This document shows, piece by piece, positions 1 through 64,000 of a stretch of 64,000 nt of DNA (position 1 is the stretch's first letter; each line of letters begins with the position of its first letter). The notes below the pieces were generated by a model. It had not been told where the DNA came from. It saw nothing but the letters and a program-made list of their open reading frames with translations, and did no database searches. Origin of the DNA: Gemmatimonadota bacterium. GTDB lineage: Bacteria > Gemmatimonadota > Gemmatimonadetes > Palauibacterales > Palauibacteraceae. Location of the stretch: contig OY762926.1 in assembly GCA_963666735.1 (NCBI GenBank), forward strand, positions 2,848,001 to 2,912,000, written 5' to 3'. The translations under genes were made by a program, and so were the position numbers.

Positions 1-869
1 GACAGGCGGCGCTCACGCCCAGCTACTACTGGGGTCCGTACCACACGATCTCGACCCATTCCGGTCGCGCGATCGAGACCTTCAACACGTTCGATGCCGC
101 GATCCGCCTCGATCTGGACGCGTTCAAGACGGCGCTCGAAGGCCAGATCGAGCGGCAGGGGCGGTCGCTCGTCCTGTTCAACTTCCCCTGCAACAACCCC
201 ACGGGCTACTCGCTCGACGAGTCGGAGTGGGAGGCCGTGGCGGAGATCGTGCGGGAGGCCGGCCGCCCGGGCCCCGTCGCGTTCCTCCTCGATCACGCGT
301 ACGCGAAGTTCGGCGACGAGGCGTCCAACCGCTGGATCGACTACATCCCGCGGATGCTGGAGTCGGCGACGGTTCTCGTGGGCTGGACCGTGTCGAAGTC
401 GTTTGCCCTCTACGGCGCGCGGGTGGGCGCGCTCGTGGCGCTTCACCGGGAGGCGGAGGAGCGGCGGCGGATCTCGAACGCGCTCGGGTTCTCATGCCGC
501 GCCACGTGGTCGAACTGCAACCACCTCGGACTGCTCGGCGCCACCGAACTCCTCACGGATCCGGCACTGCGCCGGCGCGCGGATGAAGAGCGCGCCGGGA
601 TGATTCGCCTCCTCCACGAGCGCGTCGCGGTCTTCAACGACCTTGCGGGGGGCGCGGGGCTGTCCTACCCCCGTTACGAGGGCGGCTTCTTCGTCTCGGT
701 GTTCACGCCGGACGCGGCGGTGACGGCCGCAAGCATGCGCGAGGCCGGGGTGTATGTGGTCCCGATGAAAGGTGCGGTGCGGATCGCCCTGTGCGCCACG
801 CCGGCGCACTCGATTCCCCGGCTGGTCAAAGCGCTGGCCGAGGGCATCGCGACCGCCCGCACCGCGTGA
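1..869 (+). CDS. Class I/II PLP-dependent aminotransferase (5' partial, runs off window)
   Basis: Frame open from position 3; NFPCNNPTG, LLDHAY and SKSFALYGARVG (PLP lysine) motifs. Confidence 0.9.
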   Translation, partial: QAALTPSYYWGPYHTISTHSGRAIETFNTFDAAIRLDLDAFKTALEGQIERQGRSLVLFNFPCNNPTGYSLDESEWEAVAEIVREAGRPGPVAFLLDHAYAKFGDEASNRWIDYIPRMLESATVLVGWTVSKSFALYGARVGALVALHREAEERRRISNALGFSCRATWSNCNHLGLLGATELLTDPALRRRADEERAGMIRLLHERVAVFNDLAGGAGLSYPRYEGGFFVSVFTPDAAVTAASMREAGVYVVPMKGAVRIALCATPAHSIPRLVKALAEGIATARTA

Positions 870-892
870 ACGGTCCGTCCGGGAGAACGACG

Positions 893-1420
893 ATGGAACG
901 ACACAAGACAGCTCTGGTGCTGGCTCCGACCCTCGTGCTCGTCGCCGCCGCGGCCGGTTGCGCCGGCCAGGCACCGCTGACGGATGCCGAGAAGCTCGCG
1001 CGCGTGGAAGAGATGGTGGAGGAAGTCGAACGGCGCTTTCCGGACGTGGAAGCGGTCACCGTGGAAGAGGTGGGGCGGCTGCTCGAGACCGGAAACGTCG
1101 TGCTCGTCGACGCCCGGGCGCCCCGCGAGCGCGAGGTCTCCTGGATCCCGGGCTCCATCACCTCCGAGGAGTTCGAGCGGGATCCGGACCGGTACGCGGA
1201 CCTGACCGTCGTGGCCTACTGCACGATCGGGCACCGGAGTTCGGAGTACGCGAAGCGGCAGAACGAGGACGGTCGGCGCGTCCTCAACCTGCGCGGGAGC
1301 CTCCTCTCGTGGACCCACGCCGGCGCGCCGCTCGTGGGCCCGGATGGGCCGACGAACCGGCTGCACGTCTACGGAGAGACCTGGAACCTCGCCCCCGCCC
1401 GCTACGAGACGACCTGGTAG
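893..1420 (+). CDS. Rhodanese-like domain lipoprotein
   Basis: Lipoprotein-like signal (AAAAGC), LVDARAPREREVSWIPGS and AYCTIGHRS active-site loop; GGAG upstream of ATG 893. Confidence 0.85.
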   Translation: MERHKTALVLAPTLVLVAAAAGCAGQAPLTDAEKLARVEEMVEEVERRFPDVEAVTVEEVGRLLETGNVVLVDARAPREREVSWIPGSITSEEFERDPDRYADLTVVAYCTIGHRSSEYAKRQNEDGRRVLNLRGSLLSWTHAGAPLVGPDGPTNRLHVYGETWNLAPARYETTW

Positions 1421-1466
1421 CGACGGCGAAGTAGCCGGGTCTCCGGTCGCCTGATCCGGGCGTCCG

Positions 1467-2051
1467 TCAGCGGGGAGCGTCGCCGAAGCCGGGGGCGAAG
1501 ATGGCGGAGAGGTCGATCAAGCCGACCTGCGTGTCGCCGAGGCGGAGGGGGAGCCGGCGGCCGAAGCGCTCGGGCCCGAGGTTCAATGCCGGGCCCTTTC
1601 CGGTTCCCGGGCCGAAGCGGTGCACGTCCACCTGGTTCTCCGCAGGGTCCACGATCCAGTACTCGCGCACGCCCTGGCGCTCGTAGAGCCGCCGTTTCAC
1701 GCCGCGGTCGCGCTCGGCGGTGGAGGGAGAGAGGACCTCGACGACGAGGTCGGGTGCCCCAACGAGCCCCGCTTCCTCGACGATGTGGCGCCGCTCGTGG
1801 GAGACGAAGAGGATGTCCGGCTGCACTCCCTCGCCGGTGGCCGGGAACTCGACGCCGGGGGTGGCCACCACCTCGCCGTGTCCGGGATCCTCCAACAACT
1901 CGGACAGCCTCAGCAGGAGCCGCTTGCTGACCACCTGATGGCGCCACTTGGGGGCGGCGGTCACGTGCAGTATCCCGCCGATCGCCTCGTAGCGGTTGCC
2001 ATCGTCGGGCATCCGCTGCGCGTCCCGCCAGGTGCTCTCGGTACGTTGCAT
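1467..2051 (-). CDS. Uma2 family (DUF820) putative endonuclease
   Basis: MPDDGNRYE, VQPD, GAPDLVVEVLSPST, GVREYWIVDP motifs. Confidence 0.92.
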   Translation of the reverse strand: MQRTESTWRDAQRMPDDGNRYEAIGGILHVTAAPKWRHQVVSKRLLLRLSELLEDPGHGEVVATPGVEFPATGEGVQPDILFVSHERRHIVEEAGLVGAPDLVVEVLSPSTAERDRGVKRRLYERQGVREYWIVDPAENQVDVHRFGPGTGKGPALNLGPERFGRRLPLRLGDTQVGLIDLSAIFAPGFGDAPR

Positions 2052-2132
2052 GGTCCGCACATCATAGCTTCGCGCTCGCGCCCAATCCAACCCGCAACCA
2101 ATGATGCGCGGCGCCGTCATCGCGCCCTCAAC

Positions 2133-2233
2133 CGCGTAGGGAAGAGAAGGTGGAGGAAGTCGAACGGGGCTCTCCGGACGCGGAAGCCGTGACCGTGGAA
2201 GAGATGGGGCGGCTGCTCGAGACCGGGAGCGTC
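2133..2233 (+). repeat. Degenerate direct copy of an internal segment of the rhodanese gene (about 1001-1099)
   Basis: GGTGGAGGAAGTCGAACGG...CCGTGGAAGAG.TGGGGCGGCTGCTCGAGACCGG occurs at both places with scattered mismatches. Confidence 0.85.
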
Positions 2234-2520
2234 CGGTTCATCGTGGCAACATCCCATCGCACGCAACCGATCAATAAAACTCAAATCCACTTAACTTGTT
2301 GCTGTTGCTTCGTTTCGCCTGTCTAGCTGCCATCGGGAACGCTTGGATTGCAGAACCTGATCAAATAACGTCGTCAGCTGCCGGAATTCGTTTCCTTAGC
2401 CCACCACGGCATGTACCGTCGCAGCCGCAACGCCGCCCCGGGGTCGTCCGGCACGATCACTCTCTCCGCGAATCGCCTCCGAGATAGCCGCGACGCCCTC
2501 GCACTAATCCCGAGACGGAG

Positions 2521-2913
2521 ATGACTGCAATGCGAACGGCGATGGCGTACGAGACGGCGCGGGGCTGCAAGGTCACGGATGTGCACGAGAAGAATCTCGG
2601 TTACGATATCACCAGCTTCGATCCGGAATCGGGCGAACTCCGCCTGATCGAGATCAAGGGCCTCGCCGCGCGCGAGGGCACGATCCTCCTCACGCCGAAC
2701 GAGCGCCGGGTGGCCGAGGACCGACGAGACTGTTACTGGCTGTACGTGGTGACGAACTGTGCCGATGAACCGAAGCTTGAGGACCCGGTCTTCGACCCGG
2801 CCGGGCGTCCCTGGCACGAAGTCCGCAAGGTCCAGCACTACTACCTTACGGTGGATGCCCTGACGCAGCCGCTGAAGCTCCGCGAACGCGGGAGGAACGG
2901 TGACGACGACTAA
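2521..2913 (+). pseudogene. DUF3883 (NO VEIN C-terminal) domain; orphan C-terminus of an SNF2-type helicase
   Basis: AMAYE..RG..VTDVHEKNLGYDITS...RLIEIKG...LTPNE....YWLYVV; no helicase body upstream. Confidence 0.8.
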
Positions 2914-3625
2914 CGTGCGGGGGCCAGAGGGAAACAGCGGGACGACGGTCGATGGATCCGTTCTGGATGAGGTGGTCCGCCGCGTCGTCGAGGTCGCCCG
3001 CCCGGAGAAGGTCATCCTGTTCGGTTCGGCGGCGCGCGGGCAGTTGGGCCCACGCAGCGACCTCGACCTTCTGGTCATCGCCGACACCGATGATCGGTAC
3101 GAAACCGCAGGTGAGATTTACGCCGGGCTATACGGCGTCGGGATCGCGGTCGATGTACTCGTCGCCACGCCCGAACAGGTCGAGCGCCACAAGGACACCC
3201 CCGGCCTTGCATACAAACACGCCCTCGAGGAAGGAAGGCTTGTGTACGACGCGGCCGCGCCCGATCCCCACAGCCCGCAGCAAACTCGAGAGCCCGTGCG
3301 GCCCCGCGGCACCGTCGATCCCGTCCTGTTAGCCGAGGTCGTCCGCCGCGTCGTCGAGGCATCCGCCGCGCAGAAAGTGATCCTGTTCGGCTCCGCGGCG
3401 CGCGGGCAGATGGGACCCGGCGCGGACATCCCCCTCCTGATCGTGGCCGAGGCCGAAGATACGCTCGAGACCACCGCCGGAATCTACGAGAAGTTGTACG
3501 GCGTCGGCATCGGCGTGACCGCGGTAGTCACGACCCCCGAACACATGGAACGCCACGCCGACACGCCGGGACTCGTGTTCCGCCACGCCCTCGATGACGG
3601 CAAGGTGCTGTATGACGCCGACTGA
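2900..3625 (+). CDS. Minimal nucleotidyltransferase (MNT) antitoxin, tandem two-domain form
   Basis: Two copies of VILFGSAARG; first has SDLDLLV, second has ADIPLLI. Confidence 0.88.
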   Translation: MTTTNVRGPEGNSGTTVDGSVLDEVVRRVVEVARPEKVILFGSAARGQLGPRSDLDLLVIADTDDRYETAGEIYAGLYGVGIAVDVLVATPEQVERHKDTPGLAYKHALEEGRLVYDAAAPDPHSPQQTREPVRPRGTVDPVLLAEVVRRVVEASAAQKVILFGSAARGQMGPGADIPLLIVAEAEDTLETTAGIYEKLYGVGIGVTAVVTTPEHMERHADTPGLVFRHALDDGKVLYDAD

Positions 3626-4016
3626 TCGTCCTCCGGCGGTCGATCCGCAGGCCTGGCTCGACCACGCGCGCAGCAACCTGGTGCTTGCGAAGAACCGTAT
3701 CCCGGGCGTTCGTCTCGGCGACCTTTGCTTCAACGCTCAGCAGGCGGCGGAAAAGGCACTCAAGGGATTGCTTGCCTCCCGCAAGGCGGATGTCCCGCTG
3801 ACCCATGACCTGTCGCATGTGCTGGCGATCATCGAGGAGACGGGAATTGCCATCCCAGTCCATGTCCTCGATGCGGCACGATTGTCCCCATACGCGGTGG
3901 GTCCACGCCACCCCGAAACCGAGACCGCCAAGGATGTACCGGTCTCCCCGACCGCCTATGCGATGGCCGTCGACATCGCCGAACGCGTCATCGAATGGGT
4001 TGAGAGCGTCATTTGA
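3612..4016 (+). CDS. HEPN domain protein (MNT-HEPN toxin-antitoxin partner)
   Basis: CFNAQQAAEKALKGLL and THDLSHVL; overlaps MNT stop. Confidence 0.9.
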   Translation: MTPTDRPPAVDPQAWLDHARSNLVLAKNRIPGVRLGDLCFNAQQAAEKALKGLLASRKADVPLTHDLSHVLAIIEETGIAIPVHVLDAARLSPYAVGPRHPETETAKDVPVSPTAYAMAVDIAERVIEWVESVI

Positions 4017-4235
4017 TTCACAAGGAGTGTAAGCGGCTCGCCAAGGTGGACTTCCCGATTGCGGAGGTCTCCAAGCACGCCGTGCGCGAGAAGTCGATCC
4101 GGCACGGGCACCCCTCCACGCTGCACCTGTGGTGGGCGCGGAGGCCGCTCGCCTCCTCCCGGGCCGTGCTCATGGCGCTCCTGCTTCCCGACCCGTGCGA
4201 TGCACACTGTCCGGGCGAGTTCAAGGAGCGGGCTC
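4013..4235 (+). pseudogene. N-terminal fragment of DUF1156 DNA methyltransferase-associated protein
   Basis: KRLAKVDFPIAEVSKHAVREKSIRHGHPSTLHLWWARRPLASSRAVL; truncated after about 75 aa. Confidence 0.88.
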
Positions 4236-4782
4236 GGGTTCAGCGTCGACTTGGAGATTCCTGGCAACTATCCTCGGGGCGTCCCCGAGCTTAGGTGCAA
4301 TCGCCGGGAGATTCCGTGGGAAGCAGACCGGCATGTCTCTCCATGCGGGCGAGCTTGCCTCTGCGTCGCTTCCGAGTACCGAAAACACTGGCCTCGCGGG
4401 TCGGATCTGGCCGATTTCTTGCAGAAACGTCGTGAGACCCTATTTCATCGGGCAGGCGTACTATCAGGCGCACGGCCAGTGGCCCGCCGATCAAGAGAGG
4501 GCACATGGCCCCGAAGGAATCATGCAGGCTTACCGGGAACTGCTCGCGTCGCTCGGGTCGGAACCCGCTACCCAGTCGGTGATCGTCGGCTTCATCCGTC
4601 TCTTGGCGCGACGAAACCAACCTGGCGGACATGAAGCATGCCCTTGTGGAAGCGGCACTAGGCTACGGAACTGCCATCAGCCGCTCCTCAGAGAGCTACG
4701 GAGCACCGTCGCCCCAGAGCACGCTACTATCGACCTCGATTTCTTGACTTGGGCGGCCCAGGCTCAGCAAGACTCCGGCTAG
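4236..4782 (+). pseudogene. Frameshifted E2/UBC-like fold plus SEC-C zinc-motif protein (N-terminus lost)
   Basis: FSVDLEIPGNYPRGVP...DRHVSPCGRACLC in one frame, then VRPYF...ACPCGSGTRLRNCH in another; shift near 4425. Confidence 0.6.
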
Positions 4783-6427
4783 GAGCCTGCGCCGTAGAAA
4801 CCGATGGTGCGGCGCGTTTCGGGTGGTTATGGTGATGGCGTGCTGTGACGGGTTCAAGTTCGGCGCGGGGAGTTGGCGATGAGTGCGAGGTCTCTACCGT
4901 ACGATCCGGAGAGGATGCGGACGAGGTTCCGCCCGTACGATCCGGACCAGCGGTTGCTGCTGCCGCAGGATCTTCGCGAGTGGGTGCCGGCGGGGCATCT
5001 GGCGCACCACGTGAGCGATCTGGTGGACGCGCTGGACCTGTCGGCGTTCTACGCGCGGTACGAGGGGGACGGACGCCGTCGGAGCCCGTACGATCCGCGG
5101 ATGATGGTGAAGGTTCTGCTGTACGGTTACGCGACGGGGGTGTTCTCGTCTCGGAAGCTGGCGCGGAAGCTGGAGGAGGACGTGCCGCTCAGGATGCTGG
5201 CGGCGGGGAACTTTCCGGCGCACCGGACGCTGTGCGAGTTCCGGAAGAAGAACCTGAGGGCGTTCGGTGCGTTGTTCGCCGAGGCGGTGCTTCTGGCGCG
5301 GGAGCTGGGTCTGGCGGGGCTGGGCCGGGTGGCGGTGGACGGGACGAAGGTTCGGGCGAACGCGAGCAAGCGGAAGGCGATGAGCTACGGGCGGATGGGT
5401 CCGGAGGAGGCGCGCCTGGAGGCGGAGATCGCGGAGTTGCTGGCGCGTGCGGAGGCGGCCGACGCGGAGGAGGACGAGCGGCACGGGGAGGACGTTCGGG
5501 GCGACGAGCTGCCGGAGGAGCTGAAGCGGCGGGAGGACCGGCTGGCGGCGATCCGGGCGGCGCGGGCTCGTCTGGAGGCGGAGGCGCGGGAGCGCGACGA
5601 CGCGCGGGGCCGGGAGCCGGAGTGGGACCGCAACCCGAAGGGGGGGTCGCCGTACAAGCTGGCCTACGGGGAGCCGGAGGCGGACTCGCAGACGAACTTC
5701 ACGGATCCGGAGAGCCGGATCATGCGGACGAGCACGGAGGGCTACCAGCAGTGCTACAACGCGCAGGCGGTGGTCGACGGCGAGAGCCAGCTGGTGCTGG
5801 GGGCGGAGGTGACCGACAACGCGAGCGACCAGGGGCAGCTGGTGGAGCGGGTGGACGAGGTGTCCGGGCGGTTGGGGGAGACGCCGGGCGAGGTGCTGGC
5901 CGACGCGGGCTACTCGAACGAGGAGGATCTGGCGGCTCTGGATGCGCGGGGGATCGACGGCTACGTGGCGCTGGGCCGGGAGGGCAAGGGGGCCGGCAAG
6001 CCCGACCCGAAGAAGCTCCCGGCGACGGCGCGCATGGCGAAGAAGCTGGAGACTCCCCAGGGCCGGGCGGTGTATGCCAAGCGCAAGTGGATCGCCGAAG
6101 CGCCCATCGGGTGGGTCAAGGAGGCGATGGGGTTCAGGAGGTTCAGCCTCAGGGGCTTGGAGAACGTGCGCGGCGAGTGGGATCTGGTGTGTCTGGCGCT
6201 CAACGCGCGGCGCCTCCACGTCCTTCGGGCCGCGTGAGGGGCGAAATCTTCGCGCCGGAGGGCCTCCGGGGCCCGAAACGCGGCCGGATCCACCCGGAAA
6301 CGGCGCCGGCGCGGCGGCTTCGCCCGCGCGACGGCGGCTCCCGCCGACAACCGGCGCCCCTCAGCCTCCGGGCGGCCGCGCTTCCCGGGATCCGCCGCCC
6401 TTCGCGACCGTTCTACCGCGCAAGCTC
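4783..6427 (+). mobile_element. IS1182-family insertion sequence, complete
   Basis: 17-bp imperfect TIR (GAGCCTGCGCCGTAGAA / revcomp GAGCTTGCGCGGTAGAA); CTAG duplicated at 4779-4782 and 6428-6431. Confidence 0.92.
4879..6237 (+). CDS. IS1182-family DDE transposase
   Basis: PYDPRMMVKVLLYGY..G..SSRKLA, VAVDGTKVRANAS, NFTDPESRIM, LADAGY, KRKWIAEAPIGWVK. Confidence 0.95.
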   Translation: MSARSLPYDPERMRTRFRPYDPDQRLLLPQDLREWVPAGHLAHHVSDLVDALDLSAFYARYEGDGRRRSPYDPRMMVKVLLYGYATGVFSSRKLARKLEEDVPLRMLAAGNFPAHRTLCEFRKKNLRAFGALFAEAVLLARELGLAGLGRVAVDGTKVRANASKRKAMSYGRMGPEEARLEAEIAELLARAEAADAEEDERHGEDVRGDELPEELKRREDRLAAIRAARARLEAEARERDDARGREPEWDRNPKGGSPYKLAYGEPEADSQTNFTDPESRIMRTSTEGYQQCYNAQAVVDGESQLVLGAEVTDNASDQGQLVERVDEVSGRLGETPGEVLADAGYSNEEDLAALDARGIDGYVALGREGKGAGKPDPKKLPATARMAKKLETPQGRAVYAKRKWIAEAPIGWVKEAMGFRRFSLRGLENVRGEWDLVCLALNARRLHVLRAA

Positions 6428-6503
6428 CTAGGCTCGGACTGCCTGATGTTCAGCGGGTTCTCCGCCTCCAATAGGGGGCGGTGCGGCTCCCGCGAGGCTT
6501 CGG

Positions 6504-8039
6504 CTACGGGACCAGGTTTCCGCCTGCCGTGCGGGTGATAAAACCCGCCAGCGTCTCGCGCCACTGGGGGAGCAGGCTCTCCTCCACGTACATCATGTGT
6601 CCGGCGGCGAAGTCCGCCCGGGTGATGTTGTCGCGCAGGTCCGGCGGCAGGCCGAGTTGCTCCAGCGACCACACGATGGGGAAGTACGGCGTCGCGAAGT
6701 CGTAGATTCCGTTGATGAGCAGGACCTCGAGGCGCGGGTTGCGTTCGATCGCGTGCGCGAGGTCGGGTCCCACGTTGAGCGCCGAGCCGCCGAACGGGCC
6801 GCGCCGGCCCCCCTGCCGCTCCCAGTTCCACGGCCGCGCCATTCCGCTGGGCCAGTACTCGCGGTCGCCGTCGTAGCCGAGTTCGTCCCGCACGTAGGTG
6901 TTGAAGAGGGAGGTGTAGGCGGAACTGATGGCCGAGGATTGGGCGTCGTGGTCGGGCGTCAGGTCGAGCAGATCGCCCGTCGGCCCGGTGAAGCGCGTGT
7001 CCAGCCTCGCCAGCGTGAGCCGGCGGTCCCGCAGCAGCTCCTTCTCGAACGCCGGCGCGGAAACGCGCAGGTCGGCCTTGTCGAGGTACTCCATGCTCAG
7101 CCCCGTGTACTCGTGCATCTGCCGCAGCACCCGGGCGCGCTGTTCGGGATCCACGGCGGTGCCGGCGAGCAGCGCCTGCGCGTAGTCGGTCAGCGCCCAC
7201 GCCTCGACCTCCTTCATGAACGTCTCGAGGTCGTCCGGGCGTCCGCCCGGCAGCATGTCGTGGTACTCGGCCGCGACCGCGAAGGAGGGGACGTTCGTGA
7301 TGAAGCCGATGTGGGACCCGTCCGGGAACTGGAGCGTGTTGAAGTCGATGACGGCGGAGACGAGCACGATCCCGTTCAGGTCGATGTTCGCGTTCTGCAG
7401 GTGCCGGGCCAGCAGCACGGACCGCGTCGTGCCGTAGCTCTCGCCGAGAATGTAGCGGGGCGAGTTCCAGCGCTGGTTCTCGCTCAGGAAACGGCGGATG
7501 AACTGCGTGAGGGAGGCGGCGTCCTCGTCCATCCCCCAGAAGTGGGTCCCATCGGTGTCGCCGGCGGGTCGGCTGAACCCGGTCCCGACCGGGTCCACCA
7601 TCACGACGTCCGCGATGTCGAGCACCGTGTATCCGTTGTCGACGAGCGGGTACGGGGGCGGGGCCTGCTGCCCCACGTTGGGCGTCACCACGCGGCGCGG
7701 TCCCATGATCCCCATGTGGAGCCAGAAGGAAGCGGACCCGGGCCCTCCGTTGTAGGCGAAGATGACGGGGCGCGTGGACGGGTCTCCGCCGTTCGTCCGG
7801 AAGTACCCCGTGTAGAAGAGTTCGCCGGTTGCGTTCTCCTCATTGTCCCGGAGGATGACGCTGCCGACGACCGCTTGGTATTCGACCGTCTCCCCGTTCA
7901 CGACGATGGAATGGTTCGACTCCCAGCGCGAAGCCTCGACCTCGTCTCGGCCTCCGTCGCCGGAGCCTTCCTGCGCGAGCGCGCCCGCGGGCATGAGGCC
8001 GAGCGCGACAACCGGGGCGATCAACATGAGCGACTTCAT
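6504..8039 (-). CDS. Secreted S10-family serine carboxypeptidase
   Basis: Signal peptide, YNGGPGS, DPVGTGFS, GESYG, AGHMMY. Confidence 0.93.
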   Translation of the reverse strand: MKSLMLIAPVVALGLMPAGALAQEGSGDGGRDEVEASRWESNHSIVVNGETVEYQAVVGSVILRDNEENATGELFYTGYFRTNGGDPSTRPVIFAYNGGPGSASFWLHMGIMGPRRVVTPNVGQQAPPPYPLVDNGYTVLDIADVVMVDPVGTGFSRPAGDTDGTHFWGMDEDAASLTQFIRRFLSENQRWNSPRYILGESYGTTRSVLLARHLQNANIDLNGIVLVSAVIDFNTLQFPDGSHIGFITNVPSFAVAAEYHDMLPGGRPDDLETFMKEVEAWALTDYAQALLAGTAVDPEQRARVLRQMHEYTGLSMEYLDKADLRVSAPAFEKELLRDRRLTLARLDTRFTGPTGDLLDLTPDHDAQSSAISSAYTSLFNTYVRDELGYDGDREYWPSGMARPWNWERQGGRRGPFGGSALNVGPDLAHAIERNPRLEVLLINGIYDFATPYFPIVWSLEQLGLPPDLRDNITRADFAAGHMMYVEESLLPQWRETLAGFITRTAGGNLVP

Positions 8040-8052
8040 CTTTCCTCCTGCG

Positions 8053-8901
8053 CTAGCGGCCGGCGGCGGCCATTCCGAGGGCGACGGCCTCCGGCTGCGT
8101 GACGATGATCACGCGGAACCCCTGCTCGATCCGCATGGCGATGTCATCCACGCCGGCCGTGACCCCGCACGGCACGTCGAACTCGAGACAGGCGGCGAGC
8201 ACGATCTGGATCGCCTCCTCCACCTTCTCCATGTCTCCGTCGTAGACGCGCCGCAGGTCGCCCGGCCCCGGGGAGACGGCGCTGACTCCAAGGGTGGAGA
8301 CGATCTCCCGCACGTTGTCGATCCCGACCTGGTCCTCGATGAGGAGGAAGCTGATCAGGTGGCCGTCCGGATTGCCGGGCCAGGCGGCATCGCCGAGCGC
8401 ATCCACCGCGAGGGCGGCCTCCTCCGCGGTCTCGACGTGGGGGTAGACGATCCCGGAAACGCCCGCCGCCAGTCCCTGCGCGGCGCGGTCCCGCGCCTCG
8501 TCGTGCCCGTCCCGGATCGGCGGGATCCGCAGCAGCATGGGATGGGGCATCTGGTGCCCCGAGGCCTCCGACATCCCGGCGGCGTAACTCTCGAGCGCGG
8601 GGATGTCGAAGGGGCCGGATTCCAGCGAGTAGAACACGAAATCGAGCGGACGGTTGGCGGCCATGGCGGCGCCGGCCTCGGGCGTGTGATCGCCGGAGAA
8701 GAGTCCGAAGATCGCGTCCCCGGCGGCGAGTTGATCCACCATCCGCGTGTCGGCGGCCTCCTCGGGCTCCGCCATCGCTTCGCTCTCCTCCTCTCCCGGC
8801 GTCCCCCCGCAACCGTGGAAGAGAGCGATGCCCCCCGCGACACTCCCCACGAGTCTGAGGGTTCGGAGCGGCGGGTTCCTGCGCGTGTTCCTGGCAGCCA
8901 T
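8053..8901 (-). CDS. HpcH/HpaI aldolase/citrate lyase family protein with lipoprotein-like N-terminus
   Basis: GIVYPHVETAEEA, LLIEDQVGIDNVREIV, PGPGDL; N-terminal hydrophobic stretch ending FHGC. Confidence 0.75.
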   Translation of the reverse strand: MAARNTRRNPPLRTLRLVGSVAGGIALFHGCGGTPGEEESEAMAEPEEAADTRMVDQLAAGDAIFGLFSGDHTPEAGAAMAANRPLDFVFYSLESGPFDIPALESYAAGMSEASGHQMPHPMLLRIPPIRDGHDEARDRAAQGLAAGVSGIVYPHVETAEEAALAVDALGDAAWPGNPDGHLISFLLIEDQVGIDNVREIVSTLGVSAVSPGPGDLRRVYDGDMEKVEEAIQIVLAACLEFDVPCGVTAGVDDIAMRIEQGFRVIIVTQPEAVALGMAAAGR

Positions 8902-9054
8902 GAGGCACCTCTGGGGTTGGGAAGGCCGGTTTCCGACGGTTAGTCTAGGCCATGGACGAGAGGCCGTCGTCGCGCAGCAGGTGCGCGAAGCCCACGCCTT
9001 GTTGACCATCTGCCGGGTGTGGTTGCCGCGCATGGAGGAATGTACGGTCCTGCC

Positions 9055-9519
9055 TCAGGTGGCGGAACCGCGCTCGTGAAGGTCGAGGGCGACCGCACTT
9101 GTTTGCCCATGGAGCGCCAGAAAGCGGGCCGGCGTGATGATCGGTATACCATGGAACGGTGACATGGCGAGCAGGTCGTTGTCGCCCGTCACCAGATGGT
9201 TGGCGCGACCCATGAGGGCAGTCTCCAAGATCTTGTCGTCGGTGGGGTCGCGGCAGCCGAGCCTGGCACCGGCGATCGGCACCCATTCCGCAACCGCGGC
9301 CAGCAGCGTGACGAAAGCTGCTCGGGATTCCCTGCCCACGTAGGGGTCGAACTTCGAGCCGAGGATCCGATGGCGGAGCTCGGCGAACGTCTCGTCGCTG
9401 AAGAGAACGATCCCCTTGTCCGCTCTTACCAGATCGACCACCCTGCGAGGTGGCCCTGTCTGGGTGAGGACGGCGCTGATCAGAACATTGGTGTCGAGTA
9501 CGACCCTGTCAGCTATCAT
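9055..9519 (-). CDS. PIN-domain toxin of a type II TA system
   Basis: VVLDTNVLISA, CRDPTDDKILETA, LVTGDNDLL. Confidence 0.93.
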   Translation of the reverse strand: MIADRVVLDTNVLISAVLTQTGPPRRVVDLVRADKGIVLFSDETFAELRHRILGSKFDPYVGRESRAAFVTLLAAVAEWVPIAGARLGCRDPTDDKILETALMGRANHLVTGDNDLLAMSPFHGIPIITPARFLALHGQTSAVALDLHERGSAT

Positions 9520-9760
9520 CGGAGAGCAGGGACTCCAACGCCGCTGGCGTCAGGCCGTTGGCGGCCGCCTCCTGGCTCATGGCGTCCATCGCGACCGCCA
9601 ACCGATCCCAAGCGGTTCCGCGCAGTCGCTTGAACTGCTCCACCGACAGCATCACGCCCACTGGCGTGCCGTTCCGCGTGACACGCACGGGTCCCTGCTG
9701 GGCGAACCGAAGCAGCTGGCCGAACCGGTTCTTAGCCTCTTTGGCAGTTAGTTCTCTCAT
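9509..9760 (-). CDS. Phd/YefM-family antitoxin
   Basis: MRELTAKEAKNRFGQLL...PVRVTRNGTPVGVMLS; overlaps PIN gene. Confidence 0.92.
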   Translation of the reverse strand: MRELTAKEAKNRFGQLLRFAQQGPVRVTRNGTPVGVMLSVEQFKRLRGTAWDRLAVAMDAMSQEAAANGLTPAALESLLSDDS

Positions 9761-9929
9761 GTGGACATAATAGCTACTGTGGCTTCGACCGGTCAAATCG
9801 GACCTCTCGCCAACGACCGTGCAATACCACCCTTTCCGCGCCGGGTACCCTCACCGGTCGGTCCCCAAGCGCGACGCCCCCGTTAGGCCGACAATTCCCG
9901 TGGACACTTGTGGCGTCTTGGATCGTCCA

Positions 9930-10262
9930 CCGCATCTCCAAGCTCACGTCCGGGCCACCCTTCAGGCGAGGGATCATGTGGTCCAAGGAGAGCCTACCTT
10001 CGCATCCGCAGTAGCAGCATGTCGTGCCGTGGACGATCTTCGTCTTCTCGTCGTACAGCAGGGACCGCATCGTCACGTCACCAGCCAAGTATCCGTTGCG
10101 GAAGCGTGCCCGGATCATGAAGTGCACCGCCTCATAGCGAGTCTTGCCCTGCTCGACGGCCGCATGGGACATCGCCAGTCGCCCATAGCTCCAAGCGAAG
10201 TGTTCCCGCACCGAAGAGTGCAGCTCCGGTGGCTTCATTGGCAGTTGCTGCGAGGTGTTCAT
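9930..10262 (-). pseudogene. Truncated HNH endonuclease
   Basis: CCYCGCEGRLSLDHMIPRLKGGPD present but the N...CxxCN half is missing. Confidence 0.7.
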
Positions 10263-10749
10263 TGGGCTCCCCTCTGCCGACTGCTCGGCCACCCCGAATC
10301 ACGCTGTTTGTTGGGCCGCCCAGCCGTCCACCAACCGGCTCGATTGCGATCTCCTCGACACGGTTGCGGACTTGCCGGAGCTCGCAGACCACCATCTACT
10401 ACGGCCTCCCGATGCTCCGGTCCGGCCTCGTAGATTGCCTTCATCCCCCGGCGGGCGGATGGATGCCATAATCATCCAAGGGTAGGCGGGCGCCCGCCGG
10501 ACGAAAACCTCCGCGAGGACGAGGGGGGCTCGGGCTTGACGGGCCGACCCAGCGCACCCGATGTGGTCGGCCCAGGGGAACATCTTCGCGTAGGCGGGGA
10601 CATGCGCTCGGTGCCGGGACGCCATGGCTCAGGGACGGTGCCCACTCCCGCAACCTCCCGGAAATTGAGGCGATTTGCCGCTGTTTCGGTGCGTAGGAAT
10701 CGGATACCGGACCGACGGCAAAGCGGCAGATCGTGCACGCCTATCCGCG

Positions 10750-10942
10750 CACGGGCGACCCGGCCCTCACGGCCTTCGATCCGGACTTCGTGATCCTCTC
10801 GGCAGGCTTCGGCAGCCGGGTCGACGACCTCCTGGGCTGCTTCGCGCTCACGGACGACGCCTTCCGCCGCATGACCCGGACGGCGATGGACTACGCGGAC
10901 AGCTGCTGCGAGGGGCGCGTCGTCGTTCGCGGCGCGTCTTAG
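10750..10942 (+). pseudogene. C-terminal fragment of a histone deacetylase family protein
   Basis: PALTAFDPDFVILSAGF..RVDDLLG...CEGRVV resembles the SAGFDxxxxDPLG region with degenerate metal ligands. Confidence 0.7.
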
Positions 10943-11026
10943 CTTGCATTCAACACCCTCTGTGGTTTCGATCGCAGGGCGCGGGGCCTCCTCGGGGGCC
11001 CCTGCTTCTCTTAAGGGCAGTCAGCG

Positions 11027-11389
11027 ATGCGAACGTTCGTCTACGTGGATGGCTTCAACCTGTACTATGGAGCACTCAAGGGTTCTTCGTGGAAGTGGTT
11101 GGACTTGGTCGCGTTGTTCGACAACATGCTTCAGTCTCACCATCGGATCGTCACCGTCAAGTACTTCACGGCTCGTGTCTCGGGGACGTCCGCCGACCAA
11201 TCCAAGCCACAGAGGCAGGATCTGGATCTCCGCGCCCTCGGCCTCGTGACGCCGGGAGCTCGGCGTCCTTCACGCCAGCTCATGGCGCACGCGCACTCTT
11301 CGAGGCGCATCCGATCCAGTGCCCTGGCACGCTCGCAATTGCCGGATCGGATTCCGGACACGCGAATTCGGAAACCCGCGCTCGGGTAG
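11027..11389 (+). pseudogene. NYN-domain RNase with internal deletion
   Basis: MRTFVYVDGFNLYYG, VKYFTARVSG, C-terminal SQLPDRIP..IRKP; central EK..D and DSD motifs absent. Confidence 0.75.
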
Positions 11390-11433
11390 GTTGCCGGTCC
11401 AGGAACCTGTGATGTGGGGGTGGGCCGCCCGGG

Positions 11434-12474
11434 TCAGACGTTAAAGCGGATGTGGAGGATGTCGCCGTCGGCGACGACGTAGTCCTTGCCCTCCACCTGC
11501 AGCAGGCCCGCCTCCTTCACCGCCTGCTCTGAGCCGTACTCCGCGAACACCTCGTACGGGATCACCTCCGCGCGGATGAAGCCTCGTTCCATGTCGGAGT
11601 GGACCCGGCCCGCCGCCCGCCTGGCGCGCGTGCCGCGCCGGATCGTCCATGCACGGACTTCGACCGGCGCGGCGGTGAAGAAGGAAATGAGATCGAGGAG
11701 CCCGTAGGCCGCGCGGATGAAGCGGGCGAGCGCCGGTTCGCGCAGGCCGAGCGCCTCCACGAAGGCTGCCCGGTCCTCCGGGTCGAGGTCGGCGATCTCC
11801 GCCTCGACGGGCGCGGACAGCGCCAGGCCGCCGGCCCCCATCGCGGCGAGTCGCGCGGCGAGCGCCGGCGGTAGCGCCTCCCCTGCCCGGTTCTCGCTGC
11901 GGTTCAGCACGGCGAGCAGCGGACGGTCCGTGAGGAGGCCGTAGCCGCGAAACGGCGCGCGGTCCAGTTCCGCCCGGGGCACGGTCCGCAGCGGCTGCTC
12001 GCCTTCGAGTGCCTCAAGCGCCCGTTCGAAGGCGGCGATCTCGACCGCGTCCGCCCCCTCGCGACGCGCCCGGTCCAGTCGGCGCTCGACGAGGTCGAGG
12101 TCGGAGAGCAGACATTCCGTGGCGAAGGCCTCCAGTTCGCCTTCCGCGTCCGGCGGGTCCGCGAGGGAGGGGTTGTCGAAACCGCGGAGGACGAGGCAGA
12201 GCGCTTCCTGATCGCGGATCTGCTGGAGCCCCCGCGGCGACAGACCCCTGCTCGCCGCGCCGTATTCGCCCGGGATGTCGCAGAACCGCATCTCCGCGTA
12301 CGTCGTCCGGCGCGGGGAGAGGCGGGCTCTGAGGGCATCGATTCGTTCATCCGGGACCCGCACCGTACCCAGCCGCACCTCGCCGCCGAACCCGACCGGG
12401 ACGCCGAGCCCCGTCATCGCGTTGAATACCGTCGTCTTCCCCGAACCCGCGAACCCCACGAGTCCTATCTTCAC
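11434..12474 (-). CDS. ychF: YchF/Obg-like ATPase
   Basis: GFAGSGKTT P-loop, LISFFT, HSDMERGFIRAEV, EGKDYVVADGDILHIRFNV. Confidence 0.9.
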   Translation of the reverse strand: MKIGLVGFAGSGKTTVFNAMTGLGVPVGFGGEVRLGTVRVPDERIDALRARLSPRRTTYAEMRFCDIPGEYGAASRGLSPRGLQQIRDQEALCLVLRGFDNPSLADPPDAEGELEAFATECLLSDLDLVERRLDRARREGADAVEIAAFERALEALEGEQPLRTVPRAELDRAPFRGYGLLTDRPLLAVLNRSENRAGEALPPALAARLAAMGAGGLALSAPVEAEIADLDPEDRAAFVEALGLREPALARFIRAAYGLLDLISFFTAAPVEVRAWTIRRGTRARRAAGRVHSDMERGFIRAEVIPYEVFAEYGSEQAVKEAGLLQVEGKDYVVADGDILHIRFNV

Positions 12475-12503
12475 CGCGTCCCCTCCCCGCTTATCTTCGG
12501 TGC

Positions 12504-12923
12504 GTGAATATCGAAATCCCCGTCTCCGCCGGCGAACTCATCGACCGGATCACCATCCTCCGGCTGAAACAGGCCCGGATCCGCGATCCCCGGAAGCTCG
12601 CAAACGTCGTCTCCGAACTCGGGCGCCTCGAGGAAATCTGTGAACGGACCATCGGGCCGCTCGAGGAAGCCCCGCTCCGCGTCATGGAACGCGCCGGGGA
12701 ACTGGAAGCCGTGAACCGGGGCATCTGGGATGTCGAGGATAAGTTGCGCGCTCTCGAACGTGCCCGCGAGTTCGGCTCACCATTCATTGAAGCGGCACGG
12801 CAAGTCTACCGTCTCAACGATGAACGCCACCGCCTCAAGCGCGCCCTCAGCGAGGACTACGGCTCCGGTATCCTCGAAGAGAAATCCCACGCGACCGCGG
12901 ACCCGGAGACCAGCTCAAGATAG
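12504..12923 (+). CDS. DUF6165-like helical protein
   Basis: IPVSAGELIDRITIL, LEAVNRGIWDVED, ARQVYRLNDER, EEKSH. Confidence 0.75.
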   Translation: MNIEIPVSAGELIDRITILRLKQARIRDPRKLANVVSELGRLEEICERTIGPLEEAPLRVMERAGELEAVNRGIWDVEDKLRALERAREFGSPFIEAARQVYRLNDERHRLKRALSEDYGSGILEEKSHATADPETSSR

Positions 12924-12974
12924 TCGCAGGTTTCGGGTCGTCGGGGGCTCCGGGGAGTCGCGGGCTCGGCTCGG

Positions 12975-14750
12975 TCAGGGGCAGAACGGGTCCAGGCGGT
13001 CGGCCACCGCGGCCAGTCCGTCCACGGGAGAGGCTTCGCTCCCGGCCACCTTCGAGATCCGGATCGCGACGATGCCGTTGGGAAAGAGGACGACCCGGTG
13101 GCCGCCCCAGCCCGACATGCGCGTGAGGTCGACGACGCAGCCCCCCTCACCGACATGGTTCTGGTGCCACAGTGCGAGGGAGTAGCTGGGCTGCCCGATT
13201 TCGGCGGGCGGGCCGAAGGCGATCCCGCGGACGTCCGTCCGGTAGAGGACCTCGGCGGTCAACTCGGGGTGCAGCAACGGTTCGCCCTCGTGTACGCCGC
13301 CGTCCTGCAGGAGGCGGGCGATCTTCGCGAGGTCGTCCACCGTCGGGTAGTAGCCCTGTGACATCTGGGGCAGCGTGAGCGAGCCGTCCGCCTCGATGAG
13401 CCGATTCGTCGGTGCGTGCGGCACGCCGATGGGGCGGTAGACTTCCTCCTCCAGCATCTCCCACAGGTCCGCCCCGTCTCCGGCTCGATGCTTGAGGTAG
13501 GCGTCCATCGCCGCGCCGATGAGGAACGCGTCCTGGTCGCGGTAGCGGACGACCTCCCCCGGCCCCCACGGGTGGTTCGAGGCGCGGAACACCTGGCGAA
13601 TCCGAGCGTCCTTCGAAATCGCCGTGTACCAGTCGTCGTAGCCGATCAGGTAGCCGTCGCCCGTGGTGTTGGGTTCGGTCCGCGTCGATCCCTCGCCCAC
13701 GCCGGTGGCCATGTTGAGGACATCGCGGAAGCGGACGTCGTCCCAGCCGTCGTGGTCCGCCGTCACATCGAGGTGATCGGCGACCCGTTCGTCGAGGACG
13801 CCGCGCCCGTAACGCTGCGCGAGACGGAGAGCGGCCACGGTGTTGCCGGTGGACTTGGTGACGGACCAGATCCCGAAGCGCTGCTCCCGGCAGAAGGGAA
13901 GCTCCCCGAACGGCGTCGGGCAGTCGGCGGCGTAGAGGGTGTCCCGCACGAGAAAGGCCGCGGTGACCATGCTCTCGACATTCATGTTTCCGTGCATGGC
14001 GTCGAACGCGGTGTCTCCCACCTGCGGGCGCAGGTCGGAGATCGGGCGCAGGGGCAGGCGCCGCGCCTTCTCGGCGGCGAAGGCCTCGACCGCCTCCGCC
14101 GGTGCCGGGCCCGGCGTGTACTCCGCGGCGAGCTGGCCCCACATCAGGCGCCGCTGAACGAGGAAATAGGGCCGGCCCTGGGTCACGGTCTGGAAGCGGA
14201 CGCCCGACACTTCCCGGTCGTTGAAGGCGAAGGTCGCCACGCCGTTGTAGGTCTCGTTCTCGACGGAACTCGCGAGTTGCAGCGGGAACGCCGCCCGCGA
14301 CCACGTCTCGCCCGGTTCGGACCACACGGTGCCGGGTCCGACCAGAACGTCCCAGTAGCTCCCGGCCTCGGTGCGCGTGCCGGACACGATGAGGTTGCGA
14401 TCCCACGGGATCAGGTCACGGCCATCCACTACGAATCCCAGCGAGACATCAGGGAAGCGCTTCGTGTCCCGGCCGATGATGCGGCGCGGGTCGAGGTCGG
14501 CCGGATCCGTCTGCATCTCCGCGCCGGTCAACGCGATGGTGCCGGAGAAAGGATGCCGGGCGGGCTCCGCCTCGGACGAGGGAAGGAAGCGGTCGTTGGC
14601 GAGCATGGCGGGCGGCGCCCACGCTCCGCGGGCGAGCTCCTCCAGGGGAATCCGCTCTCCGTCGCCCGATCCCACCCCGTTGCAGGCACCGCACAGGAGA
14701 GCCACGGCGAGGCCCGCGACGAGTTGGAGCGGTCGATCTTGAGCCATCAT
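12975..14750 (-). CDS. Beta-lactamase-fold serine hydrolase lipoprotein
   Basis: Lipobox-like LCGAC, SVTK (SxxK), YRD, DLAKIARLLQDGG, SGWGG. Confidence 0.82.
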   Translation of the reverse strand: MMAQDRPLQLVAGLAVALLCGACNGVGSGDGERIPLEELARGAWAPPAMLANDRFLPSSEAEPARHPFSGTIALTGAEMQTDPADLDPRRIIGRDTKRFPDVSLGFVVDGRDLIPWDRNLIVSGTRTEAGSYWDVLVGPGTVWSEPGETWSRAAFPLQLASSVENETYNGVATFAFNDREVSGVRFQTVTQGRPYFLVQRRLMWGQLAAEYTPGPAPAEAVEAFAAEKARRLPLRPISDLRPQVGDTAFDAMHGNMNVESMVTAAFLVRDTLYAADCPTPFGELPFCREQRFGIWSVTKSTGNTVAALRLAQRYGRGVLDERVADHLDVTADHDGWDDVRFRDVLNMATGVGEGSTRTEPNTTGDGYLIGYDDWYTAISKDARIRQVFRASNHPWGPGEVVRYRDQDAFLIGAAMDAYLKHRAGDGADLWEMLEEEVYRPIGVPHAPTNRLIEADGSLTLPQMSQGYYPTVDDLAKIARLLQDGGVHEGEPLLHPELTAEVLYRTDVRGIAFGPPAEIGQPSYSLALWHQNHVGEGGCVVDLTRMSGWGGHRVVLFPNGIVAIRISKVAGSEASPVDGLAAVADRLDPFCP

Positions 14751-14856
14751 GAACACCCCTTCGATGTCTTGGAGGCGTCGTTGCCCCCGCGTAGCTTGCG
14801 GTGAAACCACTCGACCTGTCACGAGGGGGTGCAAAACGGGTCATGGAATCGGGATC

Positions 14857-15380
14857 GTGCCGCGCAGGCTGTTCCCCGCGCTCGCGGCGACACTCGCGGC
14901 GGCGCTTACGGCTTCGTGCGACGGGAGTACCGGTCCATCCAGCTTCGAACCGGGAGCGCTGGCGCCCGGGGAATCGTGGCGGATCCACAGGTGGTCGGCG
15001 TCATCGGCACGTCCTGCTCGGCCGGCGCCGTGGCCGCTTCGCCGGTGATCGGACCGGCCGGTTTCGCGATGGTCGCGCCGAACACCACGTCCCCGTTGCC
15101 GACCTCGAACCTCGCCGGCAACCCGAACTCCGCCTATCACCACGGCTACTACCGCGTCGCGAACAACGACCTCCATCAGGCGCGGGCTCTTTCCGACTTC
15201 GCCTACAATGAACTGGGTCTGCGGCGGATCGTGACGCTCCATGACGGCGACCCCTGCACGACGGCCCTCGTGAACGCGGTCGGGGCCGCGTTCGAGGCGC
15301 TCGGCGGCGAAGTCCCCGTCGCCACCGAAATCCGGAAGGGCGAGACGGACATGCCGGTCGGCTACCGGTTCACGCCGTGA
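14857..15380 (+). pseudogene. Fragmented branched-chain amino-acid ABC substrate-binding protein
   Basis: Lipoprotein signal in one frame; IVADPQVVGVIGTSCSAG...YYRVANNDLHQ in another; truncated. Confidence 0.72.
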
Positions 15381-16621
15381 TGTCCGCGTCGAATCGCGGC
15401 GCCGTCGCCGCGCCGGAACTCGACGACCTCTTCGCGGAAGAGGCGATCGCACGCCCGTACACCCATTTCGCGCGGCTGCGGGAGCGCGACCCCGTCCACT
15501 GGAACGAGAAGTTCGGGCTGTGGGTCGTGACGGGATACGATCCCGTCGTCTGGATCCTCCGGCACCACGAACTCTTTTCCTCGGCGGTGATACGAGGCGT
15601 GGAGGGGGCGCCGTATCCGCCCGTGCTGCCCGAGGACCTGCCCCTGTTCGACGAGGTCAAGACGTTCCGCGCGGATCAACTCGTGGAGCGGGACCGTCCC
15701 GAACACCTCGAGCAGCGGAAGACGGTCCACTCCTTCTTCACGCCGACCGCGATGGAGGAATGGCGGCCCTTCGTGCGCCGTGCGGTCGACGAACTCCTGG
15801 ACGAGTTGCGGCCCAGGCGACGCATGAATGTCGTCACCGACCTGGCCGCGCCGCTCCCGGTGCGGATCATCGCGCGGTTGATGGGCGTCCCCCGCGAGGA
15901 CATGGACACGCTCCGGGGGCTCGCGGACAGTATCCTCCACCTGAACCGAGGCGAACCCGACCGGCTGCGACCCCTGACGGAGGGGATCCGCGGGATCGTG
16001 GAGTACGCCCGCCCGTTCGTCGAGGAGCGGATCGAGAATCCGGGCGACGACCTGATTTCCGCTCTGGCGCGGGGGGAGACCGACGGCGTCTTCACGCGGC
16101 ACCAGGTGCTCGTGAATGCGGGATTGATGCTGTTCGCGGGACACGAGACGACGATGAACCTGATCTGTAACGGTCTCCGCGCCTTCATCGAGCATCCGGC
16201 GCAATGGGACAGGCTCAGGGCGGACCCCGACCGCTTTGCGCGTACGGCGACCGAGGAGTGTCTGCGCTTCGATCCGCCGGTGAAATCGACCCAGCGCATC
16301 GTCGCGCGGGAGGCCGAACTGTGCGGGAAGACGCTGTCCCCCGGCGAGCGGATCCGGTGGATCATCGCGGCGGCGAACCGGGACCCGTCCGTGTTCGAGG
16401 ACCCGGACCGGTTCGATATCGGGCGCCGGCCGAACCCCCATCTCTCCTTCGGCTCGGGCATCCACTACTGCCTCGGCGTCGCGCTCGCGCGCATGGAGGG
16501 ACAGGAAGTGTTCCGCGGGCTGGCGCGCCGCTTCGAGCGGTTCGAACTGGAGACGGATGAACTGCGCTACCAGCCGAGCATCCAGTTCCGCTCCATCGAA
16601 TCCATGCCTGTGACGTGGTAA
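15377..16621 (+). CDS. Cytochrome P450
   Basis: AGHETT I-helix, EECLR (ExxR), FGSGIHYCLG heme motif. Confidence 0.97.
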   Translation: MMSASNRGAVAAPELDDLFAEEAIARPYTHFARLRERDPVHWNEKFGLWVVTGYDPVVWILRHHELFSSAVIRGVEGAPYPPVLPEDLPLFDEVKTFRADQLVERDRPEHLEQRKTVHSFFTPTAMEEWRPFVRRAVDELLDELRPRRRMNVVTDLAAPLPVRIIARLMGVPREDMDTLRGLADSILHLNRGEPDRLRPLTEGIRGIVEYARPFVEERIENPGDDLISALARGETDGVFTRHQVLVNAGLMLFAGHETTMNLICNGLRAFIEHPAQWDRLRADPDRFARTATEECLRFDPPVKSTQRIVAREAELCGKTLSPGERIRWIIAAANRDPSVFEDPDRFDIGRRPNPHLSFGSGIHYCLGVALARMEGQEVFRGLARRFERFELETDELRYQPSIQFRSIESMPVTW

Positions 16622-16641
16622 GGCCGCGGCGTGAGCATCCC

Positions 16642-16878
16642 ATGGTGACGATCGACGTCGATCGCGGGCTCTGCGTCGGCAACGCGATGTGCGTGGCCAC
16701 CGCCCCGGGCGTGTTCGCGCACGACGAGGACCGCCAGTCGACGGTCGTCGACGCGGAGGGCGACCCGGCGGCGCTCGTCCTCGAGGCGGCGGCCAACTGC
16801 CCCGTGAGCGCGATCCGCGTGATGGATGCCGACACGGGCCGGCCGCTGTTTCCGCCCGAGCCGGCTGCGGGAAGGTGA
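16642..16878 (+). CDS. Ferredoxin (probably 3Fe-4S), P450 electron donor
   Basis: CVGNAMC...AAANCPVSAI. Confidence 0.9.
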   Translation: MVTIDVDRGLCVGNAMCVATAPGVFAHDEDRQSTVVDAEGDPAALVLEAAANCPVSAIRVMDADTGRPLFPPEPAAGR

Positions 16879-17696
16879 GCGACGTGTCCGAGCACGCGGG
16901 CCGCCGGGTCGTGATCACCGGCGCCGGGGCGGGAATCGGCCGGGCGGTCGCATTGGCCTACCTCGACGACGGGGCGCGGGTGCACGTCTGCGACCGCGAT
17001 CCCGACGCGCTCGAAGACCTGGTGCGTTCGGCGGAGGGCGACGTCGCCGGGACGGTGTCGGACGTCAGCGTCGAGGCGGATGTGGAACGGCTGTTCACCG
17101 AGGCGCTCGCGCGGCTGGGCGGCCTCGATGTCCTCGTGAACAACGCGGGGACGGCCGGCCCCACCGGGCCCGTCGAAACGCTCGATCTCGATGGTTGGCG
17201 GCGGACGCTGGCGGTCAACTTGGACGGCATGTTCCTCTGCGCCCGGGCCGCCGTCCCGGCCCTGCGGCGCGCGGGAGGCGGGTCGATCGTGAACCTCTCC
17301 TCGACCGCGGGGCTGCACGGCTATCCGCTGCGCAGCCCCTACGCCGCGGCGAAATGGGGGGTGATCGGCTTCACCCGCACCCTGGCCATGGAACTGGGTC
17401 CGGCCGGGATCCGCGTGAACGCGATCTGCCCCGGCAGCGTCCGCGGCGACCGCATCGACCGCGTGATCGCGGCCCAGGCGGCGACGCGGGGAGTGTCCGA
17501 GGAGGCGGTCCGGCAACACTGGCTGCGGCAGATTTCGCTCCGGCGCTTCGTCGACGCGGAGGACGTGGCCGCGCTCGTGCTCTTCCTCACGTCCGGCGCG
17601 GGTGCGAAGATATCCGGGCAGGCGCTCCCCGTGGACGGACACACCGAGGGCCTGAGTTCCGGCGCGGACACGAGCAGCGACCCCAGCGGCGAATAG
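16875..17696 (+). CDS. Short-chain dehydrogenase/reductase
   Basis: TGAGAGIG, NNAG, YAAAK; GTG overlaps ferredoxin stop. Confidence 0.93.
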   Translation: MSDVSEHAGRRVVITGAGAGIGRAVALAYLDDGARVHVCDRDPDALEDLVRSAEGDVAGTVSDVSVEADVERLFTEALARLGGLDVLVNNAGTAGPTGPVETLDLDGWRRTLAVNLDGMFLCARAAVPALRRAGGGSIVNLSSTAGLHGYPLRSPYAAAKWGVIGFTRTLAMELGPAGIRVNAICPGSVRGDRIDRVIAAQAATRGVSEEAVRQHWLRQISLRRFVDAEDVAALVLFLTSGAGAKISGQALPVDGHTEGLSSGADTSSDPSGE

Positions 17697-17756
17697 CGGG
17701 ACAACGTCACCTCGCGGTGCGCTTCGATCTCGTATTCGTTCGTCGGCGTCGTACGT

Positions 17757-18449
17757 TCAAGGTCCCGTGCCGAGGAGCAGCCACGCGGCAAACGCCGAGA
17801 GCGAAAGTCCGGCGCCCCACACCACCCCCGCGACCATTCGCTTCCGGCTGCGCGCGCGGCAATACGCTGCGCCAAGCATCGCATGGAAGCTCGTCTCGAA
17901 GATGCCCACCGGCGGACCGCTCGCGTCGGACCACGTTACGGAAAGAACGCTGACAGGAGACGCCTCCACCGGTAGAAGGGCCGCTGCAGGTCCCGACGGG
18001 TCCACGCCGCACAGCGCGAGCATCAGCCGGAGCGTGTGGCCGGCGAGCAAGATGTAAGCGGCGTGAACGGTCAAACTGAACAGCTGCCTGAACGAGACGC
18101 GGGGCCCGGGCCTCACTCTCGACACCACGAGGAGAATTCCGGCCAGGGCAGCAAAGTACAAAGGCGCGTTGATCACCGCGGCGGCCGCCACGAGCGTGTG
18201 TGCGGCGACGAGCACGATGAAGCCTCCGGCGACCGGCAGGCCCGCGATGGATTCGATCCCGTATTCCGAACCGGCCAGCCCGGCCAACGTCAGCATGGAC
18301 GCGCTCGCCACCACGTATACGGCCAGCGCTCGCCTCCACTCGGGCTCTTCCACGAGCACATCGAACAACCCTTCGCGTGCCGTGAACAGCATCCCGATAC
18401 GTCGCGGTAGCGAAGGAGGCCGTACCCTCCCTGACGTGCTCTCCGTCAC
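17757..18449 (-). CDS. Yip1-like multi-pass membrane protein
   Basis: R.IGMLF.....F..L.EEPEW start and about 5 hydrophobic segments, VSFRQLFSLTVHA. Confidence 0.6.
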   Translation of the reverse strand: MTESTSGRVRPPSLPRRIGMLFTAREGLFDVLVEEPEWRRALAVYVVASASMLTLAGLAGSEYGIESIAGLPVAGGFIVLVAAHTLVAAAAVINAPLYFAALAGILLVVSRVRPGPRVSFRQLFSLTVHAAYILLAGHTLRLMLALCGVDPSGPAAALLPVEASPVSVLSVTWSDASGPPVGIFETSFHAMLGAAYCRARSRKRMVAGVVWGAGLSLSAFAAWLLLGTGP

Positions 18450-18452
18450 GAA

Positions 18453-19727
18453 TCACCGCCATCCGCCGGCGAACGGTGGCGGTCCCGGCGCAGCCCGCAA
18501 CTCGTGGATGCGGAGCTGATCCTGGCAAAGCAATGCTATCCGGTCGCCGAGGACGGCGACATCCAGCTCCGCGCATCCGGAGTGCGGGTCCAGGATCCCA
18601 CGTGTAACGACCGAAACCGAATCGTCTGCCGAGAGGGGGATCGTCGTGGCGAAAACCCGCGAGGAGGCCGAGAACGGACGTACCCAAAGATCGCCCCGGG
18701 CCGTCCGCACGCCGCGCGAGAAGGGAATGACCGAACTCCCCGCGTTCGATGGAATCCCGTCGCGCTGCGCCGGTCCGGTCTCCCTGTACTCCCGTTCGAT
18801 GTCCGCTGCCTGGGCCGCGATGGCTTGGACGAGCCATCCGGGAAAGGCGACCGGGGCGATGTCGGCGATCCGGGCCGACGCAACGTCGAGCGTCGCGCGC
18901 CAGGCACCGTAGGCGCGGACATCCGTATTGCGAAAAACGACGATCGTGTCGGGCGCGAGGACGGCAAACTCAAGATCGTACTCCGCCCAATTCGATCGAA
19001 CATCGCCGGGCGACAGCTCCGGTGGAAGTTCCCCGGCCAAGTCCACGGCCTCGTCGCCGGACTGCACCGCCAGCGAGGCGGACCGGCCGTCGAACGTCCG
19101 GTACAAGACCGCGCCGTCCGGCAGTACCGTGAAGCCCCGCACCAACTGCGGGACCTGCATTTCCTCCAGCAGCCGGCCGTCCGGATCGAAGCGGGACAGC
19201 CGGGCGAGCCGCAGATCGGCCACCCACACGCCGCCCCGAGGGTCTGCTTCGATCGAGTAGGGGTGTTCGAACTCGCCCGGGCCCTCGCCCGGGCCTCCGA
19301 TCACGGCTCGCAGCTTCGCATCCCGGTCGAGTCGCAGAACACGCTTCGCCGATTGGTCGAGAACGTAGACCTCGTCTGCCGCAGCGACGTCCACGGCGAG
19401 ATCCCACGCGCGCTCGATGAACGACTCCGACCGCATGTCGAGAGGGTCGGCAGGGAACCCCGCAATGAACGCGCCCGGTTCAAGGACGCGGTAGCCGGCC
19501 ACCGCCGCGGCGGCGGGAGCTGCCGAGGGGACGGATCCGCCCCGGCTCTCCAGGTCTCCGTCATCCGCGCACCCGGCGGCTATGGCCGCCACCGCCGCGG
19601 CGGCGCTCCCCCGAACGAAGCGTCTCACTGCAAGTCGCAATCGATCCAGTGATCTCGATGGAGCGCATCGGCGGCTCTTCAGGGGGTTCAGCGTAGACGG
19701 GTGGCGGAACGACTTGAGGTCGGACAT
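18453..19727 (-). CDS. 6-bladed beta-propeller (NHL-like) lipoprotein
   Basis: AIAAGC lipobox, VYVLDQ, IGGPGEGPGEF, VWVAD; start uncertain. Confidence 0.75.
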   Translation of the reverse strand: MSDLKSFRHPSTLNPLKSRRCAPSRSLDRLRLAVRRFVRGSAAAAVAAIAAGCADDGDLESRGGSVPSAAPAAAAVAGYRVLEPGAFIAGFPADPLDMRSESFIERAWDLAVDVAAADEVYVLDQSAKRVLRLDRDAKLRAVIGGPGEGPGEFEHPYSIEADPRGGVWVADLRLARLSRFDPDGRLLEEMQVPQLVRGFTVLPDGAVLYRTFDGRSASLAVQSGDEAVDLAGELPPELSPGDVRSNWAEYDLEFAVLAPDTIVVFRNTDVRAYGAWRATLDVASARIADIAPVAFPGWLVQAIAAQAADIEREYRETGPAQRDGIPSNAGSSVIPFSRGVRTARGDLWVRPFSASSRVFATTIPLSADDSVSVVTRGILDPHSGCAELDVAVLGDRIALLCQDQLRIHELRAAPGPPPFAGGWR

Positions 19728-19843
19728 TTGATCCTCCCGGGCCAATGGGGACTCGCTCCAAGGCTTTCTTATCACCCGAATCAGACGACCACAAGCTACG
19801 TGTAGTACGTGTAGGTATGAGGACGGAGACCGGGGACCGTCGC

Positions 19844-20016
19844 CGCTTCGATCCGCCGGTGAAGTTCACCCAGCGCCATCGTCGGGCGCTCGTGCTCTTC
19901 CTCACGTCCGGCGCGGGTGCGAAGATATCCGGGCAGGCGCTCCCCGTGGACGGACACACCGGGGGCCTGAGTTCCGGCGCGGACACGAGCAGCGACCCCA
20001 GCGGCGAATAGCGGGA
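19844..20016 (+). repeat. Chimeric duplicate: P450 segment (16265-16304) fused to SDR 3' end (17571-17701)
   Basis: 19886-20016 matches 17571-17701 almost exactly; 19844-19884 matches the P450 RFDPPVK segment. Confidence 0.92.
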
Positions 20017-20026
20017 GAACGACGAC

Positions 20027-21010
20027 ATGCGAGCAGCATGGTACACGAAACCGGGATCGGCATGTAACGTGCTGGAGGTGGGGGAGCGGGATACGCCGGT
20101 GCCCGGTCCCGGCGAGGTTCGGGTCCGCGTACGCGCCTCCGGAATCAACCCGGTCGACGTCAAGCGGCGCGCCGGCGGGCGCGGCGCGCCGGATTCCACC
20201 CTCGTGGTGCCGCACTTCGACTGCGCCGGGGTCATCGACCAGGTGGGCGATGGCGTCGATGCCGGCAGGCTAGGCAACCGCGTGTGGGTCTACGAGGCGC
20301 AGTGGGGGCGGAACCTCGGTACGGCGGCGGAGTTCACCACCGTCCCTGGGTCCCGGGCCGTCCCGCTCCCCCCGAATGCGACGTTCACGGAGGGCGCGTG
20401 TCTCGGCATCCCCGCCCTGACCGCGCATCGCTGCGTGTACGCCGACGGTCCCGTCGAGGGGCAGACCGTGCTCGTGACCGGCGGCGCGGGCGCGGTCGGC
20501 GCCTACGCGATCCAGTGCGCCAGGCTGGGGGGCGCCCGTGTCCTCTCCACCGTGAGCAGGGACGAAAAGGTGAGGATCGCCCGAGCGGCGGGCGCGGACG
20601 TCGTCATCAACTATCGTGAGGAGGATGTCGCGGCTCGCGTCTCGGAACTGACCGAGGGAGAAGGGCTCGACCGCATCGTCGAAGTCGAGATGGGCGGGAA
20701 TCTCGACGCCTCGATCGAAATGTTGAAGGCAAACGGGGTGATCTCCGCCTACGCCTCGGAGGGCGAACCCCAGCCGGCCGTCCCGTTCTACACGCTCCTC
20801 TACAAGAACCTCACGGTGCGCTTCGAACTCGTCTTCCTCATGCCCGAGGAGGCGAAGCAGAAGGCGGTGGAGGACCTCACCAAGTGGCTCGCCGAAGGGG
20901 AACTGCGCCACACGGTCGCGGAGCGCTTCGCGCTCGAGAACGTCGTGGCCGCTCACGAGGCCGTGGAAGCCGGTCCCCTTGGCAAGGTCCTGCTCGACCT
21001 CAATCTCTGA
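20027..21010 (+). CDS. NADPH:quinone reductase (MDR family)
   Basis: SGINPVDVKRRAG, VTGGAGAVG, GKVLL. Confidence 0.93.
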   Translation: MRAAWYTKPGSACNVLEVGERDTPVPGPGEVRVRVRASGINPVDVKRRAGGRGAPDSTLVVPHFDCAGVIDQVGDGVDAGRLGNRVWVYEAQWGRNLGTAAEFTTVPGSRAVPLPPNATFTEGACLGIPALTAHRCVYADGPVEGQTVLVTGGAGAVGAYAIQCARLGGARVLSTVSRDEKVRIARAAGADVVINYREEDVAARVSELTEGEGLDRIVEVEMGGNLDASIEMLKANGVISAYASEGEPQPAVPFYTLLYKNLTVRFELVFLMPEEAKQKAVEDLTKWLAEGELRHTVAERFALENVVAAHEAVEAGPLGKVLLDLNL

Positions 21011-21013
21011 CCC

Positions 21014-22246
21014 GTGAGGACCGTCGAACTCTTGACCTCGCGGCACGTTGCGGCGGTCCTGTCGGGCGCGGCATTCCTTGCATGCGAAGACGCCCCGGGC
21101 GGAGGCGACCCCGAAGCGCCGCTCGACCTGGGGACCGCATCCATCGAGATGCGGGGCGCCTCGGACTCGCTCGCGGTGGTTCGAGACCTCGAGGTCCTGG
21201 CCGATGGCTCCGTATGGGTTCTGAATTCGCGGGAGCCGTACTTCATGGGATTCGGTGCGGATGGCGGATCCCTCGGCGCGCACGGATCGCCCGGAGGAGG
21301 ACCCGACGAATTCCCGATGCCCTCGGCCTTCGTCGCGGGAGGTTGGGAGGGCGAGGCATGGGTCCTGGACCTCTTGCACCACGCGCTGATCCGGGTCTCG
21401 GGGCCCGCAGCGGAGTGGGAGCAGTTCTCCCTCGCGTCGACGCCGGTCCCCCGGGGCAGCGTGCGAAGCGGGATGAGCATGCTGGACGCCTCGGTGCGAA
21501 CGGCGAGACTCGGCCGCGAGATCATCGTGCCTCGCTCGACCGTGACCATGCAGGGGGGTGTGCTGCAGTTCCGTTTCGGGCTCCTGGGAGCCGATCTGAT
21601 GGCCGTGGATCCGGAGACCGGCGAAACGCGGACGCTCGTGGCGCTCGGCGAAGCCCTGGAAGATCCGTCGGGGGATTTCATCGCGAGCGACGGCGGTTTT
21701 CCCCTGTGGTACCGGCTGTGGGCTTCCTGTGGCGAGAATCTCGTGCGCGTCCACGACAGGGTCAGGAATCAGCTGCGCGGGTTCGACGGATCCGGTGTGG
21801 AGGTGGACCCCATCGACCTTCCGCCCGTGCCCTTCACGGAGGTCAGTCCGCGACAGTTTGCCGGAGCGGTGTTCGCGCTGAGGCAGGCCGAAGTGACGGG
21901 AGATGTCGCGACCAGGCTCAGCGAAGCGGACAGCCTGAGGCTCCTGAATCAGATGGCCGCTATGGTGCGGGGGGCGCCGCACGAACTCGCGAGCTACCTC
22001 CCCCGCTACGTCGACTTCCGCTGCAGTGAAGACGGGACGATGTGGCTGCAGCCTCTCGATCCGGATGCGGGTGGACTGGCCGGCGGCTCCCTGTGGCTGC
22101 GAATCGCGCCCGATGGCGCCACGCGCGATGTGCGACTGCCGGCGCGGTTCGACGCGCTTCGCTTCACGACTTCCCGGATCTGGGGCGTGTCGCGGGATGA
22201 GTTCGATCGCCCGGCCATCGCATCCCTCCCGCTTCCGGCGCGCTGA
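21014..22246 (+). CDS. Beta-propeller-like lipoprotein
   Basis: FLAC lipobox, HGSPGGGPDEF, C-terminal IWGVSRDEFDRP shared with other propeller paralogs here. Confidence 0.7.
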   Translation: MRTVELLTSRHVAAVLSGAAFLACEDAPGGGDPEAPLDLGTASIEMRGASDSLAVVRDLEVLADGSVWVLNSREPYFMGFGADGGSLGAHGSPGGGPDEFPMPSAFVAGGWEGEAWVLDLLHHALIRVSGPAAEWEQFSLASTPVPRGSVRSGMSMLDASVRTARLGREIIVPRSTVTMQGGVLQFRFGLLGADLMAVDPETGETRTLVALGEALEDPSGDFIASDGGFPLWYRLWASCGENLVRVHDRVRNQLRGFDGSGVEVDPIDLPPVPFTEVSPRQFAGAVFALRQAEVTGDVATRLSEADSLRLLNQMAAMVRGAPHELASYLPRYVDFRCSEDGTMWLQPLDPDAGGLAGGSLWLRIAPDGATRDVRLPARFDALRFTTSRIWGVSRDEFDRPAIASLPLPAR

Positions 22247-22286
22247 CGACACCTGCCACGCGTTCCCGCGGGAACGCCCGCTCGGA

Positions 22287-22553
22287 ATTCTCGCGGTTAC
22301 GAGATCCTCAAGCACGTGAAGCTGCTCTCCGGCGGTGATCTGGAGTGGTCCGACGGGATGCTCTACCCCGTCCTCCACCGGCTGGAGCGGGACGGCCCTC
22401 ATCGCCGGCCGCTGGGAACTCACCGATGGGGGACGGCGTCGCAAGTACTACCGGCTGACCGCTCGCGGAAAGCGCCAGTTGGCGACCGACCGCGAGAGTT
22501 GGCAGGCCGTGTACGGGGCCCTCCAGGTGTCCTGGGGAGGCAGCCATGCTTGA
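22287..22553 (+). pseudogene. PadR-family regulator, 5'-truncated and frameshifted
   Basis: GYEILKHV...GMLYPVLHRLERDG, then frameshift to RRRKYYRLTARG. Confidence 0.82.
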
Positions 22554-23122
22554 ATTTGAGCGTGAAGTCAGAAGTTGGCGCACGCAGGTGGAACGAAAGG
22601 TCTTCTCTCTCGCCTCGCGAACTGGATGAACTCGAAGATCACCCGCGCGCCCTGGTCGATCTGGAAATGGAACTGGACGCCACCCTCGCGCGACCCGAAG
22701 CGTTCGCGGTCGCCCGGGAAGCGCTCGGCGAGCCAAGGGCGCTCTCTACGGAGTCTGCCAGGGCCGGCCGGCCTCGATGGAAGCGTCTGCTTGCCGGTGC
22801 CTCGGCGCTGTACGCGGCATCGCTACTGCTGCCGATACTCATGACCCTCCCGATGCTGCTGGGCTCCCGGCGACCCGACCGGCGGTGGCTCCGGCGGATC
22901 CTCGGCGGCATGGGCGTAGCGAACCTGGGGCTGGGGATGTCTCGTGTCTTCAGTCCGGCACCCTTCCCGTACGAGGAGGCTGCCGTCGCGCACCAATACC
23001 CCGGCGCTGGCTACCGGCTGTGGTCCGCTTCGTTCGCTCTTGCGGCAGCCGCCCTCTGGCTCCGGGGCCGGAACTGGGCCGCGAGCGGATCGGCGGAATC
23101 GGTGGCCGAAGGGGCGGTGTAG
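22546..23122 (+). pseudogene. Degraded PadR-associated membrane protein (permease-prefix-like N-terminus)
   Basis: ELDELEDH...EAFAVAREALGEP followed by hydrophobic segments; start out of frame. Confidence 0.55.
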
Positions 23123-23227
23123 CAAAGGCCGGCTGGCCGGGCGATCTGCGTCGATGGTACATTTTCGAGTTGGTGTATCCCGGCGCCCCGCGGGGCGCGA
23201 CGCGGTTGTCCGGACGAGGTCTCGGCC

Positions 23228-25732
23228 ATGCGAACATCGCTTCTGCTGCTGGTCGCAGCGGGTGTGCTCCCGAGTCCCGTCGTCGGTCAGGAGGCTGACG
23301 GCGCGAGGGGGGCCGAGCATCTTCCGGCTACTTGGCCGCCAGCGGTCACGCGACTGGCCGGCCCGACATCAACGCCCGCGGCCGACACCCTCTCCGCCGA
23401 AGTAGCACAGGCCGTCGTCGCGGGTACGTGCATGCGCTGCCACAACCCGCGCCGGGTCAGCGGGGGCATGTCGCTCGAGACCTTCGAGGTGGCTTCGGCC
23501 GCCGACAATGCCGTGATCGCGGAGCGGATGGTGCGAAAACTGCGGGCCGGCATGATGCCGCCGGTCGGAGTGCGCCGCCCGACGCCCGACAGCCTGCGGA
23601 CGCTCGCGGCCGTCCTCGAATCCCGGCTCGACGCCGCGTGGGACGCCAACCCGAACCCGGGACGGCGGACCTTCCAGCGGCTGAACCGGGCCGAGTACTC
23701 GCGCTCGATTTACGATCTCCTCGACCTCGACATCGACGCCGGCGACTACCTGCCGCTCGATACGAAGAGCGCGAACTTCGACAACATCGCCGACGTCCAG
23801 TTGCTCTCCCCGACGCTCATGGACGGGTATCTGCGCGCGGCGAGCGAGATCAGCCGGCTCGCGGTCGGCGACCCCGAGGTCACGCCGAGCGAGGCCACGT
23901 TCCGGGTGTCGCGCTGGACCTCCCAGGCGGAGCACGTCGAGGGCACGCCGTACGGGAGCCGGGGCGGCGTGGCGGTGGACCACAACTTCCCGGCCGACGG
24001 GGAGTACGCGTTCCGCGTCTCCTTCCACCACGAGACGACCGGCGCCCTGTTCGGGAACGGGAAGGGGGCCCTGCACACGACCGACGAGCCCGAACGGATC
24101 GAGATCTCGATCAATGGCGAGCGGGTCGCGCTCCTCGACATCGACCGCTGGATGCACGTGTCGGATCCGGACGGCGTGAACCTTCGGACGGAGCCGGTCT
24201 TCATCGAGGCGGGTCCGCACCGGGTGGCGGCGGCCTTCATCCGCACCTTCGAGGGGCCGTCGCAGGACCTGATGTCGCCGCACGACTGGTCGATCGCGAG
24301 CACGAGCATCACGGACGCGTACGGGTTCACGACGCTGCCGCACCTGCGGGACCTCGCGGTGACAGGTCCCTTCGCCCCGGCGGGGATGTCCTCCACGCCG
24401 AGTCGCGAGCGCGTGTTCTCCTGCCGCCCCTCGGCGCCGGAGGAGGAGACGCCGTGCGCGGAAGCCATTCTCTCGCGGTTGGGGACGAGGGCCTACCGCC
24501 GGCCGCTGACGGACGACAACCTCGCCGCGCTCATGAATCTCTACCGCGCCGGGGCCGAAGCGGGCGGTTTCGAGGAGGGGATCCGGCTCGCGGTGGAGGG
24601 GATTCTCGCCAGCCCGCACTTCGTCTTCCGGTTCGAGGAGCGACCGGCGCGCGAAGCGGATGGCGTGTACGCGCTGGACGACTACGATCTCGCCTCGCGG
24701 CTCTCCTTCTTCCTCTGGGCCACGGGTCCGGACGACGAACTGATGGAGGTTGCCGCGGAGGGCCGGCTCTCCGACGCGGCGGTGCTCGACGCGCAGGTGC
24801 GCCGCATGCTGGCCGATCCGCGCGCCGCGGCGCTGGCCACGCGTTTCGCGGGACAGTGGTTCCGGCTGCAGGACCTCGAGGGCATGAACCCCGATGTCCG
24901 CCTCTATCCGGATTTCGACCAGCAGCTCAAGGAGGCGATGCACCGCGAGACGGAACTGCTCTTCCACACGCTGGTGCAGGAGGACCGGAGCCTGCTCGAA
25001 CTGCTGACGGCCGACTACACGTTCGTGAACGAGCGCCTCGCGCGGCACTACGGCATCCCCGGCGTGACGGGAACGGATTTCCGGAGGGTCGAGATCATCG
25101 AGCCCGAGCGGCGCGGCGTGCTGGGGCACGGCAGCATCCTCACCCTCACCTCGCACGCGAGCCGGACGTCCCCCGTCCTCCGCGGGAAGTGGGTGATGGA
25201 GGTGCTGCTGGGGACGCCTCCTCCTCCGCCCCCGCCGGACGTCTCCGACCTGGAGGCGACGCCGGAGGCCGAGGAGGGTCGCCTGCTCACGGTGCGGGAG
25301 CGACTGGAGATGCACCGGGCGAGCCCGGCCTGCCGTTCGTGCCACCGCGTGATCGATCCCATCGGTCTCGCGCTGGAGTACTTCGACGGCACCGGGGGGC
25401 GGCGCATCAAGGACAGCGGGATGCCGATCGACGCGCAGGGCGAACTCTACGACGGCACGCCGGTGACGAGCGCGGCGGATCTGCGCGCGGCGCTCCTCGC
25501 GCGGCCGGTGCCGCTCGTGCGCGCGTTCACCGAGAACCTGCTCGCCTACGCGCTGGGCCGGCGGGTCGAGTACTACGACATGCCGACCGTGCGCACCATC
25601 GCCCGGCAGGCGGCCGCACAGGACCACCGCATGTCCGCGTTCATCCTCGGCGTGGTCAACAGCCCGGCGTTCCGGTTGAAGGGGACCGAGGCCGTGGTCG
25701 ACGACATGCAAGCGGGATCCCAGGAGGACTGA
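23228..25732 (+). CDS. DUF1592/DUF1588/DUF1587-type multi-domain c-type cytochrome
   Basis: Signal peptide, CMRCH and CRSCH heme motifs, RLNRAEY, LASRLSFFLW, SPVLRGKWV. Confidence 0.9.
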   Translation: MRTSLLLLVAAGVLPSPVVGQEADGARGAEHLPATWPPAVTRLAGPTSTPAADTLSAEVAQAVVAGTCMRCHNPRRVSGGMSLETFEVASAADNAVIAERMVRKLRAGMMPPVGVRRPTPDSLRTLAAVLESRLDAAWDANPNPGRRTFQRLNRAEYSRSIYDLLDLDIDAGDYLPLDTKSANFDNIADVQLLSPTLMDGYLRAASEISRLAVGDPEVTPSEATFRVSRWTSQAEHVEGTPYGSRGGVAVDHNFPADGEYAFRVSFHHETTGALFGNGKGALHTTDEPERIEISINGERVALLDIDRWMHVSDPDGVNLRTEPVFIEAGPHRVAAAFIRTFEGPSQDLMSPHDWSIASTSITDAYGFTTLPHLRDLAVTGPFAPAGMSSTPSRERVFSCRPSAPEEETPCAEAILSRLGTRAYRRPLTDDNLAALMNLYRAGAEAGGFEEGIRLAVEGILASPHFVFRFEERPAREADGVYALDDYDLASRLSFFLWATGPDDELMEVAAEGRLSDAAVLDAQVRRMLADPRAAALATRFAGQWFRLQDLEGMNPDVRLYPDFDQQLKEAMHRETELLFHTLVQEDRSLLELLTADYTFVNERLARHYGIPGVTGTDFRRVEIIEPERRGVLGHGSILTLTSHASRTSPVLRGKWVMEVLLGTPPPPPPPDVSDLEATPEAEEGRLLTVRERLEMHRASPACRSCHRVIDPIGLALEYFDGTGGRRIKDSGMPIDAQGELYDGTPVTSAADLRAALLARPVPLVRAFTENLLAYALGRRVEYYDMPTVRTIARQAAAQDHRMSAFILGVVNSPAFRLKGTEAVVDDMQAGSQED

Positions 25733-27123
25733 TGGAGTTCATCACAGGGAAACACCTCTCTCGCCGGACCTTCCTCCGGGGCGCGGGGGCGACCGTCGCT
25801 CTGCCGCTGCTCGACGCGATGGTGCCGGCGGGCCGGCTGTGGGCGCGGGAGGTCGCGGATCCGACGCGGCTGGTCTGCATCGAGATGGTGCACGGCGCGG
25901 CGGGGAGCAGCGGGTTCGGGGCGGCACAGAACTACTGGTCGCCGGCGGCCACGGGCCGGGGATTCGACCTGTCGCCGACCGCGTTGAGTTCGCTCGAGCC
26001 GTACCGGGACTATCTCACGATCATCAGCGACACGGACGTCGAGACGGCGGAGGCGACGAAGCCGAAGGAGATCGGGGGGGACCACTTCCGGTCGAGCGCG
26101 ACGTTCCTCACGCAGTCGCACCCGAAGCAGACGGAGAGTTCGGACGTGCTCGTGGGGACCTCGCTGGACCAGCTCTACGCGCATCGCTTCGGGCAGGACA
26201 CGCCCATCCCGTCCATGCAGCTCTGCATCGAGAACGTCGACCAGGCGGGAGGCTGCGCGTACGGGTACGCGTGCGTCTACACGGATACGATCAGCTGGTC
26301 TTCGCCTACGCAGCCGCTGCCCATGATCCGGGATCCGCGCGTCGCGTTCGACCAGCTGTTCGGGGCGGGCGGAACGCCGGAGGCGCGCGCGGCGCGGCAG
26401 CGCTCGAGCGCCAGCATCCTCGACTTTCTCACCGGTGAGGTCGCGAGCCTCAAGGGGCGGCTCGACCCCTCCGACCGGCAGCGCATGGACCGGTATCTCG
26501 AGAACGTCCGGGAGATCGAGCGTCGCATCCAGCGGGTGGTGGCGCGCAACGAGTCGGGCGAGCGCCGGGACCTGCCGGAGGCGCCGGCGGGGGTGCCGGA
26601 TTCGTTCGATGAGCACGTGAAGCTGATGTTCGACCTACAGGCGCTCGCCTTCCAGGCGGACATGACGCGCGTGTTCTCGTTCAAGATGGGGCGGGACGCG
26701 TCGGGCCGGGTCTATCCGGAGAGCGGAATCGACAAGGGCTTCCACCCGGCGTCGCACCACGGCGACAACGAGAACAACATCACGGACTTCGCGCAGATCA
26801 ACCGCTATCATGTCGGGCTCGTCCCGTACTTCCTCGACCGGTTGAAGGAGTCGATGGAGGGGGACACGCACCTGCTCGACAAGACGATGATCGTCTACGG
26901 ATCGCCGATGGGGGATCCGAACGTGCACAACCACAAACGGTGCCCGCTCTTCGTGGTGGGGGGCGCGCAGGGGAGGATGGAAGGCAACCTGCACCTGCGG
27001 GCCGCGCCGGGGACGCCGATGGCGAACGTGATGTTGAGCCTCATGCACCGGTTGGGGATGGAGGACATGACGAGCTTCGGGAACAGCACCGGAGCGTTCC
27101 CGTTCGCGGAGACGGCGGATTGA
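25732..27123 (+). CDS. DUF1552 domain protein (Tat signal)
   Basis: LSRRTFLRGAGATVALPLLDAM, GTSLDQ, HPASHH; translationally coupled. Confidence 0.9.
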   Translation: MEFITGKHLSRRTFLRGAGATVALPLLDAMVPAGRLWAREVADPTRLVCIEMVHGAAGSSGFGAAQNYWSPAATGRGFDLSPTALSSLEPYRDYLTIISDTDVETAEATKPKEIGGDHFRSSATFLTQSHPKQTESSDVLVGTSLDQLYAHRFGQDTPIPSMQLCIENVDQAGGCAYGYACVYTDTISWSSPTQPLPMIRDPRVAFDQLFGAGGTPEARAARQRSSASILDFLTGEVASLKGRLDPSDRQRMDRYLENVREIERRIQRVVARNESGERRDLPEAPAGVPDSFDEHVKLMFDLQALAFQADMTRVFSFKMGRDASGRVYPESGIDKGFHPASHHGDNENNITDFAQINRYHVGLVPYFLDRLKESMEGDTHLLDKTMIVYGSPMGDPNVHNHKRCPLFVVGGAQGRMEGNLHLRAAPGTPMANVMLSLMHRLGMEDMTSFGNSTGAFPFAETAD

Positions 27124-28904
27124 TGCGGCGCGCGCGCTCGGTGGCCTTCGCGGCCGCGGCGCTGCTCGCGCTCGGGGCGGCGCCGCCGGCCGGGTCGCCG
27201 GCCGGGCTGGCCGGGCCGGATGCGCCGGTGGCCGACGCGGCCATGCGCGGCGATCTGGACGCCGTGCGGTCGCTGCTCGCCGCGGGGGAGGACGTGAACG
27301 ACGCCCGGGGCGACGGCATGACGGCACTCCACTGGGCCGCGATGAAGGGACGGCTCGACGTGGCCCAAGTGCTGATCGAGGCGGGCGCGGACCTTGGAGC
27401 GGGCACGCGGCTGGGCGGGCACGCGCCGCTCCACGTTGCGAGCCGGGCGGCGCACGCGCCGCTCGTCGAGGCGCTGTTGGAGGCGGGAGCCGACGCCCTC
27501 GCCGCGACGTCGACCGGCGCGACCGCGCTGCACTTCGCGGCCGCCGCCGGGTCGCCGGATGCGGTCGCGGCGCTGCTGCGCCACGGTGCCGATCCGAATG
27601 CCCGGGAGCCCGAATGGGGCCAGACGCCGCTCATGTTCGCCGCGGCGGCGGGCCGGGCCGGCTCGGCGAGTGCCCTCGTCGACGCGGGGGCCGACGTTTC
27701 GCTCACCGCCTACGTGCTCGACATCGTGGCGCGCGACGCGTGGGACCAGCTCGACCGCCGCGAACGCAATGCCCGCGTGGCCGCGCTCCGGGCGGGCCGC
27801 GCGCCGCCGCCCGCGAACGAGCGTGAGCCGGCCCCCGGGCCGACCGCCGCGCCCGGCTCCGGCCCCCAGCCCGTGCGGCTGGCGGACCCCGAGGAGCCGG
27901 CCTGCTCCGGCTGCCTGGGCAACTACGCCGACCTCGTCGGTACGCACGGCGGGCTGACCGCGCTGCTGCTCGCGGCCCGCGAAGGCCACCGCGACGCGGC
28001 GCTGGCGCTGCTCGACGAGGGTGCGGACATCGACCAGCGGAGCGCCGCGGACGACACGACCCCGCTGCTCATCGCGATGATCAACGGGCACTTCGACCTC
28101 GCGATGGAACTTTTCGCGCGGGGCGCCGACCCCACCTTGGCGAGCGATGCGGGGGCCACCCCGCTGTACGCGGCGCTCAACATGCACTGGGCCCCGAAGG
28201 CGCGGCATCCGCAGCCCACCGACGTGCATCAGCAGGCGTGGTCTTATCTCGACGTCATGCGAACGCTGCTCGAGGCGGGCGTAGACCCGAACCCGCGGCT
28301 CAGGAAGTCGCTCTGGTTCACGACCTACAATCGTGATCTGCTCGGGGTCGACCGCACCGGCGCCACGCCCTTCTGGCGCGCCGCGCACGCGCTCGACATC
28401 GACGCCATGAAGCTGCTCCTGGAGTACGGGGCCGATCCCGCGATTCCGACGGCGAAGGTGCCGGAGCGGCGTTACGGCCGGGGCGGAGACGACATCGATC
28501 ATTCCGGTCTCGATCCGATCCCCGTCGGGGGACCGGCCGTCCATCCGATCCATGCGGCGGCCGGCGTCGGCTACGGGCAGGGCTTCGCCGGTAACTCGCA
28601 CCGCCATGTGCCGGACGGCTGGCTACACGCCATGAAGTTCCTCGTCGAGGAACTCGGCGCCGACGTGAACGCGCGCGACCACAACGGGTACACGCCCGCC
28701 CACCACGCCGCCTCGCGCGGCGACAACGAGATGATCCTCTATCTCGTCGAGCAGGGCGCCGACGTGACGCTCGTGGCCCGTAACGGACAGACCACGGTGG
28801 ACCTGGCGAACGGGCCGGTGCAGCGGGTGCAGCCGTTCCCGGAGACGATCGTCCTCCTCGAGAGCCTCGGCGCGAGGAACAACCACCGCTGCGTCTCCTG
28901 CTGA
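27123..28904 (+). CDS. Secreted ankyrin-repeat protein
   Basis: Multiple G.T(P/A)LH.AA repeats, signal peptide, C-terminal CVSC. Confidence 0.92.
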   Translation: MRRARSVAFAAAALLALGAAPPAGSPAGLAGPDAPVADAAMRGDLDAVRSLLAAGEDVNDARGDGMTALHWAAMKGRLDVAQVLIEAGADLGAGTRLGGHAPLHVASRAAHAPLVEALLEAGADALAATSTGATALHFAAAAGSPDAVAALLRHGADPNAREPEWGQTPLMFAAAAGRAGSASALVDAGADVSLTAYVLDIVARDAWDQLDRRERNARVAALRAGRAPPPANEREPAPGPTAAPGSGPQPVRLADPEEPACSGCLGNYADLVGTHGGLTALLLAAREGHRDAALALLDEGADIDQRSAADDTTPLLIAMINGHFDLAMELFARGADPTLASDAGATPLYAALNMHWAPKARHPQPTDVHQQAWSYLDVMRTLLEAGVDPNPRLRKSLWFTTYNRDLLGVDRTGATPFWRAAHALDIDAMKLLLEYGADPAIPTAKVPERRYGRGGDDIDHSGLDPIPVGGPAVHPIHAAAGVGYGQGFAGNSHRHVPDGWLHAMKFLVEELGADVNARDHNGYTPAHHAASRGDNEMILYLVEQGADVTLVARNGQTTVDLANGPVQRVQPFPETIVLLESLGARNNHRCVSC

Positions 28905-28977
28905 CCGCGAGCCCTCGACGACTCGTGACGAGAACCCATCAACAAGACCGGCGAACTCGGGCCGGCCTGACCTGACC

Positions 28978-30531
28978 ATGCCGGATACCGCTACTGTCTG
29001 GGAACTGCTCGCGGGCGGTTCGGGGGAGAGTCCCGCCATCGCCGCCCCCTCACGCGAACCGCTGAGCTACGACGGCCTCCGCCGCCAGGTCCAGGCGACT
29101 GTCCGCACCCTCAACGGCTTCGGCATCGGGCGGAACGATCGTGTGGCGATCGTCCTCCCGAACGGGCCCGAGATGGCAACCGCCTTCGTCTCGGTGGCGT
29201 GCGCGGCCACGGCCGCACCGTTGAATCCGGCCTACCGGCAGCCCGAGTTCGAGTTCTATCTCGAGGACCTCAGCGCGAAGGCCCTCATCCTCGAAGCAGG
29301 AAGCGACTCGCCGGCGCGAGCCGCGGCCGTAGAACTGGGGATCCCGATTTTCGAGTCAGGTGCCGACCTAGAGGCCCCGGCCGGGACGTTCGACTGCGCG
29401 CGGGAGGGATCCGGCGGGAACGGAACCAACGGCGCGAACTCGACGGGGGAGGGCCTCCGGGACGGCTTGGCGGAAGCGGATGACATTGCGCTCATCCTCC
29501 ATACTTCGGGGACCACGTCCCGTCCCAAGATGGTGCCGCTCACGCACCGGAACGTGTGCGCCTCCGCAGTCAACGTTCAGCATACGCTGCGGCTCACCGC
29601 GGAGGACTGCTGTCTGAACGTGATGCCGCTGTTCCACATCCACGGACTGATCGCGGCGGTCCTCGCACCGCTCGGCACCGGGGGCTCAATCTTCTGTACC
29701 CCCGGCTTCAATGCGCTCCGTTTCTTCGCGTGGCTCGACGAGTCGCGGCCCACCTTCTATACGGCCGTTCCCACCATGCACCAGGCGATCCTGGCACGGG
29801 CCCCGAGGAACCGCGACGCGATCGATCGGGCGAACCTGCGCTTCATCCGCTCGGCCTCCGCCCCCCTCTTGCGGCAGGTGATGGCGGAGCTCGAGGAGAC
29901 GTTCGGCGCCCCCGTGGTGGAGGCGTACGCGATGACCGAGGCGGCGCACCAGATGACGTGCAATCCCCTTCCGCCCGCGCCACGCAAGCCGGGGACAGTG
30001 GGGATCGCCGCGGGCCCCGAGGTGTCGGTGATGGACGAGGCCGGAGCGCTCCTGCCGGCGGGCGAGGTGGGGGAGATCGTCATCCGCGGCGCGAACGTCA
30101 GCGACGGCTACGAGAACAACCCCGCCGCGAACGCCGAAGCCTTCACGAACGGCTGGTTCCGGACGGGGGACCAGGGGGTGATGGACGACGAGGGCTACCT
30201 CAGGATCACCGGACGCCTGAAGGAGATCATCAACCGCGGGGGCGAGAAGATCTCGCCGCGCGAGATCGACGAGGCGATCCTCGACCACCCGGCGGTGCGG
30301 CAGGTCGTGGCGTTCGCGGTGCCGCACCCGAAGCTGGGCGAGGACATCGCGGCCGCCGCGGTGCTCCGCGAGGGGATGGAGGCGACGCCGCGCGAGCTTC
30401 AGGCGTTCGCGGCGGAGCGCCTCGCCGACTTCAAGGTCCCCCGGAAGATCCTCCTCATGGACGACATCCCCAAAGGTCCGACCGGCAAACTCCAGCGCAT
30501 CGGCATGGCCGAGAAGCTCGGCCTGACCTGA
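28978..30531 (+). CDS. Acyl-CoA synthetase, oxalate-CoA ligase-like
   Basis: LHTSGTTSRPK, MPLFHIHGL, EAYAMTEAAHQM, GWFRTGDQG, KGPTGKLQR. Confidence 0.88.
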   Translation: MPDTATVWELLAGGSGESPAIAAPSREPLSYDGLRRQVQATVRTLNGFGIGRNDRVAIVLPNGPEMATAFVSVACAATAAPLNPAYRQPEFEFYLEDLSAKALILEAGSDSPARAAAVELGIPIFESGADLEAPAGTFDCAREGSGGNGTNGANSTGEGLRDGLAEADDIALILHTSGTTSRPKMVPLTHRNVCASAVNVQHTLRLTAEDCCLNVMPLFHIHGLIAAVLAPLGTGGSIFCTPGFNALRFFAWLDESRPTFYTAVPTMHQAILARAPRNRDAIDRANLRFIRSASAPLLRQVMAELEETFGAPVVEAYAMTEAAHQMTCNPLPPAPRKPGTVGIAAGPEVSVMDEAGALLPAGEVGEIVIRGANVSDGYENNPAANAEAFTNGWFRTGDQGVMDDEGYLRITGRLKEIINRGGEKISPREIDEAILDHPAVRQVVAFAVPHPKLGEDIAAAAVLREGMEATPRELQAFAAERLADFKVPRKILLMDDIPKGPTGKLQRIGMAEKLGLT

Positions 30532-30544
30532 CCGGGGGCGGCTG

Positions 30545-31525
30545 ATGCGGATCTGCATCTACGGGGCGGGTGCGATCGGGGGATACCTCGGCGCGCAACT
30601 GTCGCTGGCGGGGCGGGACGTCACGCTCATCGCGCGCGGCCCCCACCTGAAGGCGATGCGGCAACACGGCGTGCGACTGCTGATCGACGGCGAGGAGCGG
30701 GTCGCCCACCCCCGCTGCACGGACGACCCCGCGGAGGTGGGGCCTCAGGACTACGTGATCGTCACGCTCAAGGCACATTCCGTCCCCTGGATCGTGGAAC
30801 CGATGCAGCCCCTGCTCGGGCCCGGCACGGCGGTCGTCACGGCGACGAACGGCCTCCCGTGGTGGTACTTCTACGAACTCGAAGGCCCGTGGCGCGACCG
30901 GCGCCTCGAGAGCCTCGACCCCGGCGGCGTGCAGTGGGACGGGATCGGCCCGGAGCGCGTCATCGGCTGCGTCGTGTATGCCGCGACGGAGGTGTCCGAG
31001 CCCGGCGTGATCCGGCACCTGAAGTACAACCGGTTCACGCTCGGCGAGCCGAGCGGCGAGAAGACGGAGCGCGTGCGGCGGCTGGCGCGAGCGATGATCG
31101 GCGCGGGATTCCGGGCTCCGATCCGGGGCATCCGAAACGAGATGTGGGTGAAGCTGTGGGGGAACGTCGCCTTCAATCCGATCAGCGCCCTCACGCAGGA
31201 GACCGTGGACACCATCGCCCGGGACCCCGGCACGCGCGCCGTCGCGAAGACGATGATGCTCGAAGGGCAGGCGGTCGCCGAAGCCCTGGGCGCCCGCTTC
31301 TCGATCGACATCGAGCGGCGGATCAACGGGATCGAGGCCGTCGGCGCCCACCGCACCTCGATGCTGCAGGATCTCGACAAGGGCCGGCCCATGGAGATCG
31401 ACGCCCTCGTCACGGCCGTGCAGGAGATGGGGCGCATGGTCGACGTTCCCACCCCCACGATCGACGTGATCCTCGCCCTGGTCCGCCAGCGCGCCCGCGT
31501 CGCCGGCGCTTACCCCTCCGCCTGA
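30545..31525 (+). CDS. panE: Ketopantoate reductase-family protein (PanE-like; possibly oxalyl-CoA reductase)
   Basis: GAGAIGG, NGLPWWYF, KLWGNVAFNPISAL, TSMLQD, EIDA. Confidence 0.85.
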   Translation: MRICIYGAGAIGGYLGAQLSLAGRDVTLIARGPHLKAMRQHGVRLLIDGEERVAHPRCTDDPAEVGPQDYVIVTLKAHSVPWIVEPMQPLLGPGTAVVTATNGLPWWYFYELEGPWRDRRLESLDPGGVQWDGIGPERVIGCVVYAATEVSEPGVIRHLKYNRFTLGEPSGEKTERVRRLARAMIGAGFRAPIRGIRNEMWVKLWGNVAFNPISALTQETVDTIARDPGTRAVAKTMMLEGQAVAEALGARFSIDIERRINGIEAVGAHRTSMLQDLDKGRPMEIDALVTAVQEMGRMVDVPTPTIDVILALVRQRARVAGAYPSA

Positions 31526-31563
31526 ATTCGACCCGGGATCCGACGATCCCACTGGAGAACCAT

Positions 31564-31998
31564 ATGAAGGATCCTCCGGACGGTTGGCCGAGAATCACCC
31601 CCGCGGTGTTCTACGACGACGCGGGCGCCGCGATCGACTGGTTGGCCGATGCGTTCGGGTTCGACGTGCGGGAGAGGATCGAGAACGAGCAGGAGCAGGT
31701 CGTGCATTCCCAGCTCGCCCTGAACGGCGGCCTCATCATGGTTGGCCAGGCGGGGCTCACGCCGAGCCGGACGTACCCCCGATCCCCGCAGGCCGCTGAC
31801 GGCGCGAACACGCAGTCGCTGATGGTCTACGTGGACGACGCGGACGCCCACTGCGAGCGGGCCCGCGCGGCCGGCGCCGCGATCACGACCGAGCCGGCGA
31901 CCCAGGACTACGGCGAGGACTACTGGTCCGACCGGAGCTACGAAGTCCGCGATCTCGAAGGTCACTACTGGTGGTTCGTGCAGCGTCTCCGCAGTTAG
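31564..31998 (+). CDS. VOC/glyoxalase family protein
   Basis: YDDAGAAIDWLADAFGF, YVDDADAHCERARAAGA, DLEGHYWWF. Confidence 0.9.
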   Translation: MKDPPDGWPRITPAVFYDDAGAAIDWLADAFGFDVRERIENEQEQVVHSQLALNGGLIMVGQAGLTPSRTYPRSPQAADGANTQSLMVYVDDADAHCERARAAGAAITTEPATQDYGEDYWSDRSYEVRDLEGHYWWFVQRLRS

Positions 31999-32041
31999 CG
32001 TCTGTGCCGATGGCGCCGAGGGACTGCGTTACCGCAGACCG

Positions 32042-33541
32042 CTACGCGCCGAACAGCGGGATCCGGAACACGCGCGCAAAGATCAGAATGCCGCACAGGC
32101 CCGTGAAAATGAGCAGGCTCAACCCCCCGAAGCAGCGCGCGAACCAGGACGGGTAGAAGAGTTTGTCGTCCTTCGGGATCACCTTCAGGCAGAAATAGAG
32201 GTTGAAGAAGTAGATCACCGGCGCGACGAAGAAGGCGAGCGCCGAGGCGACGAGCACGAGGAACACGGGGCGCGGGTCGAAGGTGATGTAAAGGACGGAC
32301 GCGATGAGCGAGTAGAACATCGTCATCCGGTAGATGTTGTACTCGGAGTTCCACGTCCGCCGCCGTTCGGGATCGGCCCGGTCCTCCGGCGATATCCCGC
32401 GCAGGCGCGCCGTCGTGCGGAAGAGGTTCCGGCAGCAGGCGCCGACGATGCGGGGCCAGCCGTCGAAGTAGTTGAAGGCGGTGGAATACGTGGCCGCGAG
32501 GGCCCCGAGGATGAAGATCATCATCATCCACGGTCCCACGCTGAGCGTGAAGATGCCCGCGATCTCCCCCATGACGGCGCGCCCCTCGATCGGACTCGGA
32601 TGGAGCCACACCGCGGCGAGGAGGACGAAGATCGCCGCCAGCGCGAAGGAGACGACGTGGCCCGTCCGGAAGTCCCACAGCCCGATCCGGAACCAGCGCC
32701 GGCAGTACTCCCGCGCGTGCGGAGAGAGCCGCGCGGTATCGACCGCGAGGTCGGATGCGGGCGAGGTGAAGGGGTCGAAGCGAGGCGCGACGCCGGTCGC
32801 CTCGAGATGGGGCCGGACCTTGCTCATGCCCGCGCGCTTCGCCTTCCCCCACTCCGACGCCTGCAGCGAGACATCGATGCCGGTCGGCAGCAGGCCGAGG
32901 AAGCCCGCGATCACGAGCCACGACCCGTCGGGGATCTCGAAGAGGAAGAAGTGCCCCATCTCGGCGAGCGGCGCCGGCTGGACGATATAGACCGCGACCG
33001 ATGAGAAAACGAGGACGCCCGCGAGGGCCTTCGTCGTGTTCTCGACGACCTTGTAGCTGCCCCGGAGGATGATGCCCACGGAGAGCACGCCGAGCAGGGC
33101 CGCGTATGCTTCGAGCGGAACGGCAAGGCCCAGGTATTCGCTGAACAGGTAGTAGAGGACCGCGGCGGCCGCGATCAGACGTCCCGCCTGGCCGATCGCG
33201 CACTGTATGAGCGTCGTGATCATCACGTACCAGAGCGGCCACTTCCAGCGCGCCGTGGCATAGGCCTCCAGGAGACTCTTCCCGGTCGCATTGGTGAACC
33301 GGAAGGCCATCTCGAAGCCGTAATACTTGAAGATGTAGGCGACGGGCAGGCACCAGAGGAGGGCGTGGGCGAACCGGCCTCCGGCGGTGGGCGCCGTGAC
33401 GACGTGGCTCGTCCCGATCCCCGTCATCATGAGGATCAGCCCGGGGCCGAAGTGGGAGAGAAGATCGCGCGGCTTGAGCGACGGGAGGGTGAAGCCCTCC
33501 GGATTCAATCCGTCGTCGGCCTTCGATTCGCGATCGGACAA
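32042..33541 (-). CDS. NRAMP-like (APC superfamily) transporter
   Basis: GPGLILMMTGIGTSH, many TM helices, DGWPR. Confidence 0.8.
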   Translation of the reverse strand: MSDRESKADDGLNPEGFTLPSLKPRDLLSHFGPGLILMMTGIGTSHVVTAPTAGGRFAHALLWCLPVAYIFKYYGFEMAFRFTNATGKSLLEAYATARWKWPLWYVMITTLIQCAIGQAGRLIAAAAVLYYLFSEYLGLAVPLEAYAALLGVLSVGIILRGSYKVVENTTKALAGVLVFSSVAVYIVQPAPLAEMGHFFLFEIPDGSWLVIAGFLGLLPTGIDVSLQASEWGKAKRAGMSKVRPHLEATGVAPRFDPFTSPASDLAVDTARLSPHAREYCRRWFRIGLWDFRTGHVVSFALAAIFVLLAAVWLHPSPIEGRAVMGEIAGIFTLSVGPWMMMIFILGALAATYSTAFNYFDGWPRIVGACCRNLFRTTARLRGISPEDRADPERRRTWNSEYNIYRMTMFYSLIASVLYITFDPRPVFLVLVASALAFFVAPVIYFFNLYFCLKVIPKDDKLFYPSWFARCFGGLSLLIFTGLCGILIFARVFRIPLFGA

Positions 33542-33805
33542 GCCAGAACTCCCATTGAGGGACCACTGCTCTTCACGCCGGCGCCTTTCGGGCCGGACCC
33601 GGAAGGTACACCGGACATCGCTCCCTGCCGAGAGGGGAAGGCGATCCGCGCGCGGCCGAAGACGCGGCCGAGGACTCTGACGCTGCCGCGGGAACGCGAC
33701 CGCAAAACCGTTGCGGCAACGGGACGCGGTGGAAAGACGCCGGGATGGGACCTATCGTTCCGGAACCCCTGAAGACCATGCGCGGCCAGCGAAGCGGAGG
33801 TGTGA

Positions 33806-34333
33806 ATGTCTGCGATCCATCCCCATGTGCGCGGCGTCTGCTGCGCGCTGACTCTGGCTCTCGCCGCGGGTTGTGCCCCGGACCCCGCAGCCGAAACGGA
33901 CAACCCCTTCGCCGGGGCGTGGTCGCTCGCGTCGTGGGAGAGCCGCTCCGCGGCAGGCGAAGTGACGCTTCCCTACGACGGGAATCCCGCCGGCCAGATC
34001 GCGTATACGGCCGACGGCCGCATGTCCGCGCAGCTGATGCGGACGGGGCGGGCGTTCCCCGACGCGGCGGAGGCCACCGGCCAGGAGATGCGCGACGCGA
34101 TCCTGGGCGGTTTCTTCTCCTACTACGGAGACTACAGCCTCGACATGGAGGCGGGTGTCGTCACGCACCACGTGGAGGGCGCGCTGCTGCCGGGTTGGGT
34201 CGGCTCGGACCGGCCACGCTCGTTCACCTTCGACGGACGGGACCGGCTGATTCTGAGCACCGCACCGGACCCCGCGCGCGGAGCGGGCGCGGTGGGAACG
34301 CTCGTCTGGGAGAGGGTTCGAGGACAACGATGA
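33806..34333 (+). CDS. Lipocalin-like domain lipoprotein
   Basis: LAAGC lipobox, GAWSLASW, GQIAYTADGRMSAQL, YYGDY, LVWER. Confidence 0.82.
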   Translation: MSAIHPHVRGVCCALTLALAAGCAPDPAAETDNPFAGAWSLASWESRSAAGEVTLPYDGNPAGQIAYTADGRMSAQLMRTGRAFPDAAEATGQEMRDAILGGFFSYYGDYSLDMEAGVVTHHVEGALLPGWVGSDRPRSFTFDGRDRLILSTAPDPARGAGAVGTLVWERVRGQR

Positions 34334-36153
34334 AGATATGGCTGATCGCGGTCGTCGCGCTGACGGTCGCCTGCGGAGGAGGAAGTCCGGAAGATCCGGC
34401 GGATCTCGTGCTAATCAACGGGAACGTGTACACGCTGGATCAGGGTCGCCCGGAGGCCGAGGCGGTCGCGATCCGCGGCGAGCGCATCGCCGTCGTCGGA
34501 TCCAACGCGCAGGCACGGGCGCTGGCGGGCCCGGACACGCGCGTCATCGACCTGGGTGGCGCCTTCGTATCACCGGGCTTCAACGACGGCCACGTGCACG
34601 TCGAGAGCACCGGGGCGCTCATCGTGGGCGTGAACCTGCTCGAGGTGCACGAGCCGGAAGGCTTCCGCGAAGAGATCGCGCGGGCGGCCGAACGTCTGGC
34701 GCCCGGCAGCTGGATCACGCGCGGCGACTGGGGCGCCTACGAGCAGTGGGAAGCCGGATCGGCCGGCCGCGAGGGAGAGGGCGCTGCCGAGGCCGGCGCT
34801 TCGAGTGCCGGGGGGCCGTTCACGCCGCACCGCGACCTCATCGACGACGTGACCCCGAATCACCCCGTCCTCGTGAACCGCTTCGACCGCTCCATGTACC
34901 TCGCGAACAGCCTCGCGCTCGAGATGGCGGGCATCGCCGACGCCACGCCGGCGCCGCCGGGCGGCGCGATCGCAAAGGGCGGGGACGGCCGGGTCACGGG
35001 CATCCTCACGGGCTCCGCCGTCGACCTCGTCCGGGCCGCCATCACGCCGAAATCGTTCGAGCAACGCCTCACGGAAGTCCGCGCCGTGCTCCGGGAGGCC
35101 CGCGAGGGCGGCGTCACCACGATCCAGGACATCACCTCCTCCGAGCAACTCCGCGCCTACCAGGAACTGCACGCCCGCGGCGAACTGACCGCCCGCATCA
35201 ACATCCGTCCCTCGCTCGACAACGTGACGCACACCGGCGGGCTCGGCATCACCCGCGGTTTCGGGGACGACTGGCTCCGCTTCATCGGCTACAAGGCCTG
35301 GGTCGACGGGATCATGGGCGGCTCCAGCGCGATGTTCTACGAGGAGTACGACCACGCGCCCGGCAACTTCGGGATCGTGCGCCAGATCATGCTTCCCGAG
35401 GGCGTCGACGGCCTCGCACTCTCCCTGAGCCGCGATCAGAACTACGCCGAATTCCCGCAGGGGAACCTCCAGCGGCTCATGGAGGAGGCGGTGCCCACGG
35501 GACTCCCGCCCCACATCCACGCGATCGGCGACAAGGGCGTGAAGATCCTGCTCGACCTGTTTGAGGCCGTGTTGAGCGAGCACGACATCATCGAAGCGGA
35601 TCACAGGTGGCGGATGATCCACGCGCAGGTCGTGGAGGAGGCGGACTTCCACCGCTTCGGCGAACTCAACCTGGTGGCGGAGGTGAACCCGTACCACATT
35701 TCGGACGACATGCGCTGGATGGAGGAGAGGATCGGCCCGGAGCGGTCGCGCGGCGCGTACGCGTTCCGGTCGCTGAAGGACGCCGGGGCGGTGCTCGTGT
35801 TCGGGAGCGACAGTCCCGGGACGAACGCGGCCCGCTACTTCCTGCATCCGAGGTACGGGCTCTACGCGGCGGTCAGCCGCCAGACGCTCACGGGCGAGCC
35901 GGCCGAGGGCTGGTTCCCGGACCAGCGGCTGACGATAGAGGAGGCGATCGAGGCCTACACGCGGAACCCGGCGTGGGCTTCGTTCGAGGAAGACATCAAG
36001 GGCACGCTGACGCCCGGCAAGCTGGCGGATATCGCCGTGTTCGACGTGGACCTGATCGAGGCCGGCCGGAGCGATCCCGCGCGGCTGCTCGAGGCGGAGG
36101 CGCTGTACACGATCGTCGGCGGCCGCGTCGTCCACGAGCGCGGCGCACCCTAG
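34330..36153 (+). CDS. Amidohydrolase (YtcJ-like) lipoprotein
   Basis: PGFNDGHVH, HAIGD, HAQ, FGSD, GTLTPGKLADIAV. Confidence 0.92.
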   Translation: MKIWLIAVVALTVACGGGSPEDPADLVLINGNVYTLDQGRPEAEAVAIRGERIAVVGSNAQARALAGPDTRVIDLGGAFVSPGFNDGHVHVESTGALIVGVNLLEVHEPEGFREEIARAAERLAPGSWITRGDWGAYEQWEAGSAGREGEGAAEAGASSAGGPFTPHRDLIDDVTPNHPVLVNRFDRSMYLANSLALEMAGIADATPAPPGGAIAKGGDGRVTGILTGSAVDLVRAAITPKSFEQRLTEVRAVLREAREGGVTTIQDITSSEQLRAYQELHARGELTARINIRPSLDNVTHTGGLGITRGFGDDWLRFIGYKAWVDGIMGGSSAMFYEEYDHAPGNFGIVRQIMLPEGVDGLALSLSRDQNYAEFPQGNLQRLMEEAVPTGLPPHIHAIGDKGVKILLDLFEAVLSEHDIIEADHRWRMIHAQVVEEADFHRFGELNLVAEVNPYHISDDMRWMEERIGPERSRGAYAFRSLKDAGAVLVFGSDSPGTNAARYFLHPRYGLYAAVSRQTLTGEPAEGWFPDQRLTIEEAIEAYTRNPAWASFEEDIKGTLTPGKLADIAVFDVDLIEAGRSDPARLLEAEALYTIVGGRVVHERGAP

Positions 36154-36212
36154 TACGGGCGGCCGGCTTTACGGGTCCGCGAGCCCACAATAGGTTGAAG
36201 CACAGAGGGATA

Positions 36213-36284
36213 GGTGGAGGCGCGGGGGATCGAACCCCGCCGGTTGAGTGTCAAGCCCGTGCCGGGTACGCCAGTACCGCCCCC
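36213..36284 (-). ncRNA. Non-canonical tRNA-like RNA (Ala identity; tmRNA-like ends)
   Basis: Acceptor GGGGGCG/CGCCUCC with G3:U70, discriminator A then CC; T-arm CGGGG-UUCGAUC-CCCCG; D hairpin GUAC-UGGC-GUAC. Confidence 0.7.
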
Positions 36285-36374
36285 GCCGAACCCTCGAACA
36301 ACGGCTCTGACGCATTCTCCGATACGTCCACATCCGGCGATCAAAACCGGTCCGTGGAAGTTCGCGGGGGCTTG

Positions 36375-36503
36375 GGGGGACGGTCGACTACGCGCTGCGC
36401 GAAGTCCTGTGCCGCAGCGCGAGACGCGAGGAGATCGAAGCCCTCTCACGAATGGATGAGCTCGATCTGTCGGACGAGGACCTCATGGCGAAGGCTTGGC
36501 GGC
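36375..36503 (+). pseudogene. VapB-like antitoxin remnant
   Basis: Reads TVDYALREVLCRSARREEIEALSRMDELDLSDEDLMAKAWR; no start, no toxin. Confidence 0.55.
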
Positions 36504-36965
36504 CCTCTCCTCAGCGTCGATGAACCGCCGGCTCTGTTCGTTCCGCGGCAGTTCGCAGGTCGTCTCCTTCCCGAACCAGCGGTAGCGGTTCCGGGCTACG
36601 AAGCGGTAGACGAAGTTGCGAAGCGGGGCGGGGATGACGAGGAGTGTCGCGACGAACGGCCAGGCGCGGCCGAGACCCGCCAGGATGAGCAGCGCGGCGG
36701 TGCTGCCGCGGTAGACCTTTCCTCTCGCGAACAGAATCAGTGACCGCGGAGGCTCGCCGGGTCCAAGGGTTCCAGGGGTCTCGACCCTCGCCGCCGCGAG
36801 GATCCGGCGTCCGGCGTCGGACTGGAGCGCGGCGAAGCGGAAGCGGCCCCGCCGGTCCCGGCGGATGACGAAGCGGACGGCGCCCGCGCACAGGTTGCAG
36901 ACGCCGTCGAAGAGGACGATGGGGCCCTCCGGGCGCGCGTCGGCGGGCCCCGCCGCGTCGTTCAC
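36483..36965 (-). CDS. DCC1-like thiol-disulfide oxidoreductase (DUF393)
   Basis: VLFDGVCNLC, FAALQS, YRFVARNRYRWFG; GTG overlaps upstream stop. Confidence 0.92.
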   Translation of the reverse strand: MNDAAGPADARPEGPIVLFDGVCNLCAGAVRFVIRRDRRGRFRFAALQSDAGRRILAAARVETPGTLGPGEPPRSLILFARGKVYRGSTAALLILAGLGRAWPFVATLLVIPAPLRNFVYRFVARNRYRWFGKETTCELPRNEQSRRFIDAEERAAKPSP

Positions 36966-39310
36966 GGCACGAGGCGGGGTCTCGCCATGTTCTTGAGCAG
37001 GAAGAGTCCGTCCCCGGTTCCCGTCACGGCGATTGTTCCGCTCTCGAAGTAGGGGTAGTTGCTCCACGATGCGCCGCCCTGGTAGGGCGAGGTGTCGAAG
37101 AAGCCGATCTCGACCGGGTTCTCGGGGTCCGAGATGTCGAGGACGCGGAAGCCCGCGGAGTAGTTCGACTGGTACATGAGATCGCCGACGATGTAGAGGT
37201 TGTGGTCGGTCGCGGTCGTCTCCGCGATGTATTCCGTGACGAGGACCGGATCGTCGAGGTCCGTCACATCCCACACCAGCGTGCGCGTCCCCTCCACGAG
37301 GCCCTGGGGCTCGTCGCCCTCGTCGTTCATGTAGAAGTAGCGGTGGTCGTCGGTCAGCCAGCCCTGGTGCGCGTAGGCGACGTTCGGATAGTCGATCGTG
37401 GCGAGGCCGGCGGGCGCATTCTTGTCGCTCACGTCGGCGATGTTGAACGCCGTCTCGTTCGAGCCGAGGCAGATTTCCTTGCCCGCGTGCTCGGTGTCGG
37501 GGCCGCGGTAGGTCACGCACTGCGCGTCGTGTACGTACCCCGTGCCGCGGCGTCCCGTCCCCTCCTGCGCGAAGCAGCCGGCGAAGACGGGCTGGGCCGG
37601 ATCCTCGAGATCGATCATGTGCAGGCCGCCGCCGCAGGTCTCGCCTCCGCCGCTGTTCCCGACGGCATAGGCGAAACCGGTCTCCTCGTTGATGACGATG
37701 TTGTGGGCGGAGTGAATCCCGTCGTAGAGGAAGGTCTCCTCGAACGTCACGGGCTCCGCGCCCACGTCGCGCAGTTGCCGCAGGTCGAACACCTGCACGC
37801 CGTGCTCCAGGGCCGCGTCCGCGACGATGTAGGCGTGGTCGCGATACACCTTGATGTCGCGCCAGATCATGTGTCTCGAACCTTCGGTGGCCGGCAGGTC
37901 GCCGAGGAAGCGCGGGTGATACGGGTCGCTGACGTCGACGAACGATGTGCCGTCCGTACGCCCGACAATCGCGATCTCCCGCCCCGTCTCCGGATCGGTC
38001 CAGCCCCAGATGTCGTTGACCCGCGTGGCGCGGGTGCCGCCGAGGTCCTTGATCGGCATGAATGCGGTGATGTTCACGTCCCGGCACTCGAAGACATCCG
38101 CCTGCCCCCCGGCGCACTCGATCTCCTCGCCGGCAAGGGCGGGGAAGCCGCGGTAGTCGTTGACGAGGGTGCCGCCTTCTTCCCAGGTGCCGGTGGCGGA
38201 CCGCTCGTAGACGACGGCGGCGCCGGCGCGGGAGTCGACTCCCGTCGCGCCGATGACGAGGTGGTCGCCGGATCTCGCGGCCGCCCCGGCGAAGCCGGAG
38301 CGCTCGCCGAGCGGAGAGCGCATCAGCACGGAGGCTTCGCTCCAGCGGCCGTCGGCGTCGCGGCGGTAGGCATACAGCGCACCCGCGCCGATCGAGCTCC
38401 CGGGGGCGCCGACCAGAATGTCGTTGCCGTCGAAGCCGATGGAGGATCCGAACTGCGCGTTGGGTTCCGGCAGCAGCGGGCCGAGCCGCGCCTCCATGGT
38501 CCAGCCATCGGCTCCCCGCGTGAAGGCGAAGACCGCCCCGCCGCTCTCCCTCAGGGTCGGGGCGCCCACCAGCGCGAAGCCGTCCCGCACGGCGAGCGAG
38601 GCGCCGAACCCGCTCCGCTCCTGCAGCGACGGCGTCTCCAGGGTCCCGGCTGCCGTCCACGACCCCGAGCCCTCGCGCTCGAAGGCATGCACCGCGGGCG
38701 GCGCGTCACCGGCCTCCCGGGTGCCGACGAGCAGCGTTTCTCCGTCGAGGGCCAGCGCCGCGCCGAACCCCTCGGTCGCCACGCCCTCCGCCGGCCGCAA
38801 CGCCGCGCCTGCGGAGGCGATCCCGTCGGGGCCCGGGACATAGGAGAACACGGCCCCTCGTCCGTCGTCCGCTCCGGGGGAGGACACGATCGCGGCGCCC
38901 CCGGTCAGGGCGATGGCGCTCCCGAACGCCGCGGCGCCCTCCGGCGCCCCGAGCCGGGCCACCTGCTCCCAGCCGCCCGCCCCATCGGACCGGAACACGT
39001 AGATCGCGCCGGCCCCGTCCGCTTCGAGCGGCGCGCCCGCCCACAGCCAGTCCCCCTGAGTCGCGATCGCCCGGCCGAACCCGTCCGGGACGCGCACCTC
39101 GCCGGAGACCGTGACCCGCCCCGTCTCGGCCCAGCCCGAGGCCGTGCGGCCGTAGACCCACACGATTCCGGACATCGTCCCGTTGCCCGCTTCGCCGACC
39201 AGCACCTGGTCGCCGCTCACGGCCAGCGCACCGCCGAACTGCTGCGCGGCGGCGGCCGCGGGAAACGCGAGCACCAAGCCCGCCGCGAAGAGAAGGATTC
39301 GCCGATTCAT
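36962..39310 (-). CDS. Choice-of-anchor B family secreted protein with FG-GAP-like repeats
   Basis: Signal peptide, repeated FG..LA..G...LVGAP, NDIWGWTDP, WRDIKVY, SAHNIVIN, YAHQGWLT, WSNYPYF. Confidence 0.88.
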   Translation of the reverse strand: MNRRILLFAAGLVLAFPAAAAAQQFGGALAVSGDQVLVGEAGNGTMSGIVWVYGRTASGWAETGRVTVSGEVRVPDGFGRAIATQGDWLWAGAPLEADGAGAIYVFRSDGAGGWEQVARLGAPEGAAAFGSAIALTGGAAIVSSPGADDGRGAVFSYVPGPDGIASAGAALRPAEGVATEGFGAALALDGETLLVGTREAGDAPPAVHAFEREGSGSWTAAGTLETPSLQERSGFGASLAVRDGFALVGAPTLRESGGAVFAFTRGADGWTMEARLGPLLPEPNAQFGSSIGFDGNDILVGAPGSSIGAGALYAYRRDADGRWSEASVLMRSPLGERSGFAGAAARSGDHLVIGATGVDSRAGAAVVYERSATGTWEEGGTLVNDYRGFPALAGEEIECAGGQADVFECRDVNITAFMPIKDLGGTRATRVNDIWGWTDPETGREIAIVGRTDGTSFVDVSDPYHPRFLGDLPATEGSRHMIWRDIKVYRDHAYIVADAALEHGVQVFDLRQLRDVGAEPVTFEETFLYDGIHSAHNIVINEETGFAYAVGNSGGGETCGGGLHMIDLEDPAQPVFAGCFAQEGTGRRGTGYVHDAQCVTYRGPDTEHAGKEICLGSNETAFNIADVSDKNAPAGLATIDYPNVAYAHQGWLTDDHRYFYMNDEGDEPQGLVEGTRTLVWDVTDLDDPVLVTEYIAETTATDHNLYIVGDLMYQSNYSAGFRVLDISDPENPVEIGFFDTSPYQGGASWSNYPYFESGTIAVTGTGDGLFLLKNMARPRLVP

Positions 39311-39409
39311 GATGTACCTCCGCCGAAGTTCCGTTCGATCAGGACTCCACGCGCCGCAGAATCTCCCCGGCGAGTTGCTTGAAGTCGTTGTAAGCCTCGT
39401 TCGCGGCCA

Positions 39410-39576
39410 CCGCATGGCTTCCGACGGTGGTCCGGGAGATCGTTGGCGGACGCGCACACGGCCTGCCGGATCTTGTCGCGGGCGTCGCCCTTCAGCGATT
39501 CCTTGCGCTCCACGAGGTCCGACTCGATGTTCGCCAGCATGGCCTCGAGTTCGTTGTTCGAATAGGGTCGGCTCAT
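39410..39576 (-). pseudogene. N-terminal fragment of a Schlafen/AlbA-2 ATP-binding protein
   Basis: ELEAMLANIESDLVERKESL...IRQAVCASANDLP. Confidence 0.7.
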
Positions 39577-39775
39577 GGCGTACACGGGTGGAGGATCGGG
39601 AGCGTCCATCGGTATCCACCGTCCATGTTACACGCCGTTTCCGGCTTAATGCGAGTTCTCTTCCCAGTCCTCGACCGTGCCGACCCGGCTTGCCGTACTT
39701 GCTGCGGGCCGGCGATGGGCCGGCGCTGGTGTGCTCACGCCCCTTGCCGAAGAGTTCGGCGGATGGAGTTGGGGG

Positions 39776-40987
39776 CTAGAAGGTGCAGGGGGCCGACGCG
39801 ACCGGGGCCCCGTCGTCCCGAACCAACCGCAGGCGGACGACGTATTCCACGTCCAGCTCGTCCCGCACCACGCCGAGGAGGCGCGCCGTACCGAGCGCCA
39901 GCCAAGGTTGACGATCGGCCAAGTTCGCGGGTGCCGATCCCAGGTGGCGGCCGCACTTGTCGAACACATCAACGAGTGGGAGATCCGAACCGGATGCAGT
40001 TCTCCGCACCCAGAGCCAGCCCTCCCGGTCCACCCTTAAGTCAGCAATCAACGGCTTGTGTGCCGGCAGCTCCTCGGGTGACCAAGCGGAGTTCTCAGCA
40101 GCGCGCTCGCGCGCGGCGCCCCGAAGGGGCTCGGGCCGCAGCGGGAGCTCAACCGTCCGCACCGTGTCACCCCGCAGCGTCACACGATGGATGCGATAGG
40201 TTCCGGCGTGCGCAAGCCACAAGTCACCGGCGGGATCCACATCCCAGATGACGCCGCTTCTCAAGGGAGCGTCCTGCATCTCACGCAGTTCGCTGTTTCC
40301 GATCCGGTGCAGACGCACCTTCATCCTGACGGTTTCAAGGGGTATCGTCGCCTCCACGGACAGCGAGTCCGTCGGCGTTAGGCGGAGCGCCTCGATCCAC
40401 CTCACCCTTCTGTCATTGGTCAGGTCCGCGGCTTCCCGAAAAACGAATCCCGATGTGTCCGCCCGCGCACGCAACGCGGACAAGCCGAGATCATAGCGGA
40501 TTTCTCGAACGTCGCCGGACAAGTCCATAAGTCGAACGTGGGGAGGATCCCCTATCCAGAGCCGGTCGGGTTCCTGCCAGAGCAAGTCGACGCGTCTAAG
40601 GTAGAACCGGATCTCCCCGGGCCCCTGCCCCTTCCGAAGAGTGGGGCCGCGCAACTCGCCGTCGGACGAAAACGCCTTGATCTCACCGGCGGCGAAGTCA
40701 GCGACGAAGATCGTACCCTCACCGTCAACCGCCAGAGAACCCAAGTCCCCGAACACGTCTTGGCCGGCACCCTCGGCCGCGCCCAGGCGTAGCTCTTCCA
40801 CGAGTCGCAGGGACGCAGTTTCGGGGGGTGCGGGGTTCGCCACGAGCACCCGACCGGTCTCGAGCGTGTAGACGCTCGGGATCGCCTGCGACGACGGCTG
40901 CGATTCGCACGCTTGGAAGCTCGCCAGCGAGACGATGACCGCGCCGCGGAGGCAACCCCCTATGGGCGTCGTGACGGATTCTCGCAA
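39776..40987 (-). CDS. 6-bladed beta-propeller lipoprotein
   Basis: FQAC lipobox, LVEELRLG, RKGQGPGEI, VDREGWLWV, GVVRDELDVEYVV. Confidence 0.82.
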   Translation of the reverse strand: MRESVTTPIGGCLRGAVIVSLASFQACESQPSSQAIPSVYTLETGRVLVANPAPPETASLRLVEELRLGAAEGAGQDVFGDLGSLAVDGEGTIFVADFAAGEIKAFSSDGELRGPTLRKGQGPGEIRFYLRRVDLLWQEPDRLWIGDPPHVRLMDLSGDVREIRYDLGLSALRARADTSGFVFREAADLTNDRRVRWIEALRLTPTDSLSVEATIPLETVRMKVRLHRIGNSELREMQDAPLRSGVIWDVDPAGDLWLAHAGTYRIHRVTLRGDTVRTVELPLRPEPLRGAARERAAENSAWSPEELPAHKPLIADLRVDREGWLWVRRTASGSDLPLVDVFDKCGRHLGSAPANLADRQPWLALGTARLLGVVRDELDVEYVVRLRLVRDDGAPVASAPCTF

Positions 40988-41409
40988 TCTAGCGGCTCAG
41001 CGGGCGCTTCAACCTCTACCAGTGTGATGTGCAGAGTCTTACCGTCGCGCAGAATCTCCAATTCCTGGACGGCTCCCGGCTTGGATTCGCGGAACGGCGG
41101 AGGGGTTTCTCTCGCGTCCAATCCGTTGATGCGCGTTAGGAGATCTCCAATCCGCAGCCCCGCCTCGTGGGCTGGTGAGCATACGGTCACACCGCTTATC
41201 AGCGGAAACGGCCGTTCCTCGACGGAGGGCAACAGGAAGCGACCCTGCGCGTCACGCTCCATTTTCGGGAATCCTCCCGGGAACGGCCGCCAACTGAACC
41301 CCATCCAACCCGTTCCGGGTGCCGGCGGTTTGGCGACTACCTGGCCTTGGAGCGGCTGCACGAGGAACACCGTCAACAGCACAACTGCCGCGGCGGATAT
41401 CCGCCTCAT
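40960..41409 (-). CDS. Secreted single-PDZ-domain protein
   Basis: Signal peptide, GWMGFSW, SPAHEAGLRIGDLLTRING, ELEILRDG. Confidence 0.8.
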   Translation of the reverse strand: MRRISAAAVVLLTVFLVQPLQGQVVAKPPAPGTGWMGFSWRPFPGGFPKMERDAQGRFLLPSVEERPFPLISGVTVCSPAHEAGLRIGDLLTRINGLDARETPPPFRESKPGAVQELEILRDGKTLHITLVEVEAPAEPLDCENPSRRP

Positions 41410-41795
41410 GAAGGTTCTCGCGCAGCACAATCGATGTGCAAGTCGTCAGGGCCACCGTCGTCTTGGCAGCTAAACGAGGCTGTACCCCCCGGGCCCGCAC
41501 ACTTCGTCCAGCAGATACCATACGATTCGTCCAGCAGATACCATACGAACAGGATCGCTATGGCGCTGCAGTTTCTGGATTCAGCGTTTGCGGCGAGGGT
41601 TGCGCCAGAATCGGGCGCGGAGGACGTCACCAGACAGCGTTCCACACTCGGCTCCGGGGTCGCCGCACGGAGCGTCGGTTCCAGAATCATGGACGCACGC
41701 GTCTCGGCGTGGGCCCGGCCTTGCGGCACAAGCACGGCCACCACTGCGGCGACGAGGAGAATTGCGAGGGGAACGAAACGCTTCAACCGGAGCAT
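41406..41795 (-). CDS. Small secreted Cys-rich protein
   Basis: Signal peptide ending AHA, 6 Cys; stop overlaps PDZ start (ATGA). Confidence 0.65.
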   Translation of the reverse strand: MLRLKRFVPLAILLVAAVVAVLVPQGRAHAETRASMILEPTLRAATPEPSVERCLVTSSAPDSGATLAANAESRNCSAIAILFVWYLLDESYGICWTKCAGPGGTASFSCQDDGGPDDLHIDCAAREPS

Positions 41796-41977
41796 GAACC
41801 CTCTCGGGTCTGAGGACTGCTCCCGGGACTCGTTCCCCACATGGATATGTGACGCTCCCGCCATAGGCAAGTGCAGCGCGCAAGGGCTTGGCATGCCCGC
41901 CCCGATGGTTTCCTTCCCCCCATTCCCCCATGTACGTTACAAATCTGCACATATCCCGCTTTCGGCCGGAGGTCATC

Positions 41978-44059
41978 ATGTATCGTGCCGCACGCTTCGT
42001 TTCCGCGAGCCTGCTTCTTCTCCTCTTCGTCGGCCTTTTCGTCGGCATCGCGCCCGTCTCGGCCCAGAACGGCGACGGGACGAAGACCCTATCCCTCGAC
42101 ATGTACATGGACTGGGAACGGGTCTCGAACCCCCAGATCTCTCCGGATGGTCGCCACGTCGTCTACACGCGCGGCTGGATCGACCAGGTCAACGACCGCT
42201 GGGAGTCCACGCTGTACATCATGAACGCCGACGGCACCCGCAAGCGCGAGCTGATCGACGGGTCCGGCGCGATCTGGTCTCCGGACGGTACCCGCATCGC
42301 CTACACCGCATCCGGTGACCCGGAGGGCTCACAGATCTTCGTGCGCTGGATGGACGCGGAGGGGGCGAGGACCCAGGTAACGCGGCTGGAGCACTCCCCC
42401 GGCAGCCTGCGCTGGTCGCCGGACGGCACGCACATCGCGTTCACGATGCTGGTGGAGGACGAGGAGAGCTGGCCGATCGACCTGCCGAGCCGTCCGGACG
42501 GCGCGAAGTGGACGGAGGGCCCGAAGATCGTCACCCGCATGGACTACCGTCAGGACCGCCGGGGATACGTCGACCAGGGCCACTCTCACGTCTTCGTGGT
42601 TCCCGCCGACGGCGGCACGCCGCGCCAGCTCACCGATGGGATGTGGAACCACGGCAACCCGCAGTGGAGCCCGGACGGGAGCGAGATCTACTTCTCGTCG
42701 CTGCGGGAGGAGGACTCCGAGTACAACTGGCGCGAGTCCGAGATTTACGCGGTGGACGTCGCCTCGGGCGCGATCCGGCAGCTCACGACGCGCCACGGGC
42801 CGGACGGCGGCGCCTATCCCTCGCCCGACGGCAGCCTCATCGCCTACGCGGGACAGGACTGGAACGACGACACGTACCGCAACTCCCACCTCTACGTGAT
42901 GAACCCGGACGGTTCGGGCGTGCGGCAGATCTCCGGCGACTTCGACCGCGGCATGCGGGGGAGTCCGCAGCTCATGTGGGCGCCGGACGGGAGCGGCGTC
43001 TACTTCAACGTGAACCGCGAGGGCACGCGCAACCTGCACTTCGCGTCCGTGGACGGGGGCGTGACCCAGGTCACGACCGGCAACCATCTCCTCAGCCTCA
43101 GCTCCTTCACGGAGGACGGGATGGCGATGGGCACGCTGACCGAGCCGCACGGCCCGGGCGATGTCGTCTCCTTCGATCTCGACGATGGCGGCAACGTCAC
43201 GCAGCTCACGCACGTGAACGACGACGTGCTGGCCGGGGTCACGCTCGGCGAGGTCGAGGAGATCTGGTACAAGTCGGTCGATGACTGGGATATCCAGGGC
43301 TGGATCGTGAAGCCGCCCGACTTCGATCCGTCGCGGAAGTACCCGCTCATCCTGTCGATCCACGGCGGGCCGCACGGCATGTACAACACCGGCTTCAACT
43401 TCGGCTGGCAGGAGCACGCCGCGAACGGCTACGTCGTCGTCTACACCAACCCGCGCGGCAGTTCCGGGTACGGGACGGAATTCGGGAACGCGATCAAGAA
43501 CGCCTATCCGTCGAAGGATTTCGACGACCTGATGGCGGGCGTCGACGAGGTCGTGGCGCGGGGATACGTCGACGAGGACAACATGTTCGTCTACGGCTGC
43601 TCCGGCGGCGGCGTGCTCACCTCATGGGTCGTGGGCCACACCGACCGCTTCCGCGCGGCCTCGGCGAACTGCCCGGTCACGAACTGGCTCTCCTTCGTCG
43701 GGACGACGGACGGACCCGGCTGGTACCGCAACTTCGAGCACTTCCCGTGGGACGACCCCTCGGAGCACCTGCGCCGCTCGCCGCTCATGTACGTGGGCAA
43801 CGTGACGACGCCGACGATGCTGATGACGGGGGAGATGGACCTGCGGACGCCGATGCCCCAGACGGAGGAATACTACCAGGCGCTCAAGATGGAGCGGGTG
43901 CCGACGGCGATGATCCGCTTCCGCAACGAGTGGCACGGGACGAGTAGCACGCCGTCGAACTTCCTGCGCACGCAACTCTTCCTGCGCACCTGGTTCGAGC
44001 GCTTCGGGACGCACGACGACGGCGACACCCGCGCCGTATCGGATGACCAAAGCTCCTGA
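41978..44059 (+). CDS. S9 family peptidase (acylaminoacyl/dipeptidyl peptidase)
   Basis: WSPDG propeller repeats, IHGGPH, NPRGSSGYG, GCSGGG, GEMDLR, EWHG. Confidence 0.95.
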   Translation: MYRAARFVSASLLLLLFVGLFVGIAPVSAQNGDGTKTLSLDMYMDWERVSNPQISPDGRHVVYTRGWIDQVNDRWESTLYIMNADGTRKRELIDGSGAIWSPDGTRIAYTASGDPEGSQIFVRWMDAEGARTQVTRLEHSPGSLRWSPDGTHIAFTMLVEDEESWPIDLPSRPDGAKWTEGPKIVTRMDYRQDRRGYVDQGHSHVFVVPADGGTPRQLTDGMWNHGNPQWSPDGSEIYFSSLREEDSEYNWRESEIYAVDVASGAIRQLTTRHGPDGGAYPSPDGSLIAYAGQDWNDDTYRNSHLYVMNPDGSGVRQISGDFDRGMRGSPQLMWAPDGSGVYFNVNREGTRNLHFASVDGGVTQVTTGNHLLSLSSFTEDGMAMGTLTEPHGPGDVVSFDLDDGGNVTQLTHVNDDVLAGVTLGEVEEIWYKSVDDWDIQGWIVKPPDFDPSRKYPLILSIHGGPHGMYNTGFNFGWQEHAANGYVVVYTNPRGSSGYGTEFGNAIKNAYPSKDFDDLMAGVDEVVARGYVDEDNMFVYGCSGGGVLTSWVVGHTDRFRAASANCPVTNWLSFVGTTDGPGWYRNFEHFPWDDPSEHLRRSPLMYVGNVTTPTMLMTGEMDLRTPMPQTEEYYQALKMERVPTAMIRFRNEWHGTSSTPSNFLRTQLFLRTWFERFGTHDDGDTRAVSDDQSS

Positions 44060-44071
44060 CGGTGACTTTGA

Positions 44072-44098
44072 CGGACCGGGGCGCATCGCCCCGGTCCG
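44072..44098. terminator. Stem-loop between convergent genes
   Basis: CGGACCGGGGCG-CAT-CGCCCCGGTCCG perfect 12-bp stem just after S9 stop. Confidence 0.65.
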
Positions 44099-44256
44099 AT
44101 CGTGCTTTTGCAACTCCCGTGATCGTGCTCTTGCAATGCCTGTGGGCGTGTCGGCGCCCCTGTGTCGGCCTATGCCAATCGAAAGTGTGACCTGCAATTG
44201 GCATAAGGCTCCACAGGGACTTCCAGCAACCATCCCCAAGCACCTCGATCGGCCGC

Positions 44257-46932
44257 CTATCGGCCCGGTCCGAGCAGGATGGCGTTCATGAACAGGAGTT
44301 GCGTCGCCTCCGCGTAGGCGCGGTAGTTCGGGTCCTCGGCGAAAGCCACGACTTGGCCGCGCCCCACGGGCTGGTGGATGAGGAACGCCTTGTTCGCGAG
44401 TTGCGGCCTCGATTCCTCCCATACGATGCCGCTCAGCACGAGGTCCTCGAGGCTGGCGTAGCGGCCGACGTTCGTGCCCTCGTCGAGGGTGATGGGACGG
44501 AAGACGCGGGAGCCCTCGACGAGGACGCCGATCTCGCCGTCCGTGCCGGCGGCGAGCCAGTGTTCCGTGTCGAGCCGCGTGCGCAGGATCGCGCCGGGCA
44601 CGCCCTCCGGCGATTCGTCCTCCGGGGAGATCGCCTCGAGGTAGTCGATCGGCTGCTCGGGCGTGCCGGGCTCCGGCGGGTCGTCGCTCTCGGCGCGGCC
44701 GCCCCGGCGCTCCGGCTCGGTGGCGAGGAGCCCGGCCCGCGAGGCCCAGCGCGAGGACTCGGCCATCGTGATCAGTGTGCCACCGTCCCGCATCCAGGCC
44801 CGCAGACGATCCAGCAGCCCGTCGCCCACGACACCGCCGTAGTTGCCGCTCGGGAAGACGATGACGTCGTAGTCCGCCAGCCGCGCGCGGTCGAGGCTCG
44901 AGGCGCGCACGGCTGTCGTGCGCTGCCCGAAGCGCCGTTCGAGGACGTAACGGGCCCAGCCCACGGAATAGCCCCGGCCGGGGGCGTCGTAGACGAGGAG
45001 CACGCGCGGCTCGCGCAGCGCCCGGACGCTGCGGCTGCCGAGCGACATGCCCTCGCGCACGTACGCGTCGTCGATCGGGACGACTTCGGCGCGGTGCCGG
45101 GCGGCGATGCCGGCCAGGCGCTGTCGTAGATTGGGGCCGTTCTCGGCCGCCCGGACGATGGCGGTGCCGACGCCGAAGCGGTGGCCGTCCAGCGTGAACT
45201 CCGCGCCCGCGGCCCGGACACGGAGGCCTTCGCGCAGCGCTTCGGCGACCGCCGCGGCCCCGTTCGTGCCCCACGGGACCAGGTAACCGACGAGCGCTTC
45301 GGGCAGGGGCGCCGCCGAGCCGCCGCCACCGCCGCCGACTCCCCGGCCGCCGCCCTCGCCGCCACCGTTCACCTCCGGGCGCGCGGCGGCCTCGCTCGCG
45401 GTCAGCGGCGCGCCGCGCGCCCCCGTCGGGGCGGTCTCGATCGCCTCCACGTCCCACAGCAGCGGCTGGCTCCACGCCGTCAGGTCGTAGATCTCGTCCG
45501 GCTGCCGGTTCGCCCGGCGCTCGACCTGCCGCCGCACGAAATCCTCCTCCATCGGCACGTGCGCATCGAGGAGGTTGCGGATGAAGCGGTGCGCGGGCTG
45601 CGCGAGCGGCACGATGAAGCTCGAACCGGCGGGTAGCGTCCGGTCGCCGACCGTCACCGGCCCGGAGCCACGGAACACGTCGATCCCGTTCTCGACGAGC
45701 ATGAGGGCGAGCCGCTCCGCCATCCCCGGGTCGTGTGCCGAATGGAGCACGATCTCGGCCGGGCCCCGCTGTCCGAGCGCGGTCCCCTCGCGGAGGAAGG
45801 CGAGGTAGTCCCGCAGGATCCGGTCCCGGCTCCGGGCAGCCGTGAGAGCGGTCTCGATCGCCGCCGTGAAGTGGTGCAGCACGCCGTCGCCGTACGTGAG
45901 CAGGTCGTCGTCCGATTGCCGCAGCCTGAGTCCCCCGGCGCCCGCTTGTTCGTACGTCATCCCCAGCGCGCCGTGCCCCATCGGCCACATGTCCACGTAG
46001 CCGGGATAGAAGAGGTCGTACACGTCCCGGTTGAAGTACGCGAACCCGCGTTCGTCGAAGCGCGCCGCGATCGCCTCGCCGAACACGTCCATGAGCGCGA
46101 CCTGTCGCTCCCCGAACCAGGGGTTGGAGGGCGGCGCGGTGGGGGGGAAGAAGTAGGTCGCGTCCCCTCCCATCTCGTGCAGGTCCGCCACGATGTGGGG
46201 GCGGAACTGGAGGAAGATGTCCACCTTCCCGCGCGTTTCGACCTGGCTCTGGATGAACAGGTCCCGGTTGAGGTCGAACAGGTAGTGGTTCCCGCGGCCG
46301 CCCGGCCACGGCGCGTCGTGCTCGGCGGAGATCCGGGCCTCGTCCGGCCAGCGCGCCCCCGCGACCGAGTTCTGGTACACGAAGCGGTTCCGCCCGTCCG
46401 GGTTCTCCATGGGATCGATGAGGACGAGAGACTCCGAGAGGATGAGATCGACGTCGGGATCCCCGATCGCCGCGAGCAGGTGGTAGGCTTCGGCCATCGC
46501 CGCGCCGCTGGAACTGATCTCGTCGCCGTGGATCCCGTGCATGAGCGCCGTGACGACCGGGAGTTCGGCCAGCAACGCCTCGGCCTCCGCATCGGAGAGG
46601 CCGCGGGGGTCGGCGAGCCGCGCGATTCCCGCTTTCACCTCGTCGAGCCGCGCCATGCGCTCCGCCGAGCCGATGACGAGGACGACGAGCGGCCGGCCCT
46701 CCCAACTCTCCGCGTACTGCATGAGACGCGTCCGCCCGGGGGCCGCCGCGGCGAGCGCCTCCATGTAGCGGATCACATCGTCCGGCGGCGTGACGACCTC
46801 GCGGAAGCCGTGTCCCGCCACCTCTTCGAGCGTCGGAATGCCGGGGTCGTAACGCGTGCCGGGCGCGAGTTCCTGCGCCTGGGCAGGCGCCTGCAGCGCG
46901 GCGGCGAGCGCGAGCGTGGATAGCACGGGCAC
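44257..46932 (-). CDS. M14 zinc carboxypeptidase family protein
   Basis: HGIHGDE, NPDGR, DLNRD, DLHEM; C-terminal glutamine-amidotransferase-like domain. Confidence 0.92.
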   Translation of the reverse strand: MPVLSTLALAAALQAPAQAQELAPGTRYDPGIPTLEEVAGHGFREVVTPPDDVIRYMEALAAAAPGRTRLMQYAESWEGRPLVVLVIGSAERMARLDEVKAGIARLADPRGLSDAEAEALLAELPVVTALMHGIHGDEISSSGAAMAEAYHLLAAIGDPDVDLILSESLVLIDPMENPDGRNRFVYQNSVAGARWPDEARISAEHDAPWPGGRGNHYLFDLNRDLFIQSQVETRGKVDIFLQFRPHIVADLHEMGGDATYFFPPTAPPSNPWFGERQVALMDVFGEAIAARFDERGFAYFNRDVYDLFYPGYVDMWPMGHGALGMTYEQAGAGGLRLRQSDDDLLTYGDGVLHHFTAAIETALTAARSRDRILRDYLAFLREGTALGQRGPAEIVLHSAHDPGMAERLALMLVENGIDVFRGSGPVTVGDRTLPAGSSFIVPLAQPAHRFIRNLLDAHVPMEEDFVRRQVERRANRQPDEIYDLTAWSQPLLWDVEAIETAPTGARGAPLTASEAAARPEVNGGGEGGGRGVGGGGGGSAAPLPEALVGYLVPWGTNGAAAVAEALREGLRVRAAGAEFTLDGHRFGVGTAIVRAAENGPNLRQRLAGIAARHRAEVVPIDDAYVREGMSLGSRSVRALREPRVLLVYDAPGRGYSVGWARYVLERRFGQRTTAVRASSLDRARLADYDVIVFPSGNYGGVVGDGLLDRLRAWMRDGGTLITMAESSRWASRAGLLATEPERRGGRAESDDPPEPGTPEQPIDYLEAISPEDESPEGVPGAILRTRLDTEHWLAAGTDGEIGVLVEGSRVFRPITLDEGTNVGRYASLEDLVLSGIVWEESRPQLANKAFLIHQPVGRGQVVAFAEDPNYRAYAEATQLLFMNAILLGPGR

Positions 46933-47113
46933 ATCTCCGGGTACGGGGGACGGGCGGTCGTCGACTCACTATCGCACGATCGTCGCGGGGGTGCACGATG
47001 CGTTGCACGCGGGGGCGGCCAAGGCGCATCCTCAGGCCGATCCGATCCTGGCAGCCCGTGCCGAAACCCGGCTGCCAGGCCCCGCCGCCCACGGTCCGGC
47101 CGGAGGAGACCCG

Positions 47114-48403
47114 ATGAGCGAACCCGCCGCCAGCGAACCCGCCGCGCGCTCCCGCTCCAGCTTCTGGAGGAGCTTCGGCCCCGGCCTCATCTGGGCCGCG
47201 ACCTCCATCGGCGTTTCCCACCTCGTGCAATCCACGCGGGCCGGGGGGGAGGCGGGGTTCGCCCTCGCCGGCGTGATCGTGGTCGCGCTCGTCCTCAAGT
47301 ATCCGTTCTTCGAGTACGGGGCGCGCTACGCGGCGGCCACGAGGCGGAGCCTGGTCGAGGGCTACCGCGACATCGGCGGCTGGGCGTTGTGGCTCTTCCT
47401 CGCCATCACGCTCGTGACGGCGATCATCTCGCTGGCGGCGCTCGCGATGTTCATGGCCTTCCTCACGCGCTACGCCTTCGGCGCGGAGTGGCCTCTGGCG
47501 GCGACGGCGGCCGTGCTGATGGGCGCCTGCGTGGCGGTGCTCGCGGTGGGGCGTTTCCGCGGCCTCGACATCACGATCAAGATCCTGCTCGCGATGCTCG
47601 TCCTCTCGACCGTCGCGACCGCGCTGGTGGCGGCGCCGCGCGCCGACCTCTCGACGCTGGCGGTCTGGCCGGGCGACGTCGTCGGCACGGTCGTCCCCTT
47701 CGCCTTCCTCCTCGCCCTCATCGGGTGGATGCCCTCGCCCGTCGACGTCGCGGTGTGGAGCAGCCTGTGGACGCTCGCCAAGGACAAGACGACGGGCGCG
47801 CAGACATCGGTCGCGGACGCGAAGCGCGATTTCCTGGTGGGCTTCGTCGGCACCGGCATCCTCGCCCTCATCTTCGTGTCGGTGGGCGCCACGGTCCTGT
47901 ACCAGGCGGACGTCGCGCTCAGCGACGCCGGGGCCGTGTTCTCCACGCAACTCGTCGACATGTACAGCACGACGCTGGGCTCGTGGTCCCGTCCCATCGT
48001 GCTCGTGGCGGCGATGGCGACGATCTTCTCGAGCCTCCTCGCGGTCACGGACGGCTTCCCGCGGGCGATCGAGCGCACGCTGGCGAACCTGCGGGGGCGG
48101 GTTGCGGCGGAGACGGTGACCCGCGTGGGACGCGTCTACTGGTGGAGCATGGTCACGCTCCCCGTCATTGCCTTCTTCATCATCCTCGGTTTCTCCGGCA
48201 GCCTGACCGCGATGGTGGACTTCGCGACGACGGTGGCGTTCCTCACCGCGCCCATCCTCGGCTACTTCAACCTCCGCGCCGTGACCTCGGAGGCGGTGCC
48301 GCCGGAGCACCGGCCGGGCCGCGGCATGGTGACGCTGACCTGGGTGGGACTGGTCCTTCTCGGCGGGACCGGCCTCGCCTACCTGGCGTCGCTCGTCCGA
48401 TGA
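47114..48403 (+). CDS. NRAMP-like (APC superfamily) transporter, paralog of 32042-33541
   Basis: GPGLIWAATSIGVSH, LIGWMPSPVD, DGFPR. Confidence 0.82.
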   Translation: MSEPAASEPAARSRSSFWRSFGPGLIWAATSIGVSHLVQSTRAGGEAGFALAGVIVVALVLKYPFFEYGARYAAATRRSLVEGYRDIGGWALWLFLAITLVTAIISLAALAMFMAFLTRYAFGAEWPLAATAAVLMGACVAVLAVGRFRGLDITIKILLAMLVLSTVATALVAAPRADLSTLAVWPGDVVGTVVPFAFLLALIGWMPSPVDVAVWSSLWTLAKDKTTGAQTSVADAKRDFLVGFVGTGILALIFVSVGATVLYQADVALSDAGAVFSTQLVDMYSTTLGSWSRPIVLVAAMATIFSSLLAVTDGFPRAIERTLANLRGRVAAETVTRVGRVYWWSMVTLPVIAFFIILGFSGSLTAMVDFATTVAFLTAPILGYFNLRAVTSEAVPPEHRPGRGMVTLTWVGLVLLGGTGLAYLASLVR

Positions 48404-49275
48404 GCGCACACCCGGCCGTGGACGGCGCGGCGGGGCCACGCGGTGAGGTGGTGGGGCGGGTCGTGAGCCTACACCGCTATCCCGTGAAGTCGATGGGGGG
48501 AGAACGCCTCGAGGAGGCTCGAATCACGGCGCGCGGGATGGAGGGCGACCGGGCCGGCGCGCTGGTCGACCGCGAAACCGGACGCGTGGTGAGCGCGAAA
48601 CGGCCGCGGCTGTGGGGGGCGGTCTACGATCTTTCCGCGAGCTTCCACCGAGAGAGCCCAGAGCATGGAGAGAACGGGTCCGCGGAGATCCGCGTCCGGT
48701 TCGGTGCCGGCACGACGCTGTCGAGCGCTGCGCGCGGCCGGCTGGAGGCCCGCCTGAGCGCGCTCCTGGGCCGGGAAGTGGCGTTCGCGACGGAGGCGGC
48801 CGGCAGCGCGACGTGCGAGTACCACTGGCCGGACATGGAGGGACTCGTCCAGGACGGGCGGACATACCGCGACGAGATCACGGAGTGGGAACTGCCGCCC
48901 GGGACCTTCTTCGACAGTTCCGGCCTCCACGCCCTGACGACGGCGAGCCTCGACCATCTGCGGGGGCTCGCGCCGGGAAGCGACTTCCACGTCGGCCGCT
49001 TCCGGCCCAACCTCGTGATCGAACCCGCCGACGGGGCGCGGGGCTTCGTCGAGAACGATTGGGTGGGCGGCACCCTCCGGATCGGCGAGGCGCGCCTGCG
49101 GGTGACGAAACCGTGCATGCGCTGCGTCATGGTCACGCTCCCGCTGGGAGATCTCCCGAAGGACCCGCGGGTGCTGCGCGCCGCCTTCGACCACAACGGC
49201 GGGAACGTGGGCGTGAAGTGCGAGGTGGACGGGCCGGGCGCCGTCCGGGTCGGCGACGAGGTTCGCCTCGGCTAG
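48400..49275 (+). CDS. MOSC domain protein
   Basis: LHRYPVKSMGGE, GDR, RFRPNLVI, KPCMRCVM. Confidence 0.92.
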   Translation: MSAHPAVDGAAGPRGEVVGRVVSLHRYPVKSMGGERLEEARITARGMEGDRAGALVDRETGRVVSAKRPRLWGAVYDLSASFHRESPEHGENGSAEIRVRFGAGTTLSSAARGRLEARLSALLGREVAFATEAAGSATCEYHWPDMEGLVQDGRTYRDEITEWELPPGTFFDSSGLHALTTASLDHLRGLAPGSDFHVGRFRPNLVIEPADGARGFVENDWVGGTLRIGEARLRVTKPCMRCVMVTLPLGDLPKDPRVLRAAFDHNGGNVGVKCEVDGPGAVRVGDEVRLG

Positions 49276-49359
49276 CACGGCCCGGTCCGTCTCGGCCGGC
49301 ACGGCCCGCCGCACCGCCGGCGCGGGCGCGGGTCTCGCCTCCGGAGAAGGGAGTCGCCG

Positions 49360-50715
49360 CTGGAGCACTTCGGCGTCGTAAGCCTCGTACCGACGGCCGT
49401 CGTACTGGCCGTTGCGGTCTGGACGCGCCGGCCGGTGGAATCCCTCATCGCCGGGGCGCTCGTCGGGTTCGCGATCCTCGTGCCCCGGGATCCGCTCACC
49501 GCCTTCACCGACGGCATGGTCGCGGTCATGCAGAACGAGACCGTGGGCTGGATCATCCTCGTCTGCGCGCTCTTCGGCAGCCTCATCACCCTGCTTGTCC
49601 GGGTCGGCGCGGCGGCCCGCTTCGGCGACGCGGCCTCGGCGCGCATCCGCACGCGCGGCGGCTCGCTCGCCATGACATGGCTGCTCGGGCTCGCCGTCTT
49701 CATCGACGACTACCTTAACGTCCTCGCGGTCAGTTCCTCCGTGAAGCGGGTCACCGACCGGTATCGCGTGTCGCGCGAGATGCTGGCCTATGTCGTGGAC
49801 TCGACCGCCGCGCCGGTCTGCATCCTCGTGCCGGTCTCGACGTGGGCCGCCTATTTCTCGGGCCTGCTCGAGGAGACGGGGTGGGCGGCGCCGGGCCGTG
49901 GCCTCGCCCTCTACATGGATGCGATCCCGTTCATGCTCTACGCGTGGATCGCGGTGGTTCTGGCCGCCCTCGTCGGGATCGGCGTCGTTCCCGCCATCGG
50001 CCCCATGCGCAGGGCGGAGCGCCGCGCCCGGGAGACGGGCGAGGTCGTCCCACCAGGCCTCGAAGAGACGAAGCTCGAAGGCGAGACCGATCCGCGCGCC
50101 GCCGAGCGGGCGCGCCCGTGGCACTTCATCGTTCCGGTCGTCACGCTGGTGGCCGCCACCTGGTGGCTCGACCTCGACATCCTCAAGGGCGTCATCGTCG
50201 CGCTCGGCGTCACCCTCGTCATCGTCGTAGGCGCCGGACTCCTCCGCGTGCGCGCGGCGCTCGATACGGCGATGGCTGGCGTCCTCACGATGATCGTCCC
50301 GCTGGCGACCGTGTTCGGCGGCTTCCTCCTCAAGGAAGTGAACGACGGACTCGGGCTCACCGCCTACCTCATCCAGACGGTCGAACCGCTGATGACGCCG
50401 CGGCTGCTCCCGGCCGTCACCTTCCTCACGATGTCGCTCGTCGCGTTCGCCACGGCGTCGTTCTGGGGCATCTTCGCCGTGGTGGTCCCGATCGTGCTGC
50501 CGCTCGCGAACTCGTTGGGGGCGGAGATGCCGCTCGTGATCGGGGCGCTCATCTCCGCCAGCGCGTTCGGCAGCCACGCCTGCTTCTACGGCGACTCGAC
50601 CGTGCTGGCGTCCCGGGGCGCCGGCTGCGGGGTGGTCGAGCATGCGCTGACCCAACTCCCTTACGCGCTCCTCGCCGCGGGGTTGGCCGCCGCAGGGTTC
50701 CTCCTCCTGGCCTGA
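49360..50715 (+). CDS. NhaC-family Na+/H+ antiporter-like transporter (probable CTG start)
   Basis: FIDDYLN, VDSTAAP, SFWG, FGSHACFYGDST; frame extends 25 codons upstream of listed ORF to CTG with GAAGGGAG RBS. Confidence 0.85.
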   Translation: MEHFGVVSLVPTAVVLAVAVWTRRPVESLIAGALVGFAILVPRDPLTAFTDGMVAVMQNETVGWIILVCALFGSLITLLVRVGAAARFGDAASARIRTRGGSLAMTWLLGLAVFIDDYLNVLAVSSSVKRVTDRYRVSREMLAYVVDSTAAPVCILVPVSTWAAYFSGLLEETGWAAPGRGLALYMDAIPFMLYAWIAVVLAALVGIGVVPAIGPMRRAERRARETGEVVPPGLEETKLEGETDPRAAERARPWHFIVPVVTLVAATWWLDLDILKGVIVALGVTLVIVVGAGLLRVRAALDTAMAGVLTMIVPLATVFGGFLLKEVNDGLGLTAYLIQTVEPLMTPRLLPAVTFLTMSLVAFATASFWGIFAVVVPIVLPLANSLGAEMPLVIGALISASAFGSHACFYGDSTVLASRGAGCGVVEHALTQLPYALLAAGLAAAGFLLLA

Positions 50716-50719
50716 TCCC

Positions 50720-51001
50720 GTCGCGCGCCGCGGCCCCGCGCTCGTCCGCGCCCCGATCTCGTAGCGGAGGCCGCCCGCCGAAAACACCGGTTTCGGCCGG
50801 GAGCCCTGCCGCCGCGCCCTCGCCCGCCGCGCCTTCACCTCCCGCTTCCGCCGGGCACTGTTCCCGCGGCTCCGGTCGTGCGATATTCCGTTCACCGGAA
50901 AGGCCTCCTGGTTGGTGTCCGGCGACTCGCGCCGGATTCTCGTAGCTACAATCAGGATAAGCCTTTCCGGTTTTTTGCAAGGGTCCGCGCTTGCTTTAGG
51001 A
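50720..51001 (-). mobile_element. IS1380-like remnant (left end plus transposase N-terminus)
   Basis: Minus-strand RRKREVKARR...PVFSAGGLRYEIGART resembles IS1380 transposase N-termini; end CGCTTGCTTTAGGA next to CTAG. Confidence 0.5.
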
Positions 51002-51045
51002 CTAGTAGTAGGGGCGTAGGTTTCGCGTGGCCCAAGGAGCTTTGG

Positions 51046-51840
51046 ATGATCGACATCCTGGCGGACTCGCCAGACGACGGGGCGCTCATCGCAAGAGCCA
51101 TCGGTAGCGACACACGGGTCCTGAACAATTCCGTTCGGTTCGCGAACGGCGGCGCCCATGCCGAGTGTCGGATCCTGGGTTGCCGCCATCCGATTCAGGC
51201 GGAGCGAATCGAACTCGTGCGAAAGATCGAGCGTGACGCGCCGTGGGTTCCCGTCATCCTCGTGACGGATCACGCGCCCGGCGTTGCTCACCGGCTGTGC
51301 GATATCAGGGTGGCGGCCGTCGTCTGGTACCCGGACGTCCGAACCGAACTCGAGCCCCGGATCGTCGCCGTCAAGCAATCGGTCCCGCTCCTGCGCCTGG
51401 CCAAACAGGTGGAGGAAGCGAAGCTGCCTCCTGCCCTTCGATCCGGACTGGCGTACAGCTTGCGCGCCGCCACCCGCCGACCCGTGCGCGGCTTGAAGGC
51501 GTTGGCGGACGCCGTTCACATCTCTCCCATCACTCTGTCCCACGAGTTCCGGAAGAGTGCCGGCGGGGCGGCAAACCTGAGCCAGTTCCTCAGCGCCCTC
51601 ACGGTCCTGAAGGCCCAGGAGCTTCGTCTCTCGGGTTTGAGCTGGGACGTGGTGGCCGGACGCCTGGGGTTCGCGCGTCAGACCCTCCACAACAAATCGA
51701 CCCGCTGGCCGGGCAGCACGCTCAAACAACTCGCGCGTACGCGCCAAGCGCCGCCTGGAAGTCGACCGATGGCGGCGAGAGCTGGACCCAAACAACTCGC
51801 GCGTACGCGCCAAGCGCCGCCCCGGGTCGGCGAGCGGTGA
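51046..51840 (+). CDS. HTH transcriptional regulator (degenerate receiver-like N-terminus, AraC-like double HTH)
   Basis: APWVPVILVTD, LKALADAVHISPITLSHEF, SWDVVAGRLGFARQTL; AAGGAG RBS; C-terminus runs into repeat array. Confidence 0.75.
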   Translation: MIDILADSPDDGALIARAIGSDTRVLNNSVRFANGGAHAECRILGCRHPIQAERIELVRKIERDAPWVPVILVTDHAPGVAHRLCDIRVAAVVWYPDVRTELEPRIVAVKQSVPLLRLAKQVEEAKLPPALRSGLAYSLRAATRRPVRGLKALADAVHISPITLSHEFRKSAGGAANLSQFLSALTVLKAQELRLSGLSWDVVAGRLGFARQTLHNKSTRWPGSTLKQLARTRQAPPGSRPMAARAGPKQLARTRQAPPRVGER

Positions 51841-51962
51841 GCCGGCAGGCGGAGGCGGCAAACAACTCGCGCGTACGCGCCAAACGCCGCCTGCGGCCCG
51901 GAGCGGGGGCGGTGGGCGACCAGTTCGGCACAAACAACTCGCGCGTACGCGCCAAGCGCCGC
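51723..51962. repeat. CRISPR-like array: 4 x 32-nt repeat, 3 unique spacers, no cas genes in window
   Basis: CAAACAACTCGCGCGTACGCGCCAAGCGCCGC at 51723, 51789, 51859 (1 mismatch), 51931; spacers 34, 38, 40 nt. Confidence 0.9.
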
Positions 51963-52022
51963 TGCTCGCAAAGTTCATCTCCGATTTCTCGAAACCGCTG
52001 CTCCGTACCAGTGACGCGGACC

Positions 52023-52055
52023 GTCCACCGATTTCTTGACAAAGTCCATCGATTC
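52023..52055 (+). promoter_or_regulatory. Putative operator: direct repeats 21 bp apart flanking TTGACA
   Basis: GTCCACCGATT (52023) and GTCCATCGATT (52044) with TTGACA at 52036-52041. Confidence 0.4.
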
Positions 52056-52301
52056 CAATCTGGCACGGGTCCGCGCGACACCCGAAGTTCCAAACGTGCC
52101 GCGACACGGCGGCTTTGCAGGGTGGGGAAAGCGTTGGACGGCAACAGGTTCTGTGGAGTGTCGATGCTGAGAAAATACCGGCACTCTCGACGACCCCGGT
52201 GGTATGGCGGCGCGCTGGCTGCCGGTGCTCTTCCTGGCAACCGACCGACGAGGAGCCACCGCACCGCAGACGCAACGGGACTTTATCGCGAGGAGAGACG
52301 G

Positions 52302-52826
52302 ATGATTGCCGCCCACGCCAGCATCTGGGCACCCGGTAAGTCGCAGTGCCTGAAGGCTACGTTGTCGGCAGCTGTTCTGGTCTCGCTGATCGGATGCCAC
52401 GGGACGTTCGCGCAGGATGAAGCTGGCGCGTGGGAGGAGCGGGCAAGCGACATCATCGCCGCGGCGGATCGGCGAGTCGAAGACGCAACGACTGTTTATT
52501 GGGTCATATCGCAGTCGGCATCAACAATTTGCTCTGATTACCTCTATTACGTTCGCCACTTCGCATCGCGTACTACAGATTATAAACATGTGATCATTAC
52601 GGATTTTGATGAGAATGCTCTCCGCAGCCAACTCAGAAAAGCTCGTATCGATGCCACGGTTATCGCCGTGCCGCATGTGCTTCCCTCCAACGCGATGCTA
52701 GTCGTCGCAGCGGGTACCGGCATGCAGCCCTTGGTGGTCCGATTTGTTGCTGGCACCGACGCCTCGCGGCACCCCAACCGTGTGTCGGATATGGTTGCCA
52801 ATCTTCTCGGGGAGGTCGCTGAATGA
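52302..52826 (+). CDS. Hypothetical exported protein
   Basis: AGGAGAG RBS, hydrophobic segment ending LIGC, coupled to next gene; lower GC. Confidence 0.55.
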   Translation: MIAAHASIWAPGKSQCLKATLSAAVLVSLIGCHGTFAQDEAGAWEERASDIIAAADRRVEDATTVYWVISQSASTICSDYLYYVRHFASRTTDYKHVIITDFDENALRSQLRKARIDATVIAVPHVLPSNAMLVVAAGTGMQPLVVRFVAGTDASRHPNRVSDMVANLLGEVAE

Positions 52827-53490
52827 TGCGGCTCGCGAGCCGCCCCGGCGAGCTCCTTTCGAGTGCGGCCGTCGTCGTGTTGGCATTCGCGGTGGCGTCG
52901 ACCCGCGGTGCGGGTGGACACACAGAACTTGTCGGCGAAACGACAGCTCGTTGTCGCGCAGATGTACCAGCAATCGGAACTACGTTCTTCGAGGCGCGTC
53001 GTGTCGACCTCCAGGATCTGGACACGGCGAGGCTGGTGACGCCCAGCGTCATCGATATCTCGCCATCGGGCAACCACATTCTCATCGGAGACCGCGACGA
53101 CTACGACGTGAAACTGTTTGATCGCGGCGGCCGCTTGATTAGCGTCATCGCAACGCGCGGGGAACAACCCGGACAGGTGTTTATTCTGGATGGCGCGGCG
53201 TTTCGCAATGATTCAATTGTCATGATCGCGGACGCCGGGCGGATGCAGTTGATGGAATTCGATCTGCAGGGCAAGCTGGTCGCCGAAACGCATCTTCCGG
53301 TACGACCGATCACCTCCGTTCAAGTGTTGGACCAAAGCGTGCTCGTCGGAGGAAGATCTCCTACCACGCTCGCGGACCCAAGAGTCAAGGGGGTTCATGT
53401 GCTGGATTCCGAGGGGAGTATTTCCCAGTCCCTCGGCTCTCAACCCTTGGCATCGGTCGGCGGCGTGTCAAGATACTTGGCCGCGACGGC
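52823..53490 (+). pseudogene. 6-bladed beta-propeller interrupted by IS remnant
   Basis: ILIGD, KLFDRGGRL, TRGEQPGQV, MIADAG; cut off at IS end. Confidence 0.72.
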
Positions 53491-53648
53491 TGTCGTACCA
53501 AAGTAGAAATGTCCCCCCTTAGCCAAGTAGAAATGTCCTCTTACGGTCCATGTTCGGTCAACGGCGGAACGGGATCCGGGAGAGGAGCGGATGGACTTGA
53601 GTCTGAGGGAGCGGGATCGCATCTCGGTGCTGAGACAGGTGAGCGAGA
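53491..53648 (+). mobile_element. IS1202/ISNCY-like left end plus first codons of transposase
   Basis: TGT terminus, tandem AAGTAGAAATGTCC sites (53501, 53525), ORF start MDLSLRERDRISVLRQV at 53591. Confidence 0.65.
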
Positions 53649-53715
53649 ATGGACGGTACGCGGTCCGCATTTTCGCGCCGTGTGCAACCAAGTCAGAAGA
53701 TTAAGGAGCATGACT

Positions 53716-53937
53716 ATGAAGAAAAGACACTCGAAGTTGCGTCTGGGGCTCGCACTCGTGCTGATCTCGGCGTTGGCCGGAACTGCCGGAGCATCCCCCA
53801 CACCTGCCAGTCAGGACGCGATGGAGGTCTTGTTGTGCAAGTACGACGCGGAGGAAGATGCGCAGCGGTGCCGCGTTGTTGAAGTGCGGTGCGCGCCAAA
53901 CTGCTTTACGGGCTTCTGCTGTATGCATATCGACTAG
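53716..53937 (+). CDS. Secreted 6-Cys micro-protein A
   Basis: AAGGAG RBS, signal peptide, C-x10-C-x6-C-x3-C-x4-CC. Confidence 0.78.
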   Translation: MKKRHSKLRLGLALVLISALAGTAGASPTPASQDAMEVLLCKYDAEEDAQRCRVVEVRCAPNCFTGFCCMHID

Positions 53938-53985
53938 CTTCAGAGCGATCGATTTCGACGCCACCGGGAAGGAAGGTTTACAGTG

Positions 53986-54231
53986 ATGTCAGACCAACTG
54001 AGACCACGCCGCTCGATCTGGACGTCCGTGCTAACTGCGGTCGTGGTGGTCGGCGCACTCTGTGCTCCGCAACTCGGCAAGCCGGGGCATGCGCAAGAAG
54101 ATGATGGGGGGCCACCCGACGATTCGTACCAAGCGCTCAAGGCCATCCACTGCGACCTTGATGGCTGTGAGGTTCGCGGCTACTACTGCTTGCGAAGGTG
54201 CTGGGCGGCTCCATGCTGTGTCGACGCGTAG
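53986..54231 (+). CDS. Secreted 6-Cys micro-protein B
   Basis: GGAAGG RBS, signal peptide ending GHA, C-x4-C-x6-C-x3-C-x4-CC. Confidence 0.78.
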   Translation: MSDQLRPRRSIWTSVLTAVVVVGALCAPQLGKPGHAQEDDGGPPDDSYQALKAIHCDLDGCEVRGYYCLRRCWAAPCCVDA

Positions 54232-54263
54232 GCTCTTCGTTCCTTCTTCGCGAGACTAACCTG

Positions 54264-55379
54264 TTGCGGGCACTAGCCCTCGTGGCGGCAGGGGCCGCGT
54301 CCGGGTGTGGGATGCCTGCGAACTCGGACGAGGATCGGGAGCTGGCGTGGGCTCTTACGCCGGAATTCCGGTTGGGATCACAGTCCGGTCGCGACGCGCT
54401 GCATCGCGTGTCGGCCCGATCGACGACGGTGGGACCTGACGGGTCGTTCTACGTTCTCGACAAGGGCAACTACCGGGTCGTTAAGTTCGACGCGGAGGGG
54501 GGATATGTCCGCGAGTTCGGATCGAGAGGCGAGGGGCGGAGCGAGTTTGCCTACCCCATGGCTTTGCTTGGACCTCGGGGAGATACGCTGAGCGTTCTGG
54601 ACGGCCCTTCGCTGTCTCACAAGCTCTTCACAACTGCGGGAGACTTCCTGGAGGCGAGGCGTATTCCCCAATCCGCAGCCAGTGAAGACCAGCGGGATAC
54701 GTCGGACGGCATCGTTCTCGTGGAGATCTTTGGCTATCGCAGTCGCAGCGCGGAGGTGACGGACCGCCTCGTATTGATTCGTGATCGCGGCGACACCATC
54801 ACGCTGGCCGACCAAACCAGGGCGTCATCGGGTACATACACCATTCCGGTGTGCAACTACACCATTCCGGCAGAGCCCTTATTCAGGCACGTCCTGTGGT
54901 GGGATGCGGCCGGTGATCTGATTGCCGCGACCCAGAGCGCCGACTACTCAGTGCATGTGTTCAACCGTGGCAGGTTGGTGCAGGAATTGAAGCGGGCGAT
55001 TCCGCCCGCCCCGATCACGGAGGTGGTGGCGCGCGCCGAAGTTGGGGACGGATCTACGTGGAGCGTGGCGGGCCGCGCCTGCACGGCTGATCCCGAGGAT
55101 GAACTGGATGCTCGGGGGTTTGAGGACTTCCGGCAGGTGATCACGGGGATCCGCGTGGACCCGACCGGTTGGATCTGGGTGCGGCGTCACGCCGCGCCGC
55201 CGGGCGAGGAGGACCGACACAGAATCGATGTCTTCGATTCGGCCGGGGTGTTTCACGGCACCCTCCCGGCAGACACGCCGTGGCCGGGCATGTTCACGCC
55301 GGACGGTCGAGTCGTGCGCCGCGAATTGGACGAGTTCGACGTGGAGTATCTCGTCATCTACCGCATCGACAGAAACTAG
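54264..55379 (+). CDS. 6-bladed beta-propeller lipoprotein
   Basis: AASGC lipobox, FYVLDKGNYRVVKF, FGSRGEGRSEF, VDPTGWIWV, LDEFDVEYLV; start uncertain. Confidence 0.85.
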   Translation: MRALALVAAGAASGCGMPANSDEDRELAWALTPEFRLGSQSGRDALHRVSARSTTVGPDGSFYVLDKGNYRVVKFDAEGGYVREFGSRGEGRSEFAYPMALLGPRGDTLSVLDGPSLSHKLFTTAGDFLEARRIPQSAASEDQRDTSDGIVLVEIFGYRSRSAEVTDRLVLIRDRGDTITLADQTRASSGTYTIPVCNYTIPAEPLFRHVLWWDAAGDLIAATQSADYSVHVFNRGRLVQELKRAIPPAPITEVVARAEVGDGSTWSVAGRACTADPEDELDARGFEDFRQVITGIRVDPTGWIWVRRHAAPPGEEDRHRIDVFDSAGVFHGTLPADTPWPGMFTPDGRVVRRELDEFDVEYLVIYRIDRN

Positions 55380-55543
55380 TAGGGCGAGCCTCGATTCCGT
55401 CCGGATCGTTTCGAGCGAAAATCCGGTGCCGATGGTCTGTGACCCATGATCGGCTGAGGGCGTCTGCTATCCGCGTACAGGCAGGTCAACCGGGGAGGGT
55501 CGGAACGAAACGGCGGACATCTGTTGCCGACGGATCTCATGCG

Positions 55544-56203
55544 ATGCCAGTCGAGGTGCAACCTCGTCCTGATCTGGACGCGGTAGCTCTGCGTAACGCG
55601 TCAGGACGGCTGGCCTGCGCGATCGTTGCGCTTCTCGGACTCGGGAACGGGGTGCCGGCGCTTTCCGGTCAGGAGCTGGATTGCGGCGGGCGGGCCGTCA
55701 TGCGTGTGATGGTGCTGGACGAGTCCGGGATGATGCCCATTCCGGGGGCGACCGTGGTGCTCCGTGGTGCTTCGCTGGACGGACACGGACGCCGTTCGGA
55801 GGCCGATGCGGCAAGAGGTCGACCTCCAGGGCAGTGTGCGGATCTGCGCCCCAGGCGACGCCAGACGCGCGACGCTGTGGGCGGAGTTGGGCAATATCTC
55901 GAGCAGGCAGCGGTCGGTCGAACTTGAGCCCGGTATGTCGCGGGATGTGGAACTGCGGCTGCTCCTGGAGTCGTCAGCGACCGGGCGCTTGATCGGACTG
56001 GTGCAAGACGCGCGGACGGACCGTCCGGTGGCGGCGGTCGCGGTGTCGCTCGGGGGGCGCACGGTGGCCGAGACCAACCGGAGTGGCCAGTTCATCCTCA
56101 GCGGCGTGCCGGTGGGGATCCACGAAACTCTCCGTGCGGCGGCTTGGCTACGCGCCGCTCGTACACCCGGTCGTGGTGTCCAAGGGCGTCACCACGGACC
56201 TTG
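55544..56203 (+). pseudogene. Frameshifted paralog of the downstream carboxypeptidase-regulatory-like protein
   Basis: Same motifs (DCG.RA..RV.VL, WTDT, CAP.DA.RATLWAE, LSGVP.G, LGYAPL) split over three frames, truncated. Confidence 0.8.
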
Positions 56204-56352
56204 AGCACGTTCTACGGCGTCGCTGGCGGCGGAGTTCGGGGGGTCGGGTTCACGTTGTGGAGTCGTCGCGGTCTGGACCAAGTAGGCTCGCCCCGCGCGC
56301 AGGGTTCCTCCTCCTGGCTTGATGCAGGGTGCTCCGGATCCCAGTCTTCGGG

Positions 56353-57435
56353 ATGGCGAGCGGGAAATTCTCGAAGCTGGATGACAGATCGGTGGCGCCA
56401 GGACTGGCGTGGAGCCTTGTTGCGGCGTTCGGTCTGGCCGGCGGTGCCGGGACGCTCTCGGCCCAGGATTCGGATTGCGGCGATCGCGCGAGCCTGCGGG
56501 TCGCGGTCCTGAACGACGACGACATGGCTCCGGTCCGGGGCGCGACGGCGGTCGTTCAGTGGACCGACACTCAGCGCGCGAGGCGGCCGGTGCGCGAGGT
56601 TGTCGGAGCCGACGGACGCCTCGTACTCTGCGCTCCGCGGGATGCGACACGGGCCACGCTGTGGGCGGAGTACGGGAACTTCTCGAGCGAAGAGGCGGTC
56701 GTCGCCATCGTCGCCGGGATGTCCCACGACATCACACTGGCGCTGCGCTCGGGGCCGATCCGAACCGGCAGGCTGATCGGCCAGGTGCATGACGCGATCA
56801 CGGATGATCCGGTGGTCGCGGCCTCGGTGTTCGTTCCCGACCGTCTGCGGGTGACCGAGACCGATCGCCGGGGGCGGTTCGTCCTGAGCGGCGTTCCGGC
56901 CGGCGTGCGGGACCTGAACGTGCGGCATCTCGGGTATGCTCCGCTTTCCCATGTGGTCGAGGTCTCCCCCGGCCTCACCACGGAGGTGGAGATCGGCATG
57001 GTCCCCGATCCGGTGGAGATGGAGCCGATCGTGGCGACGGCGACGAGGTCTCGCCGGCTCGAGGTCAAGGGCTTCTACGAACGCCGGCACTGGAGCGAAC
57101 TCGTCGGCACGGGCACCTTCTACACGGCGGAGGACATCGATCGGCGCCGGCCGGTGGAGATCTCGCACATGATCGCGGACGAGTCGGGGATCCGGCTCCA
57201 GTGCAACGCCCGGCGTACCGACTGCAGGCTGGTGAACACGAGGCTGTCGTCGGGGGTCACGGGCGCCTGTTCGCTGAACTTCTATGTCGACGGTCTGCCG
57301 ACGAGGGGGATCGCACTGGACGACGTCGTGAGACCGAGCGAGATCGCAGGCATCGAGATATACAAGGGACTGGCGTCGGGTCCGGCGGAGTTCCCGCCTT
57401 CCCGGTGCGGCCTCGTCGCGGTCTGGACAAAATAG
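56353..57435 (+). CDS. Carboxypeptidase-regulatory-like domain / TonB-plug-like secreted protein
   Basis: ETDRRGRFVLSGVPAG, HLGY, GFYERR, FYVDG, IAGIEIYKG, CGLVAVWTK. Confidence 0.8.
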   Translation: MASGKFSKLDDRSVAPGLAWSLVAAFGLAGGAGTLSAQDSDCGDRASLRVAVLNDDDMAPVRGATAVVQWTDTQRARRPVREVVGADGRLVLCAPRDATRATLWAEYGNFSSEEAVVAIVAGMSHDITLALRSGPIRTGRLIGQVHDAITDDPVVAASVFVPDRLRVTETDRRGRFVLSGVPAGVRDLNVRHLGYAPLSHVVEVSPGLTTEVEIGMVPDPVEMEPIVATATRSRRLEVKGFYERRHWSELVGTGTFYTAEDIDRRRPVEISHMIADESGIRLQCNARRTDCRLVNTRLSSGVTGACSLNFYVDGLPTRGIALDDVVRPSEIAGIEIYKGLASGPAEFPPSRCGLVAVWTK

Positions 57436-57484
57436 CGTCCGGAAACAAGGAACTCCAGAAACAAACAACATTGGAGGTGACAAG

Positions 57485-58117
57485 ATGAAGCGAAGCAGCG
57501 CGTGGTATCTCGCCGTTTTTCTGGTCCTGGGATGTGGCGGAGGATCCGAGGCCGGCTCCGATGCGGAGATGGCCGAGACGGCAGAGATGGCGGAGACGGC
57601 CGAAGCGATGACCGAAGCCATGGGCGAAATGGCGGATGCGGCGCTGGCCTGCGTCGTCATGGGCGATGTGGAGGGCAGGCAGAGTCCACTCGAGGAATTG
57701 AGCTTTTCGTACGACGGGGGTGAGGGTCTCCTCTGCTACGGCGCGCCCTCGGCCCGCGAGCGCGTCGTCATGGGGGGCCTGGTGCCCTACGGCGAGGTCT
57801 GGCGCCTGGGGGCGAACGAGGCGACGGCGCTCCACCTGTCCGCCGCCGCCACGGTAGGCGGAGTCGCGCTCGGGCCCGGGAGCTACTCGCTGTACGCCAC
57901 GCCCGGCGAGACGGAATGGGAGTTCCACCTGAACTCGGAGTACGACCGCTGGGGGATCCCGATCGATGCCGTGGTCCAGAGCACCGAGGTGGGCAGCTTC
58001 ATGGCGACGCCCTCGGAGACCGCCGAAATGGTGGAGACGATGACCTTCGAGCAGGTGGACGGCGCGCTCCGCTTCTCCTGGGAGAGCACGCAGGTCGACA
58101 TCCCGCTCGGCATGTAG
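57485..58117 (+). CDS. DUF2911 domain lipoprotein
   Basis: RQSP, YGAPSARER.VMGGLVPYGEVWRLGANEAT, GSYSLY. Confidence 0.88.
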   Translation: MKRSSAWYLAVFLVLGCGGGSEAGSDAEMAETAEMAETAEAMTEAMGEMADAALACVVMGDVEGRQSPLEELSFSYDGGEGLLCYGAPSARERVVMGGLVPYGEVWRLGANEATALHLSAAATVGGVALGPGSYSLYATPGETEWEFHLNSEYDRWGIPIDAVVQSTEVGSFMATPSETAEMVETMTFEQVDGALRFSWESTQVDIPLGM

Positions 58118-58173
58118 CCCGACGCATTTGGCCCGGCGGATGTAGCTGACGAGCCTTGCGAGGGGCGGGGGCG

Positions 58174-58773
58174 TCAGCTGTGCCGGTGGCGCCAGAGGCG
58201 GGTCTCGAGGTGTCGCTTGATCCCCGGCCACTCGTGGAGGAGGACGGAGTACATCGCGTCGTCGCGCACGCTCCCGTCGCGCCGTGGCGAGTGGTTGCGG
58301 AGGACGCCGTCCTTCTTCGCGCCGAGCGCCTCGATGGCCCGCTGCGAGCGCAGGTTGAGGCCGTCCGTGCGGAGCCCGACGACTCCGCACCCCACGGTCT
58401 CGAAGGCGTGCGTCATGAGGAGCAGCTTGCACGCGGTGTTGACGTGTGTGCGCTGGTGGCTCGCGCCGTACCAGGTGTAGCCGATCTCGACCCGGTCCAC
58501 GTGCGGCAGGATGTCGTGGTAGCGGGTGGACCCGATGATCGCGTCCGTCTCCAGGAGCCGGACGACCCACGGCAGCATGTGGCCGGCGGTCCGGCCCTCG
58601 AGCGCCGTCTCGATGTAGGCCGTCACTTCGTCCGGGGCCGGGACGAAGGTGAAGAAGAGGTTCCACAGCTCCCCGTCCGCGGCGGCCTCGGCGAGCGCGT
58701 CGGCGTGTTCGAAGCCCATGGGTTCGAGACGGACGCCGTGGCCCTCGAGCGTCACGGTCTGAAGTTCGATCAT
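58174..58773 (-). CDS. GNAT (RimJ/RimL-type) N-acetyltransferase
   Basis: VEIGYTWY, VNTACKLLLMTHAFE, NLRSQRAIEALGA. Confidence 0.92.
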   Translation of the reverse strand: MIELQTVTLEGHGVRLEPMGFEHADALAEAAADGELWNLFFTFVPAPDEVTAYIETALEGRTAGHMLPWVVRLLETDAIIGSTRYHDILPHVDRVEIGYTWYGASHQRTHVNTACKLLLMTHAFETVGCGVVGLRTDGLNLRSQRAIEALGAKKDGVLRNHSPRRDGSVRDDAMYSVLLHEWPGIKRHLETRLWRHRHS

Positions 58774-58801
58774 CGAGACGCCCCGGGGTCCGGGCGGGCG
58801 G

Positions 58802-60091
58802 TCACTCGGTTCCCGCTCCGAGCATTCGGGCGCTGATCCCTTCCCGGTCCACCATGGTCCCCCGCAGGTAGACGGCGTCGATCCGTCGGGTGTTCGCGAT
58901 GTCCTCGAGCGGGTTCGCGTCCAGCACGATGAAGTCGGCGCTCTTGCCGGCGGCAATCTCACCGAGTTCGTCCCAGCTCATCAGCTCGGCGGAGGTCTTC
59001 GTCGCTGCGACGATGACATCTCCCGGCGTCATCCCCGAGCGCACCATGTCCTCCATTTCCTGATGCGGAGCCCAGGCCGCGTTCCCGTCCGTGCCGAAGG
59101 AGATCTTCACTCCGGCCTCGGCGAAGCGGGCGAGGTTGCGCGCCTGGATGCCGAACGACTCCTGCGCGGCCGGGTTGTCGACGGACGCCGCCTGCATCTC
59201 CGCGAGCTGGTCGGCGGGCACGGTGCCGCTCAGCCAACTCAGATCGAGCGCCACCCCCGGTCCGGGGAGGTTGGGGACGAGGACGACCTCCGGGCGCTCG
59301 GCCCAGAGTTCCATGAGTTCGTCGTCCGCGTCGAGATCCCGCACGCCGTGCGCGAACACGTCCACGCCCGCGCGCAGCAGCCCCTTGGCGTCTTCCAGGT
59401 AGAAGACGTGCGCCGTCACCATGAGGCCGTGCCGATGCGCTTCATCGATGATCGCGCCGTACAGTTCGGGCGAGAGCCTGTCGTACTGCCCTCCACGGTC
59501 GTCCACCCAGATCTTGACGATGTCGGCCTGCCGCTCGGCCAGTTCCCGGACTGCGGCCCGGGCCTCTTCCTCCGTCTCGACCCAGTAGGGCGCTTCGGAG
59601 CGGCCGGGCTCCGGCATCGTGATCCCGCGGTCGGCCGTCTTCGCGCGGGCCGCGTCCGGGATGACTTCGCCGCGCATCTCGATCCCGGTGCCGCCGGTCT
59701 CGGTGCCGAGGCTCACGACGGCCCCCGCCCCGTAGTACGCCATATGCTGGAGCTGGGCGATCCGCTCATCGCGCTCGGAGGAGAGGTGGATGTGCGCGTT
59801 GACGATCGCCGGCATGACCGTCTTGCCGGAGAGGTCCACCCGCTCCGCGCCGTCCGGGACCTCGACCTCCCCGCTCGCCCCGACGCCGGCGAACTGTCCG
59901 TCCTGGACAAGGAAGACGGCGGACGGGATTACGGACCCGTCGCCCGTGAGGACCGTGGCGCCCTCGAACGCCGTCACGCCGGCCCCGGCGCCGCCTCCAT
60001 CGGTCGCGCAGCCGGCCACCAGCGCGGCAGCGGTCGCGAGGACGGCGGGACGAACGGCAGAGATTGCTGTGGCCGTGTGGGCGTGAATCAT
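58802..60091 (-). CDS. Amidohydrolase family lipoprotein
   Basis: LVAGC, NAHIH, VKIWVDDR, FGTD, GKSADFIVLDANPL. Confidence 0.9.
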   Translation of the reverse strand: MIHAHTATAISAVRPAVLATAAALVAGCATDGGGAGAGVTAFEGATVLTGDGSVIPSAVFLVQDGQFAGVGASGEVEVPDGAERVDLSGKTVMPAIVNAHIHLSSERDERIAQLQHMAYYGAGAVVSLGTETGGTGIEMRGEVIPDAARAKTADRGITMPEPGRSEAPYWVETEEEARAAVRELAERQADIVKIWVDDRGGQYDRLSPELYGAIIDEAHRHGLMVTAHVFYLEDAKGLLRAGVDVFAHGVRDLDADDELMELWAERPEVVLVPNLPGPGVALDLSWLSGTVPADQLAEMQAASVDNPAAQESFGIQARNLARFAEAGVKISFGTDGNAAWAPHQEMEDMVRSGMTPGDVIVAATKTSAELMSWDELGEIAAGKSADFIVLDANPLEDIANTRRIDAVYLRGTMVDREGISARMLGAGTE

Positions 60092-60183
60092 GTCTACCTC
60101 CTGTCGGGCTCCTGTCAGGTTCACGCGGAACGCATAAGTATAGAGGCCGAATGACTCCCCTGACACGGACGAACGATCCTCCG

Positions 60184-61470
60184 ATGAGCCATCCCCGCGC
60201 CTCCCGCTTCCCCGTCGTATCGCTCTCGACCACCGCTCCGACTGTTGCCCCGGCCGTCGCCCTGGCCGCCGCCCTGACCATCGCCGCATGCGCTCCCGGC
60301 GGCGGAGATCCGGCGGGCGACGACGACGGCATCGTCTTGACCGCGCTCCACGACTTCCGGGTCGAGGAAGTGGCCGGCGGCCTCGTGCGCCCGTTCTCGA
60401 TGGCCTTCACGCCCGAGGGAGACCTCCTCGTGACGGAACGTCCCGGCCGGCTCCGCATCATCCGCGACGGCGTCCTGCTCCCGGAGTCCGTGGAGGGCCT
60501 GCCGCCGATCCGGGCGCTCGGGCGCGGTGCCCGTTCCATGGCCGGCTTCGAGCAGGCCGGGCTGCGCGACGCGATCCTGCACCCGGATTTCGCGACGAAC
60601 CGGCTGCTCTATCTCAGCTACGTGAAGCCGGGTCCCGATTCGCTGGGCACGATCGCGATCGCCCGCGGCCGGTTCGAGAACGACCGGCTGAGCGACGTCG
60701 AGGAACTGTTCCACGCGGACGCGCCCGGCAACGGGACGGAGCGCAGTTCGATGTGGGGCGGACGCCTCGTCTTCGGCCACGACGGCTACCTGTTCATGAC
60801 GCTGGGCGACCGGCAGTGGCCCTCCGCCGGCGACCTGGAGGCGCACCCCGCCCAGGACCTGTCCCGTCACAACGGCAGCACGATCCGCATCCACGACGAT
60901 GGACGCGTCCCCGAGGACAACCCGTTCGTGGGCCGCGACGGGATCCACCCCGAGATCTGGACGTGGGGCCACCGGAACGCGCAGGGGATGGCGGTGCATC
61001 CCGAGACGGGGGAGCTGTGGCAGAACGAGCACGGCCCGCAGGGCGGGGATGAACTGAACCTGATCGAGCCGGGGCTCAACTACGGCTGGCCCGTCGTCGG
61101 CTACGGCGTGAACTACCGAACGGGCTCGCGGATCCACTCCGGGACGCTCATGGAGGAGATGGAGCCGCCGGAGCACATCTGGGTCCCGTCGATCGGCGTC
61201 TCCGGGATGCTCTTCTACACGGGCGACGCCTTCCCCGAGTGGCGCGGCGACATGCTCGTCGGCGGTCTCAGCGGTCGGCGCCTCGCGCGCCTGCGCCTGG
61301 AAGGCCGGCGGGTGGTCCACGAGGAGACGCTGCTGCAGGGGATCGGCCGCATCCGGGACGTGCGCCAGGGACCCGACGGGTTCATCTATCTCGCCATCGA
61401 CGGCGAGACGCGGGACGTGGACGGCCCCGCGACCGGGCTCGTGAGACTGGTGCCCGCCGGCCGGAGGTAG
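60184..61470 (+). CDS. PQQ-dependent sugar dehydrogenase (YliI/sGDH-like)
   Basis: VTERPGRLR, GHRNAQG, EHGPQGGDELN, NYGWP, RIRDVRQGPDG. Confidence 0.93.
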   Translation: MSHPRASRFPVVSLSTTAPTVAPAVALAAALTIAACAPGGGDPAGDDDGIVLTALHDFRVEEVAGGLVRPFSMAFTPEGDLLVTERPGRLRIIRDGVLLPESVEGLPPIRALGRGARSMAGFEQAGLRDAILHPDFATNRLLYLSYVKPGPDSLGTIAIARGRFENDRLSDVEELFHADAPGNGTERSSMWGGRLVFGHDGYLFMTLGDRQWPSAGDLEAHPAQDLSRHNGSTIRIHDDGRVPEDNPFVGRDGIHPEIWTWGHRNAQGMAVHPETGELWQNEHGPQGGDELNLIEPGLNYGWPVVGYGVNYRTGSRIHSGTLMEEMEPPEHIWVPSIGVSGMLFYTGDAFPEWRGDMLVGGLSGRRLARLRLEGRRVVHEETLLQGIGRIRDVRQGPDGFIYLAIDGETRDVDGPATGLVRLVPAGRR

Positions 61471-61539
61471 CCCAAGCGGAGATTCGGCGCCTTTCGCCCG
61501 TAGGGGGCTCGACGACGCGGTAGGGTCTCGGTCCCGGCG

Positions 61540-63031
61540 AGTGTTTTCCAATACGGAGATGAGCCTGAACGGGGAGTCGTGAGCCGGGGCCGCGGGGCCG
61601 TTGGGGTTCGACTCTCTTCCGGATAATCCTCGGTGGAGGGAGGGTCGCGCAACGGGGGCCGGGGGGAGCGGACACGGGGGACTCAGGCGACCGATACGGC
61701 GGGGTCGAGAGAGCGGAACAGGTCGCGGCGGGCCTGGCGGACGGTCCTGGCGGCCTGGAGGCCGGGGGTGGCCGAGGCGACGCGGTCGAGCGCCTCGAAG
61801 GTGACGCCCTCGCGGAGGAAGCTCTCCGCGTCGTCGAGAGACTTGAGCTTCTCGTAGGGGTGGCGACATCCCGTTGGCGGTAGCGCTTCTTGATGCGGCC
61901 GCGGGGGCCCTCGACCTCGGAGGGGAAGAGGCAGGGCCGGTGGAAGTTGAGGAAGGGGCAGAGGTGGTCGCGGAGGAAGTCGTTGACGGCGGGGGCGCAC
62001 CCGGCGGGGATGTGTGCGCGTCCGAGCCACTTGCGAACGATGGCTCCGTTCTTGGACTCGACGAGCGCGTTGTCGTTGGAGTGACGCGGGCGGGACTTGG
62101 TGAACTGGCCGATGTGCAGCTTGTTGAGCATGCCGGCGACGTGGTGGTTGACGTACTCCGAGCCGTTGTCGGCGTGGAAGGCCCGGACTTGGAAGGGGAA
62201 GGCGGTGAGGAGGTCTTCGAGGACGGGGAGCATGAAGATCTCGGTGATGCGGGAGACGGAGCCGATGTGCTCGAACCGGGTAACCTGGTCGACGACGTTG
62301 AGCGCGTAGAGGCCCTTTACGCCGTTGAGGTCCCCCTGGTGGACGGTGTCGACGCGGACGAAGCCGGGGCGGCCGTCGGGATCGGGCTTGCGGCGGACGC
62401 CGATGGAGACTTGGACGGGGCGGGTCTTGTCGAGGGAGAGGGCTCCCAGGCGGTAGTCCCGCCGCTTGCGGAGGTTGTGGATGTGGCCGTTGGAGATGTG
62501 TGCGAGGCGTTCGAAGCGCCCGTCGCCGCGGACCTCGTACTGGCGGCGGAGGACCTCCTTGGTGGCGGGTCCGGAGAGGCGGCCGTAGGCGGCGTCGACC
62601 TCGGCCGGGAGGGCGGCGTCGCCGGGCGTGTAGCGCCGCTGGAAGGCGTTGGCCGGGGGCTTCCCGCGCCGGTCGCGGATGTGGCCGGTCCTCTTGTGCT
62701 GAGCGATCAGCCGGGTGATCTGCGCTCTCGAGAGGCCGGTCACCTTGGCCAGATAGGCCTTGACGAGACCCTTGTCTCGCTTGCCGAGGCGGTGGTAGCG
62801 GAGCCTCTCCAGCGAGCGCCGGACGAGGAGGTAGGCCGAGTCCCGGTCGTTGAGGGTGAAATCCACCGGCTCGCTGCCCTCGAGGAAGGCGCGAACCTCA
62901 TCGAGCGTCCGAATCCGTTCGGTGCGAAGCGTCACGATCATGCCTCCATGATCTCATCGCCCCGCACCTCAGGCTCACATGCCGGTGGAAACCCGTCCCT
63001 CGTTCAGGCTCACGTCCCGTTGGACAAGACT
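61540..63031 (-). mobile_element. ISNCY-like insertion sequence (integrase-core transposase)
   Basis: Imperfect about 31-bp TIRs (AGT.TT.TCCAA...TGAGCCTGAACG); CGGCG duplicated at 61535-61539 and 63032-63036. Confidence 0.82.
61683..62941 (-). pseudogene. Integrase-core DDE transposase with a frameshift near 61857
   Basis: VDTVHQGD, FHADNGSEY, SRPRHSNDNALVESKN; C-terminal PYEKLKSL continues in another frame. Confidence 0.82.
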
Positions 63032-63112
63032 CGGCGTGGCCCGGCGAGATGACGTTTCCTAAGTTGAAAGGTTGCGAGGCAGCGTCATCCGTCGTTCCAG
63101 AAGGACGGGCGC

Positions 63113-64000
63113 GTGAAGACATTGAGTGTGGGTGCGGTTCTGTGGTTGTGGTTCGCCCTCATGGGGCAGCCCTCGAGGGATCGTGCGTCCGGCACGGCGC
63201 CCGCTGCGCCCCTTTCCGATCACGACTTGACCGCCCTCGTCGACACGACGGATCTGACCGCTGTCGTCCAGCGCTACTGCGCCCGCTGTCACAACGAGCG
63301 TCTGCTGCGCGGGAACCTCATCCTGGAGACGTTCGACGTGGAGGCGGCGCACGAGCGGGCCCCCACGGCGGAGAAGATGATCCGGAAGCTCCGCGCGGGG
63401 ATGATGCCGCCGCCCGGTCAGCGCCGGCCTTCGGCGGACACGCTCCTGGCCCTCGTCGCGACGCTCGAGACCGTGGTCGACCGCGAGGCCGCCCGTGACC
63501 GCAACCCCGGCTCGCGGCGCTTCCAGCGGCTGAACCGGGCCGAGTACGAGCGCGTGATCCGGGATCTCCTGGGTCTCGAGATCGACGCCAGCCGCTGGCT
63601 CCCGGCGGACACCTACCTCGGCGCCTTCGACAACATGTCCGACGCACAGGGCCTCTCGACCACCCTCCTCGAGGCGTACCTGAGGGCCGCCACGGAGGTG
63701 AGCCGGATTGCCGTCGGCAACCCGGCCGCCCCCTCGAAGACGGCCAAGTACACGAACCCGATCGACGTGTCGCAGCACGCCTGGGATCACATCGAGGGCG
63801 CGCCGTACGGGACGCGCGGCGGGATGGTCGTGACCCACGACTTCCCGGCGGATGGGGAGTACGTGGTCTCGATCGAGACGCTCTTCGGGCAGGGGACCGG
63901 TTTCCAGGACATCGACATCTCGATTGACGGGGAAGGGGTCGCACTCCTCGGCCTCGAGCACGGCGGGCGCTCGACGGCGCCGATCCGGACGGAACCCATC
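63113..64000 (+). CDS. Second DUF1592/DUF1587-type cytochrome c protein (3' partial; missing from ORF track)
   Basis: GTG 63113, signal peptide, CARCH, KLRAGMMPP, RLNRAEY; paralog of 23228-25732. Confidence 0.88.
   Translation, partial: MKTLSVGAVLWLWFALMGQPSRDRASGTAPAAPLSDHDLTALVDTTDLTAVVQRYCARCHNERLLRGNLILETFDVEAAHERAPTAEKMIRKLRAGMMPPPGQRRPSADTLLALVATLETVVDREAARDRNPGSRRFQRLNRAEYERVIRDLLGLEIDASRWLPADTYLGAFDNMSDAQGLSTTLLEAYLRAATEVSRIAVGNPAAPSKTAKYTNPIDVSQHAWDHIEGAPYGTRGGMVVTHDFPADGEYVVSIETLFGQGTGFQDIDISIDGEGVALLGLEHGGRSTAPIRTEPI

Follow-up and report, generated by a model that had tools for sequence, protein, structure and literature searches.

What produces a repeat-spacer array that lies inside a protein-coding gene, far from any cas gene, and that holds pieces of its own host's chromosome? 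The question is posed by a stretch of 64,000 nucleotides (the window) from a Gemmatimonadota genome of the family Palauibacteraceae (G000; 3,977,883 bases in a single contig, 68% GC, 94% complete). An earlier note, made from the letters of the window, had described a CRISPR-like array there, and remeasurement bore this out: four repeats of 32 nt, beginning at 51723, 51789, 51859 and 51931, are separated by spacers of 34, 38 and 40 nt. Three of the repeats are identical and the third in order carries a G>A change at 51884, a position at which the unchanged base was inferred in another sequencing run (X4, below).

Genomic context of the array

The repeats sit in, and are made of, protein-coding sequence, a point that the earlier reading missed. 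The ORF beginning at 51046 on the plus strand gave a weak match to an AraC-type helix-turn-helix (HTH) domain (PF12833, HTH_18; E 2e-5, residues 153-220), below the curated cut-off, and is described here as an AraC-like regulator gene (51046..51840). Repeat 1 (51723..51754) keeps the natural left flank of the gene and encodes KQLARTRQAP, repeats 2 (51789..51820) and 4 (51931..51962) are standard copies, the latter with the gene's natural right flank, and repeat 3 (51859..51890) is the variant copy. Read on the plus strand, the 66-nt unit of spacer 1 (51755..51788) and the 72-nt unit of spacer 3 (51891..51930) are in frame and open. The 70-nt unit of spacer 2 (51821..51858) brings an in-frame TGA, at which the gene now ends within the spacer, and the regulator is truncated just past its HTH domain. 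After the last repeat copy the frame runs for 25 more residues to a stop at 52037-52039, and this 3' end of the regulator (LLAKFISDFSKPLL...; 51963..52039, plus strand) is orphaned, cut off by the spacer 2 stop. The site begins just past the end of the HTH domain, so that the protein may still bind DNA and be short of its last helix only.

The 32-nt repeat was found at a single locus in the 3.98-Mb genome, with 9 mismatches at the next best place. The suggestion of a dispersed or mobile palindromic element was therefore not borne out; the repeat is a duplicated piece of the AraC-like gene. The palindrome on which that suggestion drew is present as described, a perfect 12 bp at repeat positions 11-22 (51733..51744 in repeat 1), in all four copies and at the exact centre of the duplication, but there is nothing unusual in it, and it was rejected as the mark of a special element since G000 has 2,374 perfect palindromes of at least 12 bp. 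Rfam covariance models, including those for CRISPR repeats, gave no match over 50500-53000 at E up to 5, no match to the repeat core was found in a scan of metagenome contigs that may leave out near relatives, and no tRNA integration site was found in the 64-kb window. Downstream of the regulator, the stretch 52000-55400 has a lower GC content (57-65%) and encodes six-bladed propeller proteins, together with two short ORFs with Cys-rich C-termini at about 53745-53937 and 53983-54231.

Homologues of the regulator were found in 22 of the 35 congeners, with up to nine matches per congener. The four closest full-length orthologues (G008, G006, G033 and G002; 68-72% protein identity) have the site once, lacking the palindrome and followed by the same C-terminal helix, and in a gene fragment of G020 it is likewise single-copy. 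A scan for short duplications at 33 loci was positive for G000's own locus only (0/32 others), and a second scan of congener loci gave 0/21. The single-copy state in congeners indicates that the array is a derived expansion of one coding site; its repeat duplicates a pre-existing non-CRISPR sequence, as would be expected of a neo-CRISPR array. The closest congener (G017; 95% DNA identity) is missing window positions 51459-52174, the same part of the gene, which suggests that the regulator gene is dispensable. This deletion, of 716 bases at L071:4204-4205, takes the 3' half of the regulator including the target site.

Chromosomal sources of the spacers

The proposal that chromosomal repeat-protein genes were the source of spacers 1 and 3 was upheld. 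Spacer 1 is an exact copy (34/34) of G000:1818310-1818343 on the minus strand, within the gene of a 1149-aa Vps10/BNR Asp-box protein, and spacer 3 matches G000:3412397-3412436 on the plus strand at 37/40 positions, within the gene of an 820-aa FG-GAP/LVIVD protein; both carry the sense strand. Their translations, WKSTDGGESWT and LRPGAGAVGDQFG, had been given correctly, and the peptide with which the latter had been compared, LRPAEGVATEGFG, is present in the ORF at 36962-39619 (minus strand). Of the three differences in spacer 3, two fall on third codon positions and are synonymous, and the other is the base found in all three congener orthologues fetched, which indicates that the spacer is a capture from another or older allele and no simple decay. 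No closer donor allele was found among the 35 congeners at up to 3 mismatches. One edge of each of these two spacers shows 1-2 nt of microhomology.

For spacer 2, the best match in G000 has 9 mismatches, and no source was found in the 35 congeners (at up to 3 mismatches), in GTDB genomes or in viral contigs. Two metagenome matches to its 22-nt core were dismissed as chance, having 10 and 12 mismatches over the full spacer.

None of 78 spacers from the true arrays of the genome was within 8 mismatches of the remaining genome, against two of the three here (Fisher p 9e-4). As a random background, a second exact copy was found for 5/120 genome 34-mers and a copy within 3 mismatches for 5/120 genome 40-mers. 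When interference is off, self spacers are reported to make up 2-99% of acquisitions (partial text of PMC7054753).

CRISPR-Cas systems of the genome and genus

A whole-genome search with Cas1 profiles returned two loci, both outside the window, so that the idea of an unknown Cas-less system for capture or guides did not hold: the host encodes Cas1 and Cas2 twice. Locus A (G000:150070-158310) is of type I-G, with cas7g, csb2, cas3g, cas4, cas1 and cas2 in open frames and a Cas3-adjacent I-G family gene whose match fell below the cut-off; its Cas4 is unfused and its Cas1 is I-C-like. Its array (array A) has 50 repeats of 37 nt with spacers of 35-42 nt. At locus B, cas2 accompanies a gene for a Cas4g/Cas1g fusion, and the array there (array B) consists of 30 repeats of 36 nt, its spacers again measuring 35-42 nt. 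The 608-aa fusion protein was also considered as an RT-Cas1, an identity that was rejected on its score as Cas4g/Cas1g. In the region examined (L035:800-5353), only cas4g/cas1g and cas2 lie beside the 30-repeat array; the nearest other genes presumably represent a nucleotidyltransferase-HepT pair and restriction-modification genes.

Among the congeners, Cas1 was found in 8/35, in several types, and in 0/4 of those with the intact site, the assemblies being incomplete. Spacers measure 33-41 nt in the A-type arrays of two congeners and 32-36 nt in an I-C-like array of G014 (8 spacers, 33-nt repeat), and the period of I-E arrays is 61. The inserts of 34, 38 and 40 nt studied here thus compare with 35-42 nt in the host's own arrays and 33-41 nt in the two congeners. 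They fit A-type I-G arrays and not I-C-like or I-E arrays, which supports an involvement of locus A.

Other CRISPR-related sequences were also seen in G000. A two-repeat remnant at G000:3125502-3125591, with a period of 61, resembles the type I-E repeat of G026 and adjoins an IS fragment; no I-E cas1 was found in G000 by the Cas1 profile search. About 200 nt upstream of cas7g, two degenerate A-type repeats flank one 36-nt spacer (L034:760-875; G000:149760-149875), and a similar unit occurs in G010 (L063) with a similar spacer and in G017 with a different one. We take this unit to be a candidate regulatory mini-array of the CreA/crlRNA kind; no clear target of its spacer was found in the promoter region. 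The G010 leader is nearly identical to that of locus A. Just upstream of locus A, at G000:147499-148925, lie ORFs that we take to resemble MobC and a relaxase, and the I-G locus may be carried on a mobile element.

Similarity of the duplicated site to array A

Read on the minus strand, the duplication has its right edge in exact register with the leader-repeat junction of array A, with 12/15 positions identical (-4 to +11; 51952..51966). This score was reached by 1.4e-5 of about 7.9 million strand-positions, and seven other choices of junction window gave 1e-4 to 3e-2. Across the left edge, the final 7 bases of the array A repeat match at 7/7 when a repeat length of 36 is assumed (51719..51725, minus strand, 4 nt outside the duplication). 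Tests of the ends alone gave fractions of 0 to 1.6e-6 with the leader end included (best 0-13 sites) and 8e-5 without it (best 662). The windows of the junction and end tests, from which the strongest of these figures come, were picked after the alignment had been viewed and are thus post hoc. A less post hoc test, of the whole repeat with one gap, gave 4.7e-4 to 7.8e-3, with 3,740 to 61,975 sites in the genome scoring as well. When the site was compared without gaps to six repeats and four leader-repeat composites, the similarity was not significant (best-of-130-window fractions of 4e-3 to 5e-2), and the 150-nt flanks were no more like the leaders of A and B than random DNA, with only the last 4 nt matching. 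The array B and I-C-like repeats gave no signal in any similarity test. Resemblance to a native leader-repeat region was accordingly found for locus A only, at a strength that depends on the test. The congener sites score lower at the junction (8-11/15), which suggests that codon drift in the G000 lineage improved the match.

The length of the duplication departs from that of the native repeats, at 32 nt (30-32 nt if microhomology is allowed for) against 37 and 36 nt. The centre of the palindrome lies 16 nt from each edge of the duplication, and the centre of dyad symmetry in the array A repeat lies 15 nt from its leader-side edge.

PAMs reported for type I-G are TTN (PMC6547450), TAC, TAN, TTN, AAN and TTC (PMC8482600) and TAT (PMC12915315), as given in the accessible parts of these sources. 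None of TTN, TAN or AAN stands beside either protospacer in either orientation. In a search for the PAM of locus A itself, six array A spacer cores run against viral contigs yielded a single homologue with 7 mismatches, whose record had no convincing match to other spacers of the array, and array A was sought in 100 family genomes, where other arrays and no usable protospacer were found. CAT occurs at -6 to -4 of both protospacers in the array A orientation (G000:1818304-1818306 and 3412440-3412442), which in two cases may be chance, and at -3 to -1 of the 7-mismatch viral homologue, that of spacer A20. All three spacers of the 32-nt array (51755, 51821, 51891) start with C on the plus strand and so end in G in the array A orientation, as do 24/49 spacers of array A itself.

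Genome-wide scans for a duplication with an insert (16 + 24 clusters) found no such scar besides the true arrays and the I-E-like remnant, the other clusters reading as tRNA tandems and coding repeats. These scans missed the degenerate unit upstream of cas7g, and old scars could therefore escape them.

Variation of the array among runs

The region was listed for 21 sequencing runs, several of those holding it being labelled sponge metagenome, and four from four studies (X1, X4, X6 and X8), all as contigs, were compared; parts that a run left uncovered were not counted as evidence except where an unbroken contig spans the place. In X1 and X6, from two studies, all three spacers were found with their junctions. 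X1 may be the source sample of the genome, which leaves X6 as the independent confirmation. The shared repeat piece in X1 has about three times the depth of its flanks.

In X4 and X8, from two other studies, the array lacks spacer 1. The protospacer-1 gene of X4 (depth 19-25) lies unbroken in a 4,912-base contig through 35 bases identical to spacer 1, which argues against a spacer 1 in the X4 array since 31-base words would have split the contig, as happened in X1. Spacer 3 of X4 lies between two standard repeats, as inferred from contig ends and one other letter, and the repeat depth of 55 corresponds to two or three copies, so spacer 2 or another may be present. In X8 one contig (depth 4.8) leads out of the gene across a single repeat and on into spacer 2, possibly through an assembly join. 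The protospacer-1 allele shared by X4 and X8 has G where spacer 1 and G000 have C. The use of allele identity as a clock of spacer age was judged weak and set aside, as X6 has spacer 1 and no identical protospacer piece was seen in it. The array is real and is variable at its left unit.

These observations conflict over polarity, since the junction match places the leader on the right, which would make spacer 3 the newest, and the runs vary on the left, at spacer 1. Trailer spacers are reported to be stable (PMC8047081, partial text). Together with the runs and the allele match, this makes a gain of spacer 1 at the left end the simpler and somewhat favoured account; the alternative is a loss of spacer 1 by recombination.

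Origin of the array

On this evidence we consider it probable that the locus is a natural neo-CRISPR array formed by repeated off-target integration, most likely by the Cas4, Cas1 and Cas2 of locus A. The process started from an ancestral gene that had one copy of the site, the state seen in the congeners. On the minus strand the site resembles the leader-repeat junction and repeat end of locus A, with the test-dependent strength given above. By established Cas1-Cas2 chemistry, the integrase would have attacked at the junction-like position and on the opposite strand about 32 nt away, and gap filling would then have duplicated the target around a fragment of 34-40 nt. Three rounds with the same boundaries are seen in the array, and at least two of the fragments are chromosomal gene DNA. 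Truncation of the regulator past its HTH domain by the 70-nt unit was presumably tolerated because the gene is dispensable. The exact right edge and shifted left edge fit the more exact leader-side attack of a type I-G Cas4/1 assay, in which leader-side integration was exact in 80-90% of cases and spacer-side integration in 60-70% (partial text of PMC10504553). Against an attribution to locus A stand the 32-nt duplication in place of 37 nt, the lack of significance without gaps, the conflict over polarity, the absence of a reported PAM and the occurrence of a lone scar although several thousand sites score as well.

The mismatch in length would suit another integrase acting by the same mechanism, either a lost Cas1-Cas2 with a 32-33-nt ruler (I-C-like, as in G014) or the Cas4/Cas1 fusion of locus B. 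The I-C-like repeat of G014 is 33 nt long, in keeping with a duplication of 32 nt, Cas content varies within the genus as the distribution of Cas1 types shows, and the decayed I-E-like remnant implies that systems come and go in this lineage. However, spacers of 38 and 40 nt exceed the 32-36 nt of the eight I-C-like spacers, the site is without similarity to the B or I-C-like repeat, and there is no third Cas1 in this 94% complete genome; we consider this explanation unlikely. Capture without Cas proteins would have taken place at a staggered break close to the palindrome, where repair by end-joining or template switching put in short pieces of the chromosome and left the flank duplicated. It would draw on the Ku encoded by the genome and would agree with the microhomology at spacers 1 and 3 and with protospacers that lack a PAM. 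It would make the in-register likeness to a real leader-repeat junction a coincidence, and similar scars were absent elsewhere in the genome scans. To our knowledge, repair is not expected to yield three events that share the same 32-nt boundaries and whose inserts all fall within 34-40 nt, and such an origin is very unlikely. A dispersed REP/MITE-like palindromic repeat or an assembly artefact is largely refuted and hardly credible. The repeat does hold a palindrome, and G000 is a single-contig assembly; yet the repeat is confined to one locus, where it is conserved coding sequence in congeners, contigs from two studies (X1 and X6) hold the repeat-spacer junctions, the repeat depth in X1 is raised, and spacer 3 cannot be a chimera of the gene copy in the assembly, from which it differs. 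The earlier note had named two outcomes as fatal to its own reading, an orphan array of a known repeat and a dispersed element, and neither holds exactly: the repeat differs from those of the genome's arrays and is not dispersed.

One possibility, towards which we remain tentative and somewhat sceptical, is that the type I-G integrase with a 37-nt repeat founded in nature a heritable array whose new repeat, of 32 nt, differs in sequence. It would have docked on the chance palindrome and cut 16 nt to each side of its centre, using the leader-side distance twice. Growth of the array would have continued since, perhaps at the end away from the leader-like junction. The symmetric use of the leader-side distance as the source of the 32 nt is put forward as a hypothesis only.

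Prospects for a guide function

The earlier note had also raised the idea of a functional guide array, which, whatever its origin, would yield RNAs that regulate the host's secreted repeat-protein genes. Both known sources do encode large repeat proteins of secreted type and are co-oriented, such that a transcript of the minus strand of the array would be antisense to the mRNA of each, and the array has been kept in strains from several studies. Two spacers would, however, agree in orientation by chance half the time, and Asp-box genes are very common in G000, so that one such match is unremarkable. No sigma-70-like promoter was found on either strand, and the repeat is without a hairpin (z +0.5 and +0.9), against z -1.8 and -2.2 for the true repeats, whose two folds are one base out of register. 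The final 4-5 nt of the A repeat are also missing from the duplication, and the array is conserved in no congener. A repeat near-identical to that of locus A or B, with its hairpin and 3' handle, would be expected of a functional array, and the locus falls short of this. With no promoter-like site, no repeat hairpin and no known PAM, a regulatory role was not supported and appears highly improbable.

The lack of a hairpin, of the A repeat end and of a promoter-like site instead suggests that the array is silent, probably inert and probably not a new functional system. Silence would explain how self spacers survive here and are absent from the true arrays: an array that is not processed to guides would let them persist, though they would be purged from real arrays.

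Relation to known arrays and implications

Nivala, Shipman and Church reportedly described in 2018 neo-CRISPR arrays arising from non-canonical Cas1-Cas2 integration in the type I-E system of E. coli. The present locus shares with the E. coli arrays the insertion of spacer-sized DNA, with duplication of the target, at a chromosomal site outside an array (10.1101/148544, PMC7054753 and PMC6698737, each in its accessible part). It differs in being natural and without overexpression, in having undergone three rounds at one site in a coding gene, in its attribution to a Cas4-containing type I-G module, in varying at the strain level, and in a 32-nt duplication that is shorter than the native 37-nt repeat and has its own sequence. 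In the accessible text of 10.1101/148544, off-target events are held to be able to spawn new arrays, on circumstantial evidence only and from two other species, and how commonly such arrays are produced is called unclear.

In vitro, off-target sites of the Pyrococcus furiosus Cas1-Cas2 are reported to resemble the repeat, the leader-repeat junction from -4 to +4 being key, and to be spaced at the native repeat length of 30-31 bp (PMC6698737, partial text), whereas the spacing here is 4-5 nt shorter than native. For the I-G Cas4/1 modules of Geobacter (PMC6547450) and Methanosarcina (PMC10504553), the accessible text gives variable spacers near 36-39 nt and a more exact leader-side attack, as here; unlike these, locus A has an unfused Cas4 and an I-C-like Cas1, and neither protospacer has a TTN PAM. 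About 30% of unique naive spacers in the Geobacter assay had no plasmid match (PMC6547450). An ordinary orphan CRISPR array has the same repeat-spacer geometry far from cas genes, but the repeat here is host coding sequence, unlike the arrays of the genome or of the congeners examined, and the spacers are mostly self. A literature search found no natural multi-spacer neo-array that belonged to type I-G or showed an altered repeat length; most subscription papers were outside its scope, including that of 2018 and the natural candidates listed in it.

The origin of new CRISPR arrays and repeat types is an open question for which off-target integration is a proposed source. This locus lends itself to direct testing, because its ancestral site is seen in the empty state, insertion took place three times, self spacers can be traced to their sources, the same genome encodes a candidate enzyme, and strains vary. 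How Cas4-type integrases come by their repeat length could be studied on it as a natural substrate, and it cautions that scars of this kind are among the database arrays labelled 'orphan' or 'self-targeting'. For the host, it would mean that Cas1-Cas2 can act as a mutagen of its genes. If the reading of a 32-nt array founded by a type I-G integrase is true, host coding DNA could give rise to new repeat families and lengths in a single step, and silent arrays would record the unselected, mostly chromosomal input of adaptation.

Follow-up and report, generated by a model that had tools for sequence, protein, structure and literature searches.

Gene content of the locus

The window, which is the whole stretch of 64,000 nucleotides of DNA that was analysed, carries a gene cassette behind a Na+/H+ antiporter gene. 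Downstream of a putative regulatory gene, the cassette is ordered as a gene for a protein with a single Cys (one-Cys protein), a propeller gene (propeller A), two peptide genes (ORF1 and ORF2, for peptides 1 and 2) and the gene for a second propeller, a putative lipoprotein (propeller B). The features, all on the forward strand and numbered from the first letter of the window, are as follows.

51046..51840, +, putative regulator, AraC-type helix-turn-helix with a sub-threshold PF12833 match (E 2e-5); opens the filled slot
52302..52826, +, one-Cys protein, 174 aa, probably exported, one conserved Cys; no Pfam family
52823..53506, +, propeller A, 5′ part; DUF5128 six-bladed propeller, the native sequence of which stops near 53487
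53488..53640, +, left end of an insertion sequence, replacing ~400 nt of propeller A
53641..53704, +, propeller A, 3′ remnant; matches the C-terminus of the G017 protein and runs into the ribosome-binding site of ORF1
53716-53937, +, peptide 1 (ORF1), 73 aa, six Cys, main (TGFCC) subfamily
53986-54231, +, peptide 2 (ORF2), 81 aa with six Cys; a diverged paralogue, of the xxPCC subfamily
54198..55379, +, propeller B, six-bladed, NHL/DUF5128-like; start at 54198 or 54213 (uncertain), with a lipobox-like ASG-C recognised by eye

The base composition of the cassette genes is atypical, with GC3 of 0.63-0.75, whereas that of the antiporter gene is 0.93. Two paralogues of the regulator occur in the genome, at distances of 0.9 and 1.4 kb from propeller genes. 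A 41-nt repeat is present four times at 51714-51962, with 66-72 nt spacing and unlike spacers, and overlaps the 3′ end of the regulator. Of two carboxypeptidase-regulatory/plug genes, the first (55601-56204) is split, whereas G017, a genome of the same genus as the one studied here (G000), has it as a single 364-aa ORF. The one-Cys protein had appeared thioredoxin-like by eye, but hhalign gave a probability of 0.3% against a DsbA-type protein and no thioredoxin match was obtained. No sigma-70-like promoter was found at the locus.

The two peptide genes

The earlier note had described two adjacent ORFs of 73 and 81 aa with ribosome sites and signal peptides, and both ORFs are present. Each is preceded by a purine-rich ribosome site, AAGGAG at 7 nt 5′ of the ATG in ORF1 and GGAAGGAAGG upstream of the start in ORF2, for which a GTG at 53983 is an alternative start. 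Both N-termini are basic and then hydrophobic, the best 11-residue mean hydropathy being 2.74 in ORF1 and 2.83 in ORF2, though signal peptides were called with a hydropathy script and by eye rather than with a dedicated predictor. Removal of the signal would leave mature peptides of 45-50 aa.

The Cys pattern is C-x10-C-x6-C-x3-C-x4-CC-x4-stop in ORF1 and C-x4-C-x6-C-x3-C-x4-CC-x3-stop in ORF2, which bears out the shared terminal spacing (C-xn-C-x6-C-x3-C-x4-CC-x3/4-stop) that had been noticed. In all six frames of the genome (3,977,883 bases) the frame C-x6-C-x3-C-x4-CC occurs in two segments, which are ORF1 and ORF2, with 0.025 expected from the Cys frequency and with the pattern itself derived from these two ORFs. 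As the frame was defined on ORF1 and ORF2, the existence of a family and the substitution pattern of ORF1 are stronger proof than this rarity. Between G000 and G017 the mature region of ORF1 has 5 synonymous and 1 non-synonymous differences (pN/pS 0.05), and by this measure ORF1 is under purifying selection. ORF2 has 2 of each, too few for judgement.

The two sequences had been considered almost unrelated. Their identity is 17-27%, varying with the alignment, but bridging relatives such as P0010, P0012 and P0016 combine the CDLxGC loop of ORF2 with the TGFCC end of ORF1. Judged from these comparisons, ORF1 and ORF2 are real genes and paralogues of one family that has no name.

A family with a conserved acidic core

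A profile built from six close sequences found 10 representatives among 1.84 billion sequences. A wider profile gave 15 clusters at 90% identity, to which P0013 and P0026, missed by that search, were added to make 17. Homologues that keep the Cys spacing therefore exist: x6-x3-x4-CC is retained in 16 of the 18 tabulated sequences, a count biased upward because a profile search prefers members that keep the spacing. One of the other two has x5, and one, P0009, which is nearly identical to peptide 2, has lost its fourth Cys.

The C1-C2 loop, of 4-13 residues, is the sole variable loop. Between the cysteines the consensus is YDAxxxIEC..CxVTGVxCLPxCxTGFCC, and 14 of 17 aligned rows end in [TS]GFCC, the other three forming an xxPCC branch like ORF2. 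Before C1, Ala is invariant and Asp conserved ([YHR]DA motif). This conservation between the cysteines identifies ORF1 and ORF2 as paralogues and the core as conserved and acidic. The earlier note had seen hypervariable loops on a fixed Cys frame, typical of defensin- or toxin-like peptides. However, the loop between C1 and C2 alone varies, ORF1 is under purifying selection, no defensin profile matched, and the net charge is -4 for each ORF and negative in the cores of 16 of 18 family sequences. As the core is conserved and acidic and subject to purifying selection, that description is mostly wrong.

The view that the peptides belong to no named bacterial family agrees with the searches. Pfam and NCBIfam at E<=1 gave no family for ORF1 or ORF2, Pfam applied to the 17 family members gave two single weak DUF matches and nothing else, and a profile search of PDB sequences had no family match at E<=10. 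Viral contigs contained no motif matches; plasmids lacked any match to the peptide and had a single weak, partial one to propeller B. In the protein atlas, the matches of peptide 1 were 0.82 or lower, inside the range of shuffled proteins. A match in G409 (E 5.6e-4) was dropped as it lies within a 342-aa ORF, and weak single-protein matches were also discarded, the four that were inspected having no peptide candidate.

In named genomes the family is rare, being found in 2 of 145 genomes of the order and 2 of 401 of the phylum sample, both times in G000 and G017. Other records include sets from contigs of equal size, namely P0005, P0009 and the propeller A relative P0046 (5792), P0006, P0025 and P0030 (4950), and P0013 and P0021 (4915), which suggests that the peptide pair recurs.

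The model of ORF1 is weak (pLDDT 60.7). Its best part is a hairpin with strands at 35-44 and 49-59, in which C41 faces C52, and two peptides of G006 have the C-x3-C-x4-CC end and no more of the frame. The C41/C52 register, the loop variation at that place and the G006 ends together suggest a C1-C2 bond across a predicted β-hairpin, and a separate knot of two disulfides formed by C3-C6. A fold search of 48,161 chains yielded nothing at Z>=2 and a second fold search nothing at E<=0.001, neither being informative with so weak a query. Both peptides are likely to be exported and to carry three disulfides.

The two propellers

Propeller A matches PF17170 with 23.9-25.9 bits (cut-off 22.9), and 11 relatives share conserved N- and C-terminal Cys residues. 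In G017 it is intact and 371 aa long, while the interrupted stretch measures 164 nt here, mostly insertion sequence, compared with 404 nt in G017. The insertion-sequence end recurs with 99-100% identity over 158-161 nt at three other sites and with 88-98% at three more. In the public runs X1 and X2, one contig extends from the left flank to ~30 nt inside the insertion and another from inside it to the right flank; as both junctions are spanned, an assembly error is unlikely. The pN/pS of propeller A is 0.47. With propeller A broken, this copy of the cassette may no longer yield active peptide. An insertion-sequence transposase with an integrase core domain is encoded at 61382-62941 on the reverse strand of the window.

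Propeller B is intact, with pN/pS 0.10. It matches NHL above the cut-off and PF17170 under it (13.9 bits), and its orthologue at the metagenome locus L097 matches PF17170 with 36.7 bits. Its model (pLDDT 84) has as best fold matches the Brat NHL domain and the Bacteroides proteins BVU_1028 (Z 17.7) and BF0058 (Z 17.4), with rmsd ~4 over 257-296 aligned residues. Two Cys are invariant among its relatives. Among the genomes searched, its five nearest relatives from outside (44-46%) all lack a peptide candidate within 1.5 kb.

The fold is common to the amidating lyase PAL, with Z 14.1 for propeller B. Extracytoplasmic tailoring by the propellers, with the peptides as RiPP-like precursors and [YHR]DA as the recognition or cleavage site, would make use of the invariant Ala and conserved Asp before C1 and of the two different propellers per cassette. 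However, PAL has three zinc-binding His and acts on a C-terminal Gly, whereas no His is conserved in 16 relatives of propeller B (alignment A7) and one in 11 relatives of propeller A (A5), and the peptides have no conserved C-terminal Gly. Non-catalytic NHL domains outscore PAL in the fold comparison, and known RiPP enzyme families are absent from the cassette in Pfam and NCBIfam searches. We regard this possibility as distinctly unlikely.

Exchange at a chromosomal slot

The antiporter gene was found in 22 of 36 genomes of the genus. Downstream DNA could be compared in 20 of the 21 other genomes, as the G022 sequence ends too soon, and G005 was uninformative, which left 19. The slot is empty in 13 of these, with no regulator, peptide or propeller up to the next conserved gene, and one of the 19 (G017) has the same cassette. 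In four (G002, G008, G020 and G033) the regulator or a remnant of it precedes Cys-rich proteins and propellers that are unrelated, and one (G006) has the regulator and a subtilase. The regulator or its remnant is the first gene in all 6 filled slots of the relatives. In G023, where the slot is empty, another peptide-propeller pair lies 2 kb further on. In G008, G002 and G033 (L191, L192 and L201) an exported protein of 352-361 aa with no Pfam match is encoded between the regulator and a CxxC-rich protein of 145-157 aa.

These arrangements indicate that diversity arises by exchange of whole cassettes among close relatives. Of the proposal that the peptides form a diversifying family of secreted peptides, the family and its probable export and disulfides stand, but the diversification lies in whole-cassette swaps with unrelated peptides and not in the loops.

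A counterpart was found in a metagenome, where 48 of 50 matches to a motif scan were due to chance and the remaining two, L097 and L108, are one real locus. It encodes a one-Cys protein (E 7e-7), a propeller A (26%), one TGFCC peptide and a propeller B (35%) in the order of the cassette, and both propellers are reciprocal best matches among 87. Among 401 genomes of the class, two (G000 and G017) have the one-Cys protein. By these comparisons, the peptide family is real and unnamed, and the cassette that holds it is real, exchangeable and of a kind not described so far.

A strain-variable slot with a dedicated regulator would also suit kin-recognition or host signals for which the propellers are receptors or carriers; the core is conserved, and the many lone propellers could read the peptides of other strains. 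However, no sensor kinase or transporter was seen in the cassette, the regulator has no membrane segment by eye, and the same cassette is present in a distant organism at the L097 locus. We consider a signalling role unlikely.

Peptides, propellers and DsbA across the genome

The genome has 95 propeller ORFs. Candidate peptides were defined by a signal-like start, a ribosome site and at least four Cys, giving 38 small ORFs, a set that includes false ORFs. Of these, 19 lie directly upstream of a propeller on the same strand, where random placement gave a mean of 0.48 and a maximum of 4 in 2000 draws, the upstream distance window having been fixed after a first look at the data. The proportion is 13/18 for candidates with six or more Cys and 4/218 for a control with 0-1 Cys. 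In five other genomes, with loci chosen by Pfam match and not by peptide, an upstream candidate was present at 11 of 77 propeller ORFs compared with 1 of 77 on the opposite strand (G020 7/46, G006 2/13, G042 1/7, G040 1/10 with the one doubtful, G409 0/1).

None of 24 other peptides of the genome has a match at the Pfam/NCBIfam cut-off. Their Cys frames differ, several have odd Cys counts, and the net charge is negative in 31 of 36 peptides. A recent duplication of a peptide-propeller cassette is seen at G000:C1:332025-336853, the peptide copies at 333092 and 336503 being identical. At G000:C1:2500266-2500724 and 2888960-2889409 a 150-aa exported protein, PDZ-like by eye, lies between peptide and propeller. 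An eight-Cys peptide at G000:C1:3876819-3877693 (L056) is followed not by a propeller but by a 199-aa lipoprotein of no family, and its leader resembles that of a cassette 3.6 kb upstream. A lipoprotein-like ORF of 165 aa with 14 Cys and long proline runs, at G000:C1:1882554-1883051, has no adjoining propeller.

About 73 of the 95 propellers have no peptide, and seven tandem propeller genes at G000:C1:2382504-2391171 are without a peptide candidate. In 11 of 13 homologous peptide pairs, the propellers that follow are within the top tenth of similarity. A global co-divergence of peptides and propellers found no support (Mantel rho 0.02, a value reached in 598 of 2000 permutations), and as this overall correlation is nil, linkage may be all that the pairing reflects. 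Nor was a single clade of peptide-linked propellers supported: they are scattered over the tree with 20 changes compared with 22.4 when shuffled; this was a quick tree of 87 of the 95 ORFs, eight short or poorly matched ones being left out, and the G017 protein.

Of the six DsbA-family genes, five have a same-strand propeller within 300 nt (2.4% chance each), and four of these are in peptide cassettes. The remaining one, at G000:C1:2002499-2003482, adjoins a membrane protein that is VKOR-like by eye and is probably part of a housekeeping oxidation pair.

Cys-rich, acidic peptides might instead be periplasmic metal chelators. However, the presence of DsbA genes next to other cassettes suggests that the Cys are oxidised, neither a metal transporter nor a modifying oxidase could be identified in this cassette, and unrelated peptides swapped at one slot would not be expected of chelators, a function that we think very improbable.

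Proposed role of the cassette

Our preferred interpretation, held tentatively and with less than even confidence, is that the peptides are secreted effectors against other bacteria and that the propeller B lipoprotein binds them and protects the producer. From their anatomy and the DsbA link, the peptides would be exported by Sec, cleaved from their signals and oxidised to three disulfides by a DsbA-type enzyme. Propeller A and the one-Cys protein might aid folding or delivery, and propeller B would bind the peptide. A protective propeller is favoured by the gene order, the swapping at the slot, the arrays of lone propellers, and the state of this cassette, in which propeller A is broken and propeller B, which stands alone in five relatives, is intact. 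The conserved acidic core argues against a membrane-lytic defensin. It also fits a fixed partner or a structural role better than an arms race; lone propellers may have other jobs, and profile comparison and Pfam did not identify a DsbA of the cassette's own. Further points against the effector role are that bacteroidetocins need no immunity protein (PMC6671954) and that immunity proteins which are lipoproteins are an exception in PMC3482391.

The same core keeps close another explanation, which is that the peptide is a small disulfide-locked subunit of a lasting periplasmic or surface propeller complex, serving as adhesin, receptor or enzyme. This is modelled on the layout of methylamine dehydrogenase, in which a propeller large subunit is combined with a disulfide-rich small subunit and has its own thiol-oxidoreductase helpers. 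The conserved, acidic core, the purifying selection and the joint travel of cognate pairs suit a subunit, the odd Cys counts of several other peptides leave a thiol for an inter-chain bond, propeller B has its two invariant Cys, and other cassettes have dedicated DsbA genes. However, most propellers, including the closest relatives of propeller B, have no peptide, a single fold is paired with unrelated peptide frames, and cassettes often have two peptides. The family alignment also has no conserved Trp for a quinone cofactor. On balance we judge a subunit role somewhat unlikely.

A wider and more speculative view can also be considered, for which we have slightly less confidence. Gemmatimonadota, and perhaps other diderm phyla, would have an undescribed combinatorial system in which each genome encodes dozens of unrelated mini-proteins locked by disulfides, every one with its cognate six-bladed propeller, and in which these are swapped at fixed slots for competition or recognition. 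DUF5128 would be a general family of peptide-binding immunity proteins or receptors, and the genomes a bacterial counterpart of the venom-peptide libraries of animals.

A cognate ligand would open the question of DUF5128 function to direct test, in a family strongly expanded here. The two peptides, of 45-50 residues, are synthesisable and their candidate partners are known, while the slot comparison shows the origin of the diversity in whole-cassette exchange. The family also offers a natural disulfide scaffold for which no solved relative was found, and the genome has some two dozen further unnamed scaffolds.

Comparison with known systems

Defensins are cationic as mature peptides, and β-defensins have the bonds 1-5/2-4/3-6. 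The peptides are like those of the β-defensin type in having a signal peptide, six Cys ending in CC and a short tail. They differ in Cys spacing, in their acidic core and in the lack of a Pfam or PDB match, and the weak model (pLDDT 60.7) predicts a C1-C2 bond across a hairpin.

Bacteroidetocin (class IIf) clusters resemble the cassette in a small Cys-rich secreted peptide and an accessory four-gene unit, and encode a thiol oxidoreductase with the peptide, according to PMC6671954. As described there, bacteroidetocins have a 15-aa double-glycine leader, four Cys, an ABC transporter/peptidase and a five-TM protein, and act without an immunity protein. The peptides described here have a Sec-like hydrophobic leader and six Cys, and their cassette has two propellers and no transporter. 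PMC6671954 does not mention the word propeller. As to a thiol oxidoreductase, a DsbA-family gene is present in four other cassettes of the genome, and the one-Cys protein of this cassette has no thioredoxin match.

Polymorphic toxin-immunity and polyimmunity loci, in the portion of PMC3482391 consulted, share with the cassettes an effector-like gene followed by a partner gene, strain-variable content and arrays of lone partners, and the persistence of lone propellers resembles their polyimmunity loci. The toxins of those loci are bigger and built of several domains, the C-terminal one of which is swapped, whereas the peptides have no recognisable toxin domain. A lipoprotein immunity protein is exceptional in the collection of PMC3482391, and no propeller immunity family was seen in the same portion.

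Full-text searches, covering main texts and few subscription journals, brought up neither the family nor the cassette. The terms propeller, NHL, cysteine, peptide and bacteriocin are all missing from the main text of PMC10469786, the paper in which the order was named. Within the literature searched, no function is on record for DUF5128-type propellers or NVEALA.

The peptides adjoin propeller A, a PF17170 protein, and in this they resemble NVEALA (PF14055) genes, which we take to adjoin DUF5128-type propellers in Bacteroidota. The peptides are not NVEALA, as PF14055 matched neither ORF1 nor ORF2, none of the 17 family members and none of the 24 other peptides. A PF14055 search of the genome was blank as well, but so were its 14 controls, and by itself it carries no weight. 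The propellers themselves have the same family and fold as the DUF5128 (PF17170)/DUF4221 propellers of Bacteroidota (PDB 3S9J and 4RAA).
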